A DNA stretch of 64,000 bases from Escherichia phage DT571/2, in the sequence record NC_047749.1. The stretch is one strand, 5' to 3'. The position numbers were made by a program, and so were the translations under genes. This document shows, one piece after another, positions 1 through 64,000 of this stretch. Positions within the stretch are counted from its first letter, which is position 1; every line of letters starts with the position of its first letter. The notes under the pieces were generated by a model. That model searched no databases, was not told where the DNA came from, and was given only the letters and a program-made list of their open reading frames with translations.

Positions 1-73
1 GCTCACCGCCGGAGGCGAAAATACTTAGTCTGCTAACCGCCACCCCCCGTTACTATTACTCTGCTAACTATTT

Positions 74-102
74 CACCTTGCAACCATTTTAATTGCAAGG
101 TG
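74..102. other. stable hairpin (10-bp stem CACCTTGCAA / TTGCAAGGTG, 9-nt loop)
   Basis: perfect inverted repeat read directly; lies just past the dmp stop. Confidence 0.5.
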
Positions 103-123
103 AAACAAATTCAACTGTAATTA

Positions 124-858
124 TTACGCTACTTTTAATTTCTCAATATATTGTTGTGGGCTGCAACTATATTCTGCGCGCTCCTCCTCGGTCATACCTT
201 CCCAACATAATTGCAAGCGGTCGGCTAGGAACTGATAATCATTATCATCTTCAAGAGATTCATCAATAAAGGTTTCGCCGATCAATGTGACGCCTATTGA
301 TAGAATATCGTTAACGGCTTGCGCGTCCAGCGTTTTAAATCCATATGCCGCCGCCGCTGATAATACGCCTTTATGATCATCAATCATCGTGAAATCAGCG
401 TTCGGATATAGCTGTTTGAATAGCTCAAAATAATGGCTTTTATATATAGCGTCTTTACTGTGGTATATTTCGCTAACCTTATCAGCCGTAAAATATTTGT
501 GAAGTGTATCGCGGGAAAATACGCGGATATTGCTATTCCCACGCCCTCGCAGACCTTGTTTGCGCAAATAATAATAATCCGACTTACTCATCAGGCGAGC
601 GGTGCAAATAATGTTTAACGTGTTGGCGTCATTCATGCATTGGCGCATATAGGTAACGAGCGGCAAAAGCGTATCCTGCATTATTAACTCATGTTTGCAC
701 GCTTCATTTTTATACTTATTTAAATCTAAATCGCCTTCAATATCAAAGCAAGGCGCTACACGGTGGGCGGAGTTAATGATCGTGCCGTCCAGATCCCAAA
801 TCATTACGCGGGAAATATGCGGGTAATTGCGGGAAATATTCTTTTTATCTTGATTCAT
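124..858 (-). CDS. dmp: 5'-deoxyribonucleotidase, HAD superfamily (T5 Dmp-like)
   Basis: 244-aa ORF; HAD motif I DxDGT (MIWDLDGTII) near N-terminus; first gene at left end as in T5. Confidence 0.8.
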   Translation of the reverse strand: MNQDKKNISRNYPHISRVMIWDLDGTIINSAHRVAPCFDIEGDLDLNKYKNEACKHELIMQDTLLPLVTYMRQCMNDANTLNIICTARLMSKSDYYYLRKQGLRGRGNSNIRVFSRDTLHKYFTADKVSEIYHSKDAIYKSHYFELFKQLYPNADFTMIDDHKGVLSAAAAYGFKTLDAQAVNDILSIGVTLIGETFIDESLEDDNDYQFLADRLQLCWEGMTEEERAEYSCSPQQYIEKLKVA

Positions 859-932
859 TTTGTTACGTTCTCCATTAAAGGGATTAAGTTAATTTAATCC
901 AGCCCATACAGTGGGCTGGAGTATTTCAGTCA

Positions 933-1334
933 TTAAAATACCAGACCATAAGCCAAAGCATCAGCGATAACAGTAATATCCTCGCCAGATACACCGGAAC
1001 GAATACCGGCGCATGTAAATACCTTCGCGCTCATTAACTGATCATCAAGACAAGCGGGGCAAGGCGCGACAACTGCGAAAGCTAAACCAGCTTTTGCGGC
1101 GTCAATAATAGTCGTTTCTTGTTTCATCGTATCAATGTAAACGCCTTTCGCCTTGATGCGGCTAGATAGCTTGCCCGTGGTGTAGGCGAAAGTAGTGATC
1201 TGTAGCGCCTCATTAAATTCGATTAAGTCATCAACAACGTGCCCCGCCTCGACGTGATAGCGCTCACCGGTAGAATAAACTAGGACGATTGCAGACTGCG
1301 CGCGATCGAATGGGATACGGTTGTAAGTAGTCAT
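933..1334 (-). CDS. pre-early protein, A2-like by size and position
   Basis: 133-aa ORF between dmp and A1; no motif recognised. Confidence 0.55.
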   Translation of the reverse strand: MTTYNRIPFDRAQSAIVLVYSTGERYHVEAGHVVDDLIEFNEALQITTFAYTTGKLSSRIKAKGVYIDTMKQETTIIDAAKAGLAFAVVAPCPACLDDQLMSAKVFTCAGIRSGVSGEDITVIADALAYGLVF

Positions 1335-1403
1335 GCGTATAACTCCAATTAATTTAATAAACTTTTATGGCGGCGGTATATTTCGCCCGCCCGCCTGATT
1401 TAT

Positions 1404-3068
1404 TTACGCGAAAAATTTGCCGTTTTTAAAGTCGATTAACGTGCGCTGCCCGTTTGCATATGTAATTACATGCGTTTGCGTCCAGCTTGATGCGCCGACG
1501 TTGTAGCCCATATCGAGGCTGCCCGATACGCCAGCAGTATATACGCCGCCGTAAATGCTGGCGGTATGGGTGTGCCCCGTGTTTAATTTGCCCAACTTTT
1601 TAAATTGCTTCGGATTGCCGCGGCTCCCGTTGATGCCGTTGTGACCGTGTACGCCGCACTCAATGCCTGCAATCTTGAATGATTGATCAGTCGTTAGGAA
1701 TATGGCGTTAAACTCACAGCCTGCAACCTTGCGCAGCGCATAATCCAGCACGTTGAAAGTATCGTCATTTTCTGCAATAGCTCCATAGATCGCGGCGTTG
1801 AGGCGGTGATATAGCTCTGCGTTTGCTGGATCGTCTTTAATGTTAGCGTTGCGATCATCCAGCCAACGGGATAACGCCAGATCGTGGTTTGACTCAACAA
1901 TGATTGTTTGCGAGAAATCGCGCTCCATTGATTCCAATACACGCCCCGTGTCGATAAGATCATCTAAAACCTTATCACGTCCGGCGGCGTACTGTTTTGC
2001 TAGGAATACGCCAGATGCGCGATTGTGGTGGTTGCGTGATGTAAAGTCATGCACATCATGCACGAACTGATATTTAGGTTTAAGAATATCAAGCAAACTA
2101 TTTTCGCCCGCCCATGACGCTTCAGCACACGCCTTATCTAATTTTTCAGCGTGCACGTCGCCATACTGTAAACCTAAAACATGCCCCGATGTTTCATAAC
2201 ATCCGGCGGGAGTGGCGCAAATATTCAAATCATAAAAAACGCCGGTTTCATCCATCGTCTCAAGCTGGCGAACAAAAAATGCCCCGTCCTCGTCAAACTC
2301 GACAATCAGCGCGCCAAAGTTATGTAACGCTTCGGCCTTTTGCCCTGCTTTCTGCTGAATGTAGTTTTTTAGCGTTGCCGCTCCCGTTGAGTACATACGG
2401 CGCACTACTTCACCTTTGAGCGCTGGAACGCTTTCTGCGGTGATTTTAGCTGCTCCAATTGCCAAACCTTCAAGATCAAGCGCTGTTGCAGTCTCAGCGA
2501 ATCCAGAAAGCGGGTAGTCTGCCGTTGGCAAAACATTAATCTCAGCCATGAAAGCAAAGCGGCGACTATTTAAAAACACGTTTTTATTACAGATATATTT
2601 ATCAAAAGCGGAATCATATTTGATCCCGTCCGCACCTTCTCCATTCTGGAATCCTTTTTTGTTATAAATGAACTTGCTAACCAGCAAATCAGCGCCGATA
2701 AATTGGGCGTAATGTTCAAGTGAGGCTAAAAAGTTTTTATGCGGGAACGTGTTGTTCTGGATTGATGTTATAATGAAGCGTTTGCCCTGCTTTACTTCCC
2801 ACTGTTCAACCGTGCTAGAAATAATTCCCGCCGCCTCTGGGCGCTCGTCGTTTTTAACGGCTTTTGATGCTTTCGCCTCTTTTGGTTTCGCTGGTTTGTT
2901 TGCTTCCAGCCAATCACAAATTGCGGTCGAATGTTTTGCCGTATCGTACACCGCTTTTGATATATCGTCGCAGACTTCCAATCTAGTAGCGCGCAGACGT
3001 TTACCGTAAAAATTAAAATCAGCGGCCAGCTTCAGGATAACGGTTTGTTTTTCTGCGGAAATAACCAT
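1404..3068 (-). CDS. A1: pre-early protein A1-like, calcineurin-type metallophosphoesterase (probable nuclease)
   Basis: 554-aa ORF; phosphoesterase motifs GDVHAE, VESNHD, GVHGH, GHTHT; size and position match T5 A1. Confidence 0.8.
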   Translation of the reverse strand: MVISAEKQTVILKLAADFNFYGKRLRATRLEVCDDISKAVYDTAKHSTAICDWLEANKPAKPKEAKASKAVKNDERPEAAGIISSTVEQWEVKQGKRFIITSIQNNTFPHKNFLASLEHYAQFIGADLLVSKFIYNKKGFQNGEGADGIKYDSAFDKYICNKNVFLNSRRFAFMAEINVLPTADYPLSGFAETATALDLEGLAIGAAKITAESVPALKGEVVRRMYSTGAATLKNYIQQKAGQKAEALHNFGALIVEFDEDGAFFVRQLETMDETGVFYDLNICATPAGCYETSGHVLGLQYGDVHAEKLDKACAEASWAGENSLLDILKPKYQFVHDVHDFTSRNHHNRASGVFLAKQYAAGRDKVLDDLIDTGRVLESMERDFSQTIIVESNHDLALSRWLDDRNANIKDDPANAELYHRLNAAIYGAIAENDDTFNVLDYALRKVAGCEFNAIFLTTDQSFKIAGIECGVHGHNGINGSRGNPKQFKKLGKLNTGHTHTASIYGGVYTAGVSGSLDMGYNVGASSWTQTHVITYANGQRTLIDFKNGKFFA

Positions 3069-3165
3069 AATATTAAAACTCCATTAAAGGGATTAAGAAC
3101 GTTTGTTATTGGCAAATATTGCCAAATATAACGCTGCTTATTAACAGCGTTATAATTTGCAATAC

Positions 3166-3411
3166 TTAACTGATCGGCATCAGGCTAGAACTAACACCAC
3201 AAACAACGGCGGTAATAAAACAAAATAAGCCTAAACGCTTTGCTAACTTTGATTTGCGTTTAAAGTAATATGAATCCAGATCATTCTGGAAATAAGCGAA
3301 CAATAATGAGGCCGCTACAATAAATAAACCTAGAATTAACGATTCAGTGGGATAAAAGATCATTTTAATAATTCCAGTTAAAGGGAAATTATAGTGGGGA
3401 ATATTCCCCAC
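3166..3411 (-). CDS. small membrane protein
   Basis: 81-aa ORF with two hydrophobic segments. Confidence 0.5.
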   Translation of the reverse strand: MGNIPHYNFPLTGIIKMIFYPTESLILGLFIVAASLLFAYFQNDLDSYYFKRKSKLAKRLGLFCFITAVVCGVSSSLMPIS

Positions 3412-3420
3412 TAATTAAAT

Positions 3421-3837
3421 TTATTCACCTGCGGATTGTTTTACTTCATCTGCTACGCCTAGTAATTGCGCTACGGCGTCCAGCGTTTCTAATTTTGCGC
3501 TTTCCAGACTTGCCAGATCGTCGGCGTCTTTGATAATGCCGGAATCAATGGCATGTTTAGCAATAACGCGCACATAATGCGCCTTGCGGATTGAACTACC
3601 GCCGCCAACTTTGCGCGGTTTATCGCTTTTCTGATACGCTTTTGCGCTGGTCAATTTTGAGCGAACAGACACAGGGGAAGTAGCGCCCACTGTTTTGGCG
3701 ATCTCTTTCAGGCCGTCGCTGTTTGCGAACTCTAAACCGTTTTCATTGATTAATTGCTGATACATAGAAACGGCTTTTTGGGTATTTTCTTCATTCCATG
3801 CAAATTTTGCGGATTTTTCGGTTTTAACGTTAGTCAT
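3421..3837 (-). CDS. hypothetical pre-early protein
   Basis: 138-aa ORF, tightly packed in leftward operon. Confidence 0.55.
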   Translation of the reverse strand: MTNVKTEKSAKFAWNEENTQKAVSMYQQLINENGLEFANSDGLKEIAKTVGATSPVSVRSKLTSAKAYQKSDKPRKVGGGSSIRKAHYVRVIAKHAIDSGIIKDADDLASLESAKLETLDAVAQLLGVADEVKQSAGE

Positions 3838-3937
3838 GGTATAAACTCCAATTAATTTAATTTAAGGGATAAGATTAACATAATGTTAATCGTTATATTT
3901 CCCCAATAGTTCGGGGAAATATAAAGTTAACACTAAA

Positions 3938-4189
3938 CTATGCTACAGCTTCCAATTTTTCGTTACGTTGAACAACTTTTACAACGTCGCCAGATTTAAC
4001 GCGAACACTAAAAACGGTTTTTCCGTTGTTGCTACGTTCCGTTTCTGCATATACTGCATCAATTACATCGAACGGCATGAGCGCCGCGCCTTTGATGCGT
4101 TCGGCCTTTCCGGTTGCCTCGTCTGTTTTAGTAACGAAAGGGATGAAAACGGATTGACCAATTTTTGGCGCGGTGATAGCGTTTTTCAT
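3938..4189 (-). CDS. hypothetical protein
   Basis: 83-aa ORF. Confidence 0.5.
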   Translation of the reverse strand: MKNAITAPKIGQSVFIPFVTKTDEATGKAERIKGAALMPFDVIDAVYAETERSNNGKTVFSVRVKSGDVVKVVQRNEKLEAVA

Positions 4190-4423
4190 GGTATAAACTC
4201 CAGTTATTTGATGGATTGTTCCGCATTACCTGCTAAAAAATAATAACAGGTAATAAGAAAAAATCCGCTCACCGTTAAAATCAATTTAAGGAACTCCACA
4301 CAGGCCGCTATATCCCGTTAGGGGGCGGGGCACATTATGGCAAGTACCGGCCGTCAAATTTTACCAAGTTATCGCTCTTGTTGAATCGGGTACATTTTAA
4401 AGCCTATCGGCTAGGGCGTCAAA

Positions 4424-4594
4424 TTATTTTTCGTTTTCTTTTAAATTAGAATTCTCCCAACTGAATTGCATCTCGCAAAATATTTTCCCATCTTTATGAT
4501 GGTAAGCGATCTCGCTCCCGTGGTTAGCACAGAAAGCGATCACTGCCTCAGCTTGTTCTACCGTGATATTGTTGGCCGTTTCTTTGATTTTCAT
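4424..4594 (-). CDS. small hypothetical protein (56 aa, not in ORF track)
   Basis: manual translation MKIKETANNITVEQ...; AAGGAG Shine-Dalgarno 8 nt upstream of ATG. Confidence 0.45.
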   Translation of the reverse strand: MKIKETANNITVEQAEAVIAFCANHGSEIAYHHKDGKIFCEMQFSWENSNLKENEK

Positions 4595-5220
4595 ATCGTC
4601 GTCTCCTTATAAGGTTAATAAGTTTGCCGCCGATGGGCTTTAAAATGCACCTGATTTTTAAAGAGCGCGGCGGTAAACTTTCCGCCGTGTAGTTCGTCAT
4701 TGCCGCCCTACGAGATAAATAATAGGGAATACCCAAAAAAGGTGCAACCTTAATTTTGTAAAGAAATGTAAAGAAAGCAAATACCCGCACCGCGTCCGGC
4801 GATCGCCCAAGTTTAAAGGAAACAGGCGCGCGGATACCATAAAACCGAGCTGATTGGCAAGTAATTTTTTCATTTTTATTTGCCTTGCCCTACTTGACAA
4901 AACTTAAAAAGCTCGTGGTGACGATAAACGGGCTATCCCTTTATGATGGGATACCTGAAAAATTTACCGCGTTGTAGGACGTTTTAGGCCGCTTATCTTC
5001 GATTTAACAAATATTTAACAAAAGCAAAATTGAAAAATAGTTTGAGAAGGTATTGACTTTTTAAAATCAAGACTAAACGAGTTATTTTAAAAAATTAATT
5101 AATTGACTTTTATTTGTTGTTGTGTAGTAGAAAGATAGCAGACTAATAATTGCTAGAATGATAATCATGCTGGTGATTGTAACAGACTGAACTATTAGCA
5201 GACTACTGATCCCGGAAAAT

Positions 5221-5260
5221 CTCATTAGCCAACTAACTATCTCATTAGCCAACTAACTAT
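5221..5260. repeat. 20-bp direct repeat x2 (CTCATTAGCCAACTAACTAT)
   Basis: two identical adjacent copies. Confidence 0.9.
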
Positions 5261-5270
5261 TTCATAAGTT

Positions 5271-5450
5271 ATAATAACTATAAAAATAATCACCGTTAAA
5301 ATAATCACTATAAAAATAATCACCATTAAAATAATAACTATAGAAATAATCACCATTATAATAATCACCATTAAAATAATCACTATAAAAATAATCACCA
5401 TTAAAATAATCACTATAAAAATAATCACCATTATTATAATCACTATAAGA
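5271..5450. repeat. 15-bp tandem repeat, about 12 copies (ATAATCACYRTTAAA)
   Basis: read directly; the 68-aa ORF 5237..5443 is its translation artefact. Confidence 0.9.
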
Positions 5451-5486
5451 AACTATCGGCTTAAGTGAGAACCACTATCATTTAAG

Positions 5487-5568
5487 TTATCCACAACGTT
5501 ATCCACAGCACAAAATGATTTGACACGATAGGCGGCGATATAAAGATTTATCCACAGACTTATCCACA
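5487..5568. promoter_or_regulatory. DnaA-box cluster, 4 perfect TTATCCACA in direct orientation
   Basis: boxes at 5487, 5499, 5548, 5560; two imperfect boxes follow to about 5600. Confidence 0.7.
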
Positions 5569-5872
5569 GGTTATCCTACTGTATATTTATCCAGGGTAAA
5601 AAGATAGTGTTTACAACTGCAATCAATTTTGAGCGGCCTAAAACGCTTTCTAACGAGCTGATCGCTGTAGGGTAATATTAAAGTAAAGCCTTTACCCGTC
5701 GGCCTAGAGGCTTCGCCGTGTTTTGCTCTTTACTGCACCGCTGCGCGGTTAGCATAAAACTAGGTGTTAGGCAAGAAAAATAAAAAGTAAAGTAAACGTT
5801 GCCCCTAGAAAGAAAATAATTTTACCGGTAACATCGAAAGCGGGTAATAATTAACCTAATGTAAAGTTTTGT

Positions 5873-5901
5873 AAGGCCCGCCATAATCAGCGGCCTTTTT
5901 T
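5873..5901 (+). terminator. putative rho-independent terminator
   Basis: stem AAGGCC/GGCCTT with 13-nt loop followed by TTTTTT. Confidence 0.45.
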
Positions 5902-5965
5902 GTTATACTGCCCTTACACCGTTTAAGGACGGTTAAAAATTTCCCGAAAAATTTGGAGGCTTAAA

Positions 5966-6145
5966 ATGGTTATTTTTCGATCTATTCTGGCGGGTATCTT
6001 GGGCGCTATTTTAACTCTATTTGCTACCGCTTACGGTATTCAAGATTCTTATTGCGGTTTAGTAAATACTAAACCTATGGTTATTATTGGCGCGGGTATC
6101 GCTGTTTTTTCTTATTTGCTGGGCTGCATGAATAAAGGAGAATAA
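5966..6145 (+). CDS. small membrane protein (59 aa, not in ORF track)
   Basis: GGAGG SD then ATG; hydrophobic translation MVIFRSILAGILGAILTLFATAYG... Confidence 0.45.
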   Translation: MVIFRSILAGILGAILTLFATAYGIQDSYCGLVNTKPMVIIGAGIAVFSYLLGCMNKGE

Positions 6146-6147
6146 AA

Positions 6148-6360
6148 ATGATCCGCAACGTTTCTCTTGCTCGTTCCAAAGGTTTTAAGCTGGTGGATGT
6201 AAACACGTTCGAGCGTCCTGGTTGTAAAATCGAATATATAGCGCGGAATAAAAACGCTTTCCGCGTTACAGAAAAGAGATTCGATAAACGCGGCAACGTG
6301 ATAGCTGAAACGGTTAAATATTTTGCCACCTTTTACGCGGCCTTTCGTGGGGTATTATGA
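6148..6360 (+). CDS. hypothetical protein
   Basis: 70-aa ORF with AGGAG SD. Confidence 0.5.
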   Translation: MIRNVSLARSKGFKLVDVNTFERPGCKIEYIARNKNAFRVTEKRFDKRGNVIAETVKYFATFYAAFRGVL

Positions 6361-6482
6361 AGAGCGTTGTTATTGTTATCCTTGCAATGGTTGGCGGTTT
6401 TACCACCACCTTGTTTAGAAATGATCCTCTTTTGCTAGGGATCTTTATGCTTTTATCTGGTTATCTGATCGGGAGGTTATAA
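6357..6482 (+). CDS. small membrane peptide (41 aa)
   Basis: ATGA start/stop overlap with upstream ORF; hydrophobic. Confidence 0.35.
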   Translation: MKSVVIVILAMVGGFTTTLFRNDPLLLGIFMLLSGYLIGRL

Positions 6483-6483
6483 A

Positions 6484-6828
6484 ATGGTGATTTATGAAGG
6501 TGATCGCCTTGTTGCTGATTGCCGTCCGGCATTGTTAGCAAACTACTTAAACCAGCTTTCGCCAGTATATAAAGGCGTTATAAATATTTATGAAGGCGGG
6601 GCGCATTATAAGATTAATGCGGTCGTTGCCCGTGAACTAGCGTTTCAATTTTTAACCTTTTCATCTTGCAATATTCAGGTCATGGGTGAGGCGTTAATTG
6701 CAGAAAATGAAGATGATTTTATTAATATCTTTCGCAAGATATGCACCGAGCGCCTGATAATGAAAGGGGCATATATTCAATCCACTGCGGATAGTATTGA
6801 AACGGCTTTTCGAAAGGTGGCACAATGA
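6484..6828 (+). CDS. hypothetical protein
   Basis: 114-aa ORF with GGGAGG SD. Confidence 0.5.
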   Translation: MVIYEGDRLVADCRPALLANYLNQLSPVYKGVINIYEGGAHYKINAVVARELAFQFLTFSSCNIQVMGEALIAENEDDFINIFRKICTERLIMKGAYIQSTADSIETAFRKVAQ

Positions 6829-6966
6829 AGCTATATATTTTCGCGGGTAATGTTGAGGCTGCAAATGATTCCGCTGGTGGCGATAGCGTTCGCCATTATT
6901 GGCAAAATTATATTTACTAGGCGTAATGATCACGGGGCACAACTATCAGGGAGTGCCCCTGATTCT

Positions 6967-6991
6967 CAAATGAGAATCATTCTCATTTGAC
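6967..6991. repeat. 25-bp perfect palindrome TCAAATGAGAAT-C-ATTCTCATTTGA
   Basis: read directly; shares the AATGAGAATCATT core with the downstream 22-bp repeats. Confidence 0.85.
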
Positions 6992-7209
6992 CGCGCCCGC
7001 GATGGTTAGCACACTAATGATTAGGGTGTTACGTGTCGCCTTGTGTGATCGTTAGCGGGCTAACTAATTTTCAAGCCTCCTCCAGATTTGCCCTTGTTTT
7101 AGTATCCCCATCAAAATAAAACGCGTTAGAAAGCGATTCAGGGCGTTTTAGGCCTATATTAGAATTATTCACTGCGTAGGAATACTGTATATTTATACAG
7201 TAGAATAAC

Positions 7210-7292
7210 CTGGGGATAAGTCGGTGGATAACGCTTCAAAATGGCTAGAATTTTGTCAAGGCAAATCGTGCTGTTGATAAGTCTGTGGATAA
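7210..7292. promoter_or_regulatory. DnaA-box cluster in opposite orientation to 5487..5568
   Basis: GTGGATAAC at 7224 and TGTGGATAA at 7284, plus imperfect TGGGGATAA at 7210. Confidence 0.6.
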
Positions 7293-7299
7293 CTTAAAT

Positions 7300-7590
7300 A
7301 ACAGTGTTTCTCACTTCCGTTTTTAAATGCGAATCATTATCATTTGCATTCCACTTCTTAAATGAGAATCATTTCACTTCTTGAATAGTTCTCATTCCCT
7401 TTCTTAAATGAGAATCATTTCACTTCTTGAATAGTTCTCATTTCACTTCTTGAATAGTTCTCATTCCACTTCTTAAATGAGAATCATTCCACTTCTTAAA
7501 TGAGAATCATTCCACCTCTTAAATGAGAATGATTATCATTCGCATTCCACTTCTTAAATGCGAATGATAATCATTCTCATTCGCATTCCG
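7300..7590. repeat. about 10 tandem copies of a 22-bp unit (CACTTCTTAAATGAGAATCATT / CACTTCTTGAATAGTTCTCATT) with flanking short inverted repeats
   Basis: read directly. Confidence 0.85.
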
Positions 7591-7617
7591 GCGAGCAGGG
7601 CAATTGCCCTGCGCTTA

Positions 7618-8350
7618 TGTGCAAATCCGACAATTGCTCCAAGGGTTACGCGAGGGCATGTATGTGCAAATCCGACCCATTTTTTGGTAGTGTGCAAATC
7701 CGACCCCAAAAATTTATAAATTCGTGAGAGTGACAAATCTGTCTCCCAAAAACTCCAGCAATCACGAACTGCGTTCGAATCCTGTGGGGTATGTGCAAAT
7801 CCGACACGGTTTTTCTAGGATTAAGATGTGCGAATCCGATGAAATTTTTGTGACTTCGATGAGAGGGTGTGTGATTGTATAGGTTTGAGGAGAAGATGAG
7901 AGAGCGAGAAAAATTTTGGGGCTAGAAGTGTATGGGCGCAGGATTGGTGCGGAGCACCTGATTTGCGGGGGTTTTGGGGGATAGTGGAGATAATTTGGGG
8001 AAATTTGAGATAGGTGCAGAAAAAGTAAAATTTTATTAGCTAAAGGGGGCAATATAGCTTGACAATTGAAAATTCTTGTGGCTCTAAAAACTCAGGCAAT
8101 CATGGGCCTTCGGCCCGAAATAATGCTGCTATTTTCAGGAGATTATATGTTCCTAAAAACTTAGGCGTTTGTGCAAATCCGACCATAAATTTCTAGAAAC
8201 ACAATGTGCAAATCCGACAGTAATTCCTGGAAATGTGTTTTCAAAAAATGTCTCCTAGAAATAACCGCCCTCCCTATAACCGCCCTCCCTATAACCGGCC
8301 TAGGTATGTAACGTTGGAGGGAAACTGCCCTAGAATATGTGCAAATCCGA
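7618..8350 (+). repeat. dispersed co-oriented 14-mer TGTGCAAATCCGAC, 8 copies
   Basis: copies at 7618, 7663, 7691, 7792, 7827 (variant), 8170, 8205, 8338; several preceded by CTAGAA. Confidence 0.85.
8261..8297. repeat. 15-bp tandem repeat x2.5 (ATAACCGCCCTCCCT)
   Basis: read directly. Confidence 0.85.
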
Positions 8351-8725
8351 TTAATATTTTTGTGTGATCCCTAGAATTTGTGCTTATCAATTTCCTAGAA
8401 ACTTAGGAGTCTGCTAGAAAGTGTTGAGCCATCCTAGCAGATGAGCGGCAACCGGTGTATCATCTTGAACACAGATATTGCCTTTAAATTTTTATCAGTT
8501 ATTTAAAAGTAAATAGTCCCCCATTTCATGTGAGATTCCTCGTGGGGCGCGTGAGTATTACGGAAGACTTAGTAATTAGATCTATACTCGTGCTGTCGCA
8601 ACGTATAGACGTAATACTAAGTGTAATAATCATCGCCCCTAGAGTTCAAAACAAGAGTTGTTTTTAATCTATGAGATTATTATAACATGTTTGGGTATGA
8701 GAATGCAAGAACTTTTTGTTAACGT

Positions 8726-9082
8726 TTATACTTCCTCCTCGAGATTGGTATTAGGATCGTAAATTTTCTTGGCTCCTGTATTTAATAGGAATCGCTCTGC
8801 AAGTAGTGGGTGAATATCAAAGAACTCTGTGCATCCTTCGAATCCCTTTAAATTACAGCGGTATTTCTTAAAGTAGATATGAGCAGCGGCTTCTAGATCT
8901 CTAGGATTATGGGTTTCATAAATCCCATACACGTATAAATCGTCAAAACCACGATAAACTATATTATCTAAGTTTAGTGTTTGAATCCTATTATGTGGAT
9001 TCACACTGATACCGATCTTTGTTCTTTTAGGGATCTTCGTCAGATCCCTATTTGCAAGAATATATGCTTTATATAGTGACAT
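8726..9082 (-). CDS. T5orf172 / GIY-YIG-like domain protein
   Basis: 118 aa; KIGIS.NPHNRI motif and C-terminal EFF resemble the T5orf172 domain. Confidence 0.6.
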   Translation of the reverse strand: MSLYKAYILANRDLTKIPKRTKIGISVNPHNRIQTLNLDNIVYRGFDDLYVYGIYETHNPRDLEAAAHIYFKKYRCNLKGFEGCTEFFDIHPLLAERFLLNTGAKKIYDPNTNLEEEV

Positions 9083-9809
9083 TCTTTCTAGCCTTTAGAT
9101 AGATTCCTTTAGATGCTAGATAGATATATGTAGCAAGGAATGAAGATGTAGATCCTGTTTCTTCAAGAGTAATAGATCCTTTTGCATAACGCTTAGTTCT
9201 AGGAGCCTGGTTAAGCACAAGTGCAGTGAGACTACCTAATCCTAGCGCATCCATTAAACGTTTGAAGGAGTCCTTTTCATCGTGGATAGCATATAGAATG
9301 TAATCTTCCGCTGTAGTTAGTTCTATATCGCGATGATGTGCCACTGCAATCCGTGCTACTACAGCTCCAATCGTTCTATAAATATCTTCAAACGTAATGC
9401 TAGTTTCAAAAGCTAATGCTGGAAGATGATCGAACTTACATTTCTTAGGCGGAATAAGAAGTTGTTCAGGATAAGCTTCTAGTGCCTGACGAACGTTTGC
9501 TTCTGGGTATGTTGGCAAAGGTTCATCTATAATAACATGTAAGAAATTAGCTCTGTGTCCTTTAGCAGTTGGATCTAAAGACTTCAATACTTTGTTCATA
9601 TCTACGTATGAATACGCTAGATCTGCTTGTGGGGCATTAATATCAAACTTAATCTTCTTACCCTCCCATTTAGCAGGGAACATCTCACAAACAAACATTA
9701 CTGCATGTTTAACCTCTGGCTCCAGCTCTGATAGACATTTGTGATCTGCTGTTACTGCTAGAGCGAGAATATTCTTAAATTTATTAGCTTCTTCAATCAT
9801 ATATCCCAT
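9069..9809 (-). CDS. hypothetical protein
   Basis: 246-aa ORF. Confidence 0.55.
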   Translation of the reverse strand: MGYMIEEANKFKNILALAVTADHKCLSELEPEVKHAVMFVCEMFPAKWEGKKIKFDINAPQADLAYSYVDMNKVLKSLDPTAKGHRANFLHVIIDEPLPTYPEANVRQALEAYPEQLLIPPKKCKFDHLPALAFETSITFEDIYRTIGAVVARIAVAHHRDIELTTAEDYILYAIHDEKDSFKRLMDALGLGSLTALVLNQAPRTKRYAKGSITLEETGSTSSFLATYIYLASKGIYLKARKNVTI

Positions 9810-10138
9810 GCCTGCTGACTATTATCACTAACTTGTGTCTTTTTCTCTCTTCGTGGTTTAAAAGTTCCTGTAGTATTACTTTTACTAGGTTCTAATTTAT
9901 ACCACAGCATTCCTAGCTGGTTAACCATATGAGCAACATTTCTAGGGGTCAATGGCGGTAGGGATTCACAGTTTGATATCTCCCTTAATATATTAAATAG
10001 TTCTGCCTCTTTAGCTTTATTGTTTACTACCACCACGTACTCTAATGTTTCTACCTCAGAATCCTCATCCTTATAGTAGAGGCTAAGAGTAATTAAATTC
10101 TCCCCAGCAGGGGCTATTTTTGTTTTACCAAATATCAT
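9797..10138 (-). CDS. hypothetical protein
   Basis: 113-aa ORF. Confidence 0.5.
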   Translation of the reverse strand: MIFGKTKIAPAGENLITLSLYYKDEDSEVETLEYVVVVNNKAKEAELFNILREISNCESLPPLTPRNVAHMVNQLGMLWYKLEPSKSNTTGTFKPRREKKTQVSDNSQQAWDI

Positions 10139-10734
10139 TAACTACCTCTCTTATCTTCGTTAAGAGCAGCTCCTAGTGCTTCCATAATTGCATCTTCTAT
10201 ACTTCCATGCTTACTAGGATTGCTTAAGTGAATAGTATATGAGTTCCTAGAAACTCCAGAGTCCACAGGTGCTGCGCTTTTCCTATCAGACTCAAAAGCT
10301 TCTTGGGTATGTTTCAACTGTACAGAAGGCCCATAGTCTTCCCCAACTCGATAGGACTGATTAGACGACAGCGTACCACCGCAGGGAACATTGTGCAAAT
10401 CCGATGGATTATTTAATAGTGCAATACCACCTCTTGGCCACGAGTCACTAACATGAGTACTAGGACGGTTAACCTCAGTCTTCACGAGTTTATAACCAGC
10501 ATCTATTAATGCATTAATAAGGTTATCAGCTGGAATGCGAGCCTTGCCAAAAATCTCACGAGCGTTGTTGAGCCTACCTTCAAAACCTTTACATGCTCTA
10601 ATATTAGTGTGTGCAAAGGTTAGCTTCATAGATTTGAATTGTACAGTAGCAGTTAAATCTTTAAAGCTATAATCCCACGTATTCAGTTCATGATCTGGTA
10701 CTACTTGAATAGATTGCTGTGCATATAAAGTCAT
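10138..10734 (-). CDS. hypothetical protein
   Basis: 198-aa ORF; contains one copy of the 14-mer at 10393. Confidence 0.55.
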   Translation of the reverse strand: MTLYAQQSIQVVPDHELNTWDYSFKDLTATVQFKSMKLTFAHTNIRACKGFEGRLNNAREIFGKARIPADNLINALIDAGYKLVKTEVNRPSTHVSDSWPRGGIALLNNPSDLHNVPCGGTLSSNQSYRVGEDYGPSVQLKHTQEAFESDRKSAAPVDSGVSRNSYTIHLSNPSKHGSIEDAIMEALGAALNEDKRGS

Positions 10735-10919
10735 TATTTATTCTCCAGTTTGTCTAACAGCTTATGAGCTGCTAGATTATATTGTTTAAGCTCACGGTTA
10801 AGGCTTTGGTTCTCACTATTTAATTCTAGATTCTCTTTATTAAGAAGATTGCAAATAAATAGAAGTGCTAGTATAACTAGCAGGGAACCTACAAGCATTA
10901 AAAGAAAAAGACTTTCCAT
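10734..10919 (-). CDS. small membrane protein
   Basis: 61 aa with N-terminal hydrophobic helix. Confidence 0.5.
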   Translation of the reverse strand: MESLFLLMLVGSLLVILALLFICNLLNKENLELNSENQSLNRELKQYNLAAHKLLDKLENK

Positions 10920-11461
10920 TATTTTATCTCCAGTCTTAGCTTTGAAAACTTATTATACCAAACTATATGATTATCGTCAATTACAAATTTATGATAACAT
11001 GCTGGTACGGTATAAGTTCCATAATCCGTGACACGCTGCACAACCTTGTGTGCACACAGTCGACATCCATGCCCTTCTAAATGAGATCTAGCAGTCTGCC
11101 AGTAATAGCCCTCGTGATCTGGGCAATAGATTTCGACTTGCTGTTGCATTGTCTTATAATTTACACGTTCATACCCGAAGAAAGCCCCGTGAGCTGCAAT
11201 GGCTTTCTTGATAAATATAAGGTTTAGCGCTTCTTGTTGAAAATCGGGATGTAGCTGCTTAATCTTAGTTCTATTAATAGATCCATCCGATTTGATGAAC
11301 CTATTTATTGGAAAGTTGTTAGCTTCCTCGATTAATAATCCATTTACTTTCTCTCTCATATTAGATACTCTCACAACTAAGATGGAAACATTCGTAAGCA
11401 TCCCCAGTAAACTCTTTATCTTGTAACAAACACTTAGCCTGGTCTTCTGGTACTCCAGCAT
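10919..11461 (-). CDS. Cys/His-rich protein, possible zinc-binding nuclease-like; true start probably internal Met near 11359
   Basis: CPDHEGYYWQTARSHLEGHGCRLCAH cluster; N-terminal 34 aa of ORF look non-coding. Confidence 0.5.
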   Translation of the reverse strand: MLEYQKTRLSVCYKIKSLLGMLTNVSILVVRVSNMREKVNGLLIEEANNFPINRFIKSDGSINRTKIKQLHPDFQQEALNLIFIKKAIAAHGAFFGYERVNYKTMQQQVEIYCPDHEGYYWQTARSHLEGHGCRLCAHKVVQRVTDYGTYTVPACYHKFVIDDNHIVWYNKFSKLRLEIK

Positions 11462-11564
11462 CTAATAATTGTTGTTTACTTGGCTTTTCAGCGAATACTT
11501 TTACAAAATACTCGCCATCCTGATTATACTCATTTATATCTCTAGTAAGGACATATACTTGCAT
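11361..11564 (-). CDS. hypothetical protein
   Basis: 67-aa ORF. Confidence 0.5.
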   Translation of the reverse strand: MQVYVLTRDINEYNQDGEYFVKVFAEKPSKQQLLDAGVPEDQAKCLLQDKEFTGDAYECFHLSCESI

Positions 11565-11620
11565 TTGAAGTTCCTTGAAAACATAAAAGGCCAGAACAAT
11601 TAAGTCCTGGCCTCCTAAAA

Positions 11621-12058
11621 TTAATGAAGTTGTTTACCACTTCTTAACATAGTGGCCGTTTCCATAAGACCTAGCGTAGTATCACGCTTACTGATCTGTT
11701 TACCAAGTTCATCAGTACGTTTACTGATGTAAGCATTAATAGCCATATTCATAGCGGTAGCGAGATCTTCTTTGGTTATCTCTTCATCGTCTAAAGCTAG
11801 TTTAGCTAAAGAATCAAATGTGCTAGAGAGTCCTATAAGGTCTGAGGTTTCTCCAGCCAAAATAGGATTAATATTATCTACTGTTACTTCTAGCATGGAG
11901 TTAACAATATCTTCACCGTCTATTAGACCAAATTCAATATTACTCTCCCACTCCTTCATCTGTTCCAGCAATGGATTTTTCTTTTCTGTCATGATAGAGG
12001 TTTCCTGTGTCAGTTGGTAAGAAGGATGATTGTGTCTTAGGAGGATGTTGTTTAGCAA
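11621..12058 (-). CDS. hypothetical acidic protein (start possibly 11982)
   Basis: 145-aa ORF overlapping upstream gene. Confidence 0.5.
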   Translation of the reverse strand: MLNNILLRHNHPSYQLTQETSIMTEKKNPLLEQMKEWESNIEFGLIDGEDIVNSMLEVTVDNINPILAGETSDLIGLSSTFDSLAKLALDDEEITKEDLATAMNMAINAYISKRTDELGKQISKRDTTLGLMETATMLRSGKQLH

Positions 12059-12401
12059 TCCAGTTAAGAATCAGCACGCGACTAGGAACAATATCGGTAT
12101 TATACCAAAAATCGTGAACCCATTGACGAGCATCTTCAAACTTACCAAATTTATACGCTTTCTTAAACAATTCAAATCCAAAACAATCTGGTGTAAAGTC
12201 TACTTCGCGATATTGAATTACTTTAGAACCAGTTAGGTCTTGGATCGCTGCATTAATTTCTGTATGTGAGAATTTTGTTTCATGAAACTTATTAAAGAAT
12301 CGGTAGTTGAAGCGTCCGTTCGTTTCGACAAATAACTGGATAAAGAGATCGTTAAATTGGTTATCAAACCAGTAATTCTGTAGTTGTTGTAGTGCTGTCA
12401 T
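11940..12401 (-). CDS. hypothetical protein
   Basis: 153-aa ORF. Confidence 0.5.
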   Translation of the reverse strand: MTALQQLQNYWFDNQFNDLFIQLFVETNGRFNYRFFNKFHETKFSHTEINAAIQDLTGSKVIQYREVDFTPDCFGFELFKKAYKFGKFEDARQWVHDFWYNTDIVPSRVLILNWIAKQHPPKTQSSFLPTDTGNLYHDRKEKSIAGTDEGVGE

Positions 12402-12598
12402 TTACGAACCCCGTTAATTGCCACAATGATGCCTTCGTACATAAAAGGAAGTAACCCAGAAGTATAGAATATATTTTCCGTTATTCCTAGATGTCGAAAA
12501 AGTATATTAAATAATGCTGTTAGAAATACAATCTGAGGAAGTAATACAAAATACTCAGTTACAATCTTTGGTGCTTGATAAACAAGACGTTTTATCAT
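12398..12598 (-). CDS. small membrane protein
   Basis: 66 aa, hydrophobic. Confidence 0.45.
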   Translation of the reverse strand: MIKRLVYQAPKIVTEYFVLLPQIVFLTALFNILFRHLGITENIFYTSGLLPFMYEGIIVAINGVRK

Positions 12599-12697
12599 TG
12601 TTTTTAAGTCTCCTTATTACTTTGGCCTGCTCCACAATAATGAAAACTGCGAGCACTAATAGTGCTATTAGCCCCGCAGTAATTGGTACTAAATCAA

Positions 12698-13042
12698 TCA
12701 TGGGAGACGCCATACGTAATTAGCTGTCTGTAGAACTTCGGAAACATCATCATGTTGCATCACTACAGACGTTGGAGAGTAACTATCCGCCAGTTCTGTA
12801 CGAACCATCTCACGTTCTTCTCCAGTATCAATATTTTTAACAATCACTTTCATACTAAGAGGTGTTAATGCAGAAAGTGGTTTCCAAGAATCCTCAAGTT
12901 CAACCCCTACCTTTTTCTCGATTAACATGAGAACTTCTAGTGTATCATCTGGAATACTAATATTATTATTTACAAACTGTAACAGCTCATGCAAAGTATT
13001 TAACTCATTGAAATTAAGTTTCATCTTTAATAATATCCTCAA
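12698..13042 (-). CDS. hypothetical protein
   Basis: 114-aa ORF. Confidence 0.5.
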   Translation of the reverse strand: MRILLKMKLNFNELNTLHELLQFVNNNISIPDDTLEVLMLIEKKVGVELEDSWKPLSALTPLSMKVIVKNIDTGEEREMVRTELADSYSPTSVVMQHDDVSEVLQTANYVWRLP

Positions 13043-13259
13043 TCATATCACAGGACTGTTGCAATTCGTCAGCAATGCGCTTAACATCGGTCTTCGTCAC
13101 TTTACCAATTAACATCACCAGTAACATAGAAAGTATAATAAGTGGTACTGGGATAACAAATAATGCTACCTTAGCTATATTCTTTGGTGTCCAAGTGCGG
13201 TACTTAGTAACTAGAACTCCCACCACGACTAGATAAAATGCTAGAATAAACATTATCAT
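13014..13259 (-). CDS. small membrane protein
   Basis: 81 aa with two predicted TM helices. Confidence 0.5.
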   Translation of the reverse strand: MIMFILAFYLVVVGVLVTKYRTWTPKNIAKVALFVIPVPLIILSMLLVMLIGKVTKTDVKRIADELQQSCDMIEDIIKDET

Positions 13260-13537
13260 TTTTTAATCTCCGTGATTATCTGTGTACGCATTACTTTAGC
13301 AGGTAATTTATTATTCCCAACTATTGCTTCTATATTATTTAATTTTTCTTTAAGAATATCCGAGCGTCTTTGTGCTATTTCAATATCTTGTTCTTGCTCT
13401 ATTAACCGGTGGTGTAGTCCATCATTAGTAATAAGCATACTTTCCATGTTTTTCCGTGCGTTTACAATCCCAATAACTCCACCAATCGCTACTAGCGTAG
13501 TAAGGACCAGTAACCCAATAAGAATTTCAATCAACAT
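13256..13537 (-). CDS. membrane-anchored coiled-coil protein
   Basis: 93 aa; N-terminal TM helix. Confidence 0.5.
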   Translation of the reverse strand: MLIEILIGLLVLTTLVAIGGVIGIVNARKNMESMLITNDGLHHRLIEQEQDIEIAQRRSDILKEKLNNIEAIVGNNKLPAKVMRTQIITEIKK

Positions 13538-13559
13538 TAATTATATACTCCCCTAGCCC

Positions 13560-13829
13560 TTATTTCTTACCTTTCAGTTGCTTAACTTCACGCTCAAAAG
13601 ATGCTGCACGACGTTCGGCGGTTGCCTGATGCTCTTTAGCAAAACGTGCTTCTTGTTTTGCAAGGTTGAATGCCATAGCGTTCTTATTAAGAGAATCGTA
13701 CATCTTTTTCATTGCTGGGATGGACATTTTCATCAGTTGCCCCTCAAATCCTTGCATATCGAGGAGAATTGCCAGAACGTTAGCCATTTCATTTTTAGTC
13801 ATGTTTTCCATTATAATTTCCTCTCTCAT
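13560..13829 (-). CDS. hypothetical protein (real start probably the third in-frame ATG)
   Basis: 89-aa ORF; first ATG lies inside the GAGAGG leader. Confidence 0.55.
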   Translation of the reverse strand: MREEIIMENMTKNEMANVLAILLDMQGFEGQLMKMSIPAMKKMYDSLNKNAMAFNLAKQEARFAKEHQATAERRAASFEREVKQLKGKK

Positions 13830-13842
13830 TAATTTATGAACT

Positions 13843-13872
13843 TATTATACAGAATTTTGAGGTTTAAAGCAA
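13843..13872 (-). promoter_or_regulatory. T5-early-type promoter
   Basis: reverse complement of TTGCTT-spacer-TATAAT followed by conserved leader. Confidence 0.55.
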
Positions 13873-13889
13873 CTGAATTTTTTAATTAC

Positions 13890-14318
13890 TTACCAATCGT
13901 TAACGAAACCTGAGAACTCAGAAGTTAATACTTGTTCAAATTTCTCTGCAATTTCAGGATGATCTTTGCAGATCAGCTCAATACATGCTTCTGGAGTCAT
14001 TCCTTCATCTTCAGGATCACCATAATACTTGTCCCAAAGATCATCAGGGATGATGTGCTCTGCCAAATCTTGGAAATAGACTGCCTGATAACGTGGGGCT
14101 TCTTCAGCAAAGAGTTCTTCGATCTCTTCATCTGCCTCACCTTTGTAATCTGCCATTAATAGGGCATCAGTTGCGTAACACTCCCAAACCATCAAGCGTT
14201 CAGAAATAGGATTAGACTTATCCTGAACGTAAGACTGAAACAGGGTTCGGAAAGTTGCCTTAACTTGTTCAAATTTATCTGCTGCTGCGAAAACTAGAGC
14301 TTTATCAACTTTGTTCAT
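13890..14318 (-). CDS. hypothetical acidic protein
   Basis: 142-aa ORF. Confidence 0.55.
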   Translation of the reverse strand: MNKVDKALVFAAADKFEQVKATFRTLFQSYVQDKSNPISERLMVWECYATDALLMADYKGEADEEIEELFAEEAPRYQAVYFQDLAEHIIPDDLWDKYYGDPEDEGMTPEACIELICKDHPEIAEKFEQVLTSEFSGFVNDW

Positions 14319-14348
14319 TTTTATTCCTTCTCATCAATTTATAAAGTA

Positions 14349-14377
14349 ATTATACAGAAACTTAGGCATTTTAGCAA
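14349..14377 (-). promoter_or_regulatory. T5-early-type promoter
   Basis: RC of TTGCTA-17-TATAAT. Confidence 0.55.
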
Positions 14378-14485
14378 ATAAAACTTTTAATTAAAATGCC
14401 TAGTCCTGTACCAACAGCAATACAAATGATTATAAGTATTGCTACTGCTTGTATGATTCGTTTAATAATAACCTCAGCTATACAC

Positions 14486-15007
14486 TTAGACATTTAACAT
14501 CCAGCTAGTTTTATCCTGAGAAGTATACTTACCACTCATGATGTCTTCCAGGCGTACTGGTGATTTTGCATACTCTACACAAACGTTAATATAACGAGGG
14601 TCTCCCATTAACTCAAAATGGGTATGCCCGTGTAAGTTCTTCTTGCCCCTTAGCTCTCCTGGATGTACTGGAGCGTGGGAAAGCCAAAAGTTTTTATACT
14701 TAACTAGGGATTGTACATTATCTACAATTCCCACTAAGTCTTTGAAAGATAACCCTTCTCGTTCTAAGTCGTGGTTCCCCAAAACTAATGTAGTTCTAAC
14801 ATTGCTAAAGAGTTTTTCGAACTTCTCCAAACCATTTCTAGATACAAATGCATCTCCTAAAATATAAAATACTGTACGCTTATCTTTCATGGATGTAATA
14901 GTATCCATGATAAATTCATCATGCTCTTCCATAGTAGAGAAGATTGGTCTGAATTTAGTAATATTTGCATGTCCTAAATGGAGATCACTCCAAAAGCAGA
15001 CTTTCAT
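14486..15007 (-). CDS. calcineurin-like metallophosphoesterase
   Basis: 173 aa; motifs DLHLGH, GNHD, HGHTH. Confidence 0.7.
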   Translation of the reverse strand: MKVCFWSDLHLGHANITKFRPIFSTMEEHDEFIMDTITSMKDKRTVFYILGDAFVSRNGLEKFEKLFSNVRTTLVLGNHDLEREGLSFKDLVGIVDNVQSLVKYKNFWLSHAPVHPGELRGKKNLHGHTHFELMGDPRYINVCVEYAKSPVRLEDIMSGKYTSQDKTSWMLNV

Positions 15008-15882
15008 TAAAGAATCCTCTGTATGCCACAGCTATCTTCTCGAAGCGTGGTAAATGTTGTGATTTTGCCAGTTTCATCATTAACTTGCGCAACCGTCAAC
15101 TGCCCGTTGAAGACACCGCCAGTATCTAGGTAAACACGATTCTGGTATAAAATAGGGTAAGGTACTCCAGTATGCCCATGAAACACAAAGTCTACTCCAT
15201 TAACTGGAGGTACTTCTACCATGTATTTTTCTTTAAATCCTGCATAACGCTGGAAGTACGGGTGTTCCTCACTATTTTTGGACAAATGGAAGCCTATTTC
15301 TTGTATTACATCTCGATCCCATAAGTATGGTTCAACATGGTATTCAGGATGGTCATGTGGGTCTTCCTTAGCTGCTTCTACTTGTGCAATAAGGCTATCC
15401 CATACTGGGGTTTCTACTTCGTTACCGCATTCTTTGTACGTAAAAGGTACACCACCATGAACAACACCATATTTCTTGCCACGATGCAGCACAGTCAGAA
15501 ATACTGGAAGTTTTTCAGCCATGTCTTCGGCAATATTTTTAATGGTATCTGTATCTAGTTCATTCATAGCCCACATACCACCGTTATACATCCAGTTAGT
15601 CCAATCTCCTCCAATCATAAACTGGTCGTGGTTTCCACGAACGCTACAGAAACGTGGATTATACAGGAATTTGGCTAAAACTTGCAGATTCTGTGTGCCT
15701 CGATCAATTAAATCTCCCACGCATACAACGCAATCTTTCTTGCCGTTATAGCCAGCTAATTGTAGTGCATCTTCTAGCAAATCGTTGCATCCATGAATAT
15801 CACCAACAAAGAATAAGTTAACATCATCAGGTACTACTAGTGTTTTATGTACATTAAATTCTTTTTTCATAATTATTCCCAA
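15007..15882 (-). CDS. serine/threonine protein phosphatase (PPP family)
   Basis: 291 aa; GDIHGC, GDLIDRG, GNHD motifs. Confidence 0.8.
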   Translation of the reverse strand: MGIIMKKEFNVHKTLVVPDDVNLFFVGDIHGCNDLLEDALQLAGYNGKKDCVVCVGDLIDRGTQNLQVLAKFLYNPRFCSVRGNHDQFMIGGDWTNWMYNGGMWAMNELDTDTIKNIAEDMAEKLPVFLTVLHRGKKYGVVHGGVPFTYKECGNEVETPVWDSLIAQVEAAKEDPHDHPEYHVEPYLWDRDVIQEIGFHLSKNSEEHPYFQRYAGFKEKYMVEVPPVNGVDFVFHGHTGVPYPILYQNRVYLDTGGVFNGQLTVAQVNDETGKITTFTTLREDSCGIQRIL

Positions 15883-16118
15883 ATAACATTTAAAATAGTT
15901 GTACCATAGTTATTAGATAGTTTGAGAGTATAACCCTCTTTATAAATGGCTTTCATAGCTTCATAACTAATTTCATCACGGTTAAACTGCACATAAGAAC
16001 CACCAATCTCCACAGAAGAAACTATTCTCTTTTTAACATACTTATATGGTTTCTTTCTACTCTTGAGAAGAGTAGCTCTATTAACCCTAGCTAAATGTTT
16101 TGCTTGTTCCGCTAACAT
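15873..16118 (-). CDS. hypothetical protein
   Basis: 81-aa ORF. Confidence 0.45.
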   Translation of the reverse strand: MLAEQAKHLARVNRATLLKSRKKPYKYVKKRIVSSVEIGGSYVQFNRDEISYEAMKAIYKEGYTLKLSNNYGTTILNVIWE

Positions 16119-16145
16119 TTAATCCTCCTATCAATCTATACAAAT

Positions 16146-16174
16146 ATTATACCAAAATTTTTAGCTGAAAGCAA
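16146..16174 (-). promoter_or_regulatory. T5-early-type promoter
   Basis: RC of TTGCTT-17-TATAAT. Confidence 0.55.
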
Positions 16175-16215
16175 GTAAAATAAAAGCCTGATCCGCTAAG
16201 ATCAGGCTTAATTTA

Positions 16216-16506
16216 TTAATCTTCTGGACTATCATCCAGGAAATTTTTAATGGCTTCGTGCATAGTTTCCTTACGAAGCTGACGTCCAATCAAAATATGA
16301 TTAGCTTCTATTCGACCATTAGGTAAGCGATCTGCCAGAACTACTACAGGTACTTGGCGCACACCAAATTTCTGCATTAATTCTGCATTATCAGTCTCTT
16401 TATGGACTTCCAAATTATAGTCATTGACTACTTTATCAAATACTGGCTCAAACATTTTGCAAGGATTGCAAGTGGAACCTTTTAATAGATATACTAATTT
16501 ACTCAT
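16216..16506 (-). CDS. thioredoxin/glutaredoxin-like protein
   Basis: 96 aa; CxxC active site CNPC. Confidence 0.65.
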   Translation of the reverse strand: MSKLVYLLKGSTCNPCKMFEPVFDKVVNDYNLEVHKETDNAELMQKFGVRQVPVVVLADRLPNGRIEANHILIGRQLRKETMHEAIKNFLDDSPED

Positions 16507-16930
16507 AGTTATTAATGGCCTCTAAGAAGTTTTTCATAGTTTTTACTGTTGCGGTGCTCAGATCAAGATTTACACCCAAACACTCGGTTAGTGCTTCCTG
16601 ATAAGGAGCCTTTAATCTGCCTTCTGGGACTTCTACCTTTTTATATTCTTTATTTTTGACCTTTTTAATCATAGTCTCTAGTACAAGAAGTGGTAATTTA
16701 GCACCTTCAATATCAGTACCCAAAAGTTCAGTTAAAATTTTATTAAGATCAAGACGAGTTAACTTTTTGCCCTTAGACATAGATGCACCTACCTTTGTAC
16801 CAATAGATTTTTCCGCTTTCTTTTCGAGCTTTTTGTACTCAGGAGAGTCATGATCACGGAGTGCAATGTTTAGCTCGTAATGTGGTATACGAAAATGTTC
16901 CGCCATTTGAGTGTAGAAACGATCAGACAT
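16499..16930 (-). CDS. hypothetical protein
   Basis: 143-aa ORF. Confidence 0.5.
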   Translation of the reverse strand: MSDRFYTQMAEHFRIPHYELNIALRDHDSPEYKKLEKKAEKSIGTKVGASMSKGKKLTRLDLNKILTELLGTDIEGAKLPLLVLETMIKKVKNKEYKKVEVPEGRLKAPYQEALTECLGVNLDLSTATVKTMKNFLEAINNYE

Positions 16931-17005
16931 AATATATACCTCTCTTAACTAATTTATGTATATATTATATAATAACTAGGGCTAAAAGTCAACTACTTTT
17001 TTATC

Positions 17006-17422
17006 TTAATCTACTGTATGTATACATCTTTTCCTAACTAGATACATAGTTATTGGGTAAATTGAGTACATAAGTATCGGGGAGAAAAGAGTGAAATATG
17101 CTGTAACTCCCCCAGCTAACATCAAAGGTATTAATGCTAGAGTAAGGGCCATAAGAATCATACCGAATGAAACAGCCAAAGCTATGGATATAGGATTCTC
17201 TAGTTCCACCCATAACCAACAATATTTCGAGTCTCTATGGCAATTGCATTTACAAACGCCGAATGAGCCCATAATTATATACTCTAGTCCGTGAATAACC
17301 TTTATTAATAAGCTATTTCGGGTAGTTAATGCAATGATAGTAAAGACTATCATTAAAACGAATACTACTAGACTTATTTTCCAGATACCTAGCAGTATCA
17401 TAATGAATAGTTCTGCAAACAT
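17006..17422 (-). CDS. membrane protein
   Basis: 138 aa, multiple hydrophobic helices. Confidence 0.5.
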   Translation of the reverse strand: MFAELFIMILLGIWKISLVVFVLMIVFTIIALTTRNSLLIKVIHGLEYIIMGSFGVCKCNCHRDSKYCWLWVELENPISIALAVSFGMILMALTLALIPLMLAGGVTAYFTLFSPILMYSIYPITMYLVRKRCIHTVD

Positions 17423-17500
17423 GTCTTTCTCCTATCTTCAAGAAAAAATTATTAAAGCCCCCTTGACTAAAAGCGGGAATATTCCCGCCTAAGTTATTAC

Positions 17501-17914
17501 TTAAACTAGTTCGACATGACCGCCATCATAGGTACCACGTTTTATTTCGTCGTGATAGTCTCCCGAAGCATTCCAATCAGCACCAAAACGAAGTTTAATG
17601 CCTAGTTCTTTACCAGCTTGTTCAAAAGCCTTTTTAATTGCCCAAAATGCTTCTAAATCATTCCAATCAATTTTGCCATTAATATATGGAGCAAAATCGA
17701 TAGCATCCCCAGTAATATGTTTGCTTTTACTAGGATCTTTTAGAAATGAAGTACCATTAGCAATGTTCTGGGCACTTTGTGCTACTGTACGAATACCTTG
17801 CACGATTGTGAAATCGTACGGAGATAATTCTAAAGCCCTACGAGCTACTTTTTGTAGTTCAGGCTTAACGGTTGCTAATTGTTTTTCGCTATTTTTACCA
17901 AATTTAAAACTCAT
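17501..17914 (-). CDS. endolysin, L-alanyl-D-glutamate peptidase (M15-type, EndoT5-like)
   Basis: 137 aa; LAS/M15 zinc-peptidase motif SKHITGDAID and C-terminal His. Confidence 0.8.
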   Translation of the reverse strand: MSFKFGKNSEKQLATVKPELQKVARRALELSPYDFTIVQGIRTVAQSAQNIANGTSFLKDPSKSKHITGDAIDFAPYINGKIDWNDLEAFWAIKKAFEQAGKELGIKLRFGADWNASGDYHDEIKRGTYDGGHVELV

Positions 17915-18594
17915 ATTGACCTACCTAAAGATCTCTGTTGTGGGGAACAGAGCTTTGCTAAATATTCCTTGAACTGTTCAGAATCGGCTGTATCTACCGG
18001 ATTATCTTTCCAAGCAATACCAATGTACCCAGCATAGATATTATTTAGATTGAAGTATGGACAAGTGTATATGTACTTAAAAGTAACGTTTTTAAACGCA
18101 GGTATATTTAACCCCATATATTTATTTACTCTTACACGTAAATCCGATACGTAGTTAAAGCCCTCTAAATGACGTCTGTATAATTCAGACGTTTTATTTA
18201 CCGCTTTATCGGCCAAGTCAGCCCTATCTAATTGCGCATTACTTTCCCATGCAATAATATTGGAATAATCATTGATAGCATCTGGTTTATACTTGACTAC
18301 AAAAACAGCATCTGCACCCGTCTGAGAGAAGAGAACCATGCTCTTTTCCCTCGCCACATTAGGGAAGTTATCTATCCTCTGGGTTTGTAAATCTTGTAAA
18401 ACTGCAGACGTGGAAAAAGTCTTTAAGAATGACATCACTTCACTAGTATGACTAACAAATAAGAAAATAATGACAGCAACTAAGATAGTTAGCAGACGTT
18501 TAAGAAGCGATGCTGGGTCTTTCGCTTCTTGGAGCAGTACTGTTAATAATTGTAAGAACTTTTCCAATTTGTAACCTCCTCTAACCATTACCAT
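17911..18594 (-). CDS. holin-like membrane protein
   Basis: 227 aa with TM helix, immediately upstream of endolysin. Confidence 0.55.
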   Translation of the reverse strand: MVMVRGGYKLEKFLQLLTVLLQEAKDPASLLKRLLTILVAVIIFLFVSHTSEVMSFLKTFSTSAVLQDLQTQRIDNFPNVAREKSMVLFSQTGADAVFVVKYKPDAINDYSNIIAWESNAQLDRADLADKAVNKTSELYRRHLEGFNYVSDLRVRVNKYMGLNIPAFKNVTFKYIYTCPYFNLNNIYAGYIGIAWKDNPVDTADSEQFKEYLAKLCSPQQRSLGRSI

Positions 18595-18724
18595 TATACT
18601 AATTTTGGAGGAAAATTACAATGTGTTTTTAAAGATTTTCTTTGGAGCACAAAATTATGTCGTTGTCAAGAAGAATTTTAGATAAAAGAAAAGCCAGAGT
18701 CGTTAAACCCTGGCTTAAAATTAC

Positions 18725-19324
18725 TTACTCTTCGTTGTGCTCCTCGGATTGAGGTAACTGAGCTTTATTATATTGCTCAGATCGATATTTTGCCAAGATT
18801 TCAATACGCTTATGGATTTCCTCGCTATCTAGATAGATGTTTTTGTTGTCTTTTACCATCTCGTCGATTTCATCTATTGAGAAGAACGGATAGTAGACAT
18901 CTAGCATCATATCTTCTACGAACTTGTTATAAGATTCATAGGCTTTCTTGATTTCTTGACCTTTCTCACAGAACCCGCCAGAGAACGTGTGTCCCATTAG
19001 CGTAGCATGTGGATGTACTACCCATCCATGACAAGATAAGAAAATTGTGCAGTAAGCAGAAGCACTAGGACCAATCAGGTGTCCTATAACTGTTCCACGG
19101 CAATTAGCAATTAAGTTAGATAACTGTGCAGCGGTATCAACATAGCCCCCAGGGCCATTAATCATCAGATTAATTTCGTCGTCCTCATTTGCCTGCATAA
19201 GTACCATTGATAAATCACGGTATTCATCCGGCGGACCAAGTTCTTCATCAAAGAAAAAGGTATACTCGTTAGATTGGCGAATGGAGTGAAACAGGTTAGT
19301 CTTTTCTTCTTTTTTATTAGTCAT
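18725..19324 (-). CDS. ClpP-like serine protease
   Basis: 199 aa; INGPGG and GPSASAY...HPHATLMGH align with ClpP Ser and His motifs. Confidence 0.65.
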   Translation of the reverse strand: MTNKKEEKTNLFHSIRQSNEYTFFFDEELGPPDEYRDLSMVLMQANEDDEINLMINGPGGYVDTAAQLSNLIANCRGTVIGHLIGPSASAYCTIFLSCHGWVVHPHATLMGHTFSGGFCEKGQEIKKAYESYNKFVEDMMLDVYYPFFSIDEIDEMVKDNKNIYLDSEEIHKRIEILAKYRSEQYNKAQLPQSEEHNEE

Positions 19325-19336
19325 AGCAATCCTTGA

Positions 19337-20089
19337 TTATCCAACTAGTGGTTCTAGCTCTAAGTCACAGAAGTTATATACTTCTAGTTTAAGGTTATTG
19401 ATACCATTGAATTTATTAACTAATTCGTGAGTAATATATTTTGCAGGAATACCACTTTCAGATGAATGATCTGATTTAATAGTGAACTTCTGCTCAGCGG
19501 GCACTATATTTACTAGTAAAGAATCCATATCTAAATGGTTCGTTTCTCTGAGTAATTCTCCTTCATTGGGGAATCTCACATCTGTTATTACGGCGACATC
19601 TGGGTCGTCTTTAGCGATGGATTGCTCCAGAATTATGAGCCAAATGCGTTCATGTACCAGCTGCCTTCCTAGCTCTGTTCCTACGAGCTGTAACATTTTT
19701 CTCGGAGAAATAAATAAACTATAAAGTCCGTCTTCTTTATTCTCTGAGATAAGTTGCTGAGGATTAAGATATTTTTCCTCAAAAATCGGCCAAACGTACG
19801 AGAAGTCTTCAAACTTATTGATACCGTACTTAGACCATACGTCTCTAGCTCGCTCCAATTGAGATTGTGTGATCGTAAACCATTGGTCAATCTCTTTTCC
19901 CCTGCGCTCTCCTAGAAACTCTGGAGTTACACCGAGGATTACGGATGCAAGTTCATAAACGGGCTTAGCAAAACTATAACGACGGGGTAAACACGTTGGG
20001 TACATATCATTACACCAATCGATAATTAATTTTGCAACAGTGTCTTTTCCAGAACCAGCCCCGCCATGTAAACCTACTAATACTGACAT
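19337..20089 (-). CDS. dnk: deoxynucleoside monophosphate kinase
   Basis: 250 aa; P-loop GGAGSGKDT; size matches T5 dNMP kinase. Confidence 0.75.
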   Translation of the reverse strand: MSVLVGLHGGAGSGKDTVAKLIIDWCNDMYPTCLPRRYSFAKPVYELASVILGVTPEFLGERRGKEIDQWFTITQSQLERARDVWSKYGINKFEDFSYVWPIFEEKYLNPQQLISENKEDGLYSLFISPRKMLQLVGTELGRQLVHERIWLIILEQSIAKDDPDVAVITDVRFPNEGELLRETNHLDMDSLLVNIVPAEQKFTIKSDHSSESGIPAKYITHELVNKFNGINNLKLEVYNFCDLELEPLVG

Positions 20090-20442
20090 TAATCTTTCCT
20101 ATTGTTAATTGGTGGATAGTAAACTAAGCAACGTTTTTCTTGTAAATCTTGGCGGTAGAAGCAAACCATACTAGTCAATCGTGAGATATATGAATATTCT
20201 GCCTCCCGGCATTTTGCTAACATATTCCAATCTTTATATGGTACAACAACGACTACGCCATCTTCCCCATTTGTAGCTAATTTCTTTTCAAACTTAAAGT
20301 CAAAGCTACAAGGCTGAAGTCCTTTAGGCCAATCCACATGGGCTGTTGGTAGCTCATGTGATGGCTCTGATACTACCGTTTCTGCACAGCCTGTGATTGT
20401 GATTGCGGCTGCGAGCAGTATTCCACGCTTCCAGAAAGACAT
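20089..20442 (-). CDS. lipoprotein, o-spanin-like
   Basis: 117 aa; signal peptide with lipobox ITGC; overlaps upstream gene end. Confidence 0.55.
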   Translation of the reverse strand: MSFWKRGILLAAAITITGCAETVVSEPSHELPTAHVDWPKGLQPCSFDFKFEKKLATNGEDGVVVVVPYKDWNMLAKCREAEYSYISRLTSMVCFYRQDLQEKRCLVYYPPINNRKD

Positions 20443-20816
20443 GCTAATCTCTCCTCAAATTCTTTACTCTGCTTTTTAGCAATTAATGTAACCAATCCAG
20501 GCTTTGCAGCTATAATATCTTGACGACTAAGTGCTTTATCAAGCTGACTAATTTTCTTGTCTAGATCTGCTTGCGAAACATTATTCATAGTGAAATACTG
20601 ATTCATTCTAGTCTCACGAAGTTCACTCTCAGCCCTCACATTATTAAGGGAGGTTTCTAGAGTAGAGATCTTTTTAGTAGCTACTGCAAGATCACCTGAT
20701 AGAGTCTCAACCTTATTAAGTAAGTGATAAGCACCGAATCCGATGCCTATCGCTAGACCTGCTCCCAGGATAAACCATTTACCTTGCCATAGAGAACTAA
20801 TAAAGTTTTTTATCAT
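20373..20816 (-). CDS. i-spanin-like protein
   Basis: 147 aa; N-terminal TM helix then coiled coil. Confidence 0.55.
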   Translation of the reverse strand: MIKNFISSLWQGKWFILGAGLAIGIGFGAYHLLNKVETLSGDLAVATKKISTLETSLNNVRAESELRETRMNQYFTMNNVSQADLDKKISQLDKALSRQDIIAAKPGLVTLIAKKQSKEFEERLACLSGSVEYCSQPQSQSQAVQKR

Positions 20817-21493
20817 CTTTTCATATTCCTAAAAGAAGTAACAGTATCAAATCCATGTGCTGCTAGGCGGTCTTTATCTGATACAGTAATCATATCAGGC
20901 TCACCAGTACCTAGTACTCCCCAAATATACTGTTCTATAACCTGATGTAAACGGTATAGGTTAGGTTCCACACTCTGCCACGGAATACCTGATAGGTGTA
21001 GACGCGGATTAGTTATAACCTTGAAGTATTTATTGTTATCTTTATCATTTGGAACTAATGAATCTAGAATCGCTAACGGTACTCTTATCTCAGATAATGC
21101 TTCTTTAGCTTTCGGGGTAACTTCCTCTTGCCATGCTAGGATAGACTCTTTTGGCTTCTCCCTATTTATGTCTAGTAAAGAAAATCCTGCTGACCATCCA
21201 TTCTCTTCCAGAACTTCTAATGCTTCATCCAGACTGAAGGTTTTTACTTGGGTATCCAGTACATCAATGTGGTATAACCAGTAAATCTCTCCGGCTAGGA
21301 AGAAAGGCAAAATTTTAAAGTAGCCAATCTTTCCCTCAATACGAGCGACCATACGTTCCTGCATGATCATATAGTTGCCATCATCTGGGGCTTTTATTGT
21401 TAGCTCTTCAGTTTTACGCTCCCAAACACGATCTGAGTCAAATAAACTGTTCTGCAAATCATACACATCTGCAAATTTAGAAATGATTCTCAT
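20813..21493 (-). CDS. hypothetical protein
   Basis: 226-aa ORF. Confidence 0.55.
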   Translation of the reverse strand: MRIISKFADVYDLQNSLFDSDRVWERKTEELTIKAPDDGNYMIMQERMVARIEGKIGYFKILPFFLAGEIYWLYHIDVLDTQVKTFSLDEALEVLEENGWSAGFSLLDINREKPKESILAWQEEVTPKAKEALSEIRVPLAILDSLVPNDKDNNKYFKVITNPRLHLSGIPWQSVEPNLYRLHQVIEQYIWGVLGTGEPDMITVSDKDRLAAHGFDTVTSFRNMKR

Positions 21494-21524
21494 ATTTAAT
21501 CCTCTTGCCTCAATCTATGAATAT

Positions 21525-21553
21525 ATTATACAAAAGTTTGGGCATCTATGCAA
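21525..21553 (-). promoter_or_regulatory. T5-early-type promoter
   Basis: RC of TTGCAT-17-TATAAT. Confidence 0.55.
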
Positions 21554-21647
21554 CTAAAATTTTATCACAAAAATAGCCCAGTCGCAAAAGTGCAAGCTGG
21601 GCTTTGTCATTATTTGCTTTTGCTAGTAAGTTGACTTAGCGTCAATC

Positions 21648-22028
21648 TTATGTAATATTAGTTTCTCTAGCTTTGCGTAGTACCCCTGCATTTCTCCATA
21701 ATTTGATGTTAGCAACTGTTTCTTTATACGGAGCAATAGTAGAACCAATTGGGCCAGCAATTAATAACCCCAAGAACCCTATAATACGTAGGTAGAATAA
21801 ACATTCTTTGGCTGTTAGTTTCTCTATTGCCTTTTTCTGTTTTTCATCCTTAAATTCACGTTCCTGATCATCAATACGAAGGTGTTTGATGAACCATTCA
21901 GCAGAATATTCATCTAAGTGTCTAAGTATGGCTACTGCATACCCAGCACCAATTAAAAACCAGGTGGTAATAAGAATTAATACTATAGTCATATCATCTC
22001 CAGTTAGGGCTAGCAGCCACCTCACCAC
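21648..22028 (-). CDS. membrane protein
   Basis: 126 aa, hydrophobic segments. Confidence 0.5.
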   Translation of the reverse strand: MVRWLLALTGDDMTIVLILITTWFLIGAGYAVAILRHLDEYSAEWFIKHLRIDDQEREFKDEKQKKAIEKLTAKECLFYLRIIGFLGLLIAGPIGSTIAPYKETVANIKLWRNAGVLRKARETNIT

Positions 22029-22102
22029 TCACCGCACTAAGGGGCACGACTCCCTTATCCGTAACAGTTGCAGGTGACGCAACTCGGTCCTACGCGAGTT
22101 CT

Positions 22103-22387
22103 TTAAGTATTCTGCATTTTTGCTCTAAGTCTTTTCATATTACGAGTTTTTCGGTAATAGAAAAATACAGATGCTGGTCCTAGCAGAATATCTATAATAA
22201 ATAGCATAGACATACCACATCTTAGCAGCGTTTTATCATAAAGAGGTGCCAGGTCGGGTGGGCATGTTTTATGTATAATATATAAAAGTACGTCTTTGTT
22301 CTTGGAGATGAATAAATCATCTATTAGATTATAAATAGCAACCACAGAGCCGATGACGAACCAAAGAGCAAATGGAGAGATACTCAT
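22103..22387 (-). CDS. membrane protein
   Basis: 94 aa, hydrophobic segments. Confidence 0.5.
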   Translation of the reverse strand: MSISPFALWFVIGSVVAIYNLIDDLFISKNKDVLLYIIHKTCPPDLAPLYDKTLLRCGMSMLFIIDILLGPASVFFYYRKTRNMKRLRAKMQNT

Positions 22388-22540
22388 TTCAGATCCTTTT
22401 CATTAATTAGAATATCAGTAAACAGAGGGGCAAATTCTAAACTCATAGTAGGTCCAAATGTTTTCATAACTACAGAGTAATCATGCCATCTTTAATTTCT
22501 AGATCATATATCAGCAATTCTTTTAACCTTTCTTGTGTAA

Positions 22541-22948
22541 TCATTCTTCCACCTCAATATCACAATCGTAACGACAAGTAAAAGAACTAGAGCTATTAGT
22601 ACGTTGAGTAGTTATCTCACCACGTTTGCTAACAGTAACAGCCGGAGTAGAGAAGTTTTTGTTAGTATATATCTCTACTTTACCATTACGTTCTTTAACA
22701 TCACGAACTTTACCATATTCGGTAATAATGCCGTTCTGTTGTATCCTAACACTACCGTTTTTCATAAAAACTTTGGTAGATGCTAGAGAACCGAAACTAA
22801 CTGCGGAGATCATCAGTGCAATAATAAACTTATTCATCTTCATCCTCCCCACTACAATCACGACATACATCATAATCGTTGAAGGAATGTTCGTGAGCTT
22901 CACACCACCAGGAGCAGGAATCACAGAGGAATATTTCTGTTTTCTCAA
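22541..22948 (-). CDS. secreted protein (start probably near 22843)
   Basis: internal Met followed by signal peptide MKMNKFIIALMISAVSFGSLAST. Confidence 0.5.
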   Translation of the reverse strand: MRKQKYSSVIPAPGGVKLTNIPSTIMMYVVIVVGRMKMNKFIIALMISAVSFGSLASTKVFMKNGSVRIQQNGIITEYGKVRDVKERNGKVEIYTNKNFSTPAVTVSKRGEITTQRTNSSSSFTCRYDCDIEVEE

Positions 22949-23111
22949 GTGCTTGACCTAAAAGATCATCAGCTTCATCAGCAGTAATCTTCAATCCACA
23001 TACATCTGCCACACGTTCTTTGATTAAGCGACCTGCTTCATGGTAAGACATACAGGTTCCAACAACACTATGCTCGACAACGTGAATAGCACAGTCTAGA
23101 CGATTTTTCAT
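22830..23111 (-). CDS. small Cys-rich protein
   Basis: 93-aa ORF with 7 Cys. Confidence 0.5.
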   Translation of the reverse strand: MKNRLDCAIHVVEHSVVGTCMSYHEAGRLIKERVADVCGLKITADEADDLLGQALEKTEIFLCDSCSWWCEAHEHSFNDYDVCRDCSGEDEDE

Positions 23112-23141
23112 TTCAAACCCCTCTCATCAATTTATATAAAT

Positions 23142-23170
23142 ATTATAACAAGAAAAGAGAGGTTTAGCAA
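23142..23170 (-). promoter_or_regulatory. T5-early-type promoter
   Basis: RC of TTGCTA-17-TATAAT. Confidence 0.55.
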
Positions 23171-23187
23171 ATGAATTATTTCAGAAG

Positions 23188-23535
23188 TTAATCATATGCC
23201 CACCATAACCCACGCTTACGCATGTCATGATCGCGATTATAGTCGTAATTTTCTGGATCTTTCATCACGCGGTGGAGTTCTTGACGATTCCCTTGACGAA
23301 CCATTTTATTAGAATGCCACTTAACATTCTTACTAACAGAATTCCAGTTATAACCATCCTTTTTCTCATTACGAATGGTTGCTTCTTCCATTTCCTGTTC
23401 TACCACATCCCAGGATTTAGCATAAGTAACACGAATCCAGCAGCCACTTGCTTTGAGGAAAGTATATCCCTGGGTGTAATTAGCTTTAGACTTCCACCAC
23501 TGATCACCAGATTGTTTGCGATAAGTACGGCTCAT
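23188..23535 (-). CDS. hypothetical Trp-rich protein
   Basis: 115-aa ORF. Confidence 0.5.
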   Translation of the reverse strand: MSRTYRKQSGDQWWKSKANYTQGYTFLKASGCWIRVTYAKSWDVVEQEMEEATIRNEKKDGYNWNSVSKNVKWHSNKMVRQGNRQELHRVMKDPENYDYNRDHDMRKRGLWWAYD

Positions 23536-23656
23536 ATTACCTCCATTAAGTCTTTTGAATTAACCTAATGTGGATGAATTTTATTATACATAAATTATTT
23601 ACCTGTATACAGAAAAACCCCAGACTACTTATTCAATAGCTGGGGTTTGTTATTAA

Positions 23657-23971
23657 TCACAGATCGGGGTACTTATCTTCTAAACAGTCCGAGCTAATAT
23701 ATTCTTCGAGTCCTACAAAGCCATCAAATTCATCATTTGAAATATCCGTAATCAGTGCTTCCATTTTCCTAATTTCCGAGGTTTTCATGCCTGCTTTACT
23801 ATTCTTAAAGTATTTGCGAGGATTCCCGCACATCCAACAAGAACAGATGCAAGGAGTAGTAGCGATAATACCTAACCGCGTAGGACTTTCTTCATGAGGG
23901 AAGACTGTCCAATACTTCTTGCGGTTGTTCTTTACACGTTGCCGGTGATGACGTCTTAATGCTCGATCCAC
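23657..23971 (-). CDS. small Cys-rich (zinc-binding?) protein
   Basis: 104 aa; CICSCWMCGNPRKYF cluster. Confidence 0.5.
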   Translation of the reverse strand: MDRALRRHHRQRVKNNRKKYWTVFPHEESPTRLGIIATTPCICSCWMCGNPRKYFKNSKAGMKTSEIRKMEALITDISNDEFDGFVGLEEYISSDCLEDKYPDL

Positions 23972-24052
23972 ACATTTCTCCTAAAACTTGGGAGATAAAT
24001 GGAGTTTGCTCGACTACCTTACGTAGTTCGTAGAAACCGTATCCAAGCCCCA

Positions 24053-24421
24053 TTACATCGCCTGAGTAAATGTACGACTAATAACATCGTTCTGCTGTTC
24101 ACGCGTCAGTGCGTTAAAACGTACAGCGTACCCTGAAACACGGATAGTTAATTGAGGGTATTTTTCAGGATGTTTCTGTGCATCCAAAAGCTGATCACGA
24201 CTTAACACATTGACATTTAGGTGTTGACCCCCTTCAATTTGAGGGGCGACTTCCACCTTGACTTCACGAAAGGATTCAGAGTCAAAGTGAGGTGTGATAC
24301 CTTCTAGATCTTCAACTAGAACTTTCTGCTTAAGTTCGCCATCTTTAGAGTACAGTTGAATAATCTGATTATTATGAACAATATTAATCACGCCAGATTT
24401 AAGATTTTGGTACGCTTTCAT
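24053..24421 (-). CDS. autonomous glycyl-radical cofactor (GrcA/YfiD-like)
   Basis: 122 aa; C-terminal glycyl-radical motif RVSGYAVRF. Confidence 0.75.
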
Positions 24422-24528
24422 TAGATCTCCCCGATGTTAGAATTTGGTAGTTAGTAGTGGGTTTGAGTCGCTGTAGTCGTTCCGAGTGCCTTAGATCGCT
24501 GGGCTATCGAAGCATTAGAATATCTACA

Positions 24529-24819
24529 TCATACACTGTCTAAGTAAGAAGTATAATGGAATTTAGTTTCTCCAGTCTTATCTACTTCTACCTCAGTTCG
24601 TGGTACTTGACGAACCACACCATGAATCATCTTATAGCGAGTGCCTTTAGCTGGTTCATAATCTTTTGAGAATACTTGTTTAACCGTTACTACTTTATAC
24701 CCTTCACGCGGTGTTAGCACTACTACTTGATCACCTTCTTTGATTCTCCAAGAAGATGGAAATTCATAGGTGTATCTTTGATCACCAGTTTGGAATACTA
24801 CAGAAAGATAACGTTTCAT
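24529..24819 (-). CDS. hypothetical protein
   Basis: 96-aa ORF. Confidence 0.55.
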   Translation of the reverse strand: MKRYLSVVFQTGDQRYTYEFPSSWRIKEGDQVVVLTPREGYKVVTVKQVFSKDYEPAKGTRYKMIHGVVRQVPRTEVEVDKTGETKFHYTSYLDSV

Positions 24820-24849
24820 TTGGTTTCCATCTCATTAATTTATATAAAT

Positions 24850-24878
24850 ATTATAGCAATAAATAAGAGAGAAAGCAA
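24850..24878 (-). promoter_or_regulatory. T5-early-type promoter
   Basis: RC of TTGCTT-17-TATAAT. Confidence 0.55.
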
Positions 24879-24893
24879 ATGAATTTTTAAATT

Positions 24894-24968
24894 TGGTGCG
24901 GGATACGAGAGTCGAACTCGTGTCTACTGGTTGGAAGCCAGTTATTCTAGCCGCTGAACTAATCACGC
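24894..24968 (-). tRNA. tRNA-Gly (anticodon UCC)
   Basis: hand fold: encoded CCA, perfect T-arm ACGAG/TTCGACT/CTCGT, anticodon arm ACTGG-CTTCCAA-CCAGT. Confidence 0.7.
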
Positions 24969-24979
24969 ATTAATTTGGT

Positions 24980-25057
24980 TGGCAGGGGATATTGGATTTG
25001 AACCAATGATCTCGACTTCAAATGCCGTAGCTTTAGGCCAAGCTAAGCTAATCCCCA
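24980..25057 (-). tRNA. tRNA-Gln (anticodon UUG), U1-U72 mismatch
   Basis: hand fold: CCA, G73, T-arm ATTGG/TTCAAAT/CCAAT, anticodon loop ATTTGAA. Confidence 0.55.
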
Positions 25058-25063
25058 ATTGTT

Positions 25064-25139
25064 TGGCAGAAGGTAGTGGATTTGAACCACTGATCAGGGT
25101 TTCAGAGACCCCAGCCTTAACCGACTTGGCTCAGGTTCT
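25064..25139 (-). tRNA. tRNA-Gln (anticodon CUG), imperfect acceptor stem
   Basis: hand fold: CCA, G73, D-arm resembling E. coli tRNA-Gln, anticodon loop CTCTGAA; 5' boundary uncertain. Confidence 0.5.
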
Positions 25140-25303
25140 TCAAGGCGCTTACCTTCATGATCTACTCGAATGAGTCCACATCCTTCGCAAACCACAACTG
25201 CACCATAACCTTCTTTGACCTCAGCTTCTGTAATCAGACCAGAAAGATCACCAGTATCTCTGCCCCACATATCAATGGAGCATTGTTTGCAGAAATCAGC
25301 CAT
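25094..25303 (-). CDS. small zinc-ribbon-like protein; 3' end overlaps tRNA-Gln
   Basis: 69 aa; CxxC...CxxC (CKQC, CEGC). Confidence 0.4.
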   Translation of the reverse strand: MADFCKQCSIDMWGRDTGDLSGLITEAEVKEGYGAVVVCEGCGLIRVDHEGKRLEEPEPSRLRLGSLKP

Positions 25304-25305
25304 AA

Positions 25306-25533
25306 TTAATCCTTATTACAAGTGGTAGAGAGGATGGTACGATCGGAGATCCAACCGCCAGTGTAAGCACCATTGACTTTATATTCAGTCAAAGTACCGT
25401 GACCACGAATAGCGAAAACTGTTAGGGTTTTCGTGCCCCCATAACCATCTTTAACAGTTACGGTACAATCTAATGATGTGCCGATAGTGCAGCCAGCTAA
25501 AGTCAGAGCAGCAATCAATACTAAGTATTTCAT
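25306..25533 (-). CDS. lipoprotein
   Basis: 75 aa; signal peptide with lipobox LAGC. Confidence 0.55.
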   Translation of the reverse strand: MKYLVLIAALTLAGCTIGTSLDCTVTVKDGYGGTKTLTVFAIRGHGTLTEYKVNGAYTGGWISDRTILSTTCNKD

Positions 25534-25556
25534 GTTGTTATCCTTGTTAAGTTAAT

Positions 25557-25631
25557 TGGTGCATCCTCAGGGAATCGAACCCCAATCGTAAAGTTCGTGG
25601 CTTTACATTCTTTCCATTGAAATAAGGACGC
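25557..25631 (-). tRNA. tRNA-Arg (anticodon ACG)
   Basis: hand fold: CCA, perfect anticodon stem TAAAG/CTTTA, loop CCACGAA (C at position 33). Confidence 0.65.
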
Positions 25632-25637
25632 AATATT

Positions 25638-25714
25638 TGGGGTGGCTAGTGGAATTCGAATCCACATAGGCCTGATTCACAATCAGGATCATTAACCAAT
25701 TATGATATAGCCAC
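25638..25714 (-). tRNA. tRNA-His (anticodon GUG)
   Basis: hand fold: perfect acceptor GTGGCTA/TAGCCAC, T-arm GTGGA/TTCGAAT/TCCAC, anticodon loop TTGTGAA, CCA encoded. Confidence 0.8.
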
Positions 25715-25938
25715 AATTGAAAACTCGCAGGGTTAGCGAAACCATCCTCAATTAGCATGTTCTAGAATACTAATCAAGTTATCTCCTATTGCACGCAGCT
25801 CAAGACGAGTACGAATTTTCAATTGTGGCGGCTCTCAGAAACTCTTCTATTCTAGCCTCAGAAGCTTACCCCCGAACGCATGTCGGGAAAGTCTTTCCAA
25901 GAGCATCAAATAGCACCGTTACACTTTGAGCCATTATT

Positions 25939-26033
25939 TGGAGGTAGGTAAGGGGATCGAACCCTTACACCGTATCACTACGATCAACCGATTTCAAGTC
26001 GGAGTCCAGCGCCAGCCGTTGGATTGACCTACC
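25939..26033 (-). tRNA. tRNA-Ser (anticodon UGA), class II
   Basis: hand fold: perfect acceptor and T-arm, anticodon loop CTTGAAA, long variable arm. Confidence 0.7.
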
Positions 26034-26045
26034 ATATAAATTGTT

Positions 26046-26136
26046 TGGCGGAAGAGGAGAGATTTGAACTCTCAAGCCGTTTTACCAGTCAGCCACTTTC
26101 CAAGCGGTTTTCGTCGCCAATTCGATTTGCTCTTCC
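26046..26136 (-). tRNA. tRNA-Ser (anticodon GGA), class II
   Basis: hand fold: perfect acceptor GGAAGAG/CTCTTCC, T-arm GAGAG/TTCAAAT/CTCTC, loop TTGGAAA. Confidence 0.65.
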
Positions 26137-26172
26137 AATAATAAGATGATGCCTCTATCACGCCAGGCAGTT

Positions 26173-26245
26173 ACGCCTCGCTGGGATTCGAACCCATTAA
26201 AACAGCTCAACCGAGATAGTAGGTTTAATTTACTCTGACCATCAA
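26173..26245 (-). tRNA. tRNA-like element (T-arm only, no acceptor pairing found)
   Basis: canonical T-arm TGGG/TTCGAAT/CCCA at 26181..26197 but no complementary 5' acceptor located. Confidence 0.3.
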
Positions 26246-26248
26246 ATT

Positions 26249-26325
26249 TGGTGCGTGACAAGGGATTCGAACCCTCAAAACCCGACTTCTAGGGACGGTA
26301 TGTATGCCAATTCCATCAATCACGC
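26249..26325 (-). tRNA. tRNA, anticodon not confidently assigned (loop CCTAGAA would give UAG)
   Basis: hand fold: CCA, good acceptor and T-arm, anticodon stem with one U-U mismatch, D-arm unclear. Confidence 0.55.
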
Positions 26326-26330
26326 GTATT

Positions 26331-26405
26331 TGGTGGAGAAAGAGGGAGTTGAACCCTCGTCTTCTGCGTGCAAAGCAGATGTTCTACCATTAAACTATAT
26401 CCCCA
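26331..26405 (-). tRNA. tRNA-Ala (anticodon UGC)
   Basis: hand fold: CCA, T-arm GAGGG/TTCAACT/CCCTC, perfect anticodon arm TCTGC-TTTGCAC-GCAGA. Confidence 0.65.
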
Positions 26406-26642
26406 AATTCTTTAGTTTACTAAGGCTATTAGCTCGGCGTAACTACAGCACCTTCACTTCGAGCGGAAGGAACCGCGTCATCTCGCAAACCCGATACACT
26501 ATTCAGTTGCCGCTGAATCTAGTGGACTAATCTAGAACCTCCCCCAAATTGTAGGGATCGTGCTTTTTGGCAGCCAGTCCTAGGTCGAGCTAATACCTTA
26601 GTGAACTATGATGAGGATTTCTCCCCATCAATTTATATAAAT

Positions 26643-26671
26643 ATTATAACAAGAAATTAAGCATCAAGCAA
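26643..26671 (-). promoter_or_regulatory. T5-early-type promoter driving the tRNA cluster
   Basis: RC of TTGCTT-17-TATAAT; no ORF downstream, leads into tRNAs. Confidence 0.55.
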
Positions 26672-26772
26672 ATGAGTTTTTCCTTGAAATTGGTAGCGGG
26701 TTCCAGTACTGCCCTGGACTTACTTAGCTTATGAGACTAAGAAGAACTCTATGCCTTCCACCCGCAATTGTT

Positions 26773-26836
26773 TGGTCAGTGCGGCAGGACTCGAACCTGC
26801 GACCTGAAGCATCCAAGGCTCCCACGCTACGCACTG
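26773..26836 (-). tRNA. atypical 64-nt tRNA-like element (no room for a D-arm)
   Basis: CCA, perfect 7-bp acceptor CAGTGCG/CGCACTG and perfect T-arm GCAGG/TTCGAGT/CCTGC, only 29 nt between them. Confidence 0.4.
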
Positions 26837-26844
26837 AAAGTTTA

Positions 26845-27192
26845 TTAGTTTAACCGTAAAGTATTATCTACTTCACCATTAATTGTTCGGCATTCCTCTG
26901 GGATTGTCGGAGTGGCCTTGTATTCCCACCACTCAGCACCGTCATATTCCCCACGTTCTAGCCAAGTTCCATCGGCAAACCATACATTACCATAAAGTAA
27001 TTGTCCACCGTATCCAGAATCATATTCAAAGTCTAGGTTATTAAGAAAATCCTCAATATCTTCTTCTGTATAACCTAAAGGTAATACCCAGACTTTTTTA
27101 TCCCCATAATACCCGAATTCTATTTTAATACACTTAACTTTAGAATTGGTATTTTTTAAGGCGAGTAATAGCTCTTCTTTAGCATTACGCAT
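26845..27192 (-). CDS. hypothetical protein
   Basis: 115-aa ORF. Confidence 0.55.
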   Translation of the reverse strand: MRNAKEELLLALKNTNSKVKCIKIEFGYYGDKKVWVLPLGYTEEDIEDFLNNLDFEYDSGYGGQLLYGNVWFADGTWLERGEYDGAEWWEYKATPTIPEECRTINGEVDNTLRLN

Positions 27193-27217
27193 AGTATATT
27201 CTCATACTGAGTTAATT

Positions 27218-27291
27218 TGGCGCGACCGATGGGATTTGAACCCACATTCCCCGTGACAGGGGAGTACCATTACCAAGCCAGCCCCTGTCGC
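27218..27291 (-). tRNA. tRNA-Asp (anticodon GUC)
   Basis: hand fold: CCA, T-arm, anticodon loop CTGTCAC. Confidence 0.7.
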
Positions 27292-27300
27292 ATAATTCAT

Positions 27301-27486
27301 TTACTCATATTTGAGTTTTTCAATAGCTGCATTAAGTTCTTTTAGAGCTTCACGACGTTCTACCTGACCTTGAAGTTCTTCAAGAAGTTCCGCTTTCAGA
27401 GTCTCAATAATTTTACCACGAACCTTGATATTATTAATCAGATTATCACGATCAGCTTCTAGTCGAGCAATTGCATGAGTTGTCAT
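27301..27486 (-). CDS. small coiled-coil protein
   Basis: 61-aa ORF. Confidence 0.45.
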   Translation of the reverse strand: MTTHAIARLEADRDNLINNIKVRGKIIETLKAELLEELQGQVERREALKELNAAIEKLKYE

Positions 27487-27513
27487 ATCTATTTCCTCAG
27501 TTATTAATGAAAA

Positions 27514-27586
27514 TGGTATCTGTGGCTGAATTCGATGTCAGCAATGATAGCTGGTTGGCTACCGGTTTACTTAACTCTACACAGAA
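27514..27586 (-). tRNA. tRNA-like element with non-canonical loops (possible pseudo-tRNA)
   Basis: CCA plus 6/7 acceptor pairing, but T-loop and anticodon loop are 8 nt. Confidence 0.3.
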
Positions 27587-27588
27587 TT

Positions 27589-27666
27589 TGGCGGGCCGTG
27601 TAGGATTCGAACCACCAACCCCGAAGGGCACGGATTTACAGACCGCTGCAATAGCCATTCTGCCAA
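27589..27666 (-). tRNA. tRNA-like element with Tyr-like anticodon loop CTGTAAA (degenerate)
   Basis: CCA, weak T-stem, variable-arm hairpin CCC-TTCG-GGG, no acceptor pairing found. Confidence 0.35.
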
Positions 27667-27750
27667 CGATGTATATTTAAAAGTATTCAAATACTTGTTT
27701 AAACACTTTTAAATATGTTTCCAACTTAGATAACTATTATATCTAGGTTT

Positions 27751-27792
27751 AAGGCACTGAGCAAGTCAGATTTTGAAGAATTTGCTCAGTGC
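27751..27792. other. stable hairpin (11-bp stem GCACTGAGCAA / TTGCTCAGTGC)
   Basis: read directly; lies in leader between promoter at 27868 and tRNAs. Confidence 0.6.
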
Positions 27793-27867
27793 TATATTAG
27801 TTAGTCGAACTTAGGAGTAACAATTAAAGAGAATGGGAGTTCGAAAACTTCATCAATTTATATAACT

Positions 27868-27897
27868 ATTATATCAGAAATTTAAAGCAAAAGGCAA
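27868..27897 (-). promoter_or_regulatory. T5-early-type promoter (tRNA leader)
   Basis: RC of TTGCCT-18-TATAAT with conserved leader. Confidence 0.45.
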
Positions 27898-27927
27898 GTA
27901 CTTTTTTAAAAATTCTGTTTGGAGGAG

Positions 27928-28134
27928 CTAAACTCCAGATTCTTCAGCCAAGTCTAGACTAATAAGAGTTATAGCCATAATTGCCGCACCGTGTTCTTTT
28001 TCTCCGGTGTTTTTAGCAGAGTCTATAATACCCTTAATCTGTTCGTAATAACTTTTTACTTCTTGTTCAATGCCGGCCTCGGCTATCATGCCTTTAGTCA
28101 TGAGTCGTTGCATGGTAATTTCACGGTTAGCCAT
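27928..28134 (-). CDS. hypothetical protein
   Basis: 68-aa ORF. Confidence 0.45.
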   Translation of the reverse strand: MANREITMQRLMTKGMIAEAGIEQEVKSYYEQIKGIIDSAKNTGEKEHGAAIMAITLISLDLAEESGV

Positions 28135-28309
28135 GATGTTTCTCCAGTTTCATCTTTAATAGTTTACAAATGAAGTCAATATCTTCATCCGTGCCTAGAT
28201 CTCTATCTTCAAGAGTTGCCTTGAAGTTTTTAGTCAACTCCATAAGGATGACTTCCCTAGAACGACGTGTTGGCGGAGGTGGATGTCTATACATCTTATT
28301 TCCTTAATT

Positions 28310-28384
28310 TGGTGGGTCGGAGGAGAATCTAACTCCTACTCGTTAGCTTATGAGGCCACCGCTTTAACTTTAAGCTACCGACCC
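28310..28384 (-). tRNA. tRNA-Met (anticodon CAU)
   Basis: hand fold: perfect acceptor GGGTCGG/CCGACCC, perfect T-arm, D-stem GCTT/AAGC, loop CTCATAA. Confidence 0.75.
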
Positions 28385-28390
28385 TATGTT

Positions 28391-28479
28391 TGGCGGAAGA
28401 AGCGGGAATCGAACCCACAAGGCTATATTTCAAACCGACAGATTAGCAATCTGCTGCAATACCGTTATGCTATTCTTCC
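28391..28479 (-). tRNA. tRNA-Ser (anticodon GCU), class II
   Basis: hand fold: perfect acceptor GGAAGAA/TTCTTCC, anticodon arm GCAGA-TTGCTAA-TCTGT, long variable arm. Confidence 0.7.
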
Positions 28480-28500
28480 GAATTTATAAGATATATTATA

Positions 28501-29037
28501 TTAGAAATTTAGCTTCATAGCAAGAAAATTTTTCAAGTTTTCGGTAGACATCTCATCCACATCTACAGGAGAAACAAACCCATCTAATTGTCTAGCAAAT
28601 TTTTCACCGGCAGGATCATTATCCCCAACAGCTACCAATTTAAAAGGTAGTAATTTCAATTGCTTTAACAACGCTTTTCCGGGGGAAGAACCCAACATTG
28701 CTAGGGCAGGATAACCAGCATTATGTAATGCTACAGCCTTAAATACAGATTCAGCAATCAATACTACTTTTTCATCCCCATTGAGAGTTTCTAGCCCCCA
28801 TACACACTGTGTGGTAGAATAAGTAAAATATCTAGCTTCAGAGGGGCACTTACCATGACCTTTTGGAGCAGAAGGATTATAAATCTGATAGCCTCTCAGC
28901 ATCCCAGAGAAGTCGTACAATGGGACTGTTAGCCATCCCTCCGGGCTTAACCAGCAATGATATTTATCTGTATCAAACCCTCTGGATAAGAGATGTTCTG
29001 TTAGTTCATCAACAGTCATATTAGATTCCTCTCTCAA
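28501..29037 (-). CDS. small Toprim-like domain protein
   Basis: 178 aa; LIAESVFKA and VAVGDNDPAGEKFA resemble Toprim E and DxD motifs. Confidence 0.5.
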   Translation of the reverse strand: MREESNMTVDELTEHLLSRGFDTDKYHCWLSPEGWLTVPLYDFSGMLRGYQIYNPSAPKGHGKCPSEARYFTYSTTQCVWGLETLNGDEKVVLIAESVFKAVALHNAGYPALAMLGSSPGKALLKQLKLLPFKLVAVGDNDPAGEKFARQLDGFVSPVDVDEMSTENLKNFLAMKLNF

Positions 29038-29048
29038 ATTATAAATAT

Positions 29049-29077
29049 ATTATACAGAGAATTTAGCATTCAAGCAA
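29049..29077 (-). promoter_or_regulatory. T5-early-type promoter
   Basis: RC of TTGCTT-17-TATAAT. Confidence 0.55.
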
Positions 29078-29163
29078 TTGAATTTTTAAACTTTTTAGTG
29101 GAAAATCTCAAGACATTTAATGGCAGCACGTTGTTGCTGTAATAAGAGTATATGGTTCTAAAG

Positions 29164-29206
29164 AACCAAACAATAAAGCCCTGCGCTCTCCAGGGAACGC
29201 AGGGCT
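29164..29206 (-). terminator. rho-independent terminator
   Basis: 9-bp GC-rich stem AGCCCTGCG/CGCAGGGCT followed on the minus strand by a U-rich tract. Confidence 0.65.
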
Positions 29207-29230
29207 TACTTCAGAGATTACATGCGGGTG

Positions 29231-30178
29231 TTATTTGTTACGCATGTCCATGATCATCTGGCCATCGTAACCAGTTCCCACAACTGTTTGCGGTACACCA
29301 CCTTGATACTTCTGAGCACGAATCATTTCAACTTCTAGTTGTTTCCAACGAATCATCTCAGGAGTAATGGTACGTTGCAGAGCGGCGTTAGCCTCAGCTT
29401 CTTTCTTAGCTGCGTACAGTTTAGCATCTGCATCACGTTCGTTTGCAATAGCTTGGTTGTTACGAGCTTCACGATCTGCTTCTGCTTGTTTAACCTTCTG
29501 CTGTGCTTCTTGTTCAACACGAGCCAACTCAGCTTTCGCAGCATTAACTTGTTCTTCACGAACTTTGGTATTCTGTACCTGTTCCATGATTACAGGCGGC
29601 AAAGTAATATCCTGAAGGAACACTTGCTTAACTGTGTAACCATAAGGGCGTGCATACTCTTCAACTTCCTGTTGAATTGCAGTTTGTAATTGAGCCTGAA
29701 TTTTAGCATCAAACAAATCTTGTGCTTTAGGAACAGACTTGCCGAACTCACGAATAGTAGACAGTAATTTTTCAGTTACATATTTGTCTAACGCTTGATC
29801 CTGAGTACCTGCATTAATACGGTTAATCGGTGCCTTAGAACCATCAAATTGTAACATAACAGTCAGGTCAACAGTGGATTTAAACTTATCCTGACTAGGA
29901 ACCTGAAGTTTATCTAATTTTACAGCAATATCTTTTGTACTAAAAGTATCGAAAGATGCAAAGGGGTTTACAAGATGGAAGCCAGGTAATACTGGGTTAG
30001 GATCTACTTTACCAAGAAATGTTTGGGTTTTAACCGTACCATCGGAAACAATAGTATATGAATTAAAAGCTAGGATTAAACCTGCTAAACCAACTACAGC
30101 ACCAATACCCCAACGTTTAATAGTGCGCATTACTTTTTGCTCAGAAGTCAGTTCTTTCATATTTTTAGTATTAAACAT
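29231..30178 (-). CDS. SPFH/band-7 (HflC/prohibitin-like) membrane protein
   Basis: 315 aa; N-terminal TM helix, SPFH-like core, Ala/Glu/Lys-rich coiled-coil tail. Confidence 0.7.
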   Translation of the reverse strand: MFNTKNMKELTSEQKVMRTIKRWGIGAVVGLAGLILAFNSYTIVSDGTVKTQTFLGKVDPNPVLPGFHLVNPFASFDTFSTKDIAVKLDKLQVPSQDKFKSTVDLTVMLQFDGSKAPINRINAGTQDQALDKYVTEKLLSTIREFGKSVPKAQDLFDAKIQAQLQTAIQQEVEEYARPYGYTVKQVFLQDITLPPVIMEQVQNTKVREEQVNAAKAELARVEQEAQQKVKQAEADREARNNQAIANERDADAKLYAAKKEAEANAALQRTITPEMIRWKQLEVEMIRAQKYQGGVPQTVVGTGYDGQMIMDMRNK

Positions 30179-30212
30179 GTATTTCCTTTGTTTTAGTTAC
30201 AGTTAATAAAAT

Positions 30213-30287
30213 TGGCCGAGGTGACAGGATTCGAACCTGCATAAAGGAATTTAGAAGACTCCTGCCTCTCCCTTAGACTACACCCCG
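30213..30287 (-). tRNA. tRNA-Arg (anticodon UCU)
   Basis: hand fold: CCA, acceptor with one G-U, T-arm, anticodon arm GGAGT-CTTCTAA-ATTCC. Confidence 0.65.
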
Positions 30288-30788
30288 TTTAAGTATTTTT
30301 AAGAACTCTCGTAAAAACTCTTAAAAATACAGACGATACCGGGAGAGTCATAAGTCTCACTCATTAAGTATTTCAAGACAAAATACAGTAACGTCTATTA
30401 TTTTCCAGTTTAAGTCAAGGTGACTTAGTGGTTATGCCCTGCGGTATACTGAGGACTCGGTTAGGCTAGGGTCATGACTCCCCGCTTTTTGCTGCTACTC
30501 AACAGGAATTATCGCGAATTACCTGTGCTATTGTGCACCATTAGTGGCATCTCTCATGCCAGCATTTCCCACTTTGTGGATAGTTTGAAAAACTACTCCG
30601 ATATGGAGGGAGAACTTCACTATCCTAGAATACCTTCTAAAGTTCTTCTTTAGCCTGGACATAGTTAAATCGTAATAAAACTATTCAGCAGACTGGTTGG
30701 TTAGCCTGGAACCAACTACCGCGTGGTTTAGGCAGTGCGCAACTAACCTCGGAAGCTTTTACGTTAAAAGCACCAGTTATCCAGTTCT

Positions 30789-30860
30789 TACCGATCGTAG
30801 GATTCGAACCTACATCTTCCACCAGTTACGGCTTGATAATACCGTTTATACTAGATCGGC
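30789..30860 (-). tRNA. tRNA, CCA not encoded, anticodon undetermined
   Basis: perfect T-arm GTAGG/TTCGAAT/CCTAC and 7-bp acceptor with one G-U. Confidence 0.5.
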
Positions 30861-30935
30861 AGTGTTACTACATAAGTGATTTCCACACCCCACTATCAAT
30901 AAATTAGGGAAGAATTACTCTCTAATTTATGAATA

Positions 30936-30964
30936 TATTATACAGAATATATAAGCATTTAGCA
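30936..30964 (-). promoter_or_regulatory. T5-early-type promoter (leads into tRNA at 30789)
   Basis: RC of TTGCTA-17-TATAAT. Confidence 0.55.
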
Positions 30965-30973
30965 AATGAATTT

Positions 30974-31408
30974 TTAGAAAAATTCACTAGCAATCAGAGC
31001 GGCTGTTTTACCATCATAACGCCCTGGAAACTCTGCCTTAACAGTTTTCATTAAGAGAGCTTTGGTAATACCTGGGTTTAGCTTAACCAATTCTGCAAAA
31101 TATTTACGAATTTCAGTTTCAGTCAGTTGACTTGGCTGATACTCTTGCAGCATGAAATAAAGCAGTTGCTCGTAGTCTACATCAGTAGGAACTTTCGTAC
31201 CAACTTTAATAGCACGCTGCTTTGCAGTTTCTAGAGCTTTAATCTGGGCTTTCAGATAAGCTACGAACTCGGTTCGAGTAACAACGTCTTTATTAATGCG
31301 TTGCAAGTCACCAATCATAGTCTGGAGATTGATTGCCCGCTCTTTGTCACCGTGGATACGTGCTAGACTAAGCAGTCCACGAAGGGTCATTAGAATATTT
31401 TCACCCAT
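30974..31408 (-). CDS. hypothetical protein
   Basis: 144-aa ORF. Confidence 0.55.
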   Translation of the reverse strand: MGENILMTLRGLLSLARIHGDKERAINLQTMIGDLQRINKDVVTRTEFVAYLKAQIKALETAKQRAIKVGTKVPTDVDYEQLLYFMLQEYQPSQLTETEIRKYFAELVKLNPGITKALLMKTVKAEFPGRYDGKTAALIASEFF

Positions 31409-31578
31409 TATTTCATCCCCAATGCTTGGTTGAAAGATTGTTCTGTCATAACTGCTGAGACTTTGGCGAAATCAAACTTTTTAGGGTTCGTAGTGATCTC
31501 AGCAACGTTGGAAGTTTTAACAGTTTTCGTAGTACGAATACCGCGAGTGTTAACACCAATAATTACAACTGATTTCAT
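31408..31578 (-). CDS. small hypothetical protein (56 aa, not in ORF track)
   Basis: manual translation MKSVVIIGVNTRGIRTT...; GAGAGG SD; TAATG overlap with downstream gene. Confidence 0.45.
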   Translation of the reverse strand: MKSVVIIGVNTRGIRTTKTVKTSNVAEITTNPKKFDFAKVSAVMTEQSFNQALGMK

Positions 31579-31609
31579 ATTTCGCTTCCTCTCATTAATT
31601 TATGAAAGT

Positions 31610-31638
31610 ATTATACAGAAGTTTAAGTATTTAAGCAA
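31610..31638 (-). promoter_or_regulatory. T5-early-type promoter
   Basis: RC of TTGCTT-17-TATAAT. Confidence 0.55.
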
Positions 31639-31646
31639 ATAAATTT

Positions 31647-32096
31647 TTAAGTTTTAGTGACAGCAGGCTTATAAAATGTATGTCCCTTAATCTTGGTTGT
31701 TTTCTTAAACTTCTTTGTCCAGTATGGTTTATCTTTACCACTATGGAAGTATAAGGCCCCATGTGTAGGATCTTGTGGTAAATCAACGTAGTATATCACT
31801 CTAGCTAAATTCTTGGCGGTTTGCCAAGCCTCATCGGTTTTATCAACTTTTGGTCTCTTAGATACCCAAGAGAACTGGTTAGACTGATATACTACTTTAC
31901 AGTAGGAATCTGGGAATTTACCGGAGTTTACACGGTTTTTAGTAACGTGTGCAATCGCCGTCATTCCCTTTATGCCCTCACCACGACTTTCGAAATAGAT
32001 ATTTTTAGCAATGCAATCTATTTCTTTTGCATCGTGCGATGCTTGACTACTAAAGCTGAAGGTAAGGGCAGCTACTAAAAGCAAAGCTGCCTTCAT
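31647..32096 (-). CDS. secreted cell-wall hydrolase (SleB/CwlJ-like)
   Basis: 149 aa; signal peptide; NIYFESRGE and VTKNR motifs. Confidence 0.6.
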   Translation of the reverse strand: MKAALLLVAALTFSFSSQASHDAKEIDCIAKNIYFESRGEGIKGMTAIAHVTKNRVNSGKFPDSYCKVVYQSNQFSWVSKRPKVDKTDEAWQTAKNLARVIYYVDLPQDPTHGALYFHSGKDKPYWTKKFKKTTKIKGHTFYKPAVTKT

Positions 32097-32102
32097 TCTT
32101 TT

Positions 32103-32420
32103 TTACTCCTGCCAATCGTATTCAATACGATTGGGGTTTTCTTTGTATCCCAAGTCAAGCAAATCATTACGCATAGTTTGCTTAGCTACGGGATTCGAGG
32201 TTACTAGTACCACTTTCTTTGGTCTCTGCCCAAATTCTAAGAGTAAACGAAGAATTTGATAACCTTCCATACCATCTACAGCCAAATCGTTGTCGAAATA
32301 AACAAAATGGCCAGTGGTATCAGTCTTATTCAGAAACTCAACAGCGGCTTCTGGGGTTCGAATGATAATGTCCATTCCGTGAAGATTACGCACATCATCA
32401 ATCAAAATATGAAAAGTCAT
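32103..32420 (-). CDS. hypothetical protein
   Basis: 105-aa ORF. Confidence 0.55.
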   Translation of the reverse strand: MTFHILIDDVRNLHGMDIIIRTPEAAVEFLNKTDTTGHFVYFDNDLAVDGMEGYQILRLLLEFGQRPKKVVLVTSNPVAKQTMRNDLLDLGYKENPNRIEYDWQE

Positions 32421-32450
32421 AATAGCCTCGTTTCATCAATTTAAAAATAT

Positions 32451-32479
32451 ATTATACAGAGAACTTAATAAATTAGCAA
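32451..32479 (-). promoter_or_regulatory. T5-early-type promoter
   Basis: RC of TTGCTA-17-TATAAT. Confidence 0.55.
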
Positions 32480-32862
32480 ATACATTTTTAAATTGTGAAA
32501 CTAGTAAACCGATAAACAGCCTAGGGGCGCCACAGGCCATATCTTACGAGCCATGTACCTTTGATCTAGGGTTTGAATCATCAACGAATACTTTGCATCT
32601 TTTAGCTTTAGAAGTTTAGAAGTTTGAGTTCTTTAAACTTTTCAGCTTTCATACTTAAATGTTGATCTTTGAAGTTGTGTCGGTAATATCAACGACTCTT
32701 TGTTTTTACGTGTCAGATTAAATGTCCGATGTAATAAACATAATCTCCAATAGATTATACTTTATAGTATGGTCAGCGGTCTTATTTAACCTCGTATTTC
32801 AACCGCTGCTGCGAGGTAAGATGCTTGGGCTTTCGTCTACCGATTTACTAGCTTTTAAATTA

Positions 32863-33501
32863 TTACTCTACTTCAATGAAAGTAGAGGCGTTAGACTCGG
32901 ACAGAACAAAGTCAACATTAGTTGCAAAGTCCTGATATTCCTCGTCATGTTGTTTAATCAGCTTCTCCAGTTCCAGCGGATCAATCAAGAATGGGGTATT
33001 CTTGAGTTCCAACAGGTTGAGCTGCATTTTAACTTCATCTTCGGAAGTTTTCTTATCGCGGGTAGCCATGCTATCCTGCAAACGCTCATATTTAGCATCA
33101 AACTGTGCTTTCTGCGTATTAAACTTAACCGTAGCGGCATGGAACTGCTTACGCATATTAGCCAGCAACTGAGCTTTAAGCTCCATAGAACGCTTAGCTT
33201 CAATTGCTTCTGCAACAGTCATTTTACGAGAGCCAATCTCAACGATTGTTTCCGCATTGCTCTTAATCAATGCTGCTTTGATACGATCACGCTGGGACAT
33301 CATATCCAGCAGAGACTGGAAATCTGTCTTAATACGATTAGACAGATCTTCTACTTCGATTGCAGCGCCAACTACAACCTTATTTTTATCCTTACCTTCA
33401 CCAACAGCGATCAGAAGCTGTTGTTCAGTAGCTTTACGGATTTTAGCTTCCAGAGATTTGATGGTTGCCAGAGCACGAGTTTTAGAGATACGAGCGGGCA
33501 T
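32863..33501 (-). CDS. hypothetical coiled-coil protein
   Basis: 212-aa hydrophilic ORF on the strand shared with neighbours. Confidence 0.6.
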   Translation of the reverse strand: MPARISKTRALATIKSLEAKIRKATEQQLLIAVGEGKDKNKVVVGAAIEVEDLSNRIKTDFQSLLDMMSQRDRIKAALIKSNAETIVEIGSRKMTVAEAIEAKRSMELKAQLLANMRKQFHAATVKFNTQKAQFDAKYERLQDSMATRDKKTSEDEVKMQLNLLELKNTPFLIDPLELEKLIKQHDEEYQDFATNVDFVLSESNASTFIEVE

Positions 33502-33553
33502 TGTTTATTCCTTACATGAAGTTTAAGATTTGAATTTGTTTAAAGTTGGTCTA

Positions 33554-33736
33554 TTACAGACCCATTGCCAGTAAGGTACGCAGAACAGTATCTTTACTGT
33601 TATCAATTTTAGGATTAACACGATTTAGCAGATCAAAGATTTTCTGGACACCTGATTGACGTTCAGCCATACGACGGATACCCAGATTACGAGTAGCTTT
33701 CTTACCATTTTTACGGACATTTTTAGATACTGGCAT
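33554..33736 (-). CDS. small basic protein
   Basis: 60-aa ORF rich in Lys/Arg. Confidence 0.5.
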   Translation of the reverse strand: MPVSKNVRKNGKKATRNLGIRRMAERQSGVQKIFDLLNRVNPKIDNSKDTVLRTLLAMGL

Positions 33737-33763
33737 ATTTGTTTTCCTTTTGTTGTTTTCTCA

Positions 33764-33815
33764 AATTTATGAATATATTATACAGAATTTATGAATATAT
33801 TATACAGAATTTTGG
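33764..33815. repeat. 26-bp tandem duplication (ATTTATGAATATATTATACAGAATTT x2)
   Basis: read directly; duplicates the -10/leader part of the promoter. Confidence 0.85.
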
Positions 33816-33827
33816 AGCCGGAAGCAA
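33799..33827 (-). promoter_or_regulatory. T5-early-type promoter
   Basis: RC of TTGCTT-17-TATAAT. Confidence 0.55.
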
Positions 33828-33828
33828 A

Positions 33829-34530
33829 TCAAATTTTCATTTTTTCGATCATAGCTGCAACACAATAGCTCTCAACTAAGGCATCGAATGCTGGGTCGTG
33901 CTTAACCGGATATATCCCGTAACGAATGGTGTCCATCTTCTCCATCTTGGCTTTTGCCCAGCTAATACCTTCGGTCTCTAGAGCCTTATAACTGTATCCA
34001 GCTTGCATCCAGAGATTACGAAGAGATCGAACATTACCCAAATTCCAGAATTTCCACGGAACTATTTCTTCATTGGTTCCAGCATGGAAAGTGTTTGCAG
34101 AGTAGATAGTCATATCAAACTCTGGGCCATTGCCGTAATATAAAGCATTTTCGCCTAGAGCCAACTCCATAATATTTTGGGTCATAGAGAAGGCAGCATG
34201 GTTAGAGCCGAGCTTATTAGTACAGTGATGTTTACCATCTCGAAAAGCAATCAGCTTTGGATTATGCTCATTCATAGCTTCCATAATGTGGAGAGCAGAC
34301 GGACTATTTTTAGCTTGATCCATCCAGAATGCTAGAGTAGATGCCGTAACTTTAGCTCCAGAATTAAGCTGGTCTTGCACATCCAAAGTAACAAACACTA
34401 GATCAGGGTCTTTATCAATTCCATGCATAGCCACAAAAGCGAAGGAAGGCATTGCGATATGAGTAGTACCACAATCTCCTGGAGTTCCTAGAGATTCAAT
34501 ATCTAACATACCAAATGGTTTTACTTTCAT
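33829..34530 (-). CDS. putative DnaQ-like 3'-5' exonuclease
   Basis: 233 aa; N-terminal Exo I-like motif MLDIESLG. Confidence 0.5.
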   Translation of the reverse strand: MKVKPFGMLDIESLGTPGDCGTTHIAMPSFAFVAMHGIDKDPDLVFVTLDVQDQLNSGAKVTASTLAFWMDQAKNSPSALHIMEAMNEHNPKLIAFRDGKHHCTNKLGSNHAAFSMTQNIMELALGENALYYGNGPEFDMTIYSANTFHAGTNEEIVPWKFWNLGNVRSLRNLWMQAGYSYKALETEGISWAKAKMEKMDTIRYGIYPVKHDPAFDALVESYCVAAMIEKMKI

Positions 34531-34558
34531 AACTTATCCTTTATTGTGTAGAAAACTA

Positions 34559-34795
34559 TTAAAGAGCTGTCTCTTTAATAGACTCCCACTTCTTGGGGTC
34601 TTTAAAACCAGGAAGCATATCTTCACTAACATCCCAGTTTTCTTCCGTAGAAAAGTCTGGCCATTCATTCCAGTTACCTTCCAGCTCTTCATACCAGGTA
34701 TCCATTACCTCGCGATTAGAAAGTCGTGTATAGTCTCTAGCGGACTTATGAGTGCTAGCACGGTTAAAATCATTCTTTGCTACAAAATTACGCAT
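34559..34795 (-). CDS. hypothetical protein
   Basis: 78-aa ORF. Confidence 0.5.
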   Translation of the reverse strand: MRNFVAKNDFNRASTHKSARDYTRLSNREVMDTWYEELEGNWNEWPDFSTEENWDVSEDMLPGFKDPKKWESIKETAL

Positions 34796-34837
34796 AGTTT
34801 CTCCAAAAATATGAGGGGCTTTCGCCCCTCTTATCTA

Positions 34838-35353
34838 TTACTTCGCTTTACGTTTACGAGCTGGTTTAGCAGATTTACGAGCAGAATCACCCGTAAATTT
34901 AATACCCACACCATAGCACAGAGCACGAACGTTATCTTTGCTATATTCTACGCCGAAGATATTTGGCTTAACAGAACCAAACTGGCCACGAGTATCACGC
35001 AGTACATCTGCCGTTGGTTTACGCTTCTGGTTAACTGCTTTTTCGTAATCTTTCATGGCCATGCCATTACGAGGGAACAATTCAGCTCCAGCATTGAAAC
35101 TCAGTGTTACTGGAACAGATTTGTGACCGTAACCCTGTACATAGGTTACGAGGCGGACTACAGAACGAGTAGCATTCTTAGCCTTCGGCTTTTGACGAAT
35201 CGGAGCCGGACGATTCAGTGCCTGTGCAGCTTGAGCATCAGTAGGATGCTTGCGCAGGTGGCGTTCCAGACGAGCTTTGCGGTTAGCCTCAGTCTGTGGG
35301 AAAGTTTTAACTGCCGGAGCTGCTTGAGTTTTTGCGTTTTTCTGCTTAGCCAT
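34838..35353 (-). CDS. basic hypothetical protein
   Basis: 171 aa, Lys/Arg-rich termini. Confidence 0.55.
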   Translation of the reverse strand: MAKQKNAKTQAAPAVKTFPQTEANRKARLERHLRKHPTDAQAAQALNRPAPIRQKPKAKNATRSVVRLVTYVQGYGHKSVPVTLSFNAGAELFPRNGMAMKDYEKAVNQKRKPTADVLRDTRGQFGSVKPNIFGVEYSKDNVRALCYGVGIKFTGDSARKSAKPARKRKAK

Positions 35354-35391
35354 TATTTGTTTTCCTTTTTGTTTATCAATTTATGAAGTAT

Positions 35392-35420
35392 ATTATACGA
35401 GAATTTGAAGCGTTCAGCAA
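35392..35420 (-). promoter_or_regulatory. T5-early-type promoter
   Basis: RC of TTGCTG-17-TATAAT. Confidence 0.5.
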
Positions 35421-35436
35421 ATGAATTTTTTAAAAA

Positions 35437-35715
35437 TTATCTGCCAACCATCTTAGCTTGTTCGGCATCTGAGACATATTGATACGCTCCTTTATTATAC
35501 GCTGGAGCAGTACACATTTTCTTACGCTCAATCTCTTCTTGAGCTTTTCTTTCGCGTTCAGCTAATTCTTCATCCAGATAAACTAAACGTTGTTCTGGAG
35601 GAGGTGGAAGACGTGTTTCTGGCTCACCAATATTAGCCTTTCTTATTTGACGAGGTGATTGTGCACGTTTTCTCAACGGTTTAAATCCTAATGAATTTGA
35701 GTTATAAATTCGCAT
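35437..35715 (-). CDS. hypothetical protein
   Basis: 92-aa ORF. Confidence 0.5.
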   Translation of the reverse strand: MRIYNSNSLGFKPLRKRAQSPRQIRKANIGEPETRLPPPPEQRLVYLDEELAERERKAQEEIERKKMCTAPAYNKGAYQYVSDAEQAKMVGR

Positions 35716-35742
35716 AAAGCCCTCCTCACTTTCAATACGAAT

Positions 35743-35771
35743 ATTATACTAAATTAGAGGGCTTTAAGCAA
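35743..35771 (-). promoter_or_regulatory. T5-early-type promoter
   Basis: RC of TTGCTT-17-TATAAT. Confidence 0.55.
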
Positions 35772-35791
35772 CTGAATTTTTAAATTATTTA

Positions 35792-36280
35792 TTACATCTC
35801 CGCAAGTTCTTGCTCAGTAATAACTGTATTACACAGTGCATCTACAGCTTCATTACCACTAATACCAGAATGTCCTTTAACCTTAATAAAGGTAGGATTA
35901 GTATTGTGAAAGTTGATATACTGCTGTGTTAATTTAAATGCTTCCTGCCAAAGTTCTAGATTAAGAGGAACCTCACCATCTGCTTTCTTCCAGCCTTTCC
36001 TTTGCCAAGAAAACATCCAGCTTTCCATGCCATTTTTGCAATAAGCAGAGTCAGTATAGATAACAATTGGTCTATTATCCTTTTTAACGGACCAACGTAG
36101 AGCTTCTACAATAGCTGTGAGTTCCATCTCATTATTTGTAGTTTTAGGACTATAGCCAGATTTAGAGCCTAGACGATCGTCATTATCATCATAGACAATA
36201 AAACCCCAAGCACCGGGACCTGGGTTGGACTTACAAGCACCATCTGTGTAAATGTGGAAAACCGACATTATTTGCTCCAA
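35792..36280 (-). CDS. rnh: ribonuclease H
   Basis: 162 aa; RNase HI motifs YTDGAC, TNNEMELTA, YTDS, GHSG. Confidence 0.85.
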   Translation of the reverse strand: MEQIMSVFHIYTDGACKSNPGPGAWGFIVYDDNDDRLGSKSGYSPKTTNNEMELTAIVEALRWSVKKDNRPIVIYTDSAYCKNGMESWMFSWQRKGWKKADGEVPLNLELWQEAFKLTQQYINFHNTNPTFIKVKGHSGISGNEAVDALCNTVITEQELAEM

Positions 36281-36328
36281 TTAATAGTTACCCAATAGCC
36301 TTCACGCTAATTACGATCAAGTAAAATA

Positions 36329-36358
36329 TATTATATTTGAAATTATACCTAATAAGCA
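36329..36358 (-). promoter_or_regulatory. T5-early-type promoter within a 20-bp inverted repeat
   Basis: RC of TTGCTT-18-TATAAT. Confidence 0.45.
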
Positions 36359-36378
36359 AGTATAATTTCAAATATAAT

Positions 36379-36395
36379 AGCCCCGAAGGGCTATT
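36379..36395 (-). terminator. hairpin after thyA (AGCCC-CGAA-GGGCT)
   Basis: GC stem with tetraloop, AT-rich flank. Confidence 0.4.
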
Positions 36396-36399
36396 TAAG

Positions 36400-37239
36400 T
36401 TAAGAGGACATTTTAGCTTTAAGAGCTGGATGAGGATCGTACCCCTCTAAGTGGAATGACCAGGCTGCTGTATTATTTTCTAATAAGTCGTAAAGATCTA
36501 CAAATTCTGGCATTACTAGAGTTGGTAAAGAACGAGGTTTACGTTTTACCTGTTCTTCTACCTGTTCCATGTGGTCATTATAGATATGAGTATCACCGCC
36601 ACTAAAGATAAGATAACGAGGTTTTAATCCTGTCAGTTTTGCTAATATATGCGTTAATAAAGCATAACTAGCGATATTGAAAGGTAAACCGAGGAAACAA
36701 TCCACAGAGCGTTGTGTCCATTTAAGATCTAAGTACCCATCATTACTTACATAGCACTGGAAGCCGTAGTGACAGGGTGGTAATGCCATTTTATCAAGTT
36801 CAGCTACGTTCCATGCAGAAACTAGATGTCTGCGGCCATGTGGATTATTCTTGAGTCCTTCAATAAGTTCTAGAATCTGATCTCGCCCACCAAAGTTACG
36901 CCACTGTTTACCATATACTGGTCCTAGATTACCATTATCATATCCCATACTTATAGCTTGGTCTTCATAATTTGGAGTCCAGATGGTCCACTGTCCTTCG
37001 TCACGACCAAATGTGAATACACGTAGATCATGAAGATTTGTGGAACCAGACAAGAACCATAAAAGTTCTCCAACTACCGATTTCCAAGCTAGACGTTTAG
37101 TAGTTACAGCCGGGAACCCGTCACGTAGATCGAACTTAGCATAGGAATCAAAAATTGAAACTGTGCCTGTTCCTGTACGGTCATTACGGGGTTCACCTAG
37201 TAAAATTACATCTGTCAAAATTTTTAAGTATTGTTGCAT
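36400..37239 (-). CDS. thyA: thymidylate synthase
   Basis: 279 aa; active-site LPPCH motif and other ThyA blocks. Confidence 0.9.
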   Translation of the reverse strand: MQQYLKILTDVILLGEPRNDRTGTGTVSIFDSYAKFDLRDGFPAVTTKRLAWKSVVGELLWFLSGSTNLHDLRVFTFGRDEGQWTIWTPNYEDQAISMGYDNGNLGPVYGKQWRNFGGRDQILELIEGLKNNPHGRRHLVSAWNVAELDKMALPPCHYGFQCYVSNDGYLDLKWTQRSVDCFLGLPFNIASYALLTHILAKLTGLKPRYLIFSGGDTHIYNDHMEQVEEQVKRKPRSLPTLVMPEFVDLYDLLENNTAAWSFHLEGYDPHPALKAKMSS

Positions 37240-37772
37240 TAATAAGTAACCAATTCCTGTACAAATCGCAGGCTGTTATCACTGTTTGCGCCAGTTGCGT
37301 AAACTAATCGAGTAGATTCATAGTTGTAATCTAGAATCGTATTATCCAGATGTACATCTGCCTCTAGCTTCTGTTCGCTAAAGATTGTAGATACAAAAGC
37401 ACTTTCTATATGCCCATGTTGGTACATCTCTAGAAGAAGATTAGCTCCGCCTAGAACTACTGTTTGCTGATCTTTTAAGAACGTGGGCAATGTATCCCCA
37501 ATCTTAGAAATTGGGGTGTAAATATCATGTGTAATATCGTCTGGCAATGGACGATCAGCACGAATAAATAGGTCAGAAGTTCCAATCATACGTTCCCTAA
37601 CGGCGTATGGAAGAGCTAAATAAGTACCAGCACCAATAATAATATTATTAGGATTTAGTACATCTAATTGTGAATAAAAAGCACCTAGTTCTTCTTTAAA
37701 AGAACCCCAGGGAAGCTTACCTCGGAGGCCGAACTCCCCATTCGGCCCAACTGCATACATTGCTGTAATCAC
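37239..37772 (-). CDS. frd: dihydrofolate reductase
   Basis: 177 aa; DHFR-like N-terminus; adjacent to thyA as in T5. Confidence 0.75.
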   Translation of the reverse strand: MITAMYAVGPNGEFGLRGKLPWGSFKEELGAFYSQLDVLNPNNIIIGAGTYLALPYAVRERMIGTSDLFIRADRPLPDDITHDIYTPISKIGDTLPTFLKDQQTVVLGGANLLLEMYQHGHIESAFVSTIFSEQKLEADVHLDNTILDYNYESTRLVYATGANSDNSLRFVQELVTY

Positions 37773-38914
37773 AGGAAATCTCCAAATTCATTGCCCAGAT
37801 CTTTCAGAGTATCAGTAGAAGTCTCAGTTACCTGACCTACACGATAGGCTGCACCAATCTGGATTTCTTGTGGAGCAGGCTGTAGAGAAGTAGTATCCAA
37901 CCAGTTCATGATCCACGGAATAGGGTTTTTAGTGATTACTGGTAAGTGACTAGGCCATTCTACGCCAATGTGCATAAACGCGTTGCGTCCTACAAAGTAC
38001 AGGTACTCTTCTAACAGTTCTGCATTCAAACCAATCAGGCTACGACCGTTGAAAATGAAATGACCCCATTCAATTTCAGTTTTCAGAGTTTTCAGGAGCT
38101 GTGCTGGTGCTTTAGCCACTGCTTCATCTACCAGATCTTTGTCAAACTGCTGGAACATAATCTGGATGATTGTTTTAGACATCTGAGTATGTAAGGCTTC
38201 ATCTTTAGCAATCAATTGCAGATTTTTAGCAATACCTTGCAGAATATCGTTCTCTGCTAACGCAAAGGTACATGCAAAGGATGCGTAAAACTGCATTGCT
38301 TCCAGACCGTAGATTGCAAAATAAGCATCTAACAGTTTAGCCTGAGTTTCACGCTTAACTTCAGGGAACTCAGTTTCTGGATACGTATTGTCACCACGAT
38401 GATCACGTACTGCGATGAAATACTGACCTAACTGGTACAGTTCATCAAACAGTTCAACAGAATCTGCGATACGTGCGAATGCTTCTTGGTTTTTGGTTAC
38501 AGAATCAATAAATTCTGCTGGATCAGTCAGCACATTACGAATAATATTACTATATGCACGGCTATGCAGATCTTCGAAGTAGCTCCACTGCTTGAGCATA
38601 CCTTCCAATTCTGGACGGCTTACCAGCGGCATAATAGCTGCTTCAGGCGCTCGACTGATAAAGGAATCAGTTTGAGTCTGCCATGCTAAGTTCAGGAGTG
38701 TGATTTCCTGAATTTCACGTGGGAGATTGGGCCATTGTTTCTTATCGGCTTCTAAACTGATTTCTGTCTCAGTCCAAAATTGAGAGCGAGCTAATAACGC
38801 CAGCCTTTCCAGCTCTGGATGGGCTACTCGTACATAATCTGCGATACCTAGAGAATCACCGAGAAATAGATCTTTATTGGTATGATCCCAGTTTAAGTTA
38901 AGTAAAGTTGTCAT
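37769..38914 (-). CDS. nrdB: ribonucleotide reductase class Ia beta subunit
   Basis: 381 aa; di-iron ligand blocks including EALHT. Confidence 0.9.
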   Translation of the reverse strand: MTTLLNLNWDHTNKDLFLGDSLGIADYVRVAHPELERLALLARSQFWTETEISLEADKKQWPNLPREIQEITLLNLAWQTQTDSFISRAPEAAIMPLVSRPELEGMLKQWSYFEDLHSRAYSNIIRNVLTDPAEFIDSVTKNQEAFARIADSVELFDELYQLGQYFIAVRDHRGDNTYPETEFPEVKRETQAKLLDAYFAIYGLEAMQFYASFACTFALAENDILQGIAKNLQLIAKDEALHTQMSKTIIQIMFQQFDKDLVDEAVAKAPAQLLKTLKTEIEWGHFIFNGRSLIGLNAELLEEYLYFVGRNAFMHIGVEWPSHLPVITKNPIPWIMNWLDTTSLQPAPQEIQIGAAYRVGQVTETSTDTLKDLGNEFGDFL

Positions 38915-38922
38915 TAGTTCTC

Positions 38923-39438
38923 CTATTTATCTGTGTTTCTAAGTAGTGTTGGATCTTTGGTTATAGAGAGGATTAAAGAATCTCGATACTCTATCGCCTC
39001 TTCTAGAGTTGGAAGAGTTTTCACGTATTCTTTTCCGTTAATGGATTTTCTAACTTGAAATCCAGACCCTTTCTTCCGAATATTCTTAGTACCCAATATA
39101 TTGTTTTTACTGGTTTTTCTATTTTGACTATTTAACTGCCAGTCTGCTTCTCTTAGATTAGTCCACTTATAGTTTAGTGGATCTCCATCTATATGGTCAA
39201 CCATAACTTTGGGTAAGTTTCCTGTCATGTACAGAAAAGCAATATTTTGTGCAGGGTACTTCTTACCCTTGATTTGTATTACTAAGTCTTTTCGGTTAGG
39301 ATCTACTGAGTGTGGTTTTAAACAACCAGCAGGTAGTCCTCTTACTTTATTGTGTACTTCTTGGTTATTTAACCAAGTAAATGTTCCTTCATCTGGATTA
39401 TACTCCAGAATCCTTTTTAATTCATCTTGTGTTATCAA
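38923..39438 (-). CDS. HNH homing endonuclease
   Basis: 171 aa; HNH motif VDHIDGDPLNYKWTNLR followed by AP2-like region; sits between nrdB and nrdA. Confidence 0.8.
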   Translation of the reverse strand: MITQDELKRILEYNPDEGTFTWLNNQEVHNKVRGLPAGCLKPHSVDPNRKDLVIQIKGKKYPAQNIAFLYMTGNLPKVMVDHIDGDPLNYKWTNLREADWQLNSQNRKTSKNNILGTKNIRKKGSGFQVRKSINGKEYVKTLPTLEEAIEYRDSLILSITKDPTLLRNTDK

Positions 39439-39539
39439 AACTAATCTCCTTAACTAATAGAGATATTATAGCAAATCAGATAGCGATTAGCAAGTAAAAT
39501 TTCAAAGAAAAAGGAGACCCGAAGATCTCCTTGTTTTTA

Positions 39540-41975
39540 TTAAATAGTACAACCGCCTGATGCACAACCGGCTGCTTCTTCACCAGCCCCACCACCATTT
39601 GCAGTGTTGAAGTTAGCATAATACCAAGTTTTCCACCCGTATTTAACAGCAGTCATGAAATCACGAACTACTACTGGGCCAGGAATAATTTCATTCTCAA
39701 ACTTGGTGTAGTCATAGTACATATTCGTACTGATAGACTGACTGAAGAATTTCTGCATAGTTGCTACCCATTTGATCCATTCAATACGATCCACATCGTA
39801 AGCCAGTTTATAGCTCATGAGAGTATCCCAATCAGTTGCACCTGGAGCGATTGCAATTACTTTATTCACTGCACTACCCTTAATAGATACAATCTTACGG
39901 GGTGGTTCAATAGAGTTAGTAACCCCTAACAGAACGGAAGAACTTTCTCCTGGCATCTGAGCAGTCAGAACAGAGTTACGCATACCGTATTTCAGAATAT
40001 CTGCACGCAGAGATTCCCAATCCATTTCTAGACCTACTGATACCAGCTCATCAACAGTTTTCTTGTACGTGTCGATTACCAGAGTTCCTTTGGATGGTTT
40101 AGTACGATTAAACCATTCACATGCACCTTGCTCTTTGGCTAGACGTACAGAGGCTTTATGCAGGAAGTAAGACAGTTTTTCAGCTTCACGATGAATCCAG
40201 TTACGTGCTTCAACGCCTTCATAAGCCAAACCTTCCGCCGCCATTGCACCTGCTGCGTTCATCAGACCAATACCAACGTTACGACGTTTCTTAGCTGTAT
40301 ATTCCATAGTTGGGAACGGATAATCCTGAATTTCAATAATTGTATCAACGAATTTCAGGAGGATGTAGCAAGTTTTTTCCCACTCAGCCAGAGATTCCAT
40401 GCGTCCAAGTACAACACCACCTAAGTTACACAGAGATACTTCACCAATATCCTCCGGCTTCATTTGATCAAGTTGTTCTTTTGTTTTATACAGCTCTGTA
40501 ATGTGGTGGAATGGGCGTGTAGGCTGATTAATTTCAAGGCATAAATTACTCATACGGATTGGATCAAGGAAGTTACCGTGACGATTAGATTCCCCGATGT
40601 GGTGCGCATACATACGTCCTGTTTCCATTCTGATACGTAGCCAAGTATCTAGGATTTCTTTTGCAGAGACTTTAGGAGCTGCTGGAACTGTTTTTCCTTC
40701 ATGGTCGATCTTTGTAAGAGATGCCACACGTTTCTCCGCTGCCACATAGATTTCTTCAAATTTAGCCTCGTCATCACTATAAAACGCTTCATGAACTTCT
40801 GGAGCATAGAAGTATGACATTAGCGTAATATCTTCATTTTTCAGATAACGTTTTAACAAAAGATTATTAAAGTTCAGAGAATAATCCATCTTATCGATTT
40901 TATTCTCGTCTGTAGCACGTTGCTGCTTAACCTGCATCAATTGGATGATTTCAGGGTCAAAGTAAGGATAGGATACAGTAGCAGAACCACCACGAGTTTG
41001 CTGAGTATTAGCCTTTACTGATCGGTCAATGTGTCGATAATATGGCAGTTTTCCGGAATGCGGGAATGCCCCGTTTCGCACCGGATCAGCAATTGATCGG
41101 CTTTCAAGATGATACCCGATTCCCGCTCTGGCTGCAACCATTTTGAAGACGATGTGTTCGGCTGTGTCGATTGAATCCAATGTGTCAGTGGAATCAACGA
41201 GGCAACAACTAGCAAATCCACGGTCACTAGAGCGCAAGCCAACCAATGGCGGCGTAGGAACGTTGATCTTGTGGAGCGACATTGCATTGTAGAGATCGAT
41301 TGCATCTAGAATTGTCCAATTAGGTTGAGATAACATCGCCATTGCCATACCCATATAGGCAAATTGCGGGGTTTCGTAAATTTCGCCAGTTGCGATATTA
41401 CGACGGGAATACTTATCAAAGAATTGTTTCAGTCCTCCACTAGTGAAAAGACGGTCGCGATCATGGTCGATAACCTGATTCAGAGCTTCAAATTGCTCAT
41501 CGGTAATCCATGCACTCATGTCTTCCCATGCACCTACACTAACCATATGATCGTGGAAGAAGCGTAGGGAAGGTGGTTCGAAGGAATCATAAAGACGTTT
41601 ACGCATCTGCGCAAGACGTAATTCCTTTGCGGGCACGTCGTATGCTGGGTTATCTTTGATAAGACTTTCAGCAGCTTTAATTAACGCATCCATCAGAGTA
41701 TCGGAATCTACAACCCCTTTAGGTAGAGTTTTTTGAGCAGCCATAGTAATGGCTGACCAACTTACATCAACTGTTTTGCAACCATACTCTGCCCAACCAT
41801 TGAGTTTTTCAGGAGCAAAGTCTTCTACAGTACCGTCACGTTTAATTACTTTTTCAATGCGATGGCTCATTTGGTTTTCCTTTTTATGGTTATCAGGATT
41901 TAGGAAATAGTTTACTTTATTCTCAGTCATTTGGCAAATAAAATTTTCTGATAGAAAAGGCCCGAGTATTTTCAT
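39540..41975 (-). CDS. nrdA: ribonucleotide reductase class Ia alpha subunit (start may be an internal Met)
   Basis: 811 aa; ATP-cone VIKRDGT, catalytic Cys blocks, C-terminal CxxC tail. Confidence 0.9.
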   Translation of the reverse strand: MKILGPFLSENFICQMTENKVNYFLNPDNHKKENQMSHRIEKVIKRDGTVEDFAPEKLNGWAEYGCKTVDVSWSAITMAAQKTLPKGVVDSDTLMDALIKAAESLIKDNPAYDVPAKELRLAQMRKRLYDSFEPPSLRFFHDHMVSVGAWEDMSAWITDEQFEALNQVIDHDRDRLFTSGGLKQFFDKYSRRNIATGEIYETPQFAYMGMAMAMLSQPNWTILDAIDLYNAMSLHKINVPTPPLVGLRSSDRGFASCCLVDSTDTLDSIDTAEHIVFKMVAARAGIGYHLESRSIADPVRNGAFPHSGKLPYYRHIDRSVKANTQQTRGGSATVSYPYFDPEIIQLMQVKQQRATDENKIDKMDYSLNFNNLLLKRYLKNEDITLMSYFYAPEVHEAFYSDDEAKFEEIYVAAEKRVASLTKIDHEGKTVPAAPKVSAKEILDTWLRIRMETGRMYAHHIGESNRHGNFLDPIRMSNLCLEINQPTRPFHHITELYKTKEQLDQMKPEDIGEVSLCNLGGVVLGRMESLAEWEKTCYILLKFVDTIIEIQDYPFPTMEYTAKKRRNVGIGLMNAAGAMAAEGLAYEGVEARNWIHREAEKLSYFLHKASVRLAKEQGACEWFNRTKPSKGTLVIDTYKKTVDELVSVGLEMDWESLRADILKYGMRNSVLTAQMPGESSSVLLGVTNSIEPPRKIVSIKGSAVNKVIAIAPGATDWDTLMSYKLAYDVDRIEWIKWVATMQKFFSQSISTNMYYDYTKFENEIIPGPVVVRDFMTAVKYGWKTWYYANFNTANGGGAGEEAAGCASGGCTI

Positions 41976-42014
41976 ACCCAGGCCTTCTGTGTTGTCAGTC
42001 TAGTTTTTGGCCAC

Positions 42015-42212
42015 TTAAGTTCTCAGCAGAATATCTATTGAGGTACTTAGTTCATTATAATTGAAGGGCCGATTTGGATTTGAGGTTACAATTTTCCACG
42101 CTAGGGTAGTCTTAGGACTATCTTCCCCTTCCTTACGTGTAATCATATTAGCAGCACTCAATGAGGTATGATGAATTTTAGTTTTTCGGCGTAGATGTAC
42201 AACGTTTCCCAT
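42015..42212 (-). CDS. small hypothetical protein
   Basis: ATG immediately after phoH stop; the longer track ORF 42015..42281 overlaps phoH. Confidence 0.4.
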   Translation of the reverse strand: MGNVVHLRRKTKIHHTSLSAANMITRKEGEDSPKTTLAWKIVTSNPNRPFNYNELSTSIDILLRT

Positions 42213-42213
42213 A

Positions 42214-42975
42214 CTACACCTTCCCCATGTCTTTAAAAATATCGTAGAATGCTTTAGACTCAGCAGAACGAACGTTATCAATCAATTCGATCATTGAGAA
42301 TGGGGCATTTTCATACTTCTCATAAACTTCCATAAGAAGTGCTAGACCTGAGTCACCTTTAATGTCTTTTTGGGCTATATCTCCGCAGATAATTAAACGG
42401 CAGTCTTGTCCTACACGAGTTAGGAGACAAACCATTGCCTCAACGGAAATATTCTGAGCTTCATCGACAATTACATAGGAGTTGTTGAAAGTTCTGCCAC
42501 GAGCATGTTCTATAGCCAAAAATTTAATTTTCTGACGTTCGACATATCCCTTATAGGCGTGATCACCGATGGCCCATTTCATACCATCAGCTATTGGCTC
42601 CAACCAAGGCTCTAGCTTTTCTGCTAGATCACCAGGAAGCATACCAAGAGACTTACCTAGAGGTTCATTAGGACGGACGAGAATCACTTGCTCAATATCT
42701 GAGTGAATGTCTACGAGTTCCTGAGCTGCAAGAACGGACGGAATAAAGGTTTTGCCAGTACCTGGCTCACCGATACCCACAGTCACTGTGTTGTTCTTGA
42801 TCATATTGATATATGATTTTTGCTCGCGGTTTTTACCTACTAGGGATTTAGCAACTGGGTTGACGTAATCATTAGAAAAATCAGCCTGAATTACGTTACT
42901 CTCATATTTGTTGCCACGCTTTCTTGAACCATTGCGGTTCTCTCTTTTTTGACGTGCTTTTCCCATAAATAACAC
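42214..42975 (-). CDS. phoH: PhoH-like ATPase
   Basis: 253 aa; Walker A GEPGTGKT and PhoH blocks. Confidence 0.85.
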   Translation of the reverse strand: MLFMGKARQKRENRNGSRKRGNKYESNVIQADFSNDYVNPVAKSLVGKNREQKSYINMIKNNTVTVGIGEPGTGKTFIPSVLAAQELVDIHSDIEQVILVRPNEPLGKSLGMLPGDLAEKLEPWLEPIADGMKWAIGDHAYKGYVERQKIKFLAIEHARGRTFNNSYVIVDEAQNISVEAMVCLLTRVGQDCRLIICGDIAQKDIKGDSGLALLMEVYEKYENAPFSMIELIDNVRSAESKAFYDIFKDMGKV

Positions 42976-43041
42976 TCCTATAGTGTACTTTGCTTCTAAC
43001 AGAGGATCAACAAAAGATCTTGTTTATCAACTTACAAATAT

Positions 43042-43070
43042 ATTATACCAGTATATACAGTAAAAAGCAA
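43042..43070 (-). promoter_or_regulatory. T5-early-type promoter for the phoH-nrdA operon
   Basis: RC of TTGCTT-17-TATAAT. Confidence 0.55.
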
Positions 43071-43207
43071 CTACAATTTTAAATAAGCCTATGATATTGC
43101 ATTTAAATAAAAAATTTGCTTGCTTATAAAGGTAAAAGTATGATACTAGATAATCATTTATTTATACGCGAAATACTACAGTATTAGATGGCGAAAGAAA
43201 AATTTAA

Positions 43208-43236
43208 TTGACATAGTGGGTAATATTTAGTATAAT
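43208..43236 (+). promoter_or_regulatory. consensus sigma70 promoter TTGACA-17-TATAAT
   Basis: perfect -35 and -10 hexamers with 17-bp spacer upstream of nrdD. Confidence 0.65.
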
Positions 43237-43370
43237 AAGTGTAAAAATTCTGAGGAGAAAACTAACCCACAGTAACTACTGTAAAGAGTAGAACTGTCAG
43301 TACAGAAGTTTTAACGGGGGTATAGAGGTCCTCGGTACTGTAGCTACAAAATTTATAGAGGAAATAATTA

Positions 43371-45197
43371 ATGACAGAGAATGAATTAATTGAGAATTGC
43401 AAAGGTCTGCTCACTCTAACTGCGGATAAAGACTTACAACATAATAATGCTAATAAGCCTAGTGAGATGTTCCATACTCAAAGAGACTTATTGGCCGGAG
43501 AAATCAACAAGTATCTAGTATCGCAGGAATTACCCAAACATCTATTAGACGCCCATAATCTAGGTAAGATACACATTCATGATATGGATTACAGAGCACA
43601 GGGGTACACTAACTGTTGCTTAGTAGACCTTGGTGGCATGCTGAAGAATGGTACTAAAATTGGTAATGCAAATATTGAAACTCCTAAATCCATAACTACT
43701 GCATGTGCAATCACTGCTCAGATTATTGCACAAGTATCTGGTGCTCAGTATGGTGGCACCTCTATTGATCGTATCGACGAGGTTCTAGCCCCGTATGTCA
43801 GAAAGTCTTACAATAAACATCTGGGTCGTGGTCTACGTTGGCTCAAGGATGAAAGAAAAGCTGCCGTGTACGCTACTGAGCTTACTGAAAAAGAGTGTTA
43901 TGATGCATTCCAAGCCCTAGAGTATGAAACTAATTCATTATTTAACTCTAACGGACAGACTCCTTTTGTTACGCTTGGCTTTGGGCTAGGACAGGGGTGG
44001 GAGGAAAGGATGATTCAGAAAGCCATCCTCCAAAATCGTATTAAAGGTTTAGGTGCTGCTGAGTCAACCCCTATCTTCCCTAAACTAGTATTCTCAGTTA
44101 AAGAAGGATTAAATAAAAATCCAGGCGATCCTAACTACGATATAAAACAGCTAGCACTTGAGTGTTCTGCTACCCGTATGTACCCGGACTATTTAAGTTA
44201 CGAGAAAGTTGTAGCTGTTACTGGTGATTTTAAAGCTCCTATGGGTTGTCGTAGTTTTTTATCTGCTATCCCCTCTGGAGAAATTGCAGGGCGTAATAAT
44301 TTAGGTGTAGTGTCTATCAATCTACCTATGGTTGCTGCTGAGGCAGATGGAGTTTTTGAAGATTTCTGGGATATTCTAGACAAATATGTGGATGAGGCTT
44401 TTGAAGCACATGACTTCTTCTTAAACAGACTGAAGAAAGTTAAGGCTAAACAAGCCCCTATTCTTTATATGCACGGTGGTTTTGGTGTACGTTTAGATGG
44501 GGAAGAGTATGTATGGCCTATTTTTGAAGGTAGATCCTCTGTATCTCTTGGGTATATTGGGGTCTATGAGATGTGTCAAATAATGTTTAGTTTACCACAG
44601 ACTCATAGGGACTGTATTGAATTTACAGAGGAGGTTCTCACTCACCTAAAAAATCGTTGCGAAGTTAAAGCTAATGAGACTAATCTTGGGTTTAGCTTGT
44701 ATGCAACTCCTAGTGAGTCTCTATGTAATCGCTTTAATAAACTACTGGAACGTAGGTTCCCTGAGTATTCTTGGCTAACAGATAAAGGTTATCTCACTAA
44801 TAGTCATCATTTGGACGTAAGGGAGAAGGTAGCTCCAGATACTAAATTTGAGTATGAAGCTCATTTCACCAAAATAGCTAATGGTGGTAATATATCATTT
44901 GTGGAACTACCACAAATGAAAAAGTTCCATAAAGCTCTTGAATACGTAGTAGATAAGGGACTAGAATGTAGCCATTATATTGGTGTTAATATACCGATTG
45001 ATGAGTGCTTCAACTGTGGGTATATGGGTGAATCTGTTGCCTCTGAACGTGGGTTTGTATGTCCGAGTTGTGGATCTGAAGAAATAGAGGTTACACGTAG
45101 GGTTTGCGGGTACCTGGGGTCCCCGGGCAGTAGGCCTTTCAATTCTGGGAAACAAAAAGAAGTGCTTGGTAGAGTAAAACACTTAAATCTTAAGTAA
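43371..45197 (+). CDS. nrdD: anaerobic ribonucleoside-triphosphate reductase
   Basis: 608 aa; C-terminal glycyl-radical motif RVCGYLG and zinc ribbon CFNCGY...CPSCGS. Confidence 0.9.
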   Translation: MTENELIENCKGLLTLTADKDLQHNNANKPSEMFHTQRDLLAGEINKYLVSQELPKHLLDAHNLGKIHIHDMDYRAQGYTNCCLVDLGGMLKNGTKIGNANIETPKSITTACAITAQIIAQVSGAQYGGTSIDRIDEVLAPYVRKSYNKHLGRGLRWLKDERKAAVYATELTEKECYDAFQALEYETNSLFNSNGQTPFVTLGFGLGQGWEERMIQKAILQNRIKGLGAAESTPIFPKLVFSVKEGLNKNPGDPNYDIKQLALECSATRMYPDYLSYEKVVAVTGDFKAPMGCRSFLSAIPSGEIAGRNNLGVVSINLPMVAAEADGVFEDFWDILDKYVDEAFEAHDFFLNRLKKVKAKQAPILYMHGGFGVRLDGEEYVWPIFEGRSSVSLGYIGVYEMCQIMFSLPQTHRDCIEFTEEVLTHLKNRCEVKANETNLGFSLYATPSESLCNRFNKLLERRFPEYSWLTDKGYLTNSHHLDVREKVAPDTKFEYEAHFTKIANGGNISFVELPQMKKFHKALEYVVDKGLECSHYIGVNIPIDECFNCGYMGESVASERGFVCPSCGSEEIEVTRRVCGYLGSPGSRPFNSGKQKEVLGRVKHLNLK

Positions 45198-45204
45198 GCT
45201 AATC

Positions 45205-45240
45205 AGCCAGGTTGCTAGTCGACCTGGCTTTTATTTTATT
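45205..45240 (+). terminator. rho-independent terminator after nrdD
   Basis: 8-bp stem AGCCAGGT/ACCTGGCT then TTTTATTTTATT. Confidence 0.7.
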
Positions 45241-45268
45241 TGCTTTCAGCCAAAAATTTATATATAAT
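45240..45268 (+). promoter_or_regulatory. T5-early-type promoter
   Basis: TTGCTT-17-TATAAT then GAGAGG leader. Confidence 0.6.
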
Positions 45269-45296
45269 AGATTTGTAAATTTGAGAGGAGAAAGCT

Positions 45297-45509
45297 ATGA
45301 GGATTCATAAGGTAGATAAAGATCGTATCTATTTTGTTATGGACTCCGGAGCATATGGATCTATTCTAAGAGAAGATGTTACTAAATTTTGCTTAATAAA
45401 TACTTGGATGGATAAGGAGAAGATTGACCCTAGATCAGGCATATGCTTATCGGAACCAGCTCTTTTAATTGCAAATGCAGAAATTGAATTGTTTGAGGAC
45501 ATAGAATGA
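45297..45509 (+). CDS. hypothetical protein
   Basis: 70-aa ORF. Confidence 0.5.
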   Translation: MRIHKVDKDRIYFVMDSGAYGSILREDVTKFCLINTWMDKEKIDPRSGICLSEPALLIANAEIELFEDIE

Positions 45510-45736
45510 AAAACGTAAAACACCTTAAATATCGCTTAATTTATAACGGACGTATGGAAACAGAAGAGCTAGCTCAATTAGCTATTAACTCTAATGAGGT
45601 TATGGTGCGTGCGCTAGCAATTGAAAAGTTGCGTGCTTCTTATGAAAGCCGTATTATGCGGCTGGAGGAAACCCTTTATGGACTTCTTGAATCAGAAGCT
45701 AGAAGCAACCCAGAGGACAGGCCTACTAAGCAATAG
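45506..45736 (+). CDS. hypothetical protein
   Basis: 76-aa ORF. Confidence 0.5.
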   Translation: MKNVKHLKYRLIYNGRMETEELAQLAINSNEVMVRALAIEKLRASYESRIMRLEETLYGLLESEARSNPEDRPTKQ

Positions 45737-45789
45737 AAGGTATGTATATAGGGAGTAATTTTACCTCAAAACATTATCGAAGGATTTAA

Positions 45790-46629
45790 GTGAGGAATTG
45801 TACAGTGCGTAGATTAATTATTATTAGCGGTGCAGGTTTGAGTGTTGAAAGTGGTGTACGAGCCTTCCGTACTGATACTGCTAGTGGTAAAGCATTGTGG
45901 GATGATTATGATCTAGAAGAAGTATGTAATATTCATGCCTTTCGGGGTAATTTTTACCATAAAACCCACACGTTTTACAACAAACGTCGTGAAGAGTTAG
46001 AAACTGTTGAACCCAATCTTGCACACTTGCGTATTGGTGAATGGTATAAGAAATACCCAGGTCAAGTAGTAAACTTGACTACTAACGTTGATGATCTTAT
46101 TGAGCGTGCTGGCGTTCCACATAGTGACATTCTGCACATTCATGGATACTTAAAGGAGGTTGTTGTAGCTGATAGCTACAACAGTAGTAATAAACGAATT
46201 ATTGATGTTGGGTATAACTCTATTGACCCAGATGATTATAAATGGGTTAAACCTAATGTAGTCTTCTTTGGTGAGCATGCTCCAGCGTACGCAGAAATGT
46301 ATAATATTTTTGATGGTATTACCAGTCAAGATATGATCATTATGGTTGGTTGCTCTAACCAAGTAATTAACTTCTACTGGGAATTATTCCCTGTTCTTAA
46401 TCTGACTGCTGCAAAACTTATGGTGGTTAACTACTACGATAGTGCTCTAGCGGTGGGACCAGGCTATCAAGGTATGACTCGTAGTGAGATGTACCAACTG
46501 GAAGAACGGGGTATTCCTTACTGGGGTAAAGGTGCGGTAGATGCTTTCAGTGACCCTGATTTTATTGCTCGTGTGGAAGCCCATCTAGAGGGTAGACCTT
46601 ATATGCCGGGAAAACAGATATGTCCATAG
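45790..46629 (+). CDS. Sir2-family (sirtuin-like) NAD-binding protein
   Basis: 279 aa; GAGLSVESGVRAFR, TTNVDDL, HIHGYL, VVFFGE; no zinc-ribbon Cys. Confidence 0.75.
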   Translation: MRNCTVRRLIIISGAGLSVESGVRAFRTDTASGKALWDDYDLEEVCNIHAFRGNFYHKTHTFYNKRREELETVEPNLAHLRIGEWYKKYPGQVVNLTTNVDDLIERAGVPHSDILHIHGYLKEVVVADSYNSSNKRIIDVGYNSIDPDDYKWVKPNVVFFGEHAPAYAEMYNIFDGITSQDMIIMVGCSNQVINFYWELFPVLNLTAAKLMVVNYYDSALAVGPGYQGMTRSEMYQLEERGIPYWGKGAVDAFSDPDFIARVEAHLEGRPYMPGKQICP

Positions 46630-46802
46630 TTAAATCTGTGTATACACATCCCGATGATATATTTGTATGGGCGGATGGTAGTTGGTGTTATCGATGTGAG
46701 TTATGGGAAATGGACTATAAATCCGATGACTATGGTGTCATATATGTTGATACGGTTGAGTATGATATGTTCTTAGAAAGGAACAAAAATGGAAATAAGT
46801 AA
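46620..46802 (+). CDS. hypothetical protein
   Basis: 60-aa ORF. Confidence 0.45.
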   Translation: MSIVKSVYTHPDDIFVWADGSWCYRCELWEMDYKSDDYGVIYVDTVEYDMFLERNKNGNK

Positions 46803-47295
46803 TACTCCAATTATTTTTCTAGACATTGATGGGGTGCTCAACTCGAGCATCTCCCATCACCATGCACCTGATGATGAAAAGATTTTCTTTGGAAGTGACT
46901 GGGTTTTTAAACCGCTTCTCAAGGCTTTTCAGGACTTTATTCGTCCTTCTCCAATAATGATTGTTGGGGTATCTTCATGGTTCTCTGTCAGGAATGAGGT
47001 GGAGAACGTTCAGATTATGACCAGATTAGATCTTATCGATCGTTTTCTTGGTATAACGGATTTTACTGGTGGTGGGCTATCTAGGGGTAATTCTGTTCTT
47101 CGCTTCGTCGAAAAGCATAAGCTCAAACATTGGTGTGTGCTGGATGATGCTGGTGCTATGATGTATCAGTATCCAACAGTTATAGTCAACGGTAGAACTG
47201 GAATAAATCTTCAAGACTTAAGAGCTGTTAGCTATATGTTAGAATTTAGTCCAGATCTTGAAATGTGTAAAGCCCTACAACAATTTAAGGTGTAA
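46789..47295 (+). CDS. HAD-like hydrolase
   Basis: 168 aa; motif I FLDIDGVLN, later VLDDAG. Confidence 0.6.
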   Translation: MEISNTPIIFLDIDGVLNSSISHHHAPDDEKIFFGSDWVFKPLLKAFQDFIRPSPIMIVGVSSWFSVRNEVENVQIMTRLDLIDRFLGITDFTGGGLSRGNSVLRFVEKHKLKHWCVLDDAGAMMYQYPTVIVNGRTGINLQDLRAVSYMLEFSPDLEMCKALQQFKV

Positions 47296-47297
47296 AT

Positions 47298-47726
47298 ATG
47301 TTCAATAATGTATTCTCTAAAGAAGCTAACCCAATATTGGTTAATTTTTGGCGTACTCTTCCAGCCAACCTGTACAATGAGGCTATTAATGCTCTGAAAA
47401 TATGGTGTGAGAATAATGAAATCTCCTTTGCTTTTAAGGATGAGATTGAAGAAGCTCCCTGTATTGGTTTAATTGTGCAGGTAGAGGATGGCTTTGAAGA
47501 GATTATCGGATGGAAAGAGCTGGATGAAATGGGATTGGTTTTTGCATTAAACTATAAGCTATTTATGCCCAATAAACACCGTATTGTTGTTAATTATAAA
47601 ACCAGTGAATCTCCGGGCTTTCAAGTTAATGAACATTACGGTTGGTCTTACTCACCGGAAGAAGTAAATGATGGTATCCAAAGACTTCGTCGTTTTGGTT
47701 ATCAAATTCCGGGTTTAACCGCCTAA
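47298..47726 (+). CDS. hypothetical protein, tandem paralog A
   Basis: 142 aa; shares blocks with the next ORF. Confidence 0.55.
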   Translation: MFNNVFSKEANPILVNFWRTLPANLYNEAINALKIWCENNEISFAFKDEIEEAPCIGLIVQVEDGFEEIIGWKELDEMGLVFALNYKLFMPNKHRIVVNYKTSESPGFQVNEHYGWSYSPEEVNDGIQRLRRFGYQIPGLTA

Positions 47727-47735
47727 GGGGACACA

Positions 47736-48128
47736 ATGGAACAAGTATATTGGCGTCAGATTGATCCTAGTTTGGTGAAGAGTGCGGAGAAGCTGCTACA
47801 ACGTTGGTTGGGGGTAAGACAAGCCTCCTTCACTTTTCCGGAGCAGCAAATAGACGATCCCTGTGTTGGTGTTTTCCTATCAGGCTACGCTAGGGAAGTG
47901 GAATTGGATTGGAATGAATTGTCTGCTATGGGTTTAATTGTTGCACTAAATTTCTCTTTGTTCCATCCACGTGGGTTGGCAATATGTCGTGTGCCTGATG
48001 ACGGTTGTTCGCCCCATCTTTTACAGGTGGAAGATGATATTTGGGAGTACCCTCCAGATATTCTCAAAGAAGCTAAAGAACAATTAAATCGTGTTGGGAT
48101 TTATGTTCCAGGCCTGAATGATGAATGA
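47736..48128 (+). CDS. hypothetical protein, tandem paralog B
   Basis: 130 aa; similar to upstream ORF. Confidence 0.55.
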   Translation: MEQVYWRQIDPSLVKSAEKLLQRWLGVRQASFTFPEQQIDDPCVGVFLSGYAREVELDWNELSAMGLIVALNFSLFHPRGLAICRVPDDGCSPHLLQVEDDIWEYPPDILKEAKEQLNRVGIYVPGLNDE

Positions 48129-48219
48129 TTTTTATTAGCTGAACTCTGATTACCGAGTCATTTTGGCTCGGTTTTCTCTATGCTCAAAGACACTGGTAGC
48201 AGCCCCTGGAAAAATTTAC

Positions 48220-48248
48220 TTGCTTGATGCTCAAAATCTTGATATAAT
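48220..48248 (+). promoter_or_regulatory. T5-early-type promoter with no ORF for about 600 nt
   Basis: TTGCTT-17-TATAAT plus leader AATTGAGAGAC but no start codon. Confidence 0.6.
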
Positions 48249-48842
48249 ATTTATATTGAATTGAGAGACATTAGTAAAAATTGATTTTGCTAATTTTTCT
48301 TAGTGAAGCTGACAAGGGATTTACGGCGAGAGGAATCGATGACCCGTAAATAGCTGCATAAGGTACGTTGCTAGAGCTTTACGAAAAAGTTTTTTCTTGT
48401 TTACAATCCGCGATACGGAACAGTTAGGCTGCCCCATTAAGGGTTGTTTTAACTATTACTAGTGTTTATATTGCATTAGTTAACCTTCAATTAAGTGATC
48501 TGTGTACCCTGAATTCGGAAAGGTAAATCCAAACCGTGCATATTTAGCTCGTTATATAGGCAGAGCTTTATATGGGGGTGCGAACGAAAAGAGCAGCGAA
48601 TGGCGGCACGTACAGTAGTCACCTACCAATAGGATAGTGAGGACAAGTAGAATCGGCTTAGCGGCCAATGACCTAGGTTCTATTCTGTATAAGAGCGAAG
48701 AGAGCACAGCACTGAGATATGATAACTTATTCATATTGTTTGATGATAATTGATGTTTACGTAAATAGTAGTAATAGTTGTTCTATTCTTTCTGAATAGT
48801 CCTAAAGAAAAGATTTCGATTAACCAACACAGGAGTATTATT

Positions 48843-51632
48843 GTGTTTTCTATCCTCCAAGGTCACGCCGGGTTTTCTCGTGATTTAGCAACAGGTATTT
48901 GGCGAGAAATCAAAGCGGGAGATTATACCTTTGCCAAGCGATTCTCGAAAGAGCATCCAGAAGGTAAACCAGCTTCTATGCCCTTCAAATTTGATGTAAT
49001 AGAAGAGCACGACCCACAAAGCCTTGCAGAAATGTTACCACTTATGAGACGTTTAACGTCTGACCCTCATATCGTTGCGGTACGAGGTCGATGTCTTGCA
49101 CCTAAAAATAATGTGCGACGTAAGAAAGATAACTTTAATGTATCTAATCCTAGTAATATTATTGCTATGGACGTGGATGGTATCCTAGATACCGGTGGGT
49201 ACGACAAATTTAATCTTGTTGGTATGGCCCGCCACATTATTAAGATGTTGAATAGTATTAGTGAGGATATGTTTCCTCTTGATGCAGGCTTTATAGCTCA
49301 TGCATCATCTTCGGCTGGGCTAAAACCAGGTATCCGAATGCACTTAATACTAGAATCTAACGTCAAGGTAACTCAGGGTCAGCTAAAGTTCTTATTTACA
49401 TCTATCAATGATAGTAGTAAGCAAAAATTTGGTTTTGATATTGCCGACCTAGCTTATTACTCATCTGTCCAGCTCCACTATTTTGCCGACCCCTTATTTA
49501 GCGATGGTATTGTTGATCCGTTTAAAGCGGAGAGTAAGCCACGTCTGGTGTATGTTAAAGGCTCAAAAGTAAACTTACCTAATAATCTAGTTGACTATGA
49601 AACAACTAGAGGAGAGTTTAAAGAGGAATTCTACTCTTTACTCGATCAAATTAAAGGCAAAAAGATTGCTTCTGATAAAGTAGAAGAAACCATCAGCGAG
49701 TTAGAAGAGGCTGATGATGGAGTGTACTTGCGTATTATCCCCAAACTATACCATAGAGCATTAGAGGATGGTGTTGATTTTGAATGGCTAGAACGTGAGA
49801 TTAAACCAGCTTTATCTGAATATATTGCAACTAAAGATAACAGTCGTAATATTCAAGATTACTTTAATAACGGTCGCAAGCAGGCTCTCAAAGCGTTTGT
49901 TAATAATTCTAAACGTGAGATTCCACCAAATCTGAAAGGTGTTCCACTTAAGAAATTAGAAGTGGATTCTCCACCAGAAGTTCCGTACCTGAAGATTAAC
50001 ATTGTGCCCCCAAAAGGTCATATAACATTTGTTAAGGCAAGTCTTGGTACGGGTAAAACTACGGCAGTAACTAAATGGCTGGACGCAGGTGTTCTTCCGG
50101 GCAACTTTTTAGCAGTTACAAATACTAGAGCACTGGTATCTTCAAATGCCAAGAAATTTAGTGCAGGACAATACGATAAGTCTGTAGATATGCTCAACTT
50201 TAAACGTGGGGCTATTGATCGTATGTCCACAACTATTCACTCTTTGCATAAGTTCAAAAGTTTTATTGGGCAAATAGACACCATTTTTATTGATGAATGT
50301 GACGCTGTAATGAATGACCTATTATTCGCCCCTGTTGTTAAACAACGTCGCGAGTGTATTCAAGTTCTACGTGACATCCTCATGACAGCTAAGACTGTAA
50401 TCTTATCCGATGGTGATATTAGTGCGGAAACAATTGAAGCATATGGTTCTTTGATTGAGTTCGATAAACCAGTTGCATTTTACAATCACCACCGTAAAAT
50501 GTTATCAAAGGCTCATGCTTATGAATTCCCTGATGAATCCAGTATTTGGGTTGCACTTCAGACTTCTCTAGAGATGGGTGAGAAATCTATTCTAGTATCT
50601 GATTGTGGTCCTGATGAGCTGAATGAGAAGGGTATGGCACTACGTCGTAATACTGGTGCATTAGTTAAAGAAATCCATTCAAACTCCACTTCAGATGTGG
50701 ATATTCGACGTATTCTGGATTATACAACTAATGAGCTAATTGATCAACAAATTGATTGCTTATTATGTAGTCCATCCGTAACGAGTGGAGTTGACTTTAA
50801 CTATTTTGATAACGTATTTGTTATTACTAGAACCAGTAATCAGGCGCCAAACATGCGTTTTCAAGCAATCAGGCGCGACCGTGGTGCTCAGAATATCTAT
50901 TATTTTATTGATAAATCCACTAGTGGATTCTCTGCGGGTTCTGAACAATATAATATCGATGAAGGTTGGCTGGAGTTAGCACAGCAATTATATGCACGTC
51001 GCAGGGAGCTGGAGTCTAGGAACTATACTAGTACTTTACGTTATTACTTGCTTGATCAGGGTGCAACTATTGATATTTTCAGTGAAAGCTGGGGAACTAT
51101 TGAAGGTGCTGGTAAAGAATACACAGAAGAGCGAATCAAAGCTATTCTACATTCAACTCCTGATTATTGTGCTCCACGTCATGCGGATGCGTATGAGGCT
51201 AAACTACTTATTGTTCGCTATTATCATCTTGAGTCTATTAAAGATGTAACAGTTGAGCATGTTGAACAATATATCAAAGATAAGCCGAATGATCGAGCTG
51301 CATTCTTCCATAAGATGCACGAGATGTTCTGGGAAGATATTAAGAAGTGTTCAAATGTGACCATTAAACCATTCATAGAAGCTCTGAAAGGTAAGAAGAA
51401 AGATTTCTTCCTTAAAACAGGTCAGAGTGCTAACCCAAAATATGCTAGAATGTATCTTGGTATGATGGGTATTGGTAAAGATATGAACACGGAGAATATC
51501 GTAGACTGGTATAGAACCTACTGCAAAATCGAATGTATGCCAATCCCTCTCAAATTCATGACTGAAGAAGAGAAGGCTATGGCAGAAGAAGCAATGTCAG
51601 AACTAGGTGCTAGAAATGACAGTGAAGAATAA
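48843..51632 (+). CDS. large P-loop NTPase, helicase or origin-binding-like (GTG start)
   Basis: 929 aa; Walker A GTGKTT, Walker B IDECD; AGGAG SD before GTG. Confidence 0.7.
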   Translation: MFSILQGHAGFSRDLATGIWREIKAGDYTFAKRFSKEHPEGKPASMPFKFDVIEEHDPQSLAEMLPLMRRLTSDPHIVAVRGRCLAPKNNVRRKKDNFNVSNPSNIIAMDVDGILDTGGYDKFNLVGMARHIIKMLNSISEDMFPLDAGFIAHASSSAGLKPGIRMHLILESNVKVTQGQLKFLFTSINDSSKQKFGFDIADLAYYSSVQLHYFADPLFSDGIVDPFKAESKPRLVYVKGSKVNLPNNLVDYETTRGEFKEEFYSLLDQIKGKKIASDKVEETISELEEADDGVYLRIIPKLYHRALEDGVDFEWLEREIKPALSEYIATKDNSRNIQDYFNNGRKQALKAFVNNSKREIPPNLKGVPLKKLEVDSPPEVPYLKINIVPPKGHITFVKASLGTGKTTAVTKWLDAGVLPGNFLAVTNTRALVSSNAKKFSAGQYDKSVDMLNFKRGAIDRMSTTIHSLHKFKSFIGQIDTIFIDECDAVMNDLLFAPVVKQRRECIQVLRDILMTAKTVILSDGDISAETIEAYGSLIEFDKPVAFYNHHRKMLSKAHAYEFPDESSIWVALQTSLEMGEKSILVSDCGPDELNEKGMALRRNTGALVKEIHSNSTSDVDIRRILDYTTNELIDQQIDCLLCSPSVTSGVDFNYFDNVFVITRTSNQAPNMRFQAIRRDRGAQNIYYFIDKSTSGFSAGSEQYNIDEGWLELAQQLYARRRELESRNYTSTLRYYLLDQGATIDIFSESWGTIEGAGKEYTEERIKAILHSTPDYCAPRHADAYEAKLLIVRYYHLESIKDVTVEHVEQYIKDKPNDRAAFFHKMHEMFWEDIKKCSNVTIKPFIEALKGKKKDFFLKTGQSANPKYARMYLGMMGIGKDMNTENIVDWYRTYCKIECMPIPLKFMTEEEKAMAEEAMSELGARNDSEE

Positions 51633-51849
51633 AAAATGGGAAACAAGGAAGTTTCCAGTAAAAGAACGTAAAGTTCCTGTTTATGATACTTCGGAGAAGC
51701 TATGTAGGGTGGTTCCTGCTAGACTAGCAGGTATCCCTAACATATCCGAGTGGTTACTTAAACAACGGAGGACTAGCGTATCCCTTCGCATAGGGTTTGA
51801 GTTGGATAAAGTATATGCTGAACTTTCTTCTTTGCTCAAGGAATCATAA
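51607..51849 (+). CDS. hypothetical protein
   Basis: 80-aa ORF overlapping upstream gene end. Confidence 0.4.
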   Translation: MLEMTVKNKKWETRKFPVKERKVPVYDTSEKLCRVVPARLAGIPNISEWLLKQRRTSVSLRIGFELDKVYAELSSLLKES

Positions 51850-51858
51850 AAAATTTAC

Positions 51859-51887
51859 TTGCATAGTTCAAAAAATTTCTGTATAAT
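51859..51887 (+). promoter_or_regulatory. T5 PN25-like promoter
   Basis: TTGCAT-17-TATAAT in a context matching the T5 PN25 sequence as recalled. Confidence 0.7.
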
Positions 51888-51918
51888 AGATTCATAAATT
51901 TGAGAGAGGAGTTTAAAT

Positions 51919-52623
51919 ATGGCTGGTTCTCGCAGAAAGAAACATATCCATGAAATCCCGGATGAAGTCTTTAAAAAAGTTATAGAGCATCTGGAGAACG
52001 GTGGTACTAAGAAAGCAGCATGTGAGATGCTCGGCGTATCATCCAATCCGACTATGGAAAGGATGATAGAAGAGTGGCAAGATCGCCAAATTCAAGTTGC
52101 CGAGATGAAGAAAAAGAAACGTGGTACACTCATTGAAGGCATCGAGTTAGCTAACGTTATTGAACAGTATTTATCCGGTGATTCTTTTGAAGAGATTGCC
52201 GATCGTAATTATCGCTCTGTAGCAATGGTTAAATCTGTTCTGGAACGATATGGTGCTCTACTTCGTTTGAACGATATTGTAGACCCGTTGAATCCACCAA
52301 TTATTCCTGATGATGCTGTAGCAGAAGAATTTGAAGTAGGTGAGCTAGTTTGGGTTCCTGGATACCAGTGTATCGGTGAAATCAAAAAAGCAATGGATAA
52401 CCCTGTTGGTTGTTACCGTGTATGGCTTCTATCAGAAGGCAAACAACAGAATGTTCATTATATGAATTATGAATTAGCTTCTGTAAAGCATTTAGAAAAG
52501 CTAGGGGTTGACGTAAAATCTCTGGGGTATAAATGGTCCCGGGAAGAAGTTATCACACTGATTAACGAAGCTGTTAAGGCTGCCTTGAAACTTGATAAAG
52601 AAAAAGGAAAACGCCGTGAGTAA
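51919..52623 (+). CDS. putative DNA-binding regulator (HTH-like)
   Basis: 234 aa; HTH-like segments, basic termini. Confidence 0.55.
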   Translation: MAGSRRKKHIHEIPDEVFKKVIEHLENGGTKKAACEMLGVSSNPTMERMIEEWQDRQIQVAEMKKKKRGTLIEGIELANVIEQYLSGDSFEEIADRNYRSVAMVKSVLERYGALLRLNDIVDPLNPPIIPDDAVAEEFEVGELVWVPGYQCIGEIKKAMDNPVGCYRVWLLSEGKQQNVHYMNYELASVKHLEKLGVDVKSLGYKWSREEVITLINEAVKAALKLDKEKGKRRE

Positions 52624-52867
52624 ACTAACTGATTTGCTTAAAGATGGGGAAGTAAAAACACTATATCGTAGAAGCTGGGATAACGATAATAACGGCTTAG
52701 TGTTACTAACTTTAGATGCTGACTCGGATGTAGCTACTCAACATACCTGGGTAGCGGGCAACTATCCATATAGCGAAGTTGTTTCATTAACAGTATGCGA
52801 AGCTGTTGCAGACGATTGGGAGATTGCCAGCATTGATGATATGCTCGCTGTTGGCCTGGTGGAGTAA
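52592..52867 (+). CDS. hypothetical protein
   Basis: 91-aa ORF. Confidence 0.5.
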   Translation: MIKKKENAVSKLTDLLKDGEVKTLYRRSWDNDNNGLVLLTLDADSDVATQHTWVAGNYPYSEVVSLTVCEAVADDWEIASIDDMLAVGLVE

Positions 52868-52884
52868 CTACTTAAAAATTTCAG

Positions 52885-52913
52885 TTGCTTAATCCTACAA
52901 TTCTTGATATAAT
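52885..52913 (+). promoter_or_regulatory. T5-early-type promoter
   Basis: TTGCTT-17-TATAAT. Confidence 0.6.
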
Positions 52914-52970
52914 ATTCTCATAGTTTGAAAGAACTATTCTGTTTAATTCTTAATTAAGGAAATATAAAAT

Positions 52971-53381
52971 ATGACTACTCCAACTCAGTGGACTGATGAA
53001 CTGTTCGAAAAAATGTCTTCCGAATACGTTGCTCGTATGGAGCAATTCCCAGAGGATGAACGTCCGAGTGTTAGCATGGAAATTGTTAGTGAAATTGCCC
53101 AGGAAAATGGTGTAACTCCGAACGGTTTTCGTATGAAGCTGACTAAAGCAGGTTTGTATATTAAGAAAGCTGCTGGCTCTGCTTCTAAATCTAGTGCATC
53201 TACTGGAGAAAAAGCTTCCGGTGGTTCTCGTACCTCCAAAGCCCAGGCTCATGCCGACCTTCGTTCAGCGTTCTCTGATGCTGGCTTAGCACCAGATTTT
53301 CTGGATGATGCAATTATCGACAAACTGACCGGTAAAGCGGCTGCTCATCTGGCAGAAGCAATCCGAGCTATCACTAAGTAA
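52971..53381 (+). CDS. hypothetical protein
   Basis: 136-aa ORF. Confidence 0.55.
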   Translation: MTTPTQWTDELFEKMSSEYVARMEQFPEDERPSVSMEIVSEIAQENGVTPNGFRMKLTKAGLYIKKAAGSASKSSASTGEKASGGSRTSKAQAHADLRSAFSDAGLAPDFLDDAIIDKLTGKAAAHLAEAIRAITK

Positions 53382-53395
53382 TAGGGAGATTATAC

Positions 53396-53683
53396 ATGAA
53401 TAAACAAGAAATTATCTCCGCATGTGAAGCCCATAATGAGTTCTACCTTCATTATGAGAAACTACGCCAAAAGGGTACTACATACCTTCAGGGTACTATG
53501 GATTTTTCTGATAAGTACCTAAGTAAACGTTTTGCTCAGGAGCGTATCCGTCAACCAAAAGATGACGAAATTCTAGTGTTTAGTCGCACTAATGACAGCT
53601 TCCGATTTATTCCTGTTGCGAAAGTTCGTCGCATTACGAGCCTTCAGTCAGAGTTAGATCGTGCTTCTCCAGTAGGCCGATAA
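53396..53683 (+). CDS. hypothetical protein
   Basis: 95-aa ORF. Confidence 0.5.
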   Translation: MNKQEIISACEAHNEFYLHYEKLRQKGTTYLQGTMDFSDKYLSKRFAQERIRQPKDDEILVFSRTNDSFRFIPVAKVRRITSLQSELDRASPVGR

Positions 53684-53733
53684 GAAACCAATTAGCCCCT
53701 ATATGGGGCTTTTTGTGTATTTGAGAAACGTAA

Positions 53734-54042
53734 ATGAGCGATCAGGTAAACCAAAACTATGAAGGACACGTTGATGATCAGTCAATCCTTCTATGGGAAA
53801 GAGAAGGGGAACAAATAAGATTGACAGTATCTGAATTTCGTGGGAATCTATACATGGGAATTAGGTATTGGCTCCAGGATATTACTGGAGAATGGTTTCC
53901 AACGAAATCCGGCTTCTCTTTTCCGTACACTCTAGAAACTACTTCACAGCTATTCTATGCTTTTACGCAAATCCTTAGTGAATCTGAGGTTTTACATGAA
54001 GTACAGAAACGAGCTGAAGAACTCAAAGCCAAGAATGCCTAG
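53734..54042 (+). CDS. hypothetical protein
   Basis: 102-aa ORF. Confidence 0.55.
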   Translation: MSDQVNQNYEGHVDDQSILLWEREGEQIRLTVSEFRGNLYMGIRYWLQDITGEWFPTKSGFSFPYTLETTSQLFYAFTQILSESEVLHEVQKRAEELKAKNA

Positions 54043-54069
54043 TTCTTGGCTTTTTCTTTATAAATGTAT

Positions 54070-54098
54070 TTGCTTTCAACTCAGTTTTGTTATATAAT
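54070..54098 (+). promoter_or_regulatory. T5-early-type promoter
   Basis: TTGCTT-17-TATAAT then leader. Confidence 0.6.
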
Positions 54099-54112
54099 AT
54101 TTATATAAATTA

Positions 54113-54328
54113 ATGAGAGGATCAATCATGGCAATGACAATAACACTTCCCAAGATTCAAGCAAAACTTAATCTACTTTCCACAGCACGCATTAATTATC
54201 AAGATAACATAGGCACAGTAAATCAAAAGGCGTACAAAGATGCGTTTCTGAAAGAATCTGCTGATTTGATGGATATGGTTACACAATATAATAAAGAACT
54301 CAAGATGGAAATCGCCGATGATGACTAA
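54113..54328 (+). CDS. hypothetical protein (true start probably ATG at 54128)
   Basis: first ATG lies inside the RBS-like TAATGAGAGG leader. Confidence 0.5.
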   Translation: MRGSIMAMTITLPKIQAKLNLLSTARINYQDNIGTVNQKAYKDAFLKESADLMDMVTQYNKELKMEIADDD

Positions 54329-55292
54329 TGTAAAAGAATTTATTAAACGCTGTCAAGAAGCATATTATCAAGGCATGTCTTTAATCTCTGATGAAGAATA
54401 TGATCGCCTGGTAAAACGCTTCCCGTTAGAGGAAGAGATCGGGCCTAAGGGTGATATTCCACATCTATACCGTATGTATTCTTTACAGAAAGTTTATTAT
54501 AATCGTGGAGATAAACCCCCATTTAACCCGTTAGGTCAAGTAGAAACTGATAAGTTAGATGGTTGTGCAATTTCCCTGCTATATATTAATGGCGAATTTG
54601 TTCAAGCACTAACTCGTGGTAATGGTATTCTGGGAAATGATGTCACAAGCAACGTAAGATTGCTGAACATCCCTAAAAAGATTTCTCAAAAAGTACCTAC
54701 TCAAATCACTGGTGAAGTTCTAATTACAAAAGAAGTAGAAAATAAACGTAACTTTGCCTCTGGTGCTATTAACCTCAAAGATAGTGATGATTTCGTACAG
54801 CGTATCGGGGAAGGTGGTTTAATCTTCGTTGCATACGGTATCCAGTGTTCTGCTGAATCTGTAGGTATTACAGAAGCGTATTTAAAAGATATGCTTTGGC
54901 TAGAGAATGAGAACTTCTTAACAGTTGTTAATGTACGTTCCTTCTTTAAATGGATTCCAACGGACGGTAAAGTTGTTCGTATTAATGATAACAACAAATT
55001 CTTCCGTGAAGGCTGGACTAATAAATTTCCTCGCGGTGCATTTGCTATTAAAGAGGATGAAGAAGGTGAGACTACAACTCTTACTAAAGTTGAATGGAAT
55101 GTAGGGGCTTCTGGTAAAGTAACTCCAGTCGGTTATTTTGAACCAGTAATTATTGATGATGCTACAATTGTTAAAGCGACTCTTAATAACGTTGATTATA
55201 TTAACTCTCTCGATCTAGAGATCGGTTGCCAGATTCGAGTGATTCGTGCTGGTGGTGTAATCCCGTGCATAGTAGAACGAGTATACGATTAA
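54318..55292 (+). CDS. NAD-dependent DNA ligase, N-terminal adenylation part
   Basis: 324 aa; adenylation motif KxDG (ETDKLDGCAIS). Confidence 0.8.
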   Translation: MMTNVKEFIKRCQEAYYQGMSLISDEEYDRLVKRFPLEEEIGPKGDIPHLYRMYSLQKVYYNRGDKPPFNPLGQVETDKLDGCAISLLYINGEFVQALTRGNGILGNDVTSNVRLLNIPKKISQKVPTQITGEVLITKEVENKRNFASGAINLKDSDDFVQRIGEGGLIFVAYGIQCSAESVGITEAYLKDMLWLENENFLTVVNVRSFFKWIPTDGKVVRINDNNKFFREGWTNKFPRGAFAIKEDEEGETTTLTKVEWNVGASGKVTPVGYFEPVIIDDATIVKATLNNVDYINSLDLEIGCQIRVIRAGGVIPCIVERVYD

Positions 55293-55435
55293 TACATAAC
55301 CCTTTGCTACCCATTTACCATATCGGAATTATAAAGTGGTTATTGACATTTTCGCCGCTTAGGTATATACTATTATCATTCAGTTGAGGGATAGAAAGTT
55401 ATGGCGAGGGTAAGCAAAGTTAGTTAAAATTGTAG

Positions 55436-55474
55436 TTGCTAAATGCTTAAATACTTGCTATAATATTTATATAA
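55436..55474 (+). promoter_or_regulatory. promoter with extended -10 (TGCTATAAT) inside the ligase split
   Basis: read directly, followed by consensus leader and ATG at 55492. Confidence 0.5.
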
Positions 55475-55491
55475 ATTGATAAGGAAGAAAT

Positions 55492-56274
55492 TTGATGAAA
55501 ATCGAAATTCCAACACAATGTCCCTCTTGTGGTTCTAAGCTAGATCTTGTCAACGGACAATTATTCTGTCGTAATAAGTCCAACTGTCCAGCGCAATCAA
55601 GTAAGTTAATTGAGAACTTCTGTACAAAAATGAAGTTAAAGGGCTTTGGCCCGAAAACTATTGAGAAGCTGGAGCTGACGAAGATTTCAGAACTATTTTA
55701 CCTAACCGAAGAAGATTTGGTTAGAGCCGTGGGTAGCAAGGTTGCCGCTAAGTTAATTAGCGAATTAAATACTAAAGTTCGCGGAGACATTGACTTTGGT
55801 TCAGTTCTCGGTTCTTTAGGAATCCCTCTAATTGGAGAGGTTGCAGCAAAGAAATTATCCCAAAATTGCACTAGCTTCCACGATGTGAAGGCTGACGGCA
55901 AGGCTGGAGAAAACTATAAAGCCTGGCTAAATTCCCCACAAGGCAAGGATGTTATCGAATTACCGTGGAAATTCTCAAATGGTATTAAAGGTGCTAAAGC
56001 TGACATCATCATTACAGATGAATTAGTTGCCCCGCCAAATGGAATCACGGTGTGTATTACCGGATCTTTGCAAGATTTTGCAAATCGAACGGATGCAACA
56101 AACTATCTAGAAGGTCTAGGGTATACTGTTAAAAAATCAGTTACCAAAGACGTTAAATACCTCATCTGTGAGGATGAATCTAAGCGTTCTTCCTCATCTT
56201 ATAAGAAAGCCGAAACGAATGGGATAGAAATCCTGTCGATTAAAGAACTATTGGAGAAAAATAATAATGTCTAA
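55492..56274 (+). CDS. NAD-dependent DNA ligase, C-terminal part (Zn finger, HhH, BRCT-like)
   Basis: 260 aa; four-Cys zinc finger CPSCGS...CRNKSNC. Confidence 0.8.
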   Translation: MMKIEIPTQCPSCGSKLDLVNGQLFCRNKSNCPAQSSKLIENFCTKMKLKGFGPKTIEKLELTKISELFYLTEEDLVRAVGSKVAAKLISELNTKVRGDIDFGSVLGSLGIPLIGEVAAKKLSQNCTSFHDVKADGKAGENYKAWLNSPQGKDVIELPWKFSNGIKGAKADIIITDELVAPPNGITVCITGSLQDFANRTDATNYLEGLGYTVKKSVTKDVKYLICEDESKRSSSSYKKAETNGIEILSIKELLEKNNNV

Positions 56275-57034
56275 ACTGAACTGGAACGTAGAAGGTGTAA
56301 CCGAGTCTCTGAAAGCAAAAGCCACTGCTCTGGGTGTTGCTGTAATCTCTCAAGAACAAGTAGCTGCTATCGCTGCTGAACTGGCTGCTGAAACTGGCAA
56401 AGACGTTACCGCTCGCTCTGTTGGCTCTAAGCTGCGTAAAGAAGGTTTCGAAGTACAGAAAGCTAACGAAGTACAGAAATCCCCGTGGACTCCTGAGCAG
56501 GAAGCTGAACTGGTTGATTTCCTGAACTCTCATGCTGGTCAGTATACTTATGCTGAAATCGCTGCTGCTGTAGCTGGTGGTCAGTTCGGTGCTAAACAGG
56601 TACAGGGTAAGATCCTGAGTCTGGAAATGACCGCTTCTGTTAAACCAACTGAAAAAGCTGCTGCTGTTCGTTCCTTCACTCCGGATGAAGAAACTGATTT
56701 TGTTAATCAGGTTGTTGCTGGTGCTACTATTGAAGCTATCGCTGCCCACTTCGGTCGCAATATTAAGCAGATCCGTGGTAAAGCTCTGAGTCTGCTTCGT
56801 GAAGGTCGTATCGCTGCTATGCCGGTACAGGAAACTTCAAGTGCTAAAACTCGTGAAGATCTGCTAGAAGGTCTGGATCTGGCTAACATGACTGTTGCTG
56901 AGATCGCTGAGAAAACTGGTAAGTCTGAGCGCGGTGTTAAATCTATGCTGTCTCGTCGTGGTCTGGTTGCTAAGGACTATGATGGTGCCGCTAAGCGTGC
57001 TAAACTGGATGCAAAAGCTGCGGCTGCTGAATAA
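56267..57034 (+). CDS. Ala-rich abundant protein, possibly T5 D5-like DNA-binding protein
   Basis: 255 aa; strongly biased codon usage; followed by terminator. Confidence 0.55.
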   Translation: MSKLNWNVEGVTESLKAKATALGVAVISQEQVAAIAAELAAETGKDVTARSVGSKLRKEGFEVQKANEVQKSPWTPEQEAELVDFLNSHAGQYTYAEIAAAVAGGQFGAKQVQGKILSLEMTASVKPTEKAAAVRSFTPDEETDFVNQVVAGATIEAIAAHFGRNIKQIRGKALSLLREGRIAAMPVQETSSAKTREDLLEGLDLANMTVAEIAEKTGKSERGVKSMLSRRGLVAKDYDGAAKRAKLDAKAAAAE

Positions 57035-57051
57035 TCTGGTAAATTAAACCT

Positions 57052-57084
57052 AAGGGGAGGGGGCTATGCTCCTTCCCCTTTTTG
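57052..57084 (+). terminator. rho-independent terminator
   Basis: stem AAGGGGA/TCCCCTT then TTTTT. Confidence 0.6.
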
Positions 57085-58589
57085 CATTTAGAAGGCACGA
57101 AAGCGTGCAAAGGAGAATGACCTTGTTTAACGTGCAAGCTGTAGTGTTGAAGATGCTTCTAGCTTCAGAACAGAAGCAAATAGCATTGGAAACATTCTCA
57201 AAACTGCATAAAGATCATTTTAATGACGCTTTCTCCTCAATTTACCAAGCCGTCCAGAATTATTATAAAAAGTATAACACAATGCCGTCCATTGACGCAC
57301 TGATGCTTGAGGCTAATAGGAACGCCCGCCTTTCTCAAGCTCTAGTCGTTTTAGCTAACACTCAAATTCCAGAAGTTAGCATGGAACAGGCACTTGAAGT
57401 CCTAGAGGCCGAGTATACACAGGATTTATTCCTGAAGCTTCTAGAAACAGACGTGCTTCAAGATTTAACAATGCTGGATCAGGGAGAAATTCTTAACCGA
57501 GTTGCCTCCCTTCACTTAAAATTAGAAGAGAAAGTAACGAATACTGGAAAAGTATTCAACGCAGATAACATGCGTATTTTCCAGAGAGAAGAAGATACCA
57601 AACTGAACTTAATCGCTCTTGGTATTTGTAATGAGTTCGACGCTCAAATTGGTTTAGCTCGCACAGAAACGTTACTGCTTGGTGGTTGGCGTGGTACTGG
57701 TAAATCCATTATCTGTTCAAACATACAGGTTCAGCAATATTTGAATGGAGATATTGCTCCATACTTCTCAATTGAGATGAAAGAACATGAAGTATTTAGA
57801 CGTAATCTAGCTATGTTAGCTGGTGTATCAGCACTAGCAATGCGTAATAATACTCTAGAAGGTGCAGCTCTGTTGAGATTAGCCAGAACTAGAGCTAGGA
57901 TGTTTAACGGTGGTGAAGAGCTTTTCGATAACTTCGTTAAACAGTATACAATGGCTAAGATGTGTGATTTCTACGATATGGAAAGTAAGCTAATAGAAGG
58001 GTATGAGCTACATACTCCTATGATTATTGTTTATGATCCTGAGCTGTCTATTACAACAGTTGACGTAGAATTAAATAAATTAGTTGCTAGATACGGGGAT
58101 AAAGTTACAGTAGCTTTACTAGACTATATTAACCAAACCCGACTTCCAGACTCTAAAACCATTGATATGTATGACTGGAAAGAACAGATGGTTGTTAGCT
58201 CGTCTTTCAAATCTATCTGCCAGAAACATAACGTGGCTGGTGTAGCTCCTTACCAGATCGATCAAGATGGTAGAACACGTATGTCGAAGGGGATTCTTGA
58301 TTCCGCAGACATGGCTGCTAATCTTAATGCTGCAAAAGCTGATAATGGTCAAGGTGCTATTATGTTTGACTTCGTTAAGACTCGGTCTTCTGATAGCGTG
58401 AAGTTTATGCCTAAAATGAACTGGGAAACCCTGCGGATGGATAACACTACCAACCTAGCAATGGAAGATATATCTCAAATGGAAGCTGAGTTCGTTATCC
58501 CTATTGAGAAGGATAAGCCGGCTCAATCCAAACGTGCTAAGAAAGACAAAGCTGAAAATTCAACAGGTGAACAGGCCAGCGATATATGA
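57066..58589 (+). CDS. DnaB-like replicative helicase (true start probably ATG at 57117)
   Basis: Walker A GGWRGTGKS; track start lies inside terminator hairpin; AGGAGA SD precedes 57117. Confidence 0.8.
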   Translation: MLLPLFAFRRHESVQRRMTLFNVQAVVLKMLLASEQKQIALETFSKLHKDHFNDAFSSIYQAVQNYYKKYNTMPSIDALMLEANRNARLSQALVVLANTQIPEVSMEQALEVLEAEYTQDLFLKLLETDVLQDLTMLDQGEILNRVASLHLKLEEKVTNTGKVFNADNMRIFQREEDTKLNLIALGICNEFDAQIGLARTETLLLGGWRGTGKSIICSNIQVQQYLNGDIAPYFSIEMKEHEVFRRNLAMLAGVSALAMRNNTLEGAALLRLARTRARMFNGGEELFDNFVKQYTMAKMCDFYDMESKLIEGYELHTPMIIVYDPELSITTVDVELNKLVARYGDKVTVALLDYINQTRLPDSKTIDMYDWKEQMVVSSSFKSICQKHNVAGVAPYQIDQDGRTRMSKGILDSADMAANLNAAKADNGQGAIMFDFVKTRSSDSVKFMPKMNWETLRMDNTTNLAMEDISQMEAEFVIPIEKDKPAQSKRAKKDKAENSTGEQASDI

Positions 58590-59476
58590 GTAGAATAACA
58601 GAACTACTTGATCTGAAAGGCATTGAGTATAAAGACACAGGTGGGGACATCCTCATCTGTTGTCTCAACCCAGATCATGATGATAAACACCCAAGTTTGC
58701 GTATTGACCCTGAAACAGGTATTATGCACTGCTTGAGTTGTGGCTTCGGTAAAGGTATACCGAGCATTTACCATTATTTTAATGAGACTCAGTACCGACA
58801 GTCCCCAAGACTATCCCAAGTACGTAAAAAGATTTCAGAGATTAGAAATGGATCTACAAATCTTGCAATCCCAGAATCTGCTTTTCTTTTTGAAGGTGAT
58901 TTCCGGGGTATCAGTTCTAAGACCTTAAAGAAATATTTTGCTTTCCAACACCAAGAGGACTGGGAGGGCAGAATTGTATTCCCAATCACAGATGCTGTTG
59001 GACGCAATATCCTATTTTTGGGTCGTTCTATAAACAGTTCTGCCCCTCCTAAATACTTAGTAAAACCAAAACAAGTTTCACCACCAATTTTCCCTGTACG
59101 ATATAATACTCCAGTTCTTATTCTAGTTGAAGGCATCTTTGATATGCTGAAGCTAGAGGATAATGGTATAGACTATGCTTCCTGCTGCTTTGGTACACAT
59201 CAGTTTACTTCTGATAACATTGCAGATAAGTTCAGTCCTTATATTATTGCCGGCGTAAAAGTTGTTGTTATCTTACTAGATAATGATGCTTCTGGTAATA
59301 AAGCTGCACAAGCACTGGCCAAGCTAATTCGTACAAAAACGCGTTTAACACCTGTAGTTGCTAACTTTCTTCTGCCTGAAGGTAAAGACCCTGGTGATTT
59401 AAATAAAGAAGAAGTCGATACGTTAGCAAAACGTATTGAAATTTTAGTTGCTGAATCACTTAAAGATTTGGTATAA
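58586..59476 (+). CDS. DNA primase (zinc finger plus Toprim)
   Basis: 296 aa; CCLNPDH...CLSCGFG zinc finger; Toprim EGIFDMLKL and LDNDASGNKAA. Confidence 0.8.
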   Translation: MSRITELLDLKGIEYKDTGGDILICCLNPDHDDKHPSLRIDPETGIMHCLSCGFGKGIPSIYHYFNETQYRQSPRLSQVRKKISEIRNGSTNLAIPESAFLFEGDFRGISSKTLKKYFAFQHQEDWEGRIVFPITDAVGRNILFLGRSINSSAPPKYLVKPKQVSPPIFPVRYNTPVLILVEGIFDMLKLEDNGIDYASCCFGTHQFTSDNIADKFSPYIIAGVKVVVILLDNDASGNKAAQALAKLIRTKTRLTPVVANFLLPEGKDPGDLNKEEVDTLAKRIEILVAESLKDLV

Positions 59477-59477
59477 T
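59448..59477 (+). promoter_or_regulatory. promoter with extended -10 (TGGTATAAT) for the polymerase gene
   Basis: TTGCTG-18-TATAAT overlapping end of primase gene. Confidence 0.5.
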
Positions 59478-59538
59478 ATATTGGTAAGTTAGAGAAGAAA
59501 CACTGAAGTTATACTTACTTACCAAGAGGAGATTAAAT

Positions 59539-62106
59539 TTGAAAATCGCAGTAGTTGATAAAGCTCTAAACAACACTCGTTACGATAAACATTTCCAGCT
59601 ATACGGCGAGGAAGTTGATGTATTCCATATGTGTAACGAGAAGTTGTCCGGTCGTTTGCTCAAAAAGCATATTACTATCGGGACCCCGGAAAACCCATTT
59701 GACCCGAATGATTATGATTTTGTTATACTGGTAGGTGCCGAACCTTTCCTGTACTTTGCGGGTAAGAAAGGTATTGGTGATTATACTGGTAAACGTGTAG
59801 AGTATAATGGATATGCTAACTGGATTGCTAGTATCAGCCCAGCCCAGCTACACTTTAAACCTGAAATGAAACCAGTTTTTGATGCAACAGTAGAGAATAT
59901 CCACGATATTATCAATGGTCGTGAGAAGATTGCAAAAGCTGGTGATTACCGTCCTATTACTGACCCCGACAAGGCAGAAGAATATATCAAGATGGTGTAT
60001 AATATGGTTATCGGACCTGTCGCATTCGACTCCGAAACCTCAGCACTATACTGTCGAGATGGTTATCTGCTTGGTGTTTCTATGTCTCACCAAGAGTATC
60101 AGGGTGTATATATCGATTCTGATTGTCTTACAGAAGTTGCAGTATATTATCTCCAGAAAATTCTGGATAGTGAAAACCATACTATTGTTTTTCACAACTT
60201 GAAGTTTGATATGCACTTTTATAAGTACCATCTGGGACTTACTTTTGATAAAGCACATAAAGAACACAGGCTCCATGATACCATGTTGCAGCATTATGTT
60301 CTAGATGAACGTCGTGGTACTCATGGCTTGAAATCTCTAGCAATGAAGTATACCGATATGGGTGACTATGACTTCGAACTAGATAAGTTCAAAGATGATT
60401 ACTGCAAAGCACATAAAATCAAGAAAGAAGATTTCACCTATGATTTGATTCCATTTGATATTATGTGGCCTTACGCTGCAAAAGATACAGATGCTACCCT
60501 ACGTTTACACAACTTCTTTTTACCAAAAATTGAGAAGAATGAAAAACTTTGCAGTCTGTATTACGATGTTCTAATGCCTGGTTGTGTATTCCTACAGCGT
60601 GTCGAAGATCGTGGCGTACCTATCTCTATTGATCGTTTGAAAGAAGCTCAGTATCAATTGACTCATAATTTGAATAAAGCCCGTGAGAAACTGTACACTT
60701 ATCCAGAAGTTAAACAGCTAGAACAAGATCAGAATGTAGCATTTAACCCGAACTCTGTTAAACAACTTCGTGTTCTTCTATTCGATTATGTTGGTTTGAC
60801 TCCAACTGGTAAGTTAACGGATACTGGTGCAGATTCTACAAACGCAGAAGCTCTGAATGAACTGGCAACCCAGCATCCGATTGCTAAAACTCTTCTAGAG
60901 ATTCGTAAGCTGACTAAGCTGATCTCTACTTACGTTGAGAAGATTCTACTGAGTATTGATGCAGATGGTTGCATTCGTACTGGTTTCCATGAACATATGA
61001 CTACTTCTGGTCGTCTGAGTTCTTCTGGTAAACTGAACCTGCAACAGCTACCTCGTGATGAATCTATCATTAAGGGTTGTGTAGTTGCACCACCTGGATA
61101 CCGTGTAATCGCATGGGACTTAACAACTGCGGAAGTTTATTATGCTGCTGTTCTATCTGGTGATAGAAATATGCAACAAGTATTTATTAACATGAGAAAT
61201 GAACCTGATAAATACCCTGACTTCCACTCTAACATCGCCCACATGGTATTTAAATTGCAATGTGAACCTCGTGATGTTAAAAAGTTATTCCCAGCTCTGC
61301 GTCAAGCAGCTAAGGCAATTACCTTTGGTATTTTGTACGGTTCTGGCCCGGCTAAAGTAGCACATTCTGTTAACGAAGCATTGCTAGAACAAGCAGCCAA
61401 AACTGGGGAACCATTTGTTGAATGTACTGTTGCAGATGCTAAAGAGTACATTGAGACTTACTTTGGTCAATTCCCACAGCTTAAGCGTTGGATTGATAAG
61501 TGCCACGATCAGATCAAGAATCATGGATTTATCTATAGTCACTTTGGTCGTAAACGTCGTCTGCATAATATCCACTCCGAAGACCGTGGTGTTCAGGGTG
61601 AAGAAATCCGTTCTGGATTTAACGCAATCATTCAGTCTGCTTCTTCTGATAGTCTCCTTTTAGGTGCTGTAGATGCAGATAATGAGATCATTTCTCTTGG
61701 CCTAGAACAAGAGATGAAGATTGTTATGCTGGTTCATGACTCCGTAGTTGCTATTGTTCGTGAAGACTTGATTGATCAATACAATGAGATCCTGATTCGT
61801 AATATTCAGAAAGACCGTGGTATCAGTATTCCTGGCTGTCCAATTGGTATTGATTCAGATTCTGAAGCTGGAGGTTCTCGTGACTATTCTTGTGGTAAGA
61901 TGAAGAAACAGCACCCATCAATCGCTTGTATTGATGATGACGAATATACTCGTTACGTTAAAGAAATGCTTCTTGATTCTGAATTCGAGTATAAGAAATT
62001 AGCTGCAATGGATAAAGAGCATCCAGACCACAGCAAGTACAAGGATGATAAGTTTATTGCTGTATGTAAAGATCTGGATAACGTGAAAAGGGTTCTCGGT
62101 GCTTAA
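59539..62106 (+). CDS. family A DNA polymerase (T5 DNA polymerase-like, TTG start)
   Basis: 855 aa, the size of T5 Pol; 3'-5' exo motif FDSETSAL and Pol A motifs. Confidence 0.9.
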   Translation: MKIAVVDKALNNTRYDKHFQLYGEEVDVFHMCNEKLSGRLLKKHITIGTPENPFDPNDYDFVILVGAEPFLYFAGKKGIGDYTGKRVEYNGYANWIASISPAQLHFKPEMKPVFDATVENIHDIINGREKIAKAGDYRPITDPDKAEEYIKMVYNMVIGPVAFDSETSALYCRDGYLLGVSMSHQEYQGVYIDSDCLTEVAVYYLQKILDSENHTIVFHNLKFDMHFYKYHLGLTFDKAHKEHRLHDTMLQHYVLDERRGTHGLKSLAMKYTDMGDYDFELDKFKDDYCKAHKIKKEDFTYDLIPFDIMWPYAAKDTDATLRLHNFFLPKIEKNEKLCSLYYDVLMPGCVFLQRVEDRGVPISIDRLKEAQYQLTHNLNKAREKLYTYPEVKQLEQDQNVAFNPNSVKQLRVLLFDYVGLTPTGKLTDTGADSTNAEALNELATQHPIAKTLLEIRKLTKLISTYVEKILLSIDADGCIRTGFHEHMTTSGRLSSSGKLNLQQLPRDESIIKGCVVAPPGYRVIAWDLTTAEVYYAAVLSGDRNMQQVFINMRNEPDKYPDFHSNIAHMVFKLQCEPRDVKKLFPALRQAAKAITFGILYGSGPAKVAHSVNEALLEQAAKTGEPFVECTVADAKEYIETYFGQFPQLKRWIDKCHDQIKNHGFIYSHFGRKRRLHNIHSEDRGVQGEEIRSGFNAIIQSASSDSLLLGAVDADNEIISLGLEQEMKIVMLVHDSVVAIVREDLIDQYNEILIRNIQKDRGISIPGCPIGIDSDSEAGGSRDYSCGKMKKQHPSIACIDDDEYTRYVKEMLLDSEFEYKKLAAMDKEHPDHSKYKDDKFIAVCKDLDNVKRVLGA

Positions 62107-62596
62107 TTTCAAATTGCCCGTCTATGCGTTACGGGCGTTTGTATCAATTGAGCAAGAAGGTGATTATTCCGTAATTACAACAAGATATAATAAATATGTG
62201 CTAGATAACAGGAAGTTGCCTGGCACGTTTTCTCAACGTAGGCTTATTCTATTTGAGAAACGGAAAGAATTACCATATAAGCTCTATCCTATTAGAGGTA
62301 GAATATCAATGTTGTCTCAATTAGTTGGGTCAAAGCGTAACCAATTTGTAGATTCTGATGGAAATCTTATTAATTGGAAGAAAACTACGTTCTATGATGT
62401 TGTCACCTCTAAAGTTTTGCATTCAGCTAGAATTTACAATGGAAAATACCAATGCTATGTGGCTAAAGTCCCTTATCCATTTGTATTATCCTATGTTCCA
62501 GCTTATATAAGCTATATTCTGGTAAATAATAGCCCTGTTATTTATCAAGTCCATCAAGAGGAGCCTGAAATTCCTAGACTTAGAATAAAATTATGA
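62099..62596 (+). CDS. hypothetical protein
   Basis: 165-aa ORF between polymerase and helicase. Confidence 0.5.
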   Translation: MLNFKLPVYALRAFVSIEQEGDYSVITTRYNKYVLDNRKLPGTFSQRRLILFEKRKELPYKLYPIRGRISMLSQLVGSKRNQFVDSDGNLINWKKTTFYDVVTSKVLHSARIYNGKYQCYVAKVPYPFVLSYVPAYISYILVNNSPVIYQVHQEEPEIPRLRIKL

Positions 62597-63945
62597 AGGT
62601 TGTTATATCTAATAAAGCCTATTTCAAGCCCGATGATGAACTTTGGGATTATTGTAGTAAGCAAACCACTTACCACATAGAGACAATGACTAGTAAATAC
62701 CCTATTATGTATAAGAATAGTGGTGTTGTTGCCAAAGAGATTAAGTGGATTCCTATTACACGTCTGGATTTACTAGATGCTAAAGGAATAAAATACGAAT
62801 TAGTTGATAAACGCACGTTAGCTCCGGTAGATATACCAAAACCGTCGTTTAAACTGCGTGAAGAAGATCAGCTTCCAATATATGAAGAATGCGATGATAC
62901 CTGCATTATTAATGGTAAGCCTGGGTTTGGTAAAACTATCCTAGCCCTTGCACTTGCGTATAAATTTGGCCAGAAAACTTTGGTAATCTGTACGAATACA
63001 TCCATTCGTGAAATGTGGGCAGCAGAAGTTCGTAAATGGTTTGGGTTTGAACCGGGCATCATAGGTTCTGGGAAATACAATATCGATCCACCAATTGTAG
63101 TCAGTAATATTCAAACAGTGAATAAACATGCGAATAATCTTTCTAAAGTATTCGGTACTGTTATAGTTGATGAAGTTCACCATTGTGTGGCTACAACTTT
63201 CACTAACTTCCTAGAAATATCATGTGCTCGCTATAAAATTGGACTATCTGGTACGTTAAAACGTAAGGATGGCTTGCAAGTTATGTTCAAAGATTTCTTT
63301 GGATATAAAATATTTAGCCCGCCGGTTAATAATACTGTTGCACCTACAATCCATAGGTACTCCGTACCAGTTGAATTGTCTGGAAACCAAAACGTACCGT
63401 GGGCATTACGTGCTAACGATGTGTATAACCACCCTGAATATCGAGGAGCTATTATAAACCTAGCACATTTATATGTGAATATGGGACATAAAGTACTCAT
63501 TGTAAGTGATAGAACAGAGTTAATCCAAACAGTACTAGAAGCTCTTACGCAGCGGGGTGTCACAACATATGAAATTATAGGGGCAACCCACTTAGATGAC
63601 CGATTAAAAATTCAGGAAGATATAGCAAAAGGTGGGCCTTGTGTACTTGCAGCAGCTCAAAGTATCTTCTCTGAGGGTATTTCCCTTAATGAGCTATCTT
63701 GTTTAATAATGGGAAGCCTCATTAATAATGAATCTCTCATTGAACAGCTTGCAGGCCGTGTTCAACGTATTGTCGATGGTAAACTCGACCCTATTGTTGT
63801 AGATCTAATTATGAAGGGGGGCACTGGACTAAGACAGGCTTCTGGACGTATGGCAGTATATCGTAACAACGGGTGGAAAACTATTACTATGACTCCAGAG
63901 AAAGCAGTTCAATTAGCTAAAATTGCATTTGGCAACAGCTCATAA
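62593..63945 (+). CDS. SF2 helicase (T5 D10-like)
   Basis: 450 aa; Walker A GKPGFGKT, DEVHH box. Confidence 0.8.
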   Translation: MKVVISNKAYFKPDDELWDYCSKQTTYHIETMTSKYPIMYKNSGVVAKEIKWIPITRLDLLDAKGIKYELVDKRTLAPVDIPKPSFKLREEDQLPIYEECDDTCIINGKPGFGKTILALALAYKFGQKTLVICTNTSIREMWAAEVRKWFGFEPGIIGSGKYNIDPPIVVSNIQTVNKHANNLSKVFGTVIVDEVHHCVATTFTNFLEISCARYKIGLSGTLKRKDGLQVMFKDFFGYKIFSPPVNNTVAPTIHRYSVPVELSGNQNVPWALRANDVYNHPEYRGAIINLAHLYVNMGHKVLIVSDRTELIQTVLEALTQRGVTTYEIIGATHLDDRLKIQEDIAKGGPCVLAAAQSIFSEGISLNELSCLIMGSLINNESLIEQLAGRVQRIVDGKLDPIVVDLIMKGGTGLRQASGRMAVYRNNGWKTITMTPEKAVQLAKIAFGNSS

Positions 63946-64000
63946 ATGATGTATAATATATACATAAATTTGAGAGAGAAAGTTTCGGATTGATAAGAAA

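Follow-up and report, generated by a model that had tools for sequence, protein, structure and literature searches.

A stand-alone T5orf172-family nuclease gene in a mosaic slot of the leftward early region of Escherichia phage DT571/2 and its conserved zinc-finger neighbour

The genome of Escherichia phage DT571/2 (NC_047749.1; the window is the analysed stretch of 64,000 nucleotides) contains a T5orf172/GIY-YIG-like gene in a tract (8726-11461) that had been described in an earlier note as a variable island. This raises the question of which genes of the tract are variable and what kind of gene the nuclease-like one is. The window belongs to a Tequintavirus with 98.8% identity to phage DT57C, and the tract is filled by six minus-strand ORFs in a row, called P1 to P6 by position (Table 1). 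Between the T5orf172 gene and the Cys/His-rich protein, four ORFs (246, 113, 198, and 61 aa) were identified instead of the three unknowns counted before. The Cys/His-rich protein itself exists, but its ORF had been over-extended: the true start is 11359 and not 11461, and 11361-11461 belongs to the T5.024 homologue. T5 has an annotated terminator at the site equivalent to the hairpin listed in Table 1 and an annotated promoter inside T5.023, at the place equivalent to the best sigma-70-like match of the region. This predicted promoter probably drives P5 through P1. The genes had been taken for the first leftward early genes; they are the last, promoter-distal ones of that unit.

Table 1. Features in and around the analysed tract (positions in the window; aa, amino acids)
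Feature	Position	Strand	Remarks
14-mer array, eight copies	7618..8351	+	non-coding injection-stop / terminal-repeat-end region
Gene-sized indel with P1	8689..9080	.	present in window, DT57C, VAH1, FFH_1, OSYSP, N5, S124
P1, 118 aa	8726..9082	-	T5orf172/MUG113 nuclease domain, GIY-YIG superfamily; identical to DT57C_000012
P2, 246 aa	9069..9809	-	phrog_8993, Demerecviridae-specific family; alleles 30-100% identity
P3, 113 aa	9797..10138	-	phrog_13456; 95 phage records only (tblastn)
P4, 198 aa	10138..10734	-	T5.019 homologue, conserved, collinear; DT57C annotation
Isolated 14-mer	10392..10405	+	antisense within P4; coding strand gives S-D-L-H-(N)
P5, 61 aa	10734..10919	-	T5.020 homologue, single-pass membrane protein
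P6, 146 aa	10919..11359	-	T5.023 homologue; zinc-finger module C-x2-H-x16-C-x2-C; conserved across Demerecviridae
Junction without T5.021 and T5.022 homologues	10923..10927	.	518 bp in DT57C
Sigma-70-like promoter, best match of the region	10952..10980	-	TTGACG-17-TATAAT with upstream TG; inside the 3' end of P6
T5.024 homologue, 67 aa	11361..11564	-	overlapped by the over-extended Cys/His ORF of the first reading
Terminator-like hairpin	11584..11617	-	upstream of the T5.024 homologue

P1 to P3 (8689-10138) form the promoter-distal end of the leftward early transcription unit in this DT57C-like tequintavirus, and only to them does the term variable island apply. P4, P5, and P6 are conserved and lie outside the mobile unit. 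The earlier note had named collinear orthologues with housekeeping roles in all relatives as evidence against its island. For these three genes, half of the claimed island, this holds in part: they are collinear orthologues in essentially all relatives, but a "housekeeping" role is not shown. No functional studies of T5.018, T5.019, T5.022, or T5.023 were found in the literature, T5.026 alone having been studied. Gene prevalence was counted by tblastn against 50,697 phage records. P4 was detected in 438 records (432 full length) and P6 in 650 (523 full length).

The earlier assignment of P1 to the T5orf172-like proteins was confirmed, since the protein passes the Pfam gathering scores of both MUG113 (PF13455; 46.1 bits, gathering 22.3) and T5orf172 (PF10544; 32.3 bits, gathering 20), domains of the GIY-YIG superfamily. 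It also matches phrog_18411, "homing endonuclease" (4.5e-49), and the identical DT57C protein was already deposited as "putative homing endonuclease". The complete motif is present, i.e., the first-strand Tyr, K-I-G, the Arg of helix 1, E-x3-H, and the catalytic Glu in T-E-F-F. In an alignment of 16 nuclease domains, the residues Y7, K22, G24, R32, E64, H68, E86, and F88 are fully or almost fully conserved, and in the eight closest homologues of P1 they are invariant. The nuclease domain fills the 118 amino acids; neither a DNA-binding domain nor any other Pfam or PHROG domain was found in P1. According to an exhaustive phmmer search, once the closest short relatives are set aside, most of the remaining ones are proteins of 184-285 aa that carry the domain C-terminally. 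Two-domain relatives carry one to three zinc-finger modules, and the longer relatives that were scanned carry modules of the DUF4379/CapR type. The best structural match of P1 is the structure-specific nuclease SLX1, whereas sequence searches against solved structures gave no meaningful match for P1, P2, or P6. From its sequence, P1 most likely derives from a homing endonuclease of which only the GIY-YIG-type catalytic domain is left. It is under purifying selection (dN/dS approximately 0.1; 0.02-0.26 in 14 of 15 pairs; dS up to 0.7), which suits a domesticated role no less than a selfish, active one.

The distribution of P1 is sporadic among T5-like genomes. The gene was detected in 181 phage records, 47 of them at 80% identity or more, compared to the 438 records with a T5.019 homologue. 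Because it is missing from approximately 90% of the relatives, including T5, it is dispensable. GenBank phage genomes were used for this census instead of IMG/VR, a scan of which found four P1 loci, three of them from known isolates. A blastn comparison of the window with phage MM-1 displayed homology at 7000-8688 and 9081-10932, and the gap holds P1: where the window has 392 bp, MM-1 has 42 bp. In T5 and Gostya9, an unrelated gene of 294 aa occupies the place of P1 to P3. Short T5orf172 genes are located at the position of P1 in three genera, with 37-54% identity. A short gene distributed in this way could equally be old, vertically inherited, and repeatedly lost, an observation that speaks against homing.

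The DNA around P1 is mosaic. The P1 start and the P2 stop overlap by 14 nt, and the P2 allele is tied to the type of nuclease gene located downstream; P2 itself was detected in 283 records, 51 at 80% identity or more. P2 lies at the position equivalent to T5.018, but no homology between the two was detected by hhalign (probability 1.4%). In the epseptimavirus S124, P1 and P2 are 89% and 76.5% identical to the window, but P4 only 54%; in N5 and VAH1, P1 is 97% identical, but P2 only 50% (incongruence with the backbone in a sample of approximately 20 genomes). Judged by these identities, P1 has moved between genera together with its flanking allele. Some copies have decayed or been displaced. 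The P1 gene of JLBYU40 is frameshifted into two ORFs, for which a sequencing error is possible, and that of Kenya-K36 stops at residue 66, overrun by a 3' fragment of P2 and a fused nuclease gene (crossover at L013 3674-3698). Kenya-K36 offers a clear natural example in which a selfish nuclease gene was overwritten by a second one that now occupies its slot. The slot is filled, emptied, or overwritten among related phages, as is ordinary in phage mosaicism. The link to mobile genes drawn earlier thus held for P1: it is sporadic, forms a gene-sized indel, has been transferred between genera, and is decayed or displaced in some lineages.

We consider it reasonably probable that P1 is a mobile nuclease derived from a homing endonuclease and that the slot, a recombination boundary, hosts selfish genes of the T5orf172 family. 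In a mixed infection, P1 or its two-domain relatives would break co-infecting genomes that lack the nuclease gene, the break site possibly being near the 3' end of P2 at the junction with the non-coding region. Recombinational repair would then copy the nuclease gene together with the adjacent P2 and P3 alleles, and such copying with flanks would produce a mosaic island. That P1 still cuts DNA, where it would cut, and that it finds a target despite having no DNA-binding domain is what we infer. The surveyed T5orf172 homing endonucleases almost always have zinc-finger DNA-binding domains (PMC10448857), so that site-specific homing by P1 alone is doubtful.

The purifying selection could also reflect domestication, with P1 acting as an early host-takeover or competition nuclease (on host, satellite, competitor, or branched DNA) that is selected and passively recombined. 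The setting in an early operon of small genes of the host-takeover type would suit such a role: the homologue of T5.026, which encodes an RNA-polymerase-binding protein, is located nearby (PMC7472727). The structural match to SLX1 points in the same direction, as do CapR and Odn, which are known domesticated or weaponised T5orf172 proteins. A selected function agrees poorly with the absence of the gene from about nine tenths of the relatives and with its frameshifted or overwritten state in some lineages, and we regard domestication as a considerably less probable alternative. Decayed copies, the missing DNA-binding domain, and the two-domain architecture of most non-short relatives might instead mark P1 as an inert remnant, i.e., a catalytic domain left over after loss of the binding domain and heading for deletion. 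This is very unlikely: dN/dS stays low over the whole range of dS, every full-length copy keeps all motif residues, and the short architecture was retained in three genera.

The least probable explanation, to which we give hardly any weight, is an anti-restriction or anti-defence island. The early region adjoins the first-step-transfer DNA, and P2 and P3 are fast-evolving, as counter-defence genes often are. The anti-restriction connection drawn in the earlier note gained nothing from the searches: Pfam and NCBIfam gave no match to an anti-defence family, and the only similarity of the six proteins to known defence or anti-defence proteins is a weak, domain-level match of P1 to the candidate PDC-S57 in PADLOC. 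Fold searches for P2 gave no match either.

A second polymorphism was identified at 10923-10927. The window is identical to DT57C up to a crossover near 10800 and is Gostya9-like from there on; accordingly, the 5' half of P5 resembles Gostya9 and not DT57C. The junction without T5.021 and T5.022 homologues is also found in Gostya9 (98.1%), fp01, SCF, and HASG4, and the P6 frame terminates on a remnant of the lost T5.021 homologue, namely its two final codons and its stop. A de novo deletion from DT57C was ruled out as the origin of the junction because the Gostya9-like allele to which the window switches already carried it.

The Cys/His-rich protein P6 had been counted as part of the variable island, yet it ranks among the best-conserved genes in its surroundings (dN/dS 0.01-0.05 among tequintaviruses, 0.06-0.10 overall). 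Its signature C79-x2-H82-x16-C99-x2-C102 is part of a module of approximately 60 aa, which in an alignment corresponds to the second of the zinc modules found in T5orf172 proteins with two domains. Besides phrog_4605, P6 matches the endonuclease family phrog_681 (profile positions 370-432) and the HNH family phrog_559, both with residues 46-106. A hmmscan of P6 for PF05265, PF21817, and PF14311 gave no match even at E-values up to 10; a precomputed PF05265 match is recorded for 12 of 12 homologues in the database. P6 appears to be a conserved stand-alone copy of the DUF723/CapR-like putative DNA-binding module of homing endonucleases.

Both modules occur in one chain in the rival nucleases of the slot. 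Fused proteins of 242 aa (DUF723 plus T5orf172) are encoded by EscoHU1, SP3, BB1, vB_SenS_S124, TrudiRoth, and Kenya-K36. Like P1, the EscoHU1_016 type lies downstream of a P2-family gene and overlaps it, and its nuclease domain shares the insertions NRDxxKIPxR and LDKIxxxGF of the P1 subgroup. Unlike P1, it has two domains, and its N-terminal 103 residues resemble T5.023 and nothing in P1 (64% identity to P6 residues 1-103; 37% between the nuclease half and P1). The fused element is 94-96% identical between genera whose T5.019 homologues are 57-63% identical, which suggests that it is mobile too. Since EscoHU1_016 fuses them, the window holds the two parts of a typical homing endonuclease of the T5orf172 type as separate genes. 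That the rival joins a P6-like to a T5orf172 domain, encoded here by two genes, is modestly new.

A split two-component nuclease would follow from this "Rosetta stone" if P1 supplied the catalysis and P6 the DNA targeting in trans, as in the fused protein. The two modules are adjacent in phrog_681 (P6 at 370-432, P1 at 442-541), P1 and P6 are the sole T5orf172 and P6-like genes within the 64-kb window, and wherever a short T5orf172 gene occupied the slot, a separate P6 was present too (eight of eight sampled genomes). P6 is missing in three of six genomes with the fused gene and in none of 13 others (Fisher p approximately 0.02, the genomes being phylogenetically non-independent). The low identity of the nuclease halves argues against such a partnership. 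The fused binding domain is equidistant (63-66%) from the P6 of tequintaviruses and epseptimaviruses, which makes the split or fusion an old event. Moreover, P6 is strongly conserved in phages without P1 (T5, MM-1, Gostya9) and should therefore have a P1-independent role. On balance, the split nuclease appears unlikely. A little less likely again is the more specific proposal that T5.023 provides the DNA targeting in a split homing or competition nuclease, as a half borrowed by the mobile P1, or that it masks the sites attacked by the rival. If it were true, one DNA-recognition module would serve both a selfish nuclease and a core regulator of the phage; to our knowledge, such a two-component architecture is undescribed for GIY-YIG-type homing endonucleases.

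Candidate binding sites for T5.023 might be found in the 14-mer array. The 14-mer TGTGCAAATCCGAY occurs eight times in the array and once in the tract, with no copies expected from shuffled sequences; judged from the homologous MM-1 and T5 sequences, the end of the terminal repeat falls near 8050-8090. The single copy had been noted before as lying inside a CDS, and it does. Its position is kept in 15 of 16 T5.019 homologues (seven exact, eight with one mismatch), in one of the best-conserved stretches of the protein (motif SD(L/M)HNVPCGG); other T5.019 stretches are as conserved. Every T5-like genome examined has the array together with either T5.023 or the fused protein, and because it is universal this co-occurrence does not discriminate for the binding-site idea.

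For the mobile P1, the results as they stand add little, as the gene was already annotated and T5orf172 endonucleases at recombination boundaries of T5-like phages are published. The gain is a corrected gene map with a shortened Cys/His ORF and a separation of variable from conserved parts. The resemblance of the core gene T5.023 to a homing-endonuclease binding module offers a lead to its function, namely DNA binding, possibly at the repeats of the injection-stop region, and bears on the possible targeting of a nuclease that has no binding domain of its own.

Among known systems, the catalytic domains of SLX1, UvrC-N, and I-TevI belong to the same GIY-YIG superfamily as P1 with 14-16% identity. 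SLX1 acts with its partner SLX4, and I-TevI carries its own DNA-binding domain. The DT57C annotation takes its name from T5.154 ("P-TflXVII", 277 aa, between the T5 portal and terminase genes), which shares the T5orf172 domain with P1 (33% identity over 75 residues; P1 matches only the C-terminal part of T5.154, residues 190-260). P1 was rejected as its orthologue: T5.154 is a two-domain paralogue at another locus and more than twice as long. P6 showed no similarity to T5.154. The closest parallel is provided by the T5orf172 endonucleases of ICP1 and T5-like phages, which are abundant in the latter and mark sites where genetic exchange begins or ends (Barth et al. 2023, PMC10448857). P1 shares with them the catalytic domain, the variable presence, frameshifted copies, the position at an exchange boundary, and zinc-finger modules of the CapR/DUF723/DUF4397 type in the same genomes. 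It differs by the lack of a DNA-binding module and by its location at the end of an early operon beside non-coding repeats, whereas those endonucleases lie beside terminase, ribonucleotide reductase, or capsid genes. CapR of the Vibrio cholerae satellite PLE, a T5orf172 endonuclease that was domesticated, works as a repressor, and the ICP1 nuclease Odn is a chimera of a T5orf172 domain and a RepA_N DNA-binding domain taken from elsewhere. Both illustrate the modularity of T5orf172 proteins, with binding domains swapped with non-nucleases and modules that can be domesticated; T5.023 resembles a binding module on its own, whereas in CapR and Odn a single chain contains both domains.

The region at 8000–12000 of the window matches 443 phage records, nearly all of them T5-like (Salmonella and Escherichia Demerecviridae), with Escherichia phage DT57C as the closest match (98.8%). 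The gene map was built from the DT57C and T5 annotations and the ORF list. Four ORFs, not the three unknown ones counted in the earlier note, separate the T5orf172 gene (P1) from the gene of the Cys/His-rich protein (P6). The 180-aa ORF up to 11461 previously assigned to the latter is the mechanically longest one; the actual start, 11359, lies one base past the stop of the T5.024 homologue, an arrangement identical in T5 and DT57C.

Features of the leftward early region in the window
Feature	Coordinates	Strand	Description
P1	8726–9082	minus	118 aa; same as DT57C_000012, "putative homing endonuclease P-TflXVII"
P2	9069–9809	minus	246 aa; no counterpart in T5
P3	9797–10138	minus	113 aa; no counterpart in T5
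P4	10138–10734	minus	198 aa; T5.019 homologue
P5	10734–10919	minus	61 aa, membrane protein; T5.020 homologue
P6	10919–11359	minus	146 aa; T5.023 homologue
P7	11361–11564	minus	67 aa; T5.024 homologue
Promoter-like site, best of the region	10980–10952	minus	TTGACG-17-TATAAT; within P6 3′ end, where T5 has an annotated promoter
Terminator-like hairpin	11617–11584	minus	corresponds to T5 terminator

Homology to MM-1 and T5 places the end of the left terminal repeat at approximately 8050–8090, within an array of a 14-mer; this puts P1–P7 in second-step-transfer DNA, some 650 bp past the repeat. Judging from the promoter-like site and the hairpin, P5 through P1 probably form a single early transcription unit with P1 as its last gene, and P1, which overlaps P2 by 14 nt, is probably translationally coupled to it. 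A homologue of T5.026, the product of which binds E. coli RNA polymerase (PMC7472727), is located at 11940–12401, so that the leftward early block includes host-takeover genes. A few kb deeper in this block, some relatives carry HNH-type homing endonuclease genes (F-TflVIII-like, P-TflX-like; Gostya9 locus L020, 6295–6831, and BB1 locus L016, 353–760). At the corresponding place, the window is collinear with DT57C and has no insertion.

Conserved and variable genes were distinguished by tblastn against 50,697 phage records. P4 matched 438 records (432 at full length) and P6 650 (523 at full length), the latter with identities of 95–99% in tequintaviruses, about 76% in epseptimaviruses, and about 61% in Klebsiella T5-like phages. 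P2 was found in 283 records, 51 at ≥80% identity and the others as 30–50% alleles, P3 in 95 (14 at ≥80%), and P1 in 181, comprising 47 close orthologues and otherwise paralogues or other alleles. In T5 and Gostya9, an unrelated 294-aa gene (T5.018) replaces P1–P3. These counts and this replacement confine the variable part to 8689–10138 (P1–P3); the island at 8726–11461 proposed before is thus too wide, as P4–P6 are conserved collinear genes. The P2 family (phrog_8993) is restricted to Demerecviridae; its predicted model was mediocre and a structural search gave no informative neighbour, and domain and profile searches with P3, P4, and P5 returned no family except PHROGs of unknown function. 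That the region is an anti-defence island appears scarcely credible to us.

A second polymorphism is located at 10923–10927, where homologues of T5.021 and T5.022 (518 bp in DT57C) are absent from the window. A fresh deletion was ruled out, because the same junction occurs in Gostya9, fp01, SCF, and HASG4. Compared to DT57C, the window has no mismatch over 10000–10799 and then 43 in 128 nt (10800–10927), where it is Gostya9-like, which characterizes the phage as a DT57C/Gostya9-type mosaic. The recombination breakpoint at 10800–10927 is sharp.

The 14-mer TGTGCAAATCCGAY occurs eight times at 7618–8351, straddling the terminal repeat end, and once within P4 (10392–10405), the single copy inside a CDS recorded earlier; none is expected by chance. 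The array is kept in all T5-like loci fetched, including one Klebsiella phage. In the T5 record (L004, 2249–2253), a "major DNA single-chain interruption" (9748/9749) is annotated 3 nt ahead of the first copy. The P4 copy keeps its position in all but one of 16 homologues (seven exact, eight with a TTG-to-ATG variant). Since it encodes a conserved motif, SD(L/M)HN, and other stretches of P4 are equally conserved, this is compatible with, but no proof of, a DNA-level function. Just left of the array, 7347–7581 contains six 23-bp tandem units (CATTYCACTTCTTRAATRRKWMT-like) and, after them, a perfect 25-nt inverted repeat (7522–7546/7557–7581); these repeats are presumably part of the injection-stop region. 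An exact 15-bp tandem duplication (ATAACCGCCCTCCCT, two units, 8261–8290) is flanked by two 14-mer copies. Farther left, a tandem array of 12 or more AT-rich 15-bp units (ATAATCACCATTAAA, 5241–5495) abuts paired DnaA-box-like TTATCCACA motifs (5487–5569), and the GC content drops to 0.25 at 5001–5500. The motif pair recurs in inverted orientation at 7271–7292 and is included in a 132-nt inverted repeat (77%, arms 5463–5594/7185–7316) bracketing three small ORFs of the plus strand within the terminal repeat.

P1 scored above the curated cut-offs of MUG113 (46.1 bits) and T5orf172 (32.3 bits), in line with the T5orf172-like call of the first reading, and matched phrog_18411, "homing endonuclease", at 4.5e-49. 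When 16 nuclease domains were aligned, P1 proved to retain Y7, K22, G24, R32, E64, H68, and E86. Profile and motifs place P1 in the T5orf172/MUG113 family; its fold is consistent with this but not decisive. T5.154, the source of its name, was rejected as orthologue; P1 is a paralogue. Its sequence is the nuclease domain alone. Only 16 relatives at E ≤0.001 emerged when 1.84 billion representatives were searched exhaustively. Three of them are small: two of 122 and 129 aa, and one of 135 aa that is a truncated copy aligning to P1 residues 1–69 only. Most of the remainder comprise 184–285 aa with a C-terminal T5orf172 domain, and in each of the four relatives scanned, one to three zinc-finger modules of the DUF4379/CapR type were present. 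A zinc-finger module combined with a C-terminal T5orf172 domain is the published architecture of T5orf172 homing endonucleases (PMC10448857). Pairwise dN/dS among six P1 orthologues (0.02–0.26, dS up to 0.7) indicates purifying selection on intact copies. It is very improbable that P1 is an inert remnant; that it is a domesticated nuclease is also unlikely, if less so.

The link of T5orf172 genes to mobile functions was supported at P1 by an indel, cross-genus transfer, and decay. MM-1 cleanly lacks the gene, with 42 bp in place of window 8689–9080 (392 bp) and good homology on either side. In N5 and VAH1, P1 is 97% identical but the adjoining P2 allele only 50%; in the epseptimavirus S124, identities are 89% for P1, 76.5% for P2, 54% for P4, and 39% for the T5.025 homologue. 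Two ORFs annotated in place of P1 in JLBYU40 indicate a frameshift, and in Kenya-K36 P1 ends at residue 66. In the latter (locus L013), the N5/VAH1-like backbone passes at 3674–3698 into incoming SP3/BB1-like sequence, and with it come the 34 final codons of a foreign P2 allele, to which P1 is joined, and a nuclease gene distinct from P1. The segment 3501–4629 is a natural case of one nuclease gene overwriting another; the incoming 242-aa DUF723+T5orf172 gene is intact, and the annotated terminal repeat begins only 9 bp past it.

This fused gene (EscoHU1_016 type, 242 aa) occupies the same operon-end slot as P1, where it overlaps the stop of the P2 allele that accompanies it. Residues 4–106 of its product align to P6 1–103 (64% identity, E 4e-47) and residues 131–242 to P1 (37%, E 2e-22). 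Precomputed annotation of a database copy (P0044) lists PF05265 (DUF723) and PF10544 (T5orf172), and PF05265 is likewise precomputed for every other P6 homologue. In phrog_681, a P6-like module (profile positions 370–432) immediately precedes a P1-like one (442–541). The window thus holds the two modules of its relative as separate genes, about 1.8 kb apart; P1 and P6 are the only genes with these modules in its 64 kb. A split enzyme, in which P1 would rely on T5.023 acting in trans, is improbable. Between epseptimaviruses and tequintaviruses, the fused gene is 94–96% identical and its P2 allele 80–93%, the adjoining T5.019 homologue only 57–63%; by these identities, it appears likewise to be transferred with co-conversion of its flank. 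Its binding domain is equally distant (63–66%) from tequintavirus and epseptimavirus P6, and the relationship is therefore old. P6 itself is under very strong constraint (dN/dS 0.01–0.05 among tequintaviruses, 0.06–0.10 for the remaining pairs). Among the carriers of the fused gene, six were sampled, and three of these (EscoHU1, SP3, and BB1, with at least two distinct deletion end-points) have no separate P6, which is present in all 13 other genomes; this association is suggestive, with the caveat of a small and phylogenetically non-independent sample. T5.022 and T5.024 are gone from the same three phages, and EscoHU1 additionally lacks T5.021. The literature search found no mention of T5.023.

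On balance, we favour P1 as a homing-endonuclease-derived, still-selected, and horizontally moving T5orf172 nuclease in an operon-end slot. By its nuclease domain, P1 would cut the genomes of rivals at a defined site, and the P2/P3 mosaic would arise as breaks around the slot are repaired. The main weakness of this reading is the missing DNA-binding domain. Because P1 has the genomic traits of free-standing homing endonuclease genes but lacks their architecture, which includes a DNA-binding domain of their own, we regard it as a descendant of such genes that behaves as they do, short of calling it a proven one. What is new is confined to T5.023: this core gene is linked to the binding domain that a mobile nuclease of the same slot carries. 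The T5orf172 endonucleases of T5-like phages, their zinc-finger modules, modularity, and position at exchange boundaries have been published (PMC10448857), and the differences between genomes of T5-like phages have already been attributed chiefly to homing endonucleases (PMC10644984); P1 is therefore an uncharacterised example of an already described gene type.

Follow-up and report, generated by a model that had tools for sequence, protein, structure and literature searches.

The clp gene in the window, the 64,000-nucleotide stretch of DNA that was analyzed, encodes a homologue of ClpP-fold (MEROPS S14-like) serine peptidases whose activity is predicted from alignments and a structural model. 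The catalytic Ser and His are retained, the third position of the triad is Asn, and the elements by which ClpP docks onto ClpX or ClpA are missing in alignment. The reading we favor, with a probability of about 0.5, is that the product is an accessory protease that would act autonomously, independent of an ATPase. What the analysis adds to the existing annotation is a Ser-His-Asn site that is specific to one clade, the lack of docking elements, and the extent of a family whose context is consistently non-structural.

The gene has long been known and annotated, and the window yields no new gene. By tblastn, the protein and clP of phage DT57C are 100% identical; the DT57C entry (YP_009149818.1), labelled "putative ATP-dependent Clp protease", is the same gene in identical synteny. 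The surrounding DNA is 98.4% and 98.7% identical to that of phages DT57C and Gostya9, respectively, and the region matches 453 phage records, the majority from Tequintavirus and Epseptimavirus. The source phage of the window is T5-like. The T5 orthologue is gene T5.042, other names for the same gene are ORF45 in BF23 and bas33_0141 in Bas33, and hundreds of T5-like genomes carry it under the annotation clP or ATP-dependent protease. A 2023 study of BF23 gave its function as "currently unknown" (PMC10644984), and a 2025 comparison placed it among only 8 genes that are more than 80% identical over 185 Tequintavirus genomes (PMC12639943). No relevant paper came out of a literature search on ClpP or ClpP-like proteases encoded by phages, and the T5 literature held only the function statement (PMC10644984), the core-gene listing (PMC12639943), and the tables of a genome-wide screen (PMC11879866).

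Table 1. Features of the clp region, with positions numbered along the window.
Feature	Position	Strand	Details and source
i-spanin	20373-20816	minus	ORF list, DT57C annotation
o-spanin	20089-20442	minus	ORF list, DT57C annotation
dNMP kinase (dnk)	19337-20089	minus	directly upstream of clp; ORF list, DT57C annotation
Shine-Dalgarno AAGGA	19330-19334	minus	5 nt upstream of clp ATG; read from sequence
clp CDS	18725-19324	minus	ClpP-like serine protease, 199 aa; ATG start; uninterrupted; ORF list
Ser89, codon TCT	19058-19060	minus	predicted nucleophile; ClpP Ser111 (precursor) / Ser97 (mature)
His112, codon CAC	18989-18991	minus	predicted general base; ClpP His136 (precursor) / His122 (mature)
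Asn162, codon AAC	18839-18841	minus	third triad position; ClpP Asp185 (precursor) / Asp171 (mature)
Intrinsic-terminator-like hairpin	18691-18716	minus	11-bp stem, then TTCTTTTATC; terminator scan
Promoter-like site TTGTAA-17-TATAAT	18621-18593	minus	for holin and endolysin
Holin	17501-18567 (holds holin and endolysin)	minus	TTG start at 18567; downstream of clp
Endolysin	17501-17914	minus	ORF list, DT57C annotation

The whole neighborhood lies on the minus strand and is transcribed in the order i-spanin, o-spanin, dnk, clp, holin, endolysin (Table 1). The dnk stop codon (19337-19339) sits just upstream of the clp Shine-Dalgarno sequence, with the clp ATG beginning 12 nt past it, which indicates that dnk and clp are tightly coupled. 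A terminator-like hairpin with a T-run after its stem starts 9 nt past the clp stop codon; it would end a spanin-dnk-clp transcription unit of which clp is the last gene. For phage Bas33 (HildyBeyeler), in which clp shares 97.5% identity with that of the window, published RNA-seq gives TPM values at 20 min post-infection in two replicates (PMC13250531 supplement). These were 1984 and 1849 for o-spanin, 2012 and 1746 for dnk, 2041 and 1678 for clp, 1072 and 845 for holin, and 898 and 686 for endolysin (PMC13250531). The nearly equal values for dnk and clp and the approximately two-fold drop from clp to holin fit co-transcription of dnk and clp with a transcription boundary past clp. All five values were down approximately 100-fold when second-step DNA transfer was blocked (PMC13250531), and clp is thus not a pre-early gene. 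In the CRISPRi-ART screen of T5, gene T5.042 was scored "Not Fit" with 6 guides and p = 0.90 (PMC11879866 supplement); knock-down of this gene has no measurable fitness effect in the laboratory.

The preliminary description had named this ORF ClpP-like, and that assignment was confirmed; the ORF is exact, and Pfam, hhalign, and Foldseek all support it. Pfam CLP_protease (PF00574) matched residues 41-139 with 33.7 bits (E 4.4e-8), above its gathering score of 20.2 bits. A profile of the phage family aligned with cellular ClpPs by hhalign over residues 23-172 at 97.7% probability (E 1.4e-12), and the best sequence match among solved structures was Coxiella ClpP 3Q7H (phmmer, E 6.9e-6). An AF2 monomer model built from 49 sequences had a pLDDT of 90.2 and a pTM of 0.83. 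The best 50 PDB matches of this model in Foldseek were all ClpP, with a probability of 1.00 and TM scores of 0.60-0.66, and the alignments to solved ClpPs covered approximately 160 columns at an rmsd of approximately 2.6 Å. The fold predicted for the clp protein is thus shared with bacterial ClpP (MEROPS S14; E. coli ClpP, 1TYF and 3MT6; probability 1.0, TM approximately 0.65), as are the positions of the Ser, the His, and the Gly-Gly oxyanion loop and the length of the handle, at an identity to E. coli ClpP of approximately 18%. The same preliminary description had called the ORF shorter than ClpP, which is not borne out by 199 aa compared to 207 (precursor) or 193 (mature) aa for E. coli ClpP. 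The N-terminal axial-loop segment is absent, and a different, longer helix forms the C-terminus. In place of the helix and strand that end ClpP, the clp protein is modeled to end in one long helix that spans residues 167-189 of the AF2 model and is followed by a short acidic tail, and this tail is poorly conserved, even inside Tequintavirus.

Profile searches assigned the protein to a phage family of its own. Residues 1-198 aligned with positions 5-201 of the 202 in phrog_1827 (E 2e-90), a full-length match. Scores against the ClpP models were far below their cut-offs, at 17.1 bits against 308.6 for the equivalog TIGR00493 and 23.4 bits against 249 for PRK00277. The NCBIfam model NF045542 (Clp_rel_HeadMat) gave 40.3 bits, which is under its cut-off of 120 and still above the 23 bits for ClpP, and phrog_1684, a family of ClpP-related head maturation proteases, gave 76 bits. 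Judged by these scores, cellular ClpP is more distant from the clp family than are the ClpP-related head maturation proteases (NF045542, phrog_1684, and phrog_94), which are its nearest relatives outside its own family. Both groups are phage-encoded and lack ClpX-docking features, which suggests that both may act without an ATPase. Unlike the genes of those proteases, clp does not adjoin portal, scaffold, or capsid genes. Comparison with the PADLOC defence models produced no hit, and so no tie to known defence systems.

The neighbors of clp are dnk, the spanins, holin, and endolysin, and the earlier claim that the gene lies far from any head-maturation context stood up. In DT57C, a separate head protease of the Peptidase_S78 type (68 bits) is encoded approximately 72 kb from clp by php (pb11 in T5), which is located between the capsid gene and the decoration and portal genes. 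This HK97-type prohead protease is also a serine protease of the same phage, with an unrelated fold and sequence (BLASTP of php and clp, E 0.35). In purified BF23 virions, the clp protein was detected at a low level, with 3 peptides and approximately 4% of the intensity of the prohead protease (PMC10644984), which could point to a capsid-associated role. The protein could then be an auxiliary capsid or virion protease, a packaged descendant of the ClpP-related prohead proteases that processes a virion or injected protein. Besides the virion detection (PMC10644984), the head maturation proteases as nearest outside families and the scaffold-like C-terminal tails of relatives would agree with this, yet we consider it unlikely. 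A dedicated S78 protease already adjoins the capsid gene; clp is an early-region gene that shares a transcript with dnk; its knock-down is without fitness effect; and the C-terminal tail varies among close relatives. The same BF23 preparation also contained the non-structural dihydrofolate reductase (PMC10644984), which suggests carry-over.

The catalytic site was examined with an E. coli ClpP reference sequence identical to PDB 3MT6, and residues of ClpP are given in precursor numbering unless stated. Four independent alignments were used (phmmer, MAFFT with E. coli ClpP, MAFFT with 49 sequences, and hhalign). The columns of Ser89, His112, and Asn162 agreed in 4 of 4, giving a Ser-His-Asn arrangement, not Ser-His-Asp. 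The similarity to ClpP around the catalytic Ser and His that had been reported before was therefore reproduced in each alignment, whereas the proposed check of the complete set of catalytic residues had a mixed outcome: nucleophile and base are both there, and the acid has given way to the corresponding amide. The Gly59-Gly60 motif of the oxyanion loop is also kept. Among 174 representatives of the family, Ser89, His112, Gly59, and Gly60 were each present in all 174, and Arg173, a signature residue of the family that the clp protein possesses, was present in 171. Position 162 was Asp in 131, Glu in 25, Asn in 8, Thr in 7, and another residue in 3, so that an acidic residue was found in 156 of the 174. 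Codon 162 is AAC or AAT in Tequintavirus and Epseptimavirus and GAT (Asp) in Sugarlandvirus, and Asp is also found in Pectobacterium and Vibrio T5-like phages. Asn162 is, in these alignments, specific to the clade of Tequintavirus and Epseptimavirus. Pairwise dN/dS of clp was 0.07-0.11, and Asn162 has been maintained via synonymous AAC/AAT changes; these values indicate strong purifying selection on the protein, Asn162 included. Residues D159 and D166 were considered as stand-ins for the lost Asp and were rejected; the Asn clade has Glu or Asn at 159 and Asn at 166.

The replacement of Asp raises the possibility of a pseudo-protease or decoy, in which the change to Asn killed catalysis in the T5 clade and the protein acts by binding, for instance to sequester a host factor. 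We regard this as improbable. Ser89, His112, and Gly-Gly are strictly conserved in the Asn clade at a dN/dS of approximately 0.07, which would not be expected had catalysis been lost. The Asn is indeed peculiar to this clade, the isolated Ser-His-Asn protein ClpP1 is inactive (PMC9257651), and the knock-down gave no phenotype, but a Ser-His-Asn site is competent when it is properly aligned (PMC9257651).

In E. coli ClpP, a hydrophobic patch of Y74, Y76, and F96 together with the N-terminal loop binds ClpX and ClpA, the patch taking up the IGF/LGF loops of ClpX, ClpA, or ClpC, and mutation of the patch abolishes chaperone-dependent degradation (PMC4416901). In our alignment, the three patch residues correspond to N52, M54, and N74 of the clp protein, and the docking-patch columns are mostly polar across the family. 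Further E. coli ClpP positions, which we take to line the same pocket, are also altered (I104 to H82, L128 to H104, and L203 to A178). Before the first strand, the clp protein has 19 residues (MTNKKEEKTNLFHSIRQSN), charged and of low pLDDT, compared to 25-33 residues in cellular ClpPs; across the phage family this segment ranges from 15 to 46 residues and is poorly conserved in sequence. The alignment thus shows the protein without an N-terminal axial loop or gate. It had been proposed that the protein might cooperate with host Clp ATPases. Both of the ClpP elements that bind ClpX and ClpA are missing by alignment, which makes work with either of them in the usual mode unlikely, and the sequence features examined lend no support to the label "ATP-dependent". 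The spacing from His112 to Asn162 is 50 residues compared to 49 in E. coli ClpP, which indicates that the "handle" for ring stacking is retained.

These features bear on the canonical alternative, that the protein is a substitute for ClpP, forming a barrel to which host ClpX or ClpA attaches and by which ATP-dependent degradation is redirected. The ClpP fold, the retained Ser and His, the continued expression of host clpX and clpA in Bas33 infection, and the usual database label are all in keeping with such a substitute. We nevertheless hold it to be very unlikely, given that the residues of the IGF/LGF-loop patch are N, M, and N with polar residues family-wide, that no axial loop is present in an N-terminus of such variable length, and that every ClpP equivalog model failed by a wide margin.

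A parallel to the altered triad is ClpP1 of Listeria monocytogenes (4JCQ; heterocomplex 4RYF), which has in common with the clp protein both a Ser-His-Asn site and the lack of chaperone-binding sites. The isolated ClpP1 heptamer is inactive and gains activity when its triad is brought into line by a partner ring, and ClpP1 cannot bind AAA+ partners (PMC9257651). By analogy, the T5 protein might show no activity on its own, as is the case for the isolated ClpP1 heptamer. The protein of the T5 clade could then form a conditional, ClpP1-like ring that would re-tool host ClpXP or ClpAP, its partner most likely being a host ClpP heptamer; to this, and to a variant in which a ring without a gate would, like drug-activated ClpP, degrade unfolded host proteins with no ATPase, we give a low probability. 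In a stricter form, the protein would be a ClpP1-type subunit, an impaired heptamer that is active only on the host ClpP ring and produces altered, mixed ClpXP and ClpAP, and we consider this scarcely probable. Both oddities of ClpP1 are shared, the handle length is preserved, and the ClpP1/2 heterocomplex 4ryf was among the top structural matches, although that match was no better than those to ordinary ClpPs. Nor is there a specific affinity of sequence to Listeria ClpP1, for which the phmmer E of 0.01 was weaker than for ordinary ClpPs. At the low identity to E. coli ClpP given above, a matching ring-ring interface would not be expected. Unlike the Listeria system, a gene for a ClpP2-like partner was not found in the phage. 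Most relatives in the phage family keep Asp or Glu where Listeria ClpP1 has Asn, including other Demerecviridae with the gene at the same genomic position, which argues that the basic function of the family needs no templating partner.

The family extends well beyond the T5-like phages. Relatives were found by tblastn in 1,331 phage records from many unrelated lineages, and, with clustering at 50% identity, an exhaustive HMMER search limited to E <= 1e-10 gave at least 954 clusters. A word-index search separated the family members, at 119 bits or more, from cellular ClpPs, at 54 bits or less, with a sharp gap. We examined the gene in six unrelated phages. The homologue lies between frd and uvsX in the T4-like Vibrio phage nt-1, among small hypothetical genes in PAK_P2, between PhoH and Dam in Rheinheimera phage Barba, near anaerobic ribonucleotide reductase and Dam in the rV5-like phage LTH01, between topoisomerase and helicase in Campylobacter phage F379, and after PhoH in Pseudomonas phage REC. 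In all six, the surroundings are early or DNA-metabolism genes and never head genes.

Two further observations concern the relatives. PhoH is directly adjacent to the homologue in three lineages and 2 kb away in one more; neither arrangement was found in Demerecviridae, PAK_P2, nt-1, LTH01, or F379, and the link is no more than a lead. The C-terminal tails of relatives are variable, acidic or helical, and resemble scaffold-like extensions.

Within the T5-like phages, the order spanin-dnk-clp-holin-endolysin is conserved in Tequintavirus, Epseptimavirus, and Sugarlandvirus. The Vibrio T5-like phages have dnk, a hypothetical gene, clp, and endolysin, with clp overlapping the endolysin gene. Since the annotation shows no holin between clp and the endolysin gene, a C-terminal extension of the Vibrio homologue was considered as a possible fused holin; this was rejected, as the extension is acidic and of low complexity and has no membrane segment. 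That the protein is a lysis-linked protease, acting on holin, spanin, or a regulator and so setting the timing of lysis, is suggested by this conserved order and by the overlap in the Vibrio phages, but seems hardly likely when Demerecviridae genomes are collinear in general, homologues outside Demerecviridae are not beside lysis genes, neither a signal peptide nor a membrane segment occurs in the clp protein while the would-be targets, holin and spanin, reside largely in the membrane or the periplasm, and a terminator and a separate promoter split clp from holin and endolysin.

We therefore return to the autonomous accessory protease as the favored reading. The clp protein would assemble into ClpP-like rings, and these rings would cleave peptides or unfolded polypeptides alone, without host ClpX or ClpA; cleavage free of an ATPase is proposed because the protein has neither axial loops nor an aromatic docking patch. 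Its action would resemble, by analogy, that of the ClpP-related prohead proteases, its nearest sequence relatives. The accessory role would be in host takeover or in protein turnover. If Listeria ClpP1 is a guide, the change from Asp to Asn in Tequintavirus and Epseptimavirus would leave the active site weakened or conditional, and would not abolish it.

The question of function is a real one and has already been flagged by specialists. The gene is among the most conserved of the T5-like phages, and over 1,300 sequenced phage genomes contain relatives. If the clp protein is a takeover protease, whether autonomous or templated by the host, a misleading "ATP-dependent" label that has been copied through phage annotations would be corrected, and regulated proteolysis would join the known tools of virulent phages.

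The gene for a ClpP-like homologue is directly preceded, on the same strand, by a gene for a PhoH-like ATPase in 3 unrelated phage lineages, and in one more lineage, represented by loci L046 and L047, the PhoH-like gene lies 2 kb upstream. PhoH is also encoded in the window (208 bits, Pfam), 23 kb from clp, the ClpP-like serine protease gene. The 8 best-conserved genes of Tequintavirus include these two. PhoH and the ClpP-like protein might be functionally linked. Alternatively, their proximity may be mere clustering of accessory early genes.

Arg173 of the Clp protein, located in the helix directly after the third triad position (Asn162), is almost invariant in the phage family alignment (171 of 174 representatives). 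Cellular ClpP has no counterpart of this residue, which makes Arg173 a signature specific to the phage family. Long C-terminal tails of variable length, acidic or helical, recur across the family. In Vibrio T5-like phages the protein has 320 aa, with a strongly acidic, low-complexity C-terminal extension of approximately 130 residues that contains no membrane segment. The ClpP-like and endolysin genes of these phages overlap, with no annotated holin in between.

Features and their locations
Feature	Location	Strand	Remark
Promoter-like site within clp	window 18796..18767	-	~50 nt upstream of clp terminator
T5.036 homologue, 81 aa	window about 15871..16116	-	equivalent to DT57C 16395-16640
Holin ORF, mechanical call	window 17911..18594	-	ATG start at 18594
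PhoH gene	window 42214..42966	-	
PhoH-like gene, Pseudomonas REC (Otagovirus)		same as ClpP-like gene	directly upstream, 4-nt overlap
PhoH-like gene, Rheinheimera Barba		same as ClpP-like gene	directly upstream
PhoH-like gene, IMG/VR contig L048		same as ClpP-like gene	directly upstream
Loci of the PhoH observation	L012 2686-4052; L004 4198-5720; L048 5313-6465; L046/L047		
ClpP-like gene, Vibrio phage D232	L005 4899-5861		

RefSeq labels the early-region T5.036 homologue of the relative DT57C "major head protein". This is probably an annotation-transfer error, because the real DT57C capsid gene is at 90239-91615.

The mechanically called ATG of the holin ORF falls within a predicted -10 element. 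Relatives are annotated with a TTG start at 18567, preceded by GAGGAGG and giving a product of 218 aa, and this start looks correct. The 3' end of clp itself contains a near-consensus sigma-70 promoter-like site (TTGGCA-18-TATAAT, 11/12 matches). If active, this site would yield either a very short transcript or read-through into the holin and endolysin genes.

Follow-up and report, generated by a model that had tools for sequence, protein, structure and literature searches.

The best described relatives of the protein considered here are E. coli GrcA (YfiD) and the phage T4 protein Y06I. In the account of Wagner 2001 given in PMC8683613, these two are the only validated spare parts for pyruvate formate-lyase (PFL), and Y06I receives a radical from the PFL activating enzyme (PFL-AE), forms a complex with O2-cleaved PFL, and restores its activity. 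The structured C-terminal half of YfiD (residues 61–127) duplicates PFL residues 693–759 (PMC8683613). Its N-terminal half, which is disordered by NMR, helps binding to cleaved PFL (cPFL), and without it cPFL is bound too weakly to be measured and about four-fold less radical is formed (PMC8683613). Y06I is the protein encoded in T4 as Vs.6, and is the closest characterised relative of the T5-type protein described below. For the T5-lineage protein itself no paper was found, the literature searches returning only papers on host GrcA and citations of Wagner 2001.

The window analysed here is a stretch of 64,000 nt from Escherichia phage DT571/2 (NC_047749.1), and the coordinates of its relevant features are given in Table 1. 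An earlier note on this DNA proposed that an ORF of 122 aa encodes a GrcA-like spare glycyl-radical protein, able to rescue oxygen-damaged NrdD of the phage or PflB of the host. The ORF is real and lies on the minus strand (the strand had been omitted), within a tRNA-rich, early-gene block of the phage. It encodes a small, stand-alone protein without a catalytic barrel, and has its own Shine-Dalgarno sequence, ATG and stop codon. The stop codon overlaps the ATG of a 53 aa ORF, which implies that both are expressed as one unit. The counterpart of the 53 aa ORF in Escherichia phage DT57C is annotated as a hypothetical protein, and a Pfam match for it was not found. A scan for sigma-70 promoters and intrinsic terminators around the grcA-like gene gave none on the strand of the gene, and fewer sites than in shuffled sequence, making the scan uninformative. 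Two genes downstream, a 115 aa ORF (23188..23535, minus strand) encodes a full-length member of DUF7295 (E 4.8e-55), a conserved protein family without known function.

Table 1. Coordinates of the grcA-like gene, its parts and related features in the window.
Feature	Position (nt)	Strand	Details
grcA-like ORF	24053..24421	minus	Counterpart of DT57C_000049; 122 codons followed by a TAA stop
Shine-Dalgarno GGGGAG	24427..24432	minus	5 nt upstream of ATG; reverse complement of ctcccc; read from sequence
53 aa ORF downstream of grcA-like gene	23892..24053	minus	ATG overlaps grcA-like stop (TAATG)
N-terminal half, residues 1–60	24242..24421	minus	T5-lineage-specific; possible variant of GrcA N-terminal region
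C-terminal glycyl-radical domain, residues 61–122	24056..24241	minus	Near copy of PflB 698–759
RVSGYAVRF motif	24116..24142	minus	Residues 94–102; read from sequence
Radical glycine G97	24131..24133	minus	Within RVSGYAV
Phage NrdD, class III ribonucleotide reductase	43371..45197	plus	Pfam NRDD, E 3.2e-157; RRVCGYLG, Gly580

Assignment to the GrcA/YfiD type was upheld. The protein matches Pfam Gly_radical (E 3.4e-18), its best NCBIfam match is GrcA (TIGR04365, E 1.9e-35), and in a sequence search of the PDB the homology to GrcA/YfiD (6OWR, E 1.3e-30) spanned residues 48–122, extending beyond the radical motif. In the same search PflB was matched over residues 61–122 (E 4e-27). At the sequence level, the match to glycyl-radical proteins is far beyond chance. 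The profile for pyruvate formate-lyase itself (TIGR01255) was rejected as an assignment, as only positions 683–744 of 744 were matched, with 86 bits against a cutoff of 994.

The score against the NCBIfam GrcA equivalog profile, 121.9 bits, falls below the cutoff of 170 bits. Among the controls, E. coli GrcA scored 234 bits, T4 Y06I 151.1 and a jumbo-phage protein 137.4. Because the validated Y06I and the jumbo-phage protein also miss the cutoff, the low score reflects the divergent N-terminal halves of the phage proteins, not a different function, and the cutoff shuts out all of the phage branch, even the functionally proven Y06I. PHROG 1209 was matched at full length (E 4.6e-48; residues 1–122 on profile positions 1–121 of 121), and tblastn alignments to T4-like phages covered residues 1–122. 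The protein is best filed in the phage Vs.6/Y06I branch of the GrcA/YfiD family.

The motif RVSGYAVRF, which the earlier note had placed at the end of the ORF, is present but is followed by 20 further residues. It contains the exact heptapeptide (RVSGYAV) that works as a substrate mimic for PFL-AE and with which this enzyme has been crystallised, the peptide lying in the active site (PMC10665898). The C-terminal domain is identical to PflB (1H16/2PFL) residues 698–759 at 49 of 62 positions (79%), without gaps and with the same secondary-structure elements. It is identical to E. coli GrcA at 48/62 positions and to the jumbo-phage version, its nearest relative in this comparison, at 52/62. Across 24 phage and bacterial family members, 41 columns are invariant, including one whole stretch of 16 residues.

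An AF2 model, built from an alignment of 25 sequences (mean pLDDT 73; blocks of the C-terminal half mostly 72–84), predicts a helix at residues 75–83, a hairpin at 92–101 with G97 at its tip, and a helix at 107–117. The top PDB matches of the model by Foldseek were YfiD (6OWR, an NMR structure; TM 0.75 normalised to target) and PFL (2PFL), and among the 50 fold matches listed only YfiD and PFL reached E ≤ 0.001. The C-terminal half is thus predicted to have the fold of the YfiD/PFL radical domain. PflB differs in carrying a catalytic barrel of about 700 residues (ten-stranded, with Cys418/Cys419). Formate acetyltransferase activity of the phage protein is impossible because this barrel is absent.

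The N-terminal half is much more divergent, and the NCBIfam GrcA HMM aligns only from residue 49. By hhalign, the N-terminal halves of the T4 and jumbo-phage proteins are clearly homologous to those of bacterial GrcA (probability 97%), making them possible intermediates to the T5-type sequence. The T5-type N-terminal half matched the T4/jumbo-phage halves with a probability of 57%, over residues 33–61 only, and the bacterial halves with a probability of 13%. Pairwise BLASTP against the N-terminal half of T4 Vs.6 gave a marginal, collinear match (E 0.01), and both proteins start with MKAYQ. Profile-profile comparison detected no homology between the first ~32 residues and the GrcA N-terminal region, and by these comparisons the segment is T5-specific. 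The AF2 model predicts ordered beta strands in the N-terminal half (pLDDT ~80, in a model that is of only moderate confidence as a whole), unlike the disorder seen by NMR in YfiD. Docking of the T5-type protein to cPFL could differ from that of YfiD, since the N-terminus diverges just where the N-terminal half matters in YfiD.

E. coli GrcA (P68066; 6OWR) resembles the phage protein in size, in having a variable N-terminal half joined to a PFL-like radical domain, and in the RVSGYAV loop and C-terminal helix; it is also the best fold match. It differs in being encoded on a bacterial chromosome rather than in a viral tRNA/early-gene block, in an N-terminal half to which that of the T5-type protein bears no recognisable likeness, and in having DAV/DAI and VIARTFT where the phage protein has the phage-type signature residues DAQ and VISRTFT. 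T4 Vs.6 is likewise a stand-alone protein of ~120 aa, collinear over the full length (51–57% identity), belonging to the same PHROG and identical in the RVSGYAVRF loop and C-terminal helix. Both T4 and the T5-like phage carry nrdAB and nrdD. The N-terminal ~32 residues of the T5-type protein are undetectably related to T4 Vs.6 at the profile level, and while the C-terminal half of Vs.6 is nearly that of GrcA (59/62), the T5-type domain is equidistant from GrcA (48/62) and PflB (49/62).

T4 Vs.6 (L003, 6558..6920) itself looks mosaic. Its C-terminal 62 aa, with the 59 identities to GrcA, are of the host type, including DAV...PEQQRDVIARTFTESL, and its N-terminal half is of the phage type common to jumbo phages. 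Such a pattern would fit gene conversion, or recombination with the host grcA gene. Two protein clusters also show altered forms of GrcA. Cluster P0112 (127 aa, 900 members, longest contig 1304 bp) is an E. coli-type GrcA in which the last ~17 residues (SLTKEQQQDVITRTFTQSM) are of the PflB type, representing either a real grcA/pflB gene conversion or a chimera of short-read assembly. Cluster P0108 is a GrcA with a duplicated segment of 10 residues.

The grcA-like locus was matched by megablast in 434 phage records, and the best matches were all in Escherichia and Salmonella phages of the T5-like type, to which (Tequintavirus) the window also belongs. Among those listed, the nearest was DT57C (Tequintavirus), with 96.7% nucleotide identity. 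Its protein DT57C_000049, which carries the annotation "putative autonomous glycyl radical cofactor GrcA", shows 100% identity to the grcA-like protein of the window. Three records of T5 name the protein as a "pyruvate formate-lyase related protein", a "putative formate acetyltransferase" and a "putative acetyltransferase-related protein". By tblastn, a homologue is present in 1581 phage records, including T4-like phages (vs.6) and jumbo phages of ~350 kb, compared to a total of 2909 records for nrdD. A large protein database gave the same spread of phage homologues. The hosts of these phages, among the matches listed, are mostly Escherichia, Salmonella, Klebsiella, Shigella, Enterobacter, Aeromonas and Yersinia.

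Given the GrcA annotation in DT57C, the PFL-related names in T5 and the 1581 records, the novelty implied by the earlier note was overrated. The identification is already known from the annotation of DT57C, and the mechanism has been known through T4 Y06I since 2001. The names "pyruvate formate-lyase", "2-ketobutyrate formate-lyase" and "acetyltransferase" found in many phage records are misnomers, because the protein has only 122 aa and no barrel. Wrong enzyme names in many records, together with an NCBIfam cutoff that excludes the phage branch, give the present assignment a modest value.

The most probable function of the protein, with a probability of about 0.8, is repair of oxygen-cleaved host PflB as a spare part of the GrcA type. 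The identity to PflB 698–759 and the end-to-end alignment with T4 Y06I make host PflB a plausible client, in agreement with one half of the earlier proposal. Expression of the protein would be from the tRNA-rich, minus-strand block of phage genes. At G97, in the RVSGYAV loop, host PflA would abstract a hydrogen atom, and the C-terminal 62 residues would replace the radical domain that is lost when oxygen cleaves host PflB at G734, restoring the conversion of pyruvate and CoA to acetyl-CoA and formate. The benefit to the phage may be that fermentative ATP and the supply of formate are kept up in a micro-oxic host that, once infected by a T5-like phage, would be unable to express its own genes, and formate would also serve as the reductant needed by the NrdD of the phage. 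No activase is annotated in the 20–30 kb, 41–52 kb and 60–108 kb regions of DT57C, and among window ORFs of at least 80 aa the radical-SAM signature CxxxCxxC was absent, except in one 104 aa protein without a Pfam match. As no phage activase was found there, the radical would have to be installed by the host activase (PflA).

Other explanations can be weighed against PflB repair. One is that the ORF is a fragment of host pflB or grcA that was captured and kept without function. It does lie in a tRNA-rich block with indel plasticity, where 168 bp including two tRNA genes have been lost immediately upstream, and the enzyme names given in many records are impossible for a 122 aa protein. However, the distinct nucleotide alleles collected from T5-like IMG/VR loci plus the window (27 alleles) show a median pairwise dN/dS of 0.056 with a mean dS of 0.41, the values being 0.011 in the C-terminal half and 0.10 in the N-terminal one. 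Purifying selection, strong for the gene as a whole, acts on both halves, which excludes a pseudogene, relic or captured fragment. The start, Shine-Dalgarno sequence and stop are all intact, the locus recurs in the 434 T5-like records, and T4-like, jumbo and other phages have homologues, so that the likelihood of a captured fragment is close to nil. A functional alternative is that the protein modulates host glycyl-radical metabolism, or acts as a decoy for it, instead of repairing PflB, either by titrating host PflA or by binding intact or inactive PflB, with the result that pyruvate flux is redirected or the radical machinery freed. The T5-specific N-terminal ~32 residues, which are unlike GrcA in the region that governs PFL binding in YfiD, would fit such a role, and the title of Kammel and Sawers 2022 states that GrcA also acts on inactive full-length PflB in vivo, which suggests that the family is not restricted to the cleaved enzyme. 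A decoy would need the RVSGYAV loop only, whereas the whole C-terminal domain is nearly invariant (as the dN/dS of 0.011 indicates), and this takes in the beta strand and the terminal helix by which PFL's active site is rebuilt; moreover, Y06I, the nearest phage homologue that has been characterised, does restore activity. We consider a modulator or decoy function to be unlikely.

The other client that had been suggested was NrdD, with the protein providing a spare radical domain for the phage enzyme after oxygen cleavage at Gly580. The presence of NrdD in the phage was confirmed (Table 1), the grcA-like gene adjoins nrdD and/or nrdG in other phage lineages, and it is conceivable that other glycyl radical enzymes have spare parts too (PMC8683613). 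The two proteins share a Pfam Gly_radical match and the RV(S/C)GY loop (the radical glycine is G580 in both T4 and window NrdD). Against this, direct similarity between the grcA-like protein and the NrdD of the window is lacking (BLASTP E 7.3), and an alignment anchored at the glycine gives 5/62 identities, compared to 49/62 for PflB. In NrdD the loop follows a Zn-ribbon (CxxC...CxxC), which the grcA-like protein, having no cysteines at all, lacks, and precedes a short tail of unrelated sequence. Even the jumbo-phage proteins encoded next to nrdD stay PFL-like, with 47–50/62 identities to PflB and 8–11/62 to their own NrdD (L004, L032, L033 and L034; the PflB/GrcA comparison also included L081). 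NrdD and the grcA-like protein do not co-vary in T5-like phages, since NrdD has diverged to 60% identity while the grcA-like protein stays above 90%. No NrdD chain was found among the 34 PDB sequence hits, nor any NrdD among the 50 fold matches listed. For lack of direct similarity to the NrdD of the phage, repair of NrdD was discarded as the principal interpretation, and it is highly improbable as an alternative. Overall, the earlier reading was half right: the GrcA-like identity and the PflB client are supported, and the NrdD client is not.

Association with nrd genes nevertheless recurs in other phages. The order nrdD-grcA-nrdG is found in the Klebsiella jumbo phage fENko-Kae01 (L004, 3123..5770), where grcA and nrdG overlap by 4 nt, and the same neighbourhood is present in three IMG/VR contigs of ~350 kb (L032–L034). 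Two contigs of ~225–235 kb (L081, L084) have the order nrdD-nrdG-grcA, and in Aeromonas phage BUCT695 (L086, 3757..6234) nrdD and grcA are separated by a 9 nt gap. Within ±10 kb of the grcA-like gene, nrdD and nrdG were absent from T5-like loci (28 loci for nrdD) and from T4-like loci. The adjacency does not apply to the window, because the grcA-like gene and nrdD are 19 kb apart and on opposite strands. T4 encodes its own NrdG. In contrast, T5-like phages have no activase beside nrdD, and nrdG was not found beside the nrdD of the window.

The recurrence of this adjacency in separate phage lineages keeps alive a strong form of the link to NrdD, in which the protein donates its glycyl-radical loop to oxygen-cleaved phage NrdD or is activated by NrdG. 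We consider this very unlikely; if true, the protein would be the first spare part to serve any glycyl radical enzyme but PFL. A weaker and likelier form, which we put forward tentatively, is that the spare part keeps host PFL making the formate that phage NrdD consumes. Formate is the source of both reducing equivalents in most of the class III ribonucleotide reductases that have been characterised, and has been discussed as a cofactor of T4 NrdD (PMC4493059), to which type the NrdD of the window is related (~50% identity to T4-like NrdDs). Because PFL makes formate, the reductant of NrdD, coupling of the two pathways is the simplest reading of the adjacency, and suggests an 'anaerobic dNTP module' in the nrd-adjacent lineages, where the repair of PFL would assure NrdD of its formate. 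A statement of such PFL-formate-NrdD coupling was not found in the searchable literature. Together, the adjacency and the role of formate as NrdD reductant lead to a concrete, testable hypothesis, likewise of modest value, on dNTP synthesis by phages of facultative anaerobes in the micro-oxic gut. The NrdD of the window is context rather than a predicted client, and possibly a downstream beneficiary through formate made by PFL.

The nrdD region of T5-like phages showed features of its own. The NrdD of the window shows 100% identity to the Gostya9 phage enzyme but only ~60% to those of most other T5-like phages (e.g., Salmonella phage S147), and the identities fall into separate bands, with 49 records at or above 95% and the next ones below 80%. 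T5-like phages thus have two nrdD alleles, deeply diverged from each other, at a single genomic position, where the neighbouring genes, like the grcA-like gene, are more than 90% identical. Downstream of nrdD is an intact ORF of 279 aa (45790..46629, plus strand) of the Sir2 family (Pfam SIR2, E 1e-24), the counterpart of which in DT57C has just ~90 aa and bears the annotation of a 'defective' Sir2-like protein. The ORF that follows (46789..47295) has a HAD_SAK_2 domain (E 2.3e-20).

Just upstream of the grcA-like gene (24422..24528, minus strand), about 168 bp carrying tRNA-Met(CAU) and tRNA-Ile(GAU) are missing, as judged against DT57C and the other 24 T5-like matches listed. The remnant (~24436..24520, minus strand) resembles the 5′ part of tRNA-Ile fused to the 3′ part of tRNA-Met. 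It was called by neither ARAGORN nor Rfam, its folding was no better than that of shuffled sequence (z = 0.27), and it is probably a dead, chimeric tRNA produced by recombination between neighbouring tRNA genes. Two further matches were found on the minus strand without an ARAGORN call: a tRNA-Sec-like Rfam match at 25943..26033 that is below the gathering score (38.3 compared to 47 bits), and an Rfam tRNA match at 26776..26836 (44.6 bits). Judging by position, these probably match tRNA genes annotated for this block in DT57C, for instance its long-arm tRNA-Ser.

Follow-up and report, generated by a model that had tools for sequence, protein, structure and literature searches.

Through comparative analysis of a 64,000-nt stretch of Escherichia phage DT571/2 DNA (the window), the minus-strand segment 24,894–30,861 has been recognized as the tRNA gene region long familiar from T5-like phages. 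Judged by its sequence, it is the already described and thus already known tRNA cluster of T5-like coliphages in a shrunken, partly eroded form. We consider it quite probable that this early-transcribed region (Tequintavirus, DT57C lineage) supplements the host tRNA pool, is subject to reductive evolution and tolerates a cytidine at anticodon-loop position 33 (C33). Sequence comparison revealed 98.9% identity over 6.1 kb with phage DT57C, whose GenBank record already carries the same tRNAs and stable RNAs. A total of 554 T5-like records match the region, and its gene content and order are shared with the annotated DT57C, BF23 and T5.

At default thresholds ARAGORN identified 11 tRNAs in the segment, while 12 reached or exceeded the gathering score of Rfam RF00005 (E = 7e-14 to 1e-4); Ser-UGA, Ser-GGA and Asp-GUC also surface once the thresholds are relaxed. 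Together with the DT57C annotation, the total is 14 tRNA genes and a fifteenth element, a tRNA-like fold at the 5' end of the stable RNA RNAX. The initial annotation had proposed a leftward tRNA cluster, and both programs place a minus-strand cluster exactly there; the tRNA identities it named are all correct, and Leu-UAG, Pro-UGG and the RNAX element are the likeliest candidates for those it left unassigned. Its figure of at least 15 tRNAs agrees with the number of elements, but not all of them are convincing, as Pro-UGG, Asp-GUC, Gln-CUG and the RNAX element are defective. Host-identical structures were not found: identity to the E. coli K-12 isoacceptors is 59–78%, and the anticodon loops of 8 of the 14 tRNAs are unlike those of the host.

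All features described here lie on the minus strand. The tRNA-Gly(UCC) gene (24,894–24,968; ARAGORN, Rfam 63.9 bits) possesses a U4·C69 mismatch and discriminator A73, both kept in relatives, whereas E. coli glyT has U73. In tRNA-Gln(UUG) (24,980–25,057; ARAGORN) the U1·U72 mismatch, which had been attributed to several tRNAs but occurs in this one alone, is retained by T5 and every relative; the same gene also has A32 and an A27·A43 mismatch, both found in the DT57C lineage only. The tRNA-His(GUG) gene (25,638–25,715; ARAGORN), with U at position -1 where E. coli hisR has G, matches its counterparts in T5, BF23 and almost every panel locus at 100% identity. The class II tRNA-Ser(UGA) (25,939–26,033) is a sub-default hit with 38.3 bits to the tRNA-Sec model, a four-arm cloverleaf fold and discriminator U73, the same as in T5. 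Relaxed thresholds and the DT57C annotation gave tRNA-Ser(GGA) (26,046–26,136), identical to BF23 Ser2. The tRNA-Leu(UAG) gene (26,249–26,325; ARAGORN, Rfam 42.6 bits) is 77 nt long and has A37 and a short variable arm, in contrast to normal class II Leu tRNAs. tRNA-Ala(UGC) (26,331–26,404; ARAGORN, 72.3 bits) contains G3·U70 and a U6·U67 mismatch common to relatives. The tRNA with anticodon CAU (28,310–28,384; ARAGORN, 60.6 bits; T-loop UUAGAUU with A56, D-loop without GG) is Ile2 in the DT57C, T5 and BF23 annotations and Met according to ARAGORN. Compared to the T5/BF23 alleles, tRNA-Ser(GCU) (28,391–28,479; ARAGORN, 57.9 bits) differs by one substitution and tRNA-Arg(UCU) (30,213–30,287; ARAGORN, 49.3 bits) is identical. 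The remaining genes are tRNA-Arg(ACG) (25,557–25,631; ARAGORN, 47 bits), with a cloverleaf intact apart from C33, and the damaged Gln-CUG, Pro-UGG and Asp-GUC. From sequence, the U1·U72 pair of Gln-UUG, the discriminators A73 (Gly) and U73 (Ser-UGA), the short variable arm of Leu and the U-1 of His appear to be conserved family idiosyncrasies compatible with function. They are distinguished from rare recent point changes (C33 in Arg-ACG and Leu-UAG, A32 in Gln-UUG) and from a third class, outright erosion.

The DT57C annotation has been transferred for RNAIII (25,716–25,821; offset -692), RNAI (25,826–25,932) and RNA2H (26,424–26,595), and the tRNA-like RNA3 (27,514–27,586) was identified by a sequence match to T5 RNA3. 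RNAX, also annotated in DT57C, extends over 30,288–30,923; the tRNA-like fold of its 5' part (30,788–30,861; Rfam 39 bits) lacks CCA, carries the aberrant loop UAACUGG and is called 'Ser-ACU' by ARAGORN. Two sigma-70 promoter-like sites, each with 10/12 matches, are located upstream of RNAX (30,937–30,965) and upstream of Ser-GCU and the CAU tRNA (28,495–28,523), at the positions of T5/BF23 promoters P16-17 and P15b, respectively. An intrinsic terminator hairpin of 13 pairs (29,176–29,207) is homologous to the annotated bidirectional terminator of T5/BF23. By analogy with these phages, several sigma-70 promoters would drive leftward polycistronic transcripts in which small ORFs and the stable RNAs I, III, 2H, 3 and X accompany tRNAs whose CCA ends are encoded in the DNA; from these, host enzymes would release mature tRNAs. 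The latter may top up the host pool, chiefly for codons that are over-represented in the AT-rich phage and poorly read by E. coli. In 60 ORFs of the window, compared with an approximate E. coli frequency table, CUA is used 5.0x, AGA 3.9x, AUA 2.4x and GGA 1.6x as often as in the host, and a cognate tRNA for each of these codons is retained in the region.

The gene content indicates that the cluster is undergoing reductive evolution in the DT57C lineage, about ten T5 tRNAs having been deleted. Neither the cluster nor, by ARAGORN, the whole 64-kb window contains a tRNA-Lys, Thr, Asn or Tyr gene. Three genes are damaged and three tRNA remnants are present. The tRNA-Gln(CUG) gene (25,064–25,139), with C5·C68 and C6·C67 mismatches and G8 for U8, overlaps an ORF (25,094–25,303) and is probably a pseudogene; the T5 copy is flagged as such in its annotation. 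In tRNA-Asp(GUC) (27,218–27,291; 27.9 bits, under the 29-bit cut-off) an A6·G67 acceptor mismatch is accompanied by a 3-nt deletion that reduces the variable loop to 2 nt and creates a C27·A43 mismatch; apart from the present phage, only DT57C and Gostya9 have these two defects, and those of Gln-CUG and Gln-UUG are likewise confined to the DT57C lineage. The tRNA-Pro(UGG) gene (26,773–26,836; 44.6 bits) is without a D-arm (D-loop 0 nt) because, compared with BF23 and DT57C, 12 nt flanked by GTAGCG direct repeats have been deleted; this deletion is private to the present genome, and none of 50,697 phage records contains its junction. An fMet-like remnant (26,691–26,766), undetected by ARAGORN and Rfam, occupies the tRNA-fMet site of T5 and BF23 and keeps the acceptor stem and CAU anticodon arm, with degenerate D and T arms (T-loop GGCAGUA). 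A Tyr(GUA)-like remnant (27,589–27,672; 25.1 bits, model positions 5–66), with a homologue in Sds2, has a long variable arm, intact T-arm and CCA, and broken acceptor pairs 1–3. Just beyond the segment, a fusion remnant (24,445–24,513) joins the 5' half of tRNA-Ile(GAU) to the 3' half of tRNA-Met through a 175-bp deletion relative to DT57C, with no anticodon arm left.

The C33 reported initially in tRNA-Arg(ACG) is present (loop CCACGAA); a second one, in Leu-UAG (loop CCUAGAA), had been overlooked. Position 33 of Arg-ACG is C in 7 phage records (4 genomes) and U in 197, and that of Leu-UAG is C in 4 records (2 genomes) and U in 154, while in IMG/VR and metagenome contigs only U33 copies were found. 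The carriers are DT57C, Gostya9, the present phage and, for Arg, also Sds2/PYC03; the BF23 Leu-UAG allele differs solely in having U33. On this distribution both C33 alleles are rare, recent and derived. Arg C33 occurs on two haplotype backgrounds (T16/T48 here, C16/C48 in Sds2), which suggests recurrence, and as the Sds2 set of 29 tRNAs is otherwise intact, C33 occurs outside decaying clusters too. Panel-wide, 2 of 191 within-family changes fall at position 33, approximately the average per-site rate. In the DT57C lineage, Arg C33, Leu C33 and the G33 of DT57C tRNA-Ile, a gene also bearing a T-arm deletion, are among some 15 lineage-specific substitutions, an enrichment with p of about 0.01 as a rough post hoc estimate. 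Among T5-like tRNAs (ARAGORN default) C33 is found in 18 of 496 genes and 7 of 175 distinct alleles, always as C32-C33-NNN-A37-A38, and position-33 changes in intact genes are all U-to-C, none to a purine. C33 is fixed in a tRNA-Ile(GAU) family (about 175 records) and in a tRNA-Lys(UUU) family (~90 T5-like records), whose anticodon stem-loop also occurs in Aeromonas T4-like phages; the BF23 tRNA-Lys loop is CCUUUAA, and a CUA-anticodon version is recorded in GenBank as an effective amber suppressor. We take C33 to be tolerated, and probably near-neutral or mildly deleterious, rather than a demonstrated counter-defence trait. Less in keeping with tolerance are the enrichment at position 33 in the lineage, the two Arg backgrounds, the intact Sds2 set and the change in Leu-UAG, which serves the most over-used rare codon of the phage, so that inactivation there should be costly.

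U33 is almost universal among cellular tRNAs and present in 24 of the 24 E. coli tRNA genes compared, which could mean that the tRNAs with C33, like the bulk of the cluster, are non-functional and bound for deletion, the phage relying wholly on host tRNAs. The large deletions, remnants and damaged genes within one lineage agree with such decay, as does the viability of T5 mutants lacking 11 or 17 tRNA genes (PMC12409363). However, His, Ser-GGA, Ala, Arg-UCU, Ser-GCU and Gly are identical or nearly so in dozens of phages with flanks 5–7% diverged, the retained tRNAs fit the over-used rare codons, the C33 families persist with one recorded working suppressor, and purines never appear at position 33 of intact genes. 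Decay alone is hence very improbable. Alternatively, U33-to-C, and C32-to-A in Gln-UUG, may have been selected to block host enzymes reading or cutting at U33, such as PrrC-style 33|34 anticodon nucleases or TadA (Arg-ACG would then keep A34); the altered tRNAs would remain active in translation, sustaining phage protein synthesis while host tRNAs are attacked. In line with this, PrrC cleaves tRNA-Lys between U33 and U34, and the yeast gamma-toxin anticodon nuclease is reportedly blocked when position 32 is a purine or position 33 is G. TadA recognizes the sequence U33-A34-C35-G36 and contacts O4 and N3 of its U33 through base-specific hydrogen bonds (PMC10586758). The recurrence of C33 in a constant context, its two Arg backgrounds and its fixation in widespread Lys and Ile families leave room for escape from U33-reading enzymes.

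Nevertheless, the C33 alleles are rare (about 2–3.5% of records) and have not spread, neighbouring tRNAs of the same lineage are plainly damaged, including the Ile G33 gene, and the panel shows no hypervariability at position 33. To our knowledge no nuclease hits Arg-ACG or Leu-UAG at 33/34, and the colicin D site, which we take to be 38|39, is unaltered in Arg-ACG. Escape of phage tRNAs from tRNA-cleaving defences has been put forward by van den Berg 2023 (PMC10264068), a paper naming neither 'phage T5' nor position 33, and no paper found in the literature search linked that position to phage tRNAs. T5 tRNA-Lys, Thr and Asn neutralise AriB of PARIS (PMC11464382, PMC12409363) and T5 tRNA-Tyr rescues retron Eco7 (Ec78) toxicity (BF23 paper, PMC10644984). 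The initial annotation ascribed such evasion to anticodon-loop changes; the evasion stands, but the AriB-blocking changes of tRNA-Lys map to positions 39 and 41 of the anticodon stem, outside the loop (PMC12409363). The region lacks the tRNAs of demonstrated anti-defence role. Given these absences, the different location of the changes, the rarity of C33 and the want of a known nuclease, selection against host enzymes is conceivable but unsupported here, and we regard it as unlikely; tolerance of C33 is preferred.

The region resembles T5, BF23 and DT57C (NC_005859, AJ604530, KM979354) in genes, order and strand, as well as in small ORFs, promoters, bidirectional terminator and the stable RNAs I, III, 2H, 3 and X, and several alleles (His, Arg-UCU, Ser-GGA) are 100% identical to those of T5/BF23. 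However, T5 has 25 annotated tRNA genes (1 flagged pseudo) compared to 14 here, and relative to DT57C the region has undergone two further losses, 175 bp at the Ile/Met fusion and 12 nt in the Pro D-arm. With DT57C and Gostya9 it shares rare alleles that other family members lack, namely the C33 of Arg and Leu, the A32 of Gln and the eroded genes for Asp and Gln-CUG. The T5 tRNAs acting against PARIS and Eco7 belong to the same genomic region and phage family and, like those studied here, diverge from host isoacceptors; all four are missing here, and the resistance sites of tRNA-Lys are 39/41 instead of 33. C33 is natural in the eukaryotic cytoplasmic initiator tRNA (human loop CCCAUAA), and U33 was reportedly dispensable for amber suppression in yeast suppressor variants (Bare et al. 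1983). These tRNAs are ribosome-competent parallels to the phage C33, which, in contrast to initiator tRNA and laboratory constructs, sits in phage elongator tRNAs. The T4 tRNA cluster is unrelated in sequence, much smaller and without interspersed ORFs or homing endonucleases. With eight tRNAs and two co-transcribed stable RNAs it is a polycistronic phage operon, like the T5-type region; under laboratory conditions it can be dispensed with, and it is supposed to supplement rare codons.

Through ARAGORN analysis of the 64-kb window (default settings), a total of 11 tRNA genes were identified, all of them minus-strand genes within 24894-30861. The Rfam tRNA model RF00005, with a gathering cut-off of 29 bits, returned 12 elements at or above this cut-off (39-72 bits), one of which (26776-26836, 61 nt) is a tRNA-Pro without a D-loop. 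Both searches bear out the position of the cluster proposed in the initial annotation. Sub-threshold Rfam matches are located at 25943-26033, 26050-26136, 27221-27291 (27.9 bits) and 27597-27668, and relaxed ARAGORN recovers Ser-UGA, Ser-GGA and Asp-GUC, all three below the Rfam cut-off (27.9 bits for Asp). The list of tRNA identities given in the initial annotation is correct when set against the ARAGORN and Rfam calls and the annotation of phage DT57C. The number was put at 15 or more; 14 tRNA genes stand, and the fifteenth candidate is the 5' fold of the stable RNA RNAX, which lacks CCA and whose loop is abnormal. The observation is confirmed overall, with two overstatements. As a side check, minimum-free-energy folding gave the cloverleaf as the best fold for six of the 14 genes; unmodified tRNA sequences commonly fail to give a cloverleaf as their best predicted fold.

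The tRNA-like fold of RNAX lies at 30788-30861 (minus strand) and corresponds to 15432-15505 in the T5 locus (L013) and 13988-14061 in the BF23 locus (L002). Its 8-bp acceptor-like stem carries two compensatory double changes: at pair 7, T5 has C-G where the window has U-A, and at pair 6, BF23 has U-A where both the window and T5 have A-U. These changes suggest that the structure itself is selected, perhaps as a processing signal.

All 14 tRNA genes have an encoded CCA at the 3' end and share one strand, with small ORFs and the stable RNAs I, III, 2H, 3 and X between them. Sequence matches to window positions 24800-30900 were obtained in 554 T5-like phage records, and DT57C is 98.9% identical over the full length (6101 nt). 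In the homologous stretch the GenBank record of DT57C (Tequintavirus) lists the same 14 tRNAs in preserved order (Gly-UCC, Gln-UUG, Gln-CUG, Arg-ACG, His, Ser-UGA, Ser-GGA, Leu-UAG, Ala, Pro, Asp, Ile(CAU), Ser-GCU, Arg-UCU), and also RNAIII, RNAI, RNA2H, RNA3 and RNAX; the gene order is collinear with the annotation tables of DT57C, BF23 and T5. The same genes, order and RNAs in these three phages identify the region as the classical T5-type tRNA gene region, already known and annotated. The layout in the BF23 and T5 records, which is the ancestral one, is bigger and also includes promoters, homing endonucleases and a bidirectional terminator. In the window, sigma-70 promoter-like sites that match the consensus and are homologous in position to the BF23/T5 annotation are found at 30937-30965, 28495-28523 and 27868-27897, and a predicted terminator hairpin (29176-29207) occupies the position of the bidirectional terminator. 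The neighbouring ORFs contribute nothing decisive; they encode a Toprim-only protein of 172 residues inside the tRNA region (28501-29019, minus strand; Toprim_2, 24 bits), an SPFH/Band 7 membrane protein (29231-30178) and a DUF7337 protein (27301-27486). Adjoining the region upstream is an ORF of 144 residues (30974-31408, minus strand) that resembles YqeY/GatB below threshold (20.7 bits, cut-off 27 bits) and whose homologue is named "tRNA amidotransferase" in the T5 RefSeq record. Since the closest relative has already been annotated gene by gene, the presence of the cluster by itself adds little.

The phage tRNAs were compared with 24 E. coli K-12 tRNA genes, representing every isoacceptor of the cluster, after parsing of stems and loops. 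Structures identical to those of the host were not found: identity to the host counterparts is 59-78%, and the anticodon loop (positions 32-38) equals the host loop in six genes (Gly, Ser-UGA, Ala, Asp, CAU and Arg-UCU) and differs in the other eight. The C33 noted for tRNA-Arg(ACG) is real (loop CCACGAA), and a second one is present in Leu-UAG (CCUAGAA); U33 occurs in the 12 other window tRNAs and in all 24 fetched E. coli genes. The U1·U72 mismatch, attributed to several tRNAs, is present in Gln-UUG and in no other tRNA of the cluster. Gly further deviates by A73 and by a mismatched U4·C69 pair, and Ser-UGA by the discriminator U73; Ala has a U6·U67 mismatch, and the 77-nt Leu-UAG has a short variable arm and A37. 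The CAU tRNA (28310-28384, minus strand), which is either Ile2 (lysidine) or Met, has the T-loop UUAGAUU with A56 and the D-loop AAAGUUA without the GG motif, and may form a U19-A56 tertiary pair in place of the usual G19-C56. In tRNA-His, position -1 (window 25715, minus strand) is U and not G, opposite C73, as in all T5-like loci; in E. coli the G-1:C73 pair is the principal HisRS identity element.

A comparison panel of DT57C, BF23, T5 and 25 T5-like IMG/VR loci, with Gostya9 and Sds2 added, separates these features by age. U1·U72 of Gln-UUG, A73 with U4·C69 of Gly, the Ala mismatch and the short-arm Leu are conserved in the relatives, and the His sequence is 100% identical in nearly all panel loci; all of these are therefore family traits. 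GlnRS must open the 1-72 pair; a U·U mismatch there is in keeping with glutamine identity and does not count as a defect. Confined to the window, DT57C and Gostya9 are A32 and the broken 27-43 pair of Gln-UUG, C5·C68, C6·C67 and G8 of Gln-CUG (whose T5 copy is an annotated pseudogene), the A6·G67 mismatch and 3-nt deletion of Asp, and, within this panel, C33 of Leu-UAG; C33 of Arg-ACG is carried by these three and by Sds2.

The distribution of C33 was determined with 31-nt queries centred on position 33, using megablast with an exact 28-nt word, so that the counts refer to the exact allele only. Arg-ACG with C33 was found in 7 of 50,697 phage records (DT57C, Gostya9, vB_SabS_Sds2 and vB_SenS_PYC03) versus 197 records with U33, and Leu-UAG with C33 in 4 (DT57C and Gostya9) versus 154; IMG/VR and metagenome contigs yielded U33 alleles and no further C33 alleles. 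A scan of 496 genes from 34 T5-like loci (ARAGORN default, encoded CCA required) revealed C33 in 18 genes (3.6%) and in 7 of the 175 distinct alleles; the context is C32-C33-NNN-A37-A38 in every case, and no purine was found at this position. About 4% of T5-like phage tRNA genes, two of them here, thus have C in place of the U33 that is nearly invariant in cellular tRNAs. Two of the C33 families are widespread: tRNA-Lys(UUU) of the BF23 type (loop CCUUUAA; about 90 T5-like records) and tRNA-Ile(GAU) (loop CCGAUAA; about 175 records, among them those of Klebsiella phages and of Vibrio phage JSF10). The BF23 record describes its tRNA-Lys as a functional suppressor backbone, and C33 is therefore compatible with function. 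The BF23 Leu allele differs from that of the window at position 33 alone, and the BF23 record describes a version of it with a CUA anticodon as an effective amber suppressor. The anticodon stem-loop of BF23 tRNA-Lys (L002 4246-4323), GCGGA-CCUUUAA-UCCGU, is identical in the tRNA-Lys of the Aeromonas T4-like phages 44RR2.8t, phiAS4 and AS-gz; tRNA-Lys(UUU) is the substrate of PrrC, which cuts between positions 33 and 34.

Sequencing error was rejected as a source of C33, given that DT57C, Gostya9 and Sds2, whose records are independent, all show this base. C-to-U editing at position 33 was also rejected, as no such activity is known in E. coli. In Sds2, whose 29 tRNAs are otherwise intact, the Arg C33 lies on a C16/C48 background and in the window on T16/T48; U33 alleles occur on T16/C48 and C16/C48. 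The pattern calls for recurrent mutation or recombination within 17 nt. In the Ile-GAU gene of DT57C (L001 1140-1214) position 33 is G (loop CGGAUAA) and the T-arm has lost 2 nt; this gene is clearly decaying, and the Gostya9 copy has U33. Within the DT57C lineage, position 33 is altered in Arg, in Leu and in this Ile-GAU among about 15 lineage-specific substitutions, an apparent enrichment with p of about 0.01 as a rough post hoc estimate.

The cluster has been reduced and partly eroded. The region holds 25 annotated tRNA genes in T5 (one flagged as pseudo) versus 14 in the window; relative to the T5-like full set, it lacks Thr, Val, Lys, fMet, Gly-GCC, Asn, Cys, Phe, Trp, Glu and Tyr. Just outside the cluster (24445-24513, minus strand), a deletion of 175 bp relative to DT57C has left a chimera without an anticodon arm: its 5' half comes from tRNA-Ile(GAU) and its 3' half from tRNA-Met, and the two meet at a CGGA common to both. 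The D-arm of Pro has lost 12 nt between GTAGCG direct repeats relative to DT57C; the junction has no match among phage records, and this private deletion may be an assembly artefact. Directly downstream of Pro, an fMet-like remnant that bears no annotation in DT57C (26691-26766, minus strand) keeps the acceptor stem and CAU anticodon arm, with a degenerate D-arm and the T-loop GGCAGUA. A Tyr(GUA)-like remnant (27589-27672, minus strand) retains a long variable arm, an intact T-arm and CCA, with the first three acceptor pairs broken; its intact homologue in Sds2 is 83 nt long, with the anticodon GUU and a long variable arm. Mutants of T5 without 11 or 17 tRNA genes remain viable (PMC12409363), and tRNA loss is therefore tolerated. 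A comparison of tRNA and flank substitutions among the window, DT57C and Gostya9 had no power to detect purifying selection on the C33 genes, owing to mosaic divergence, and obvious remnants (fMet-like, Tyr-like and the eroded Asp) also show zero differences among the three.

Codon usage in 60 non-overlapping window ORFs, set against an E. coli K-12 codon table, indicates what has been kept. The codons CUA (5.0 times the host use), AGA (3.9), AUA (2.4) and GGA (1.6) each have a retained cognate, namely Leu-UAG, Arg-UCU, CAU/Ile2 and Gly-UCC, in keeping with codon supplementation as the principal reason why selection has retained these tRNAs. Leu-UAG, despite its C33, is probably no dead gene, since the rare codon that it serves, CUA, is over-used more than any other. 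The probable explanation is a cluster that has been reduced and in part eroded, that supplements rare codons, and in which C33 is a recent variant that is tolerated. Pure decay of the whole cluster would account for the deletions and remnants, and is very improbable with the tRNAs for over-used rare codons kept during the whittling.

On another reading, which we consider rather unlikely, C33 would be a recurrent and heritable feature of T5-like phage tRNAs that reflects selection for escape from host enzymes reading U33. Such enzymes would be anticodon nucleases with a cleavage site beside U33, or TadA, in which case A34 of Arg-ACG would stay unedited. This reading would agree with the fixation of C33 in the widespread Lys-UUU and Ile-GAU families and with its recent origin in Leu-UAG and, apparently twice, in Arg-ACG. 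By inference, C33 would impair inosine formation in the phage Arg-ACG, because TadA recognises U33-A34-C35-G36 and forms hydrogen bonds to O4 and N3 of U33 (PMC10586758). However, of the 191 within-family substitution events in the panel 2 fall at position 33, about the per-site average, and the position is neither invariant nor a hot spot; T-loop positions vary at a similar rate, which suggests a generally relaxed constraint on T5-like phage tRNAs. Moreover, few records carry C33 in Arg or Leu, and the G33 of DT57C lies in the Ile gene with the T-arm deletion. The literature searched, with few subscription papers and with the older T5/BF23 tRNA work outside it, does not tie C33 or U33 to phage tRNAs. 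If C33 were selected, it would represent a class of anticodon-loop countermeasure not found described in that literature, and would be a simple sequence marker of an unrecognised host activity reading position 33.

The evasion of host tRNA-cleaving defences, to which the initial annotation linked the loop variants, has a real basis in the literature. Differences from the host loop are present in eight of the 14 tRNAs. No evasion signal is seen at the known colicin sites of the retained tRNAs: A38|C39 of Arg-ACG, the colicin D site, is unchanged relative to the host, and the Asp loop is the host loop. Nor does C33 match the known cleavage specificities for Arg-ACG or Leu-UAG. Arg, His and Asp tRNAs are known as targets of colicins D/E5 only (PMC10264068). 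The same paper puts forward the hypothesis that phage tRNAs escape tRNA-cleaving defences, and mentions neither "phage T5" nor position 33.

The PARIS effector AriB is neutralised by T5 tRNA-Lys, Thr and Asn, with the resistance changes of Lys at positions 39 and 41 (PMC12409363), and PMC10644984 states that T5 tRNA-Tyr rescues retron Eco7 toxicity. These T5 tRNAs are isoacceptors of known defence-nuclease targets, whereas those of the window are not known to be; ARAGORN detected no Lys, Thr, Asn or Tyr tRNA in the whole 64-kb window. T5-like phages carry 77-nt tRNA-Leu genes with the anticodons UAG (window 26249-26325, minus strand) and UAA (Sds2, L039 2026-2102). In contrast to bacterial class II tRNA-Leu, the phage form has a short variable arm together with a Leu-like 3-bp D-stem. 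The 14 genes of the window serve 10-11 amino acids, short of a near-complete set of about 20-25 genes, and DT57C likewise possesses a reduced set. The region offers a natural example of a phage tRNA set whittled down through inter-gene deletions, chimeric remnants and single-gene erosion.
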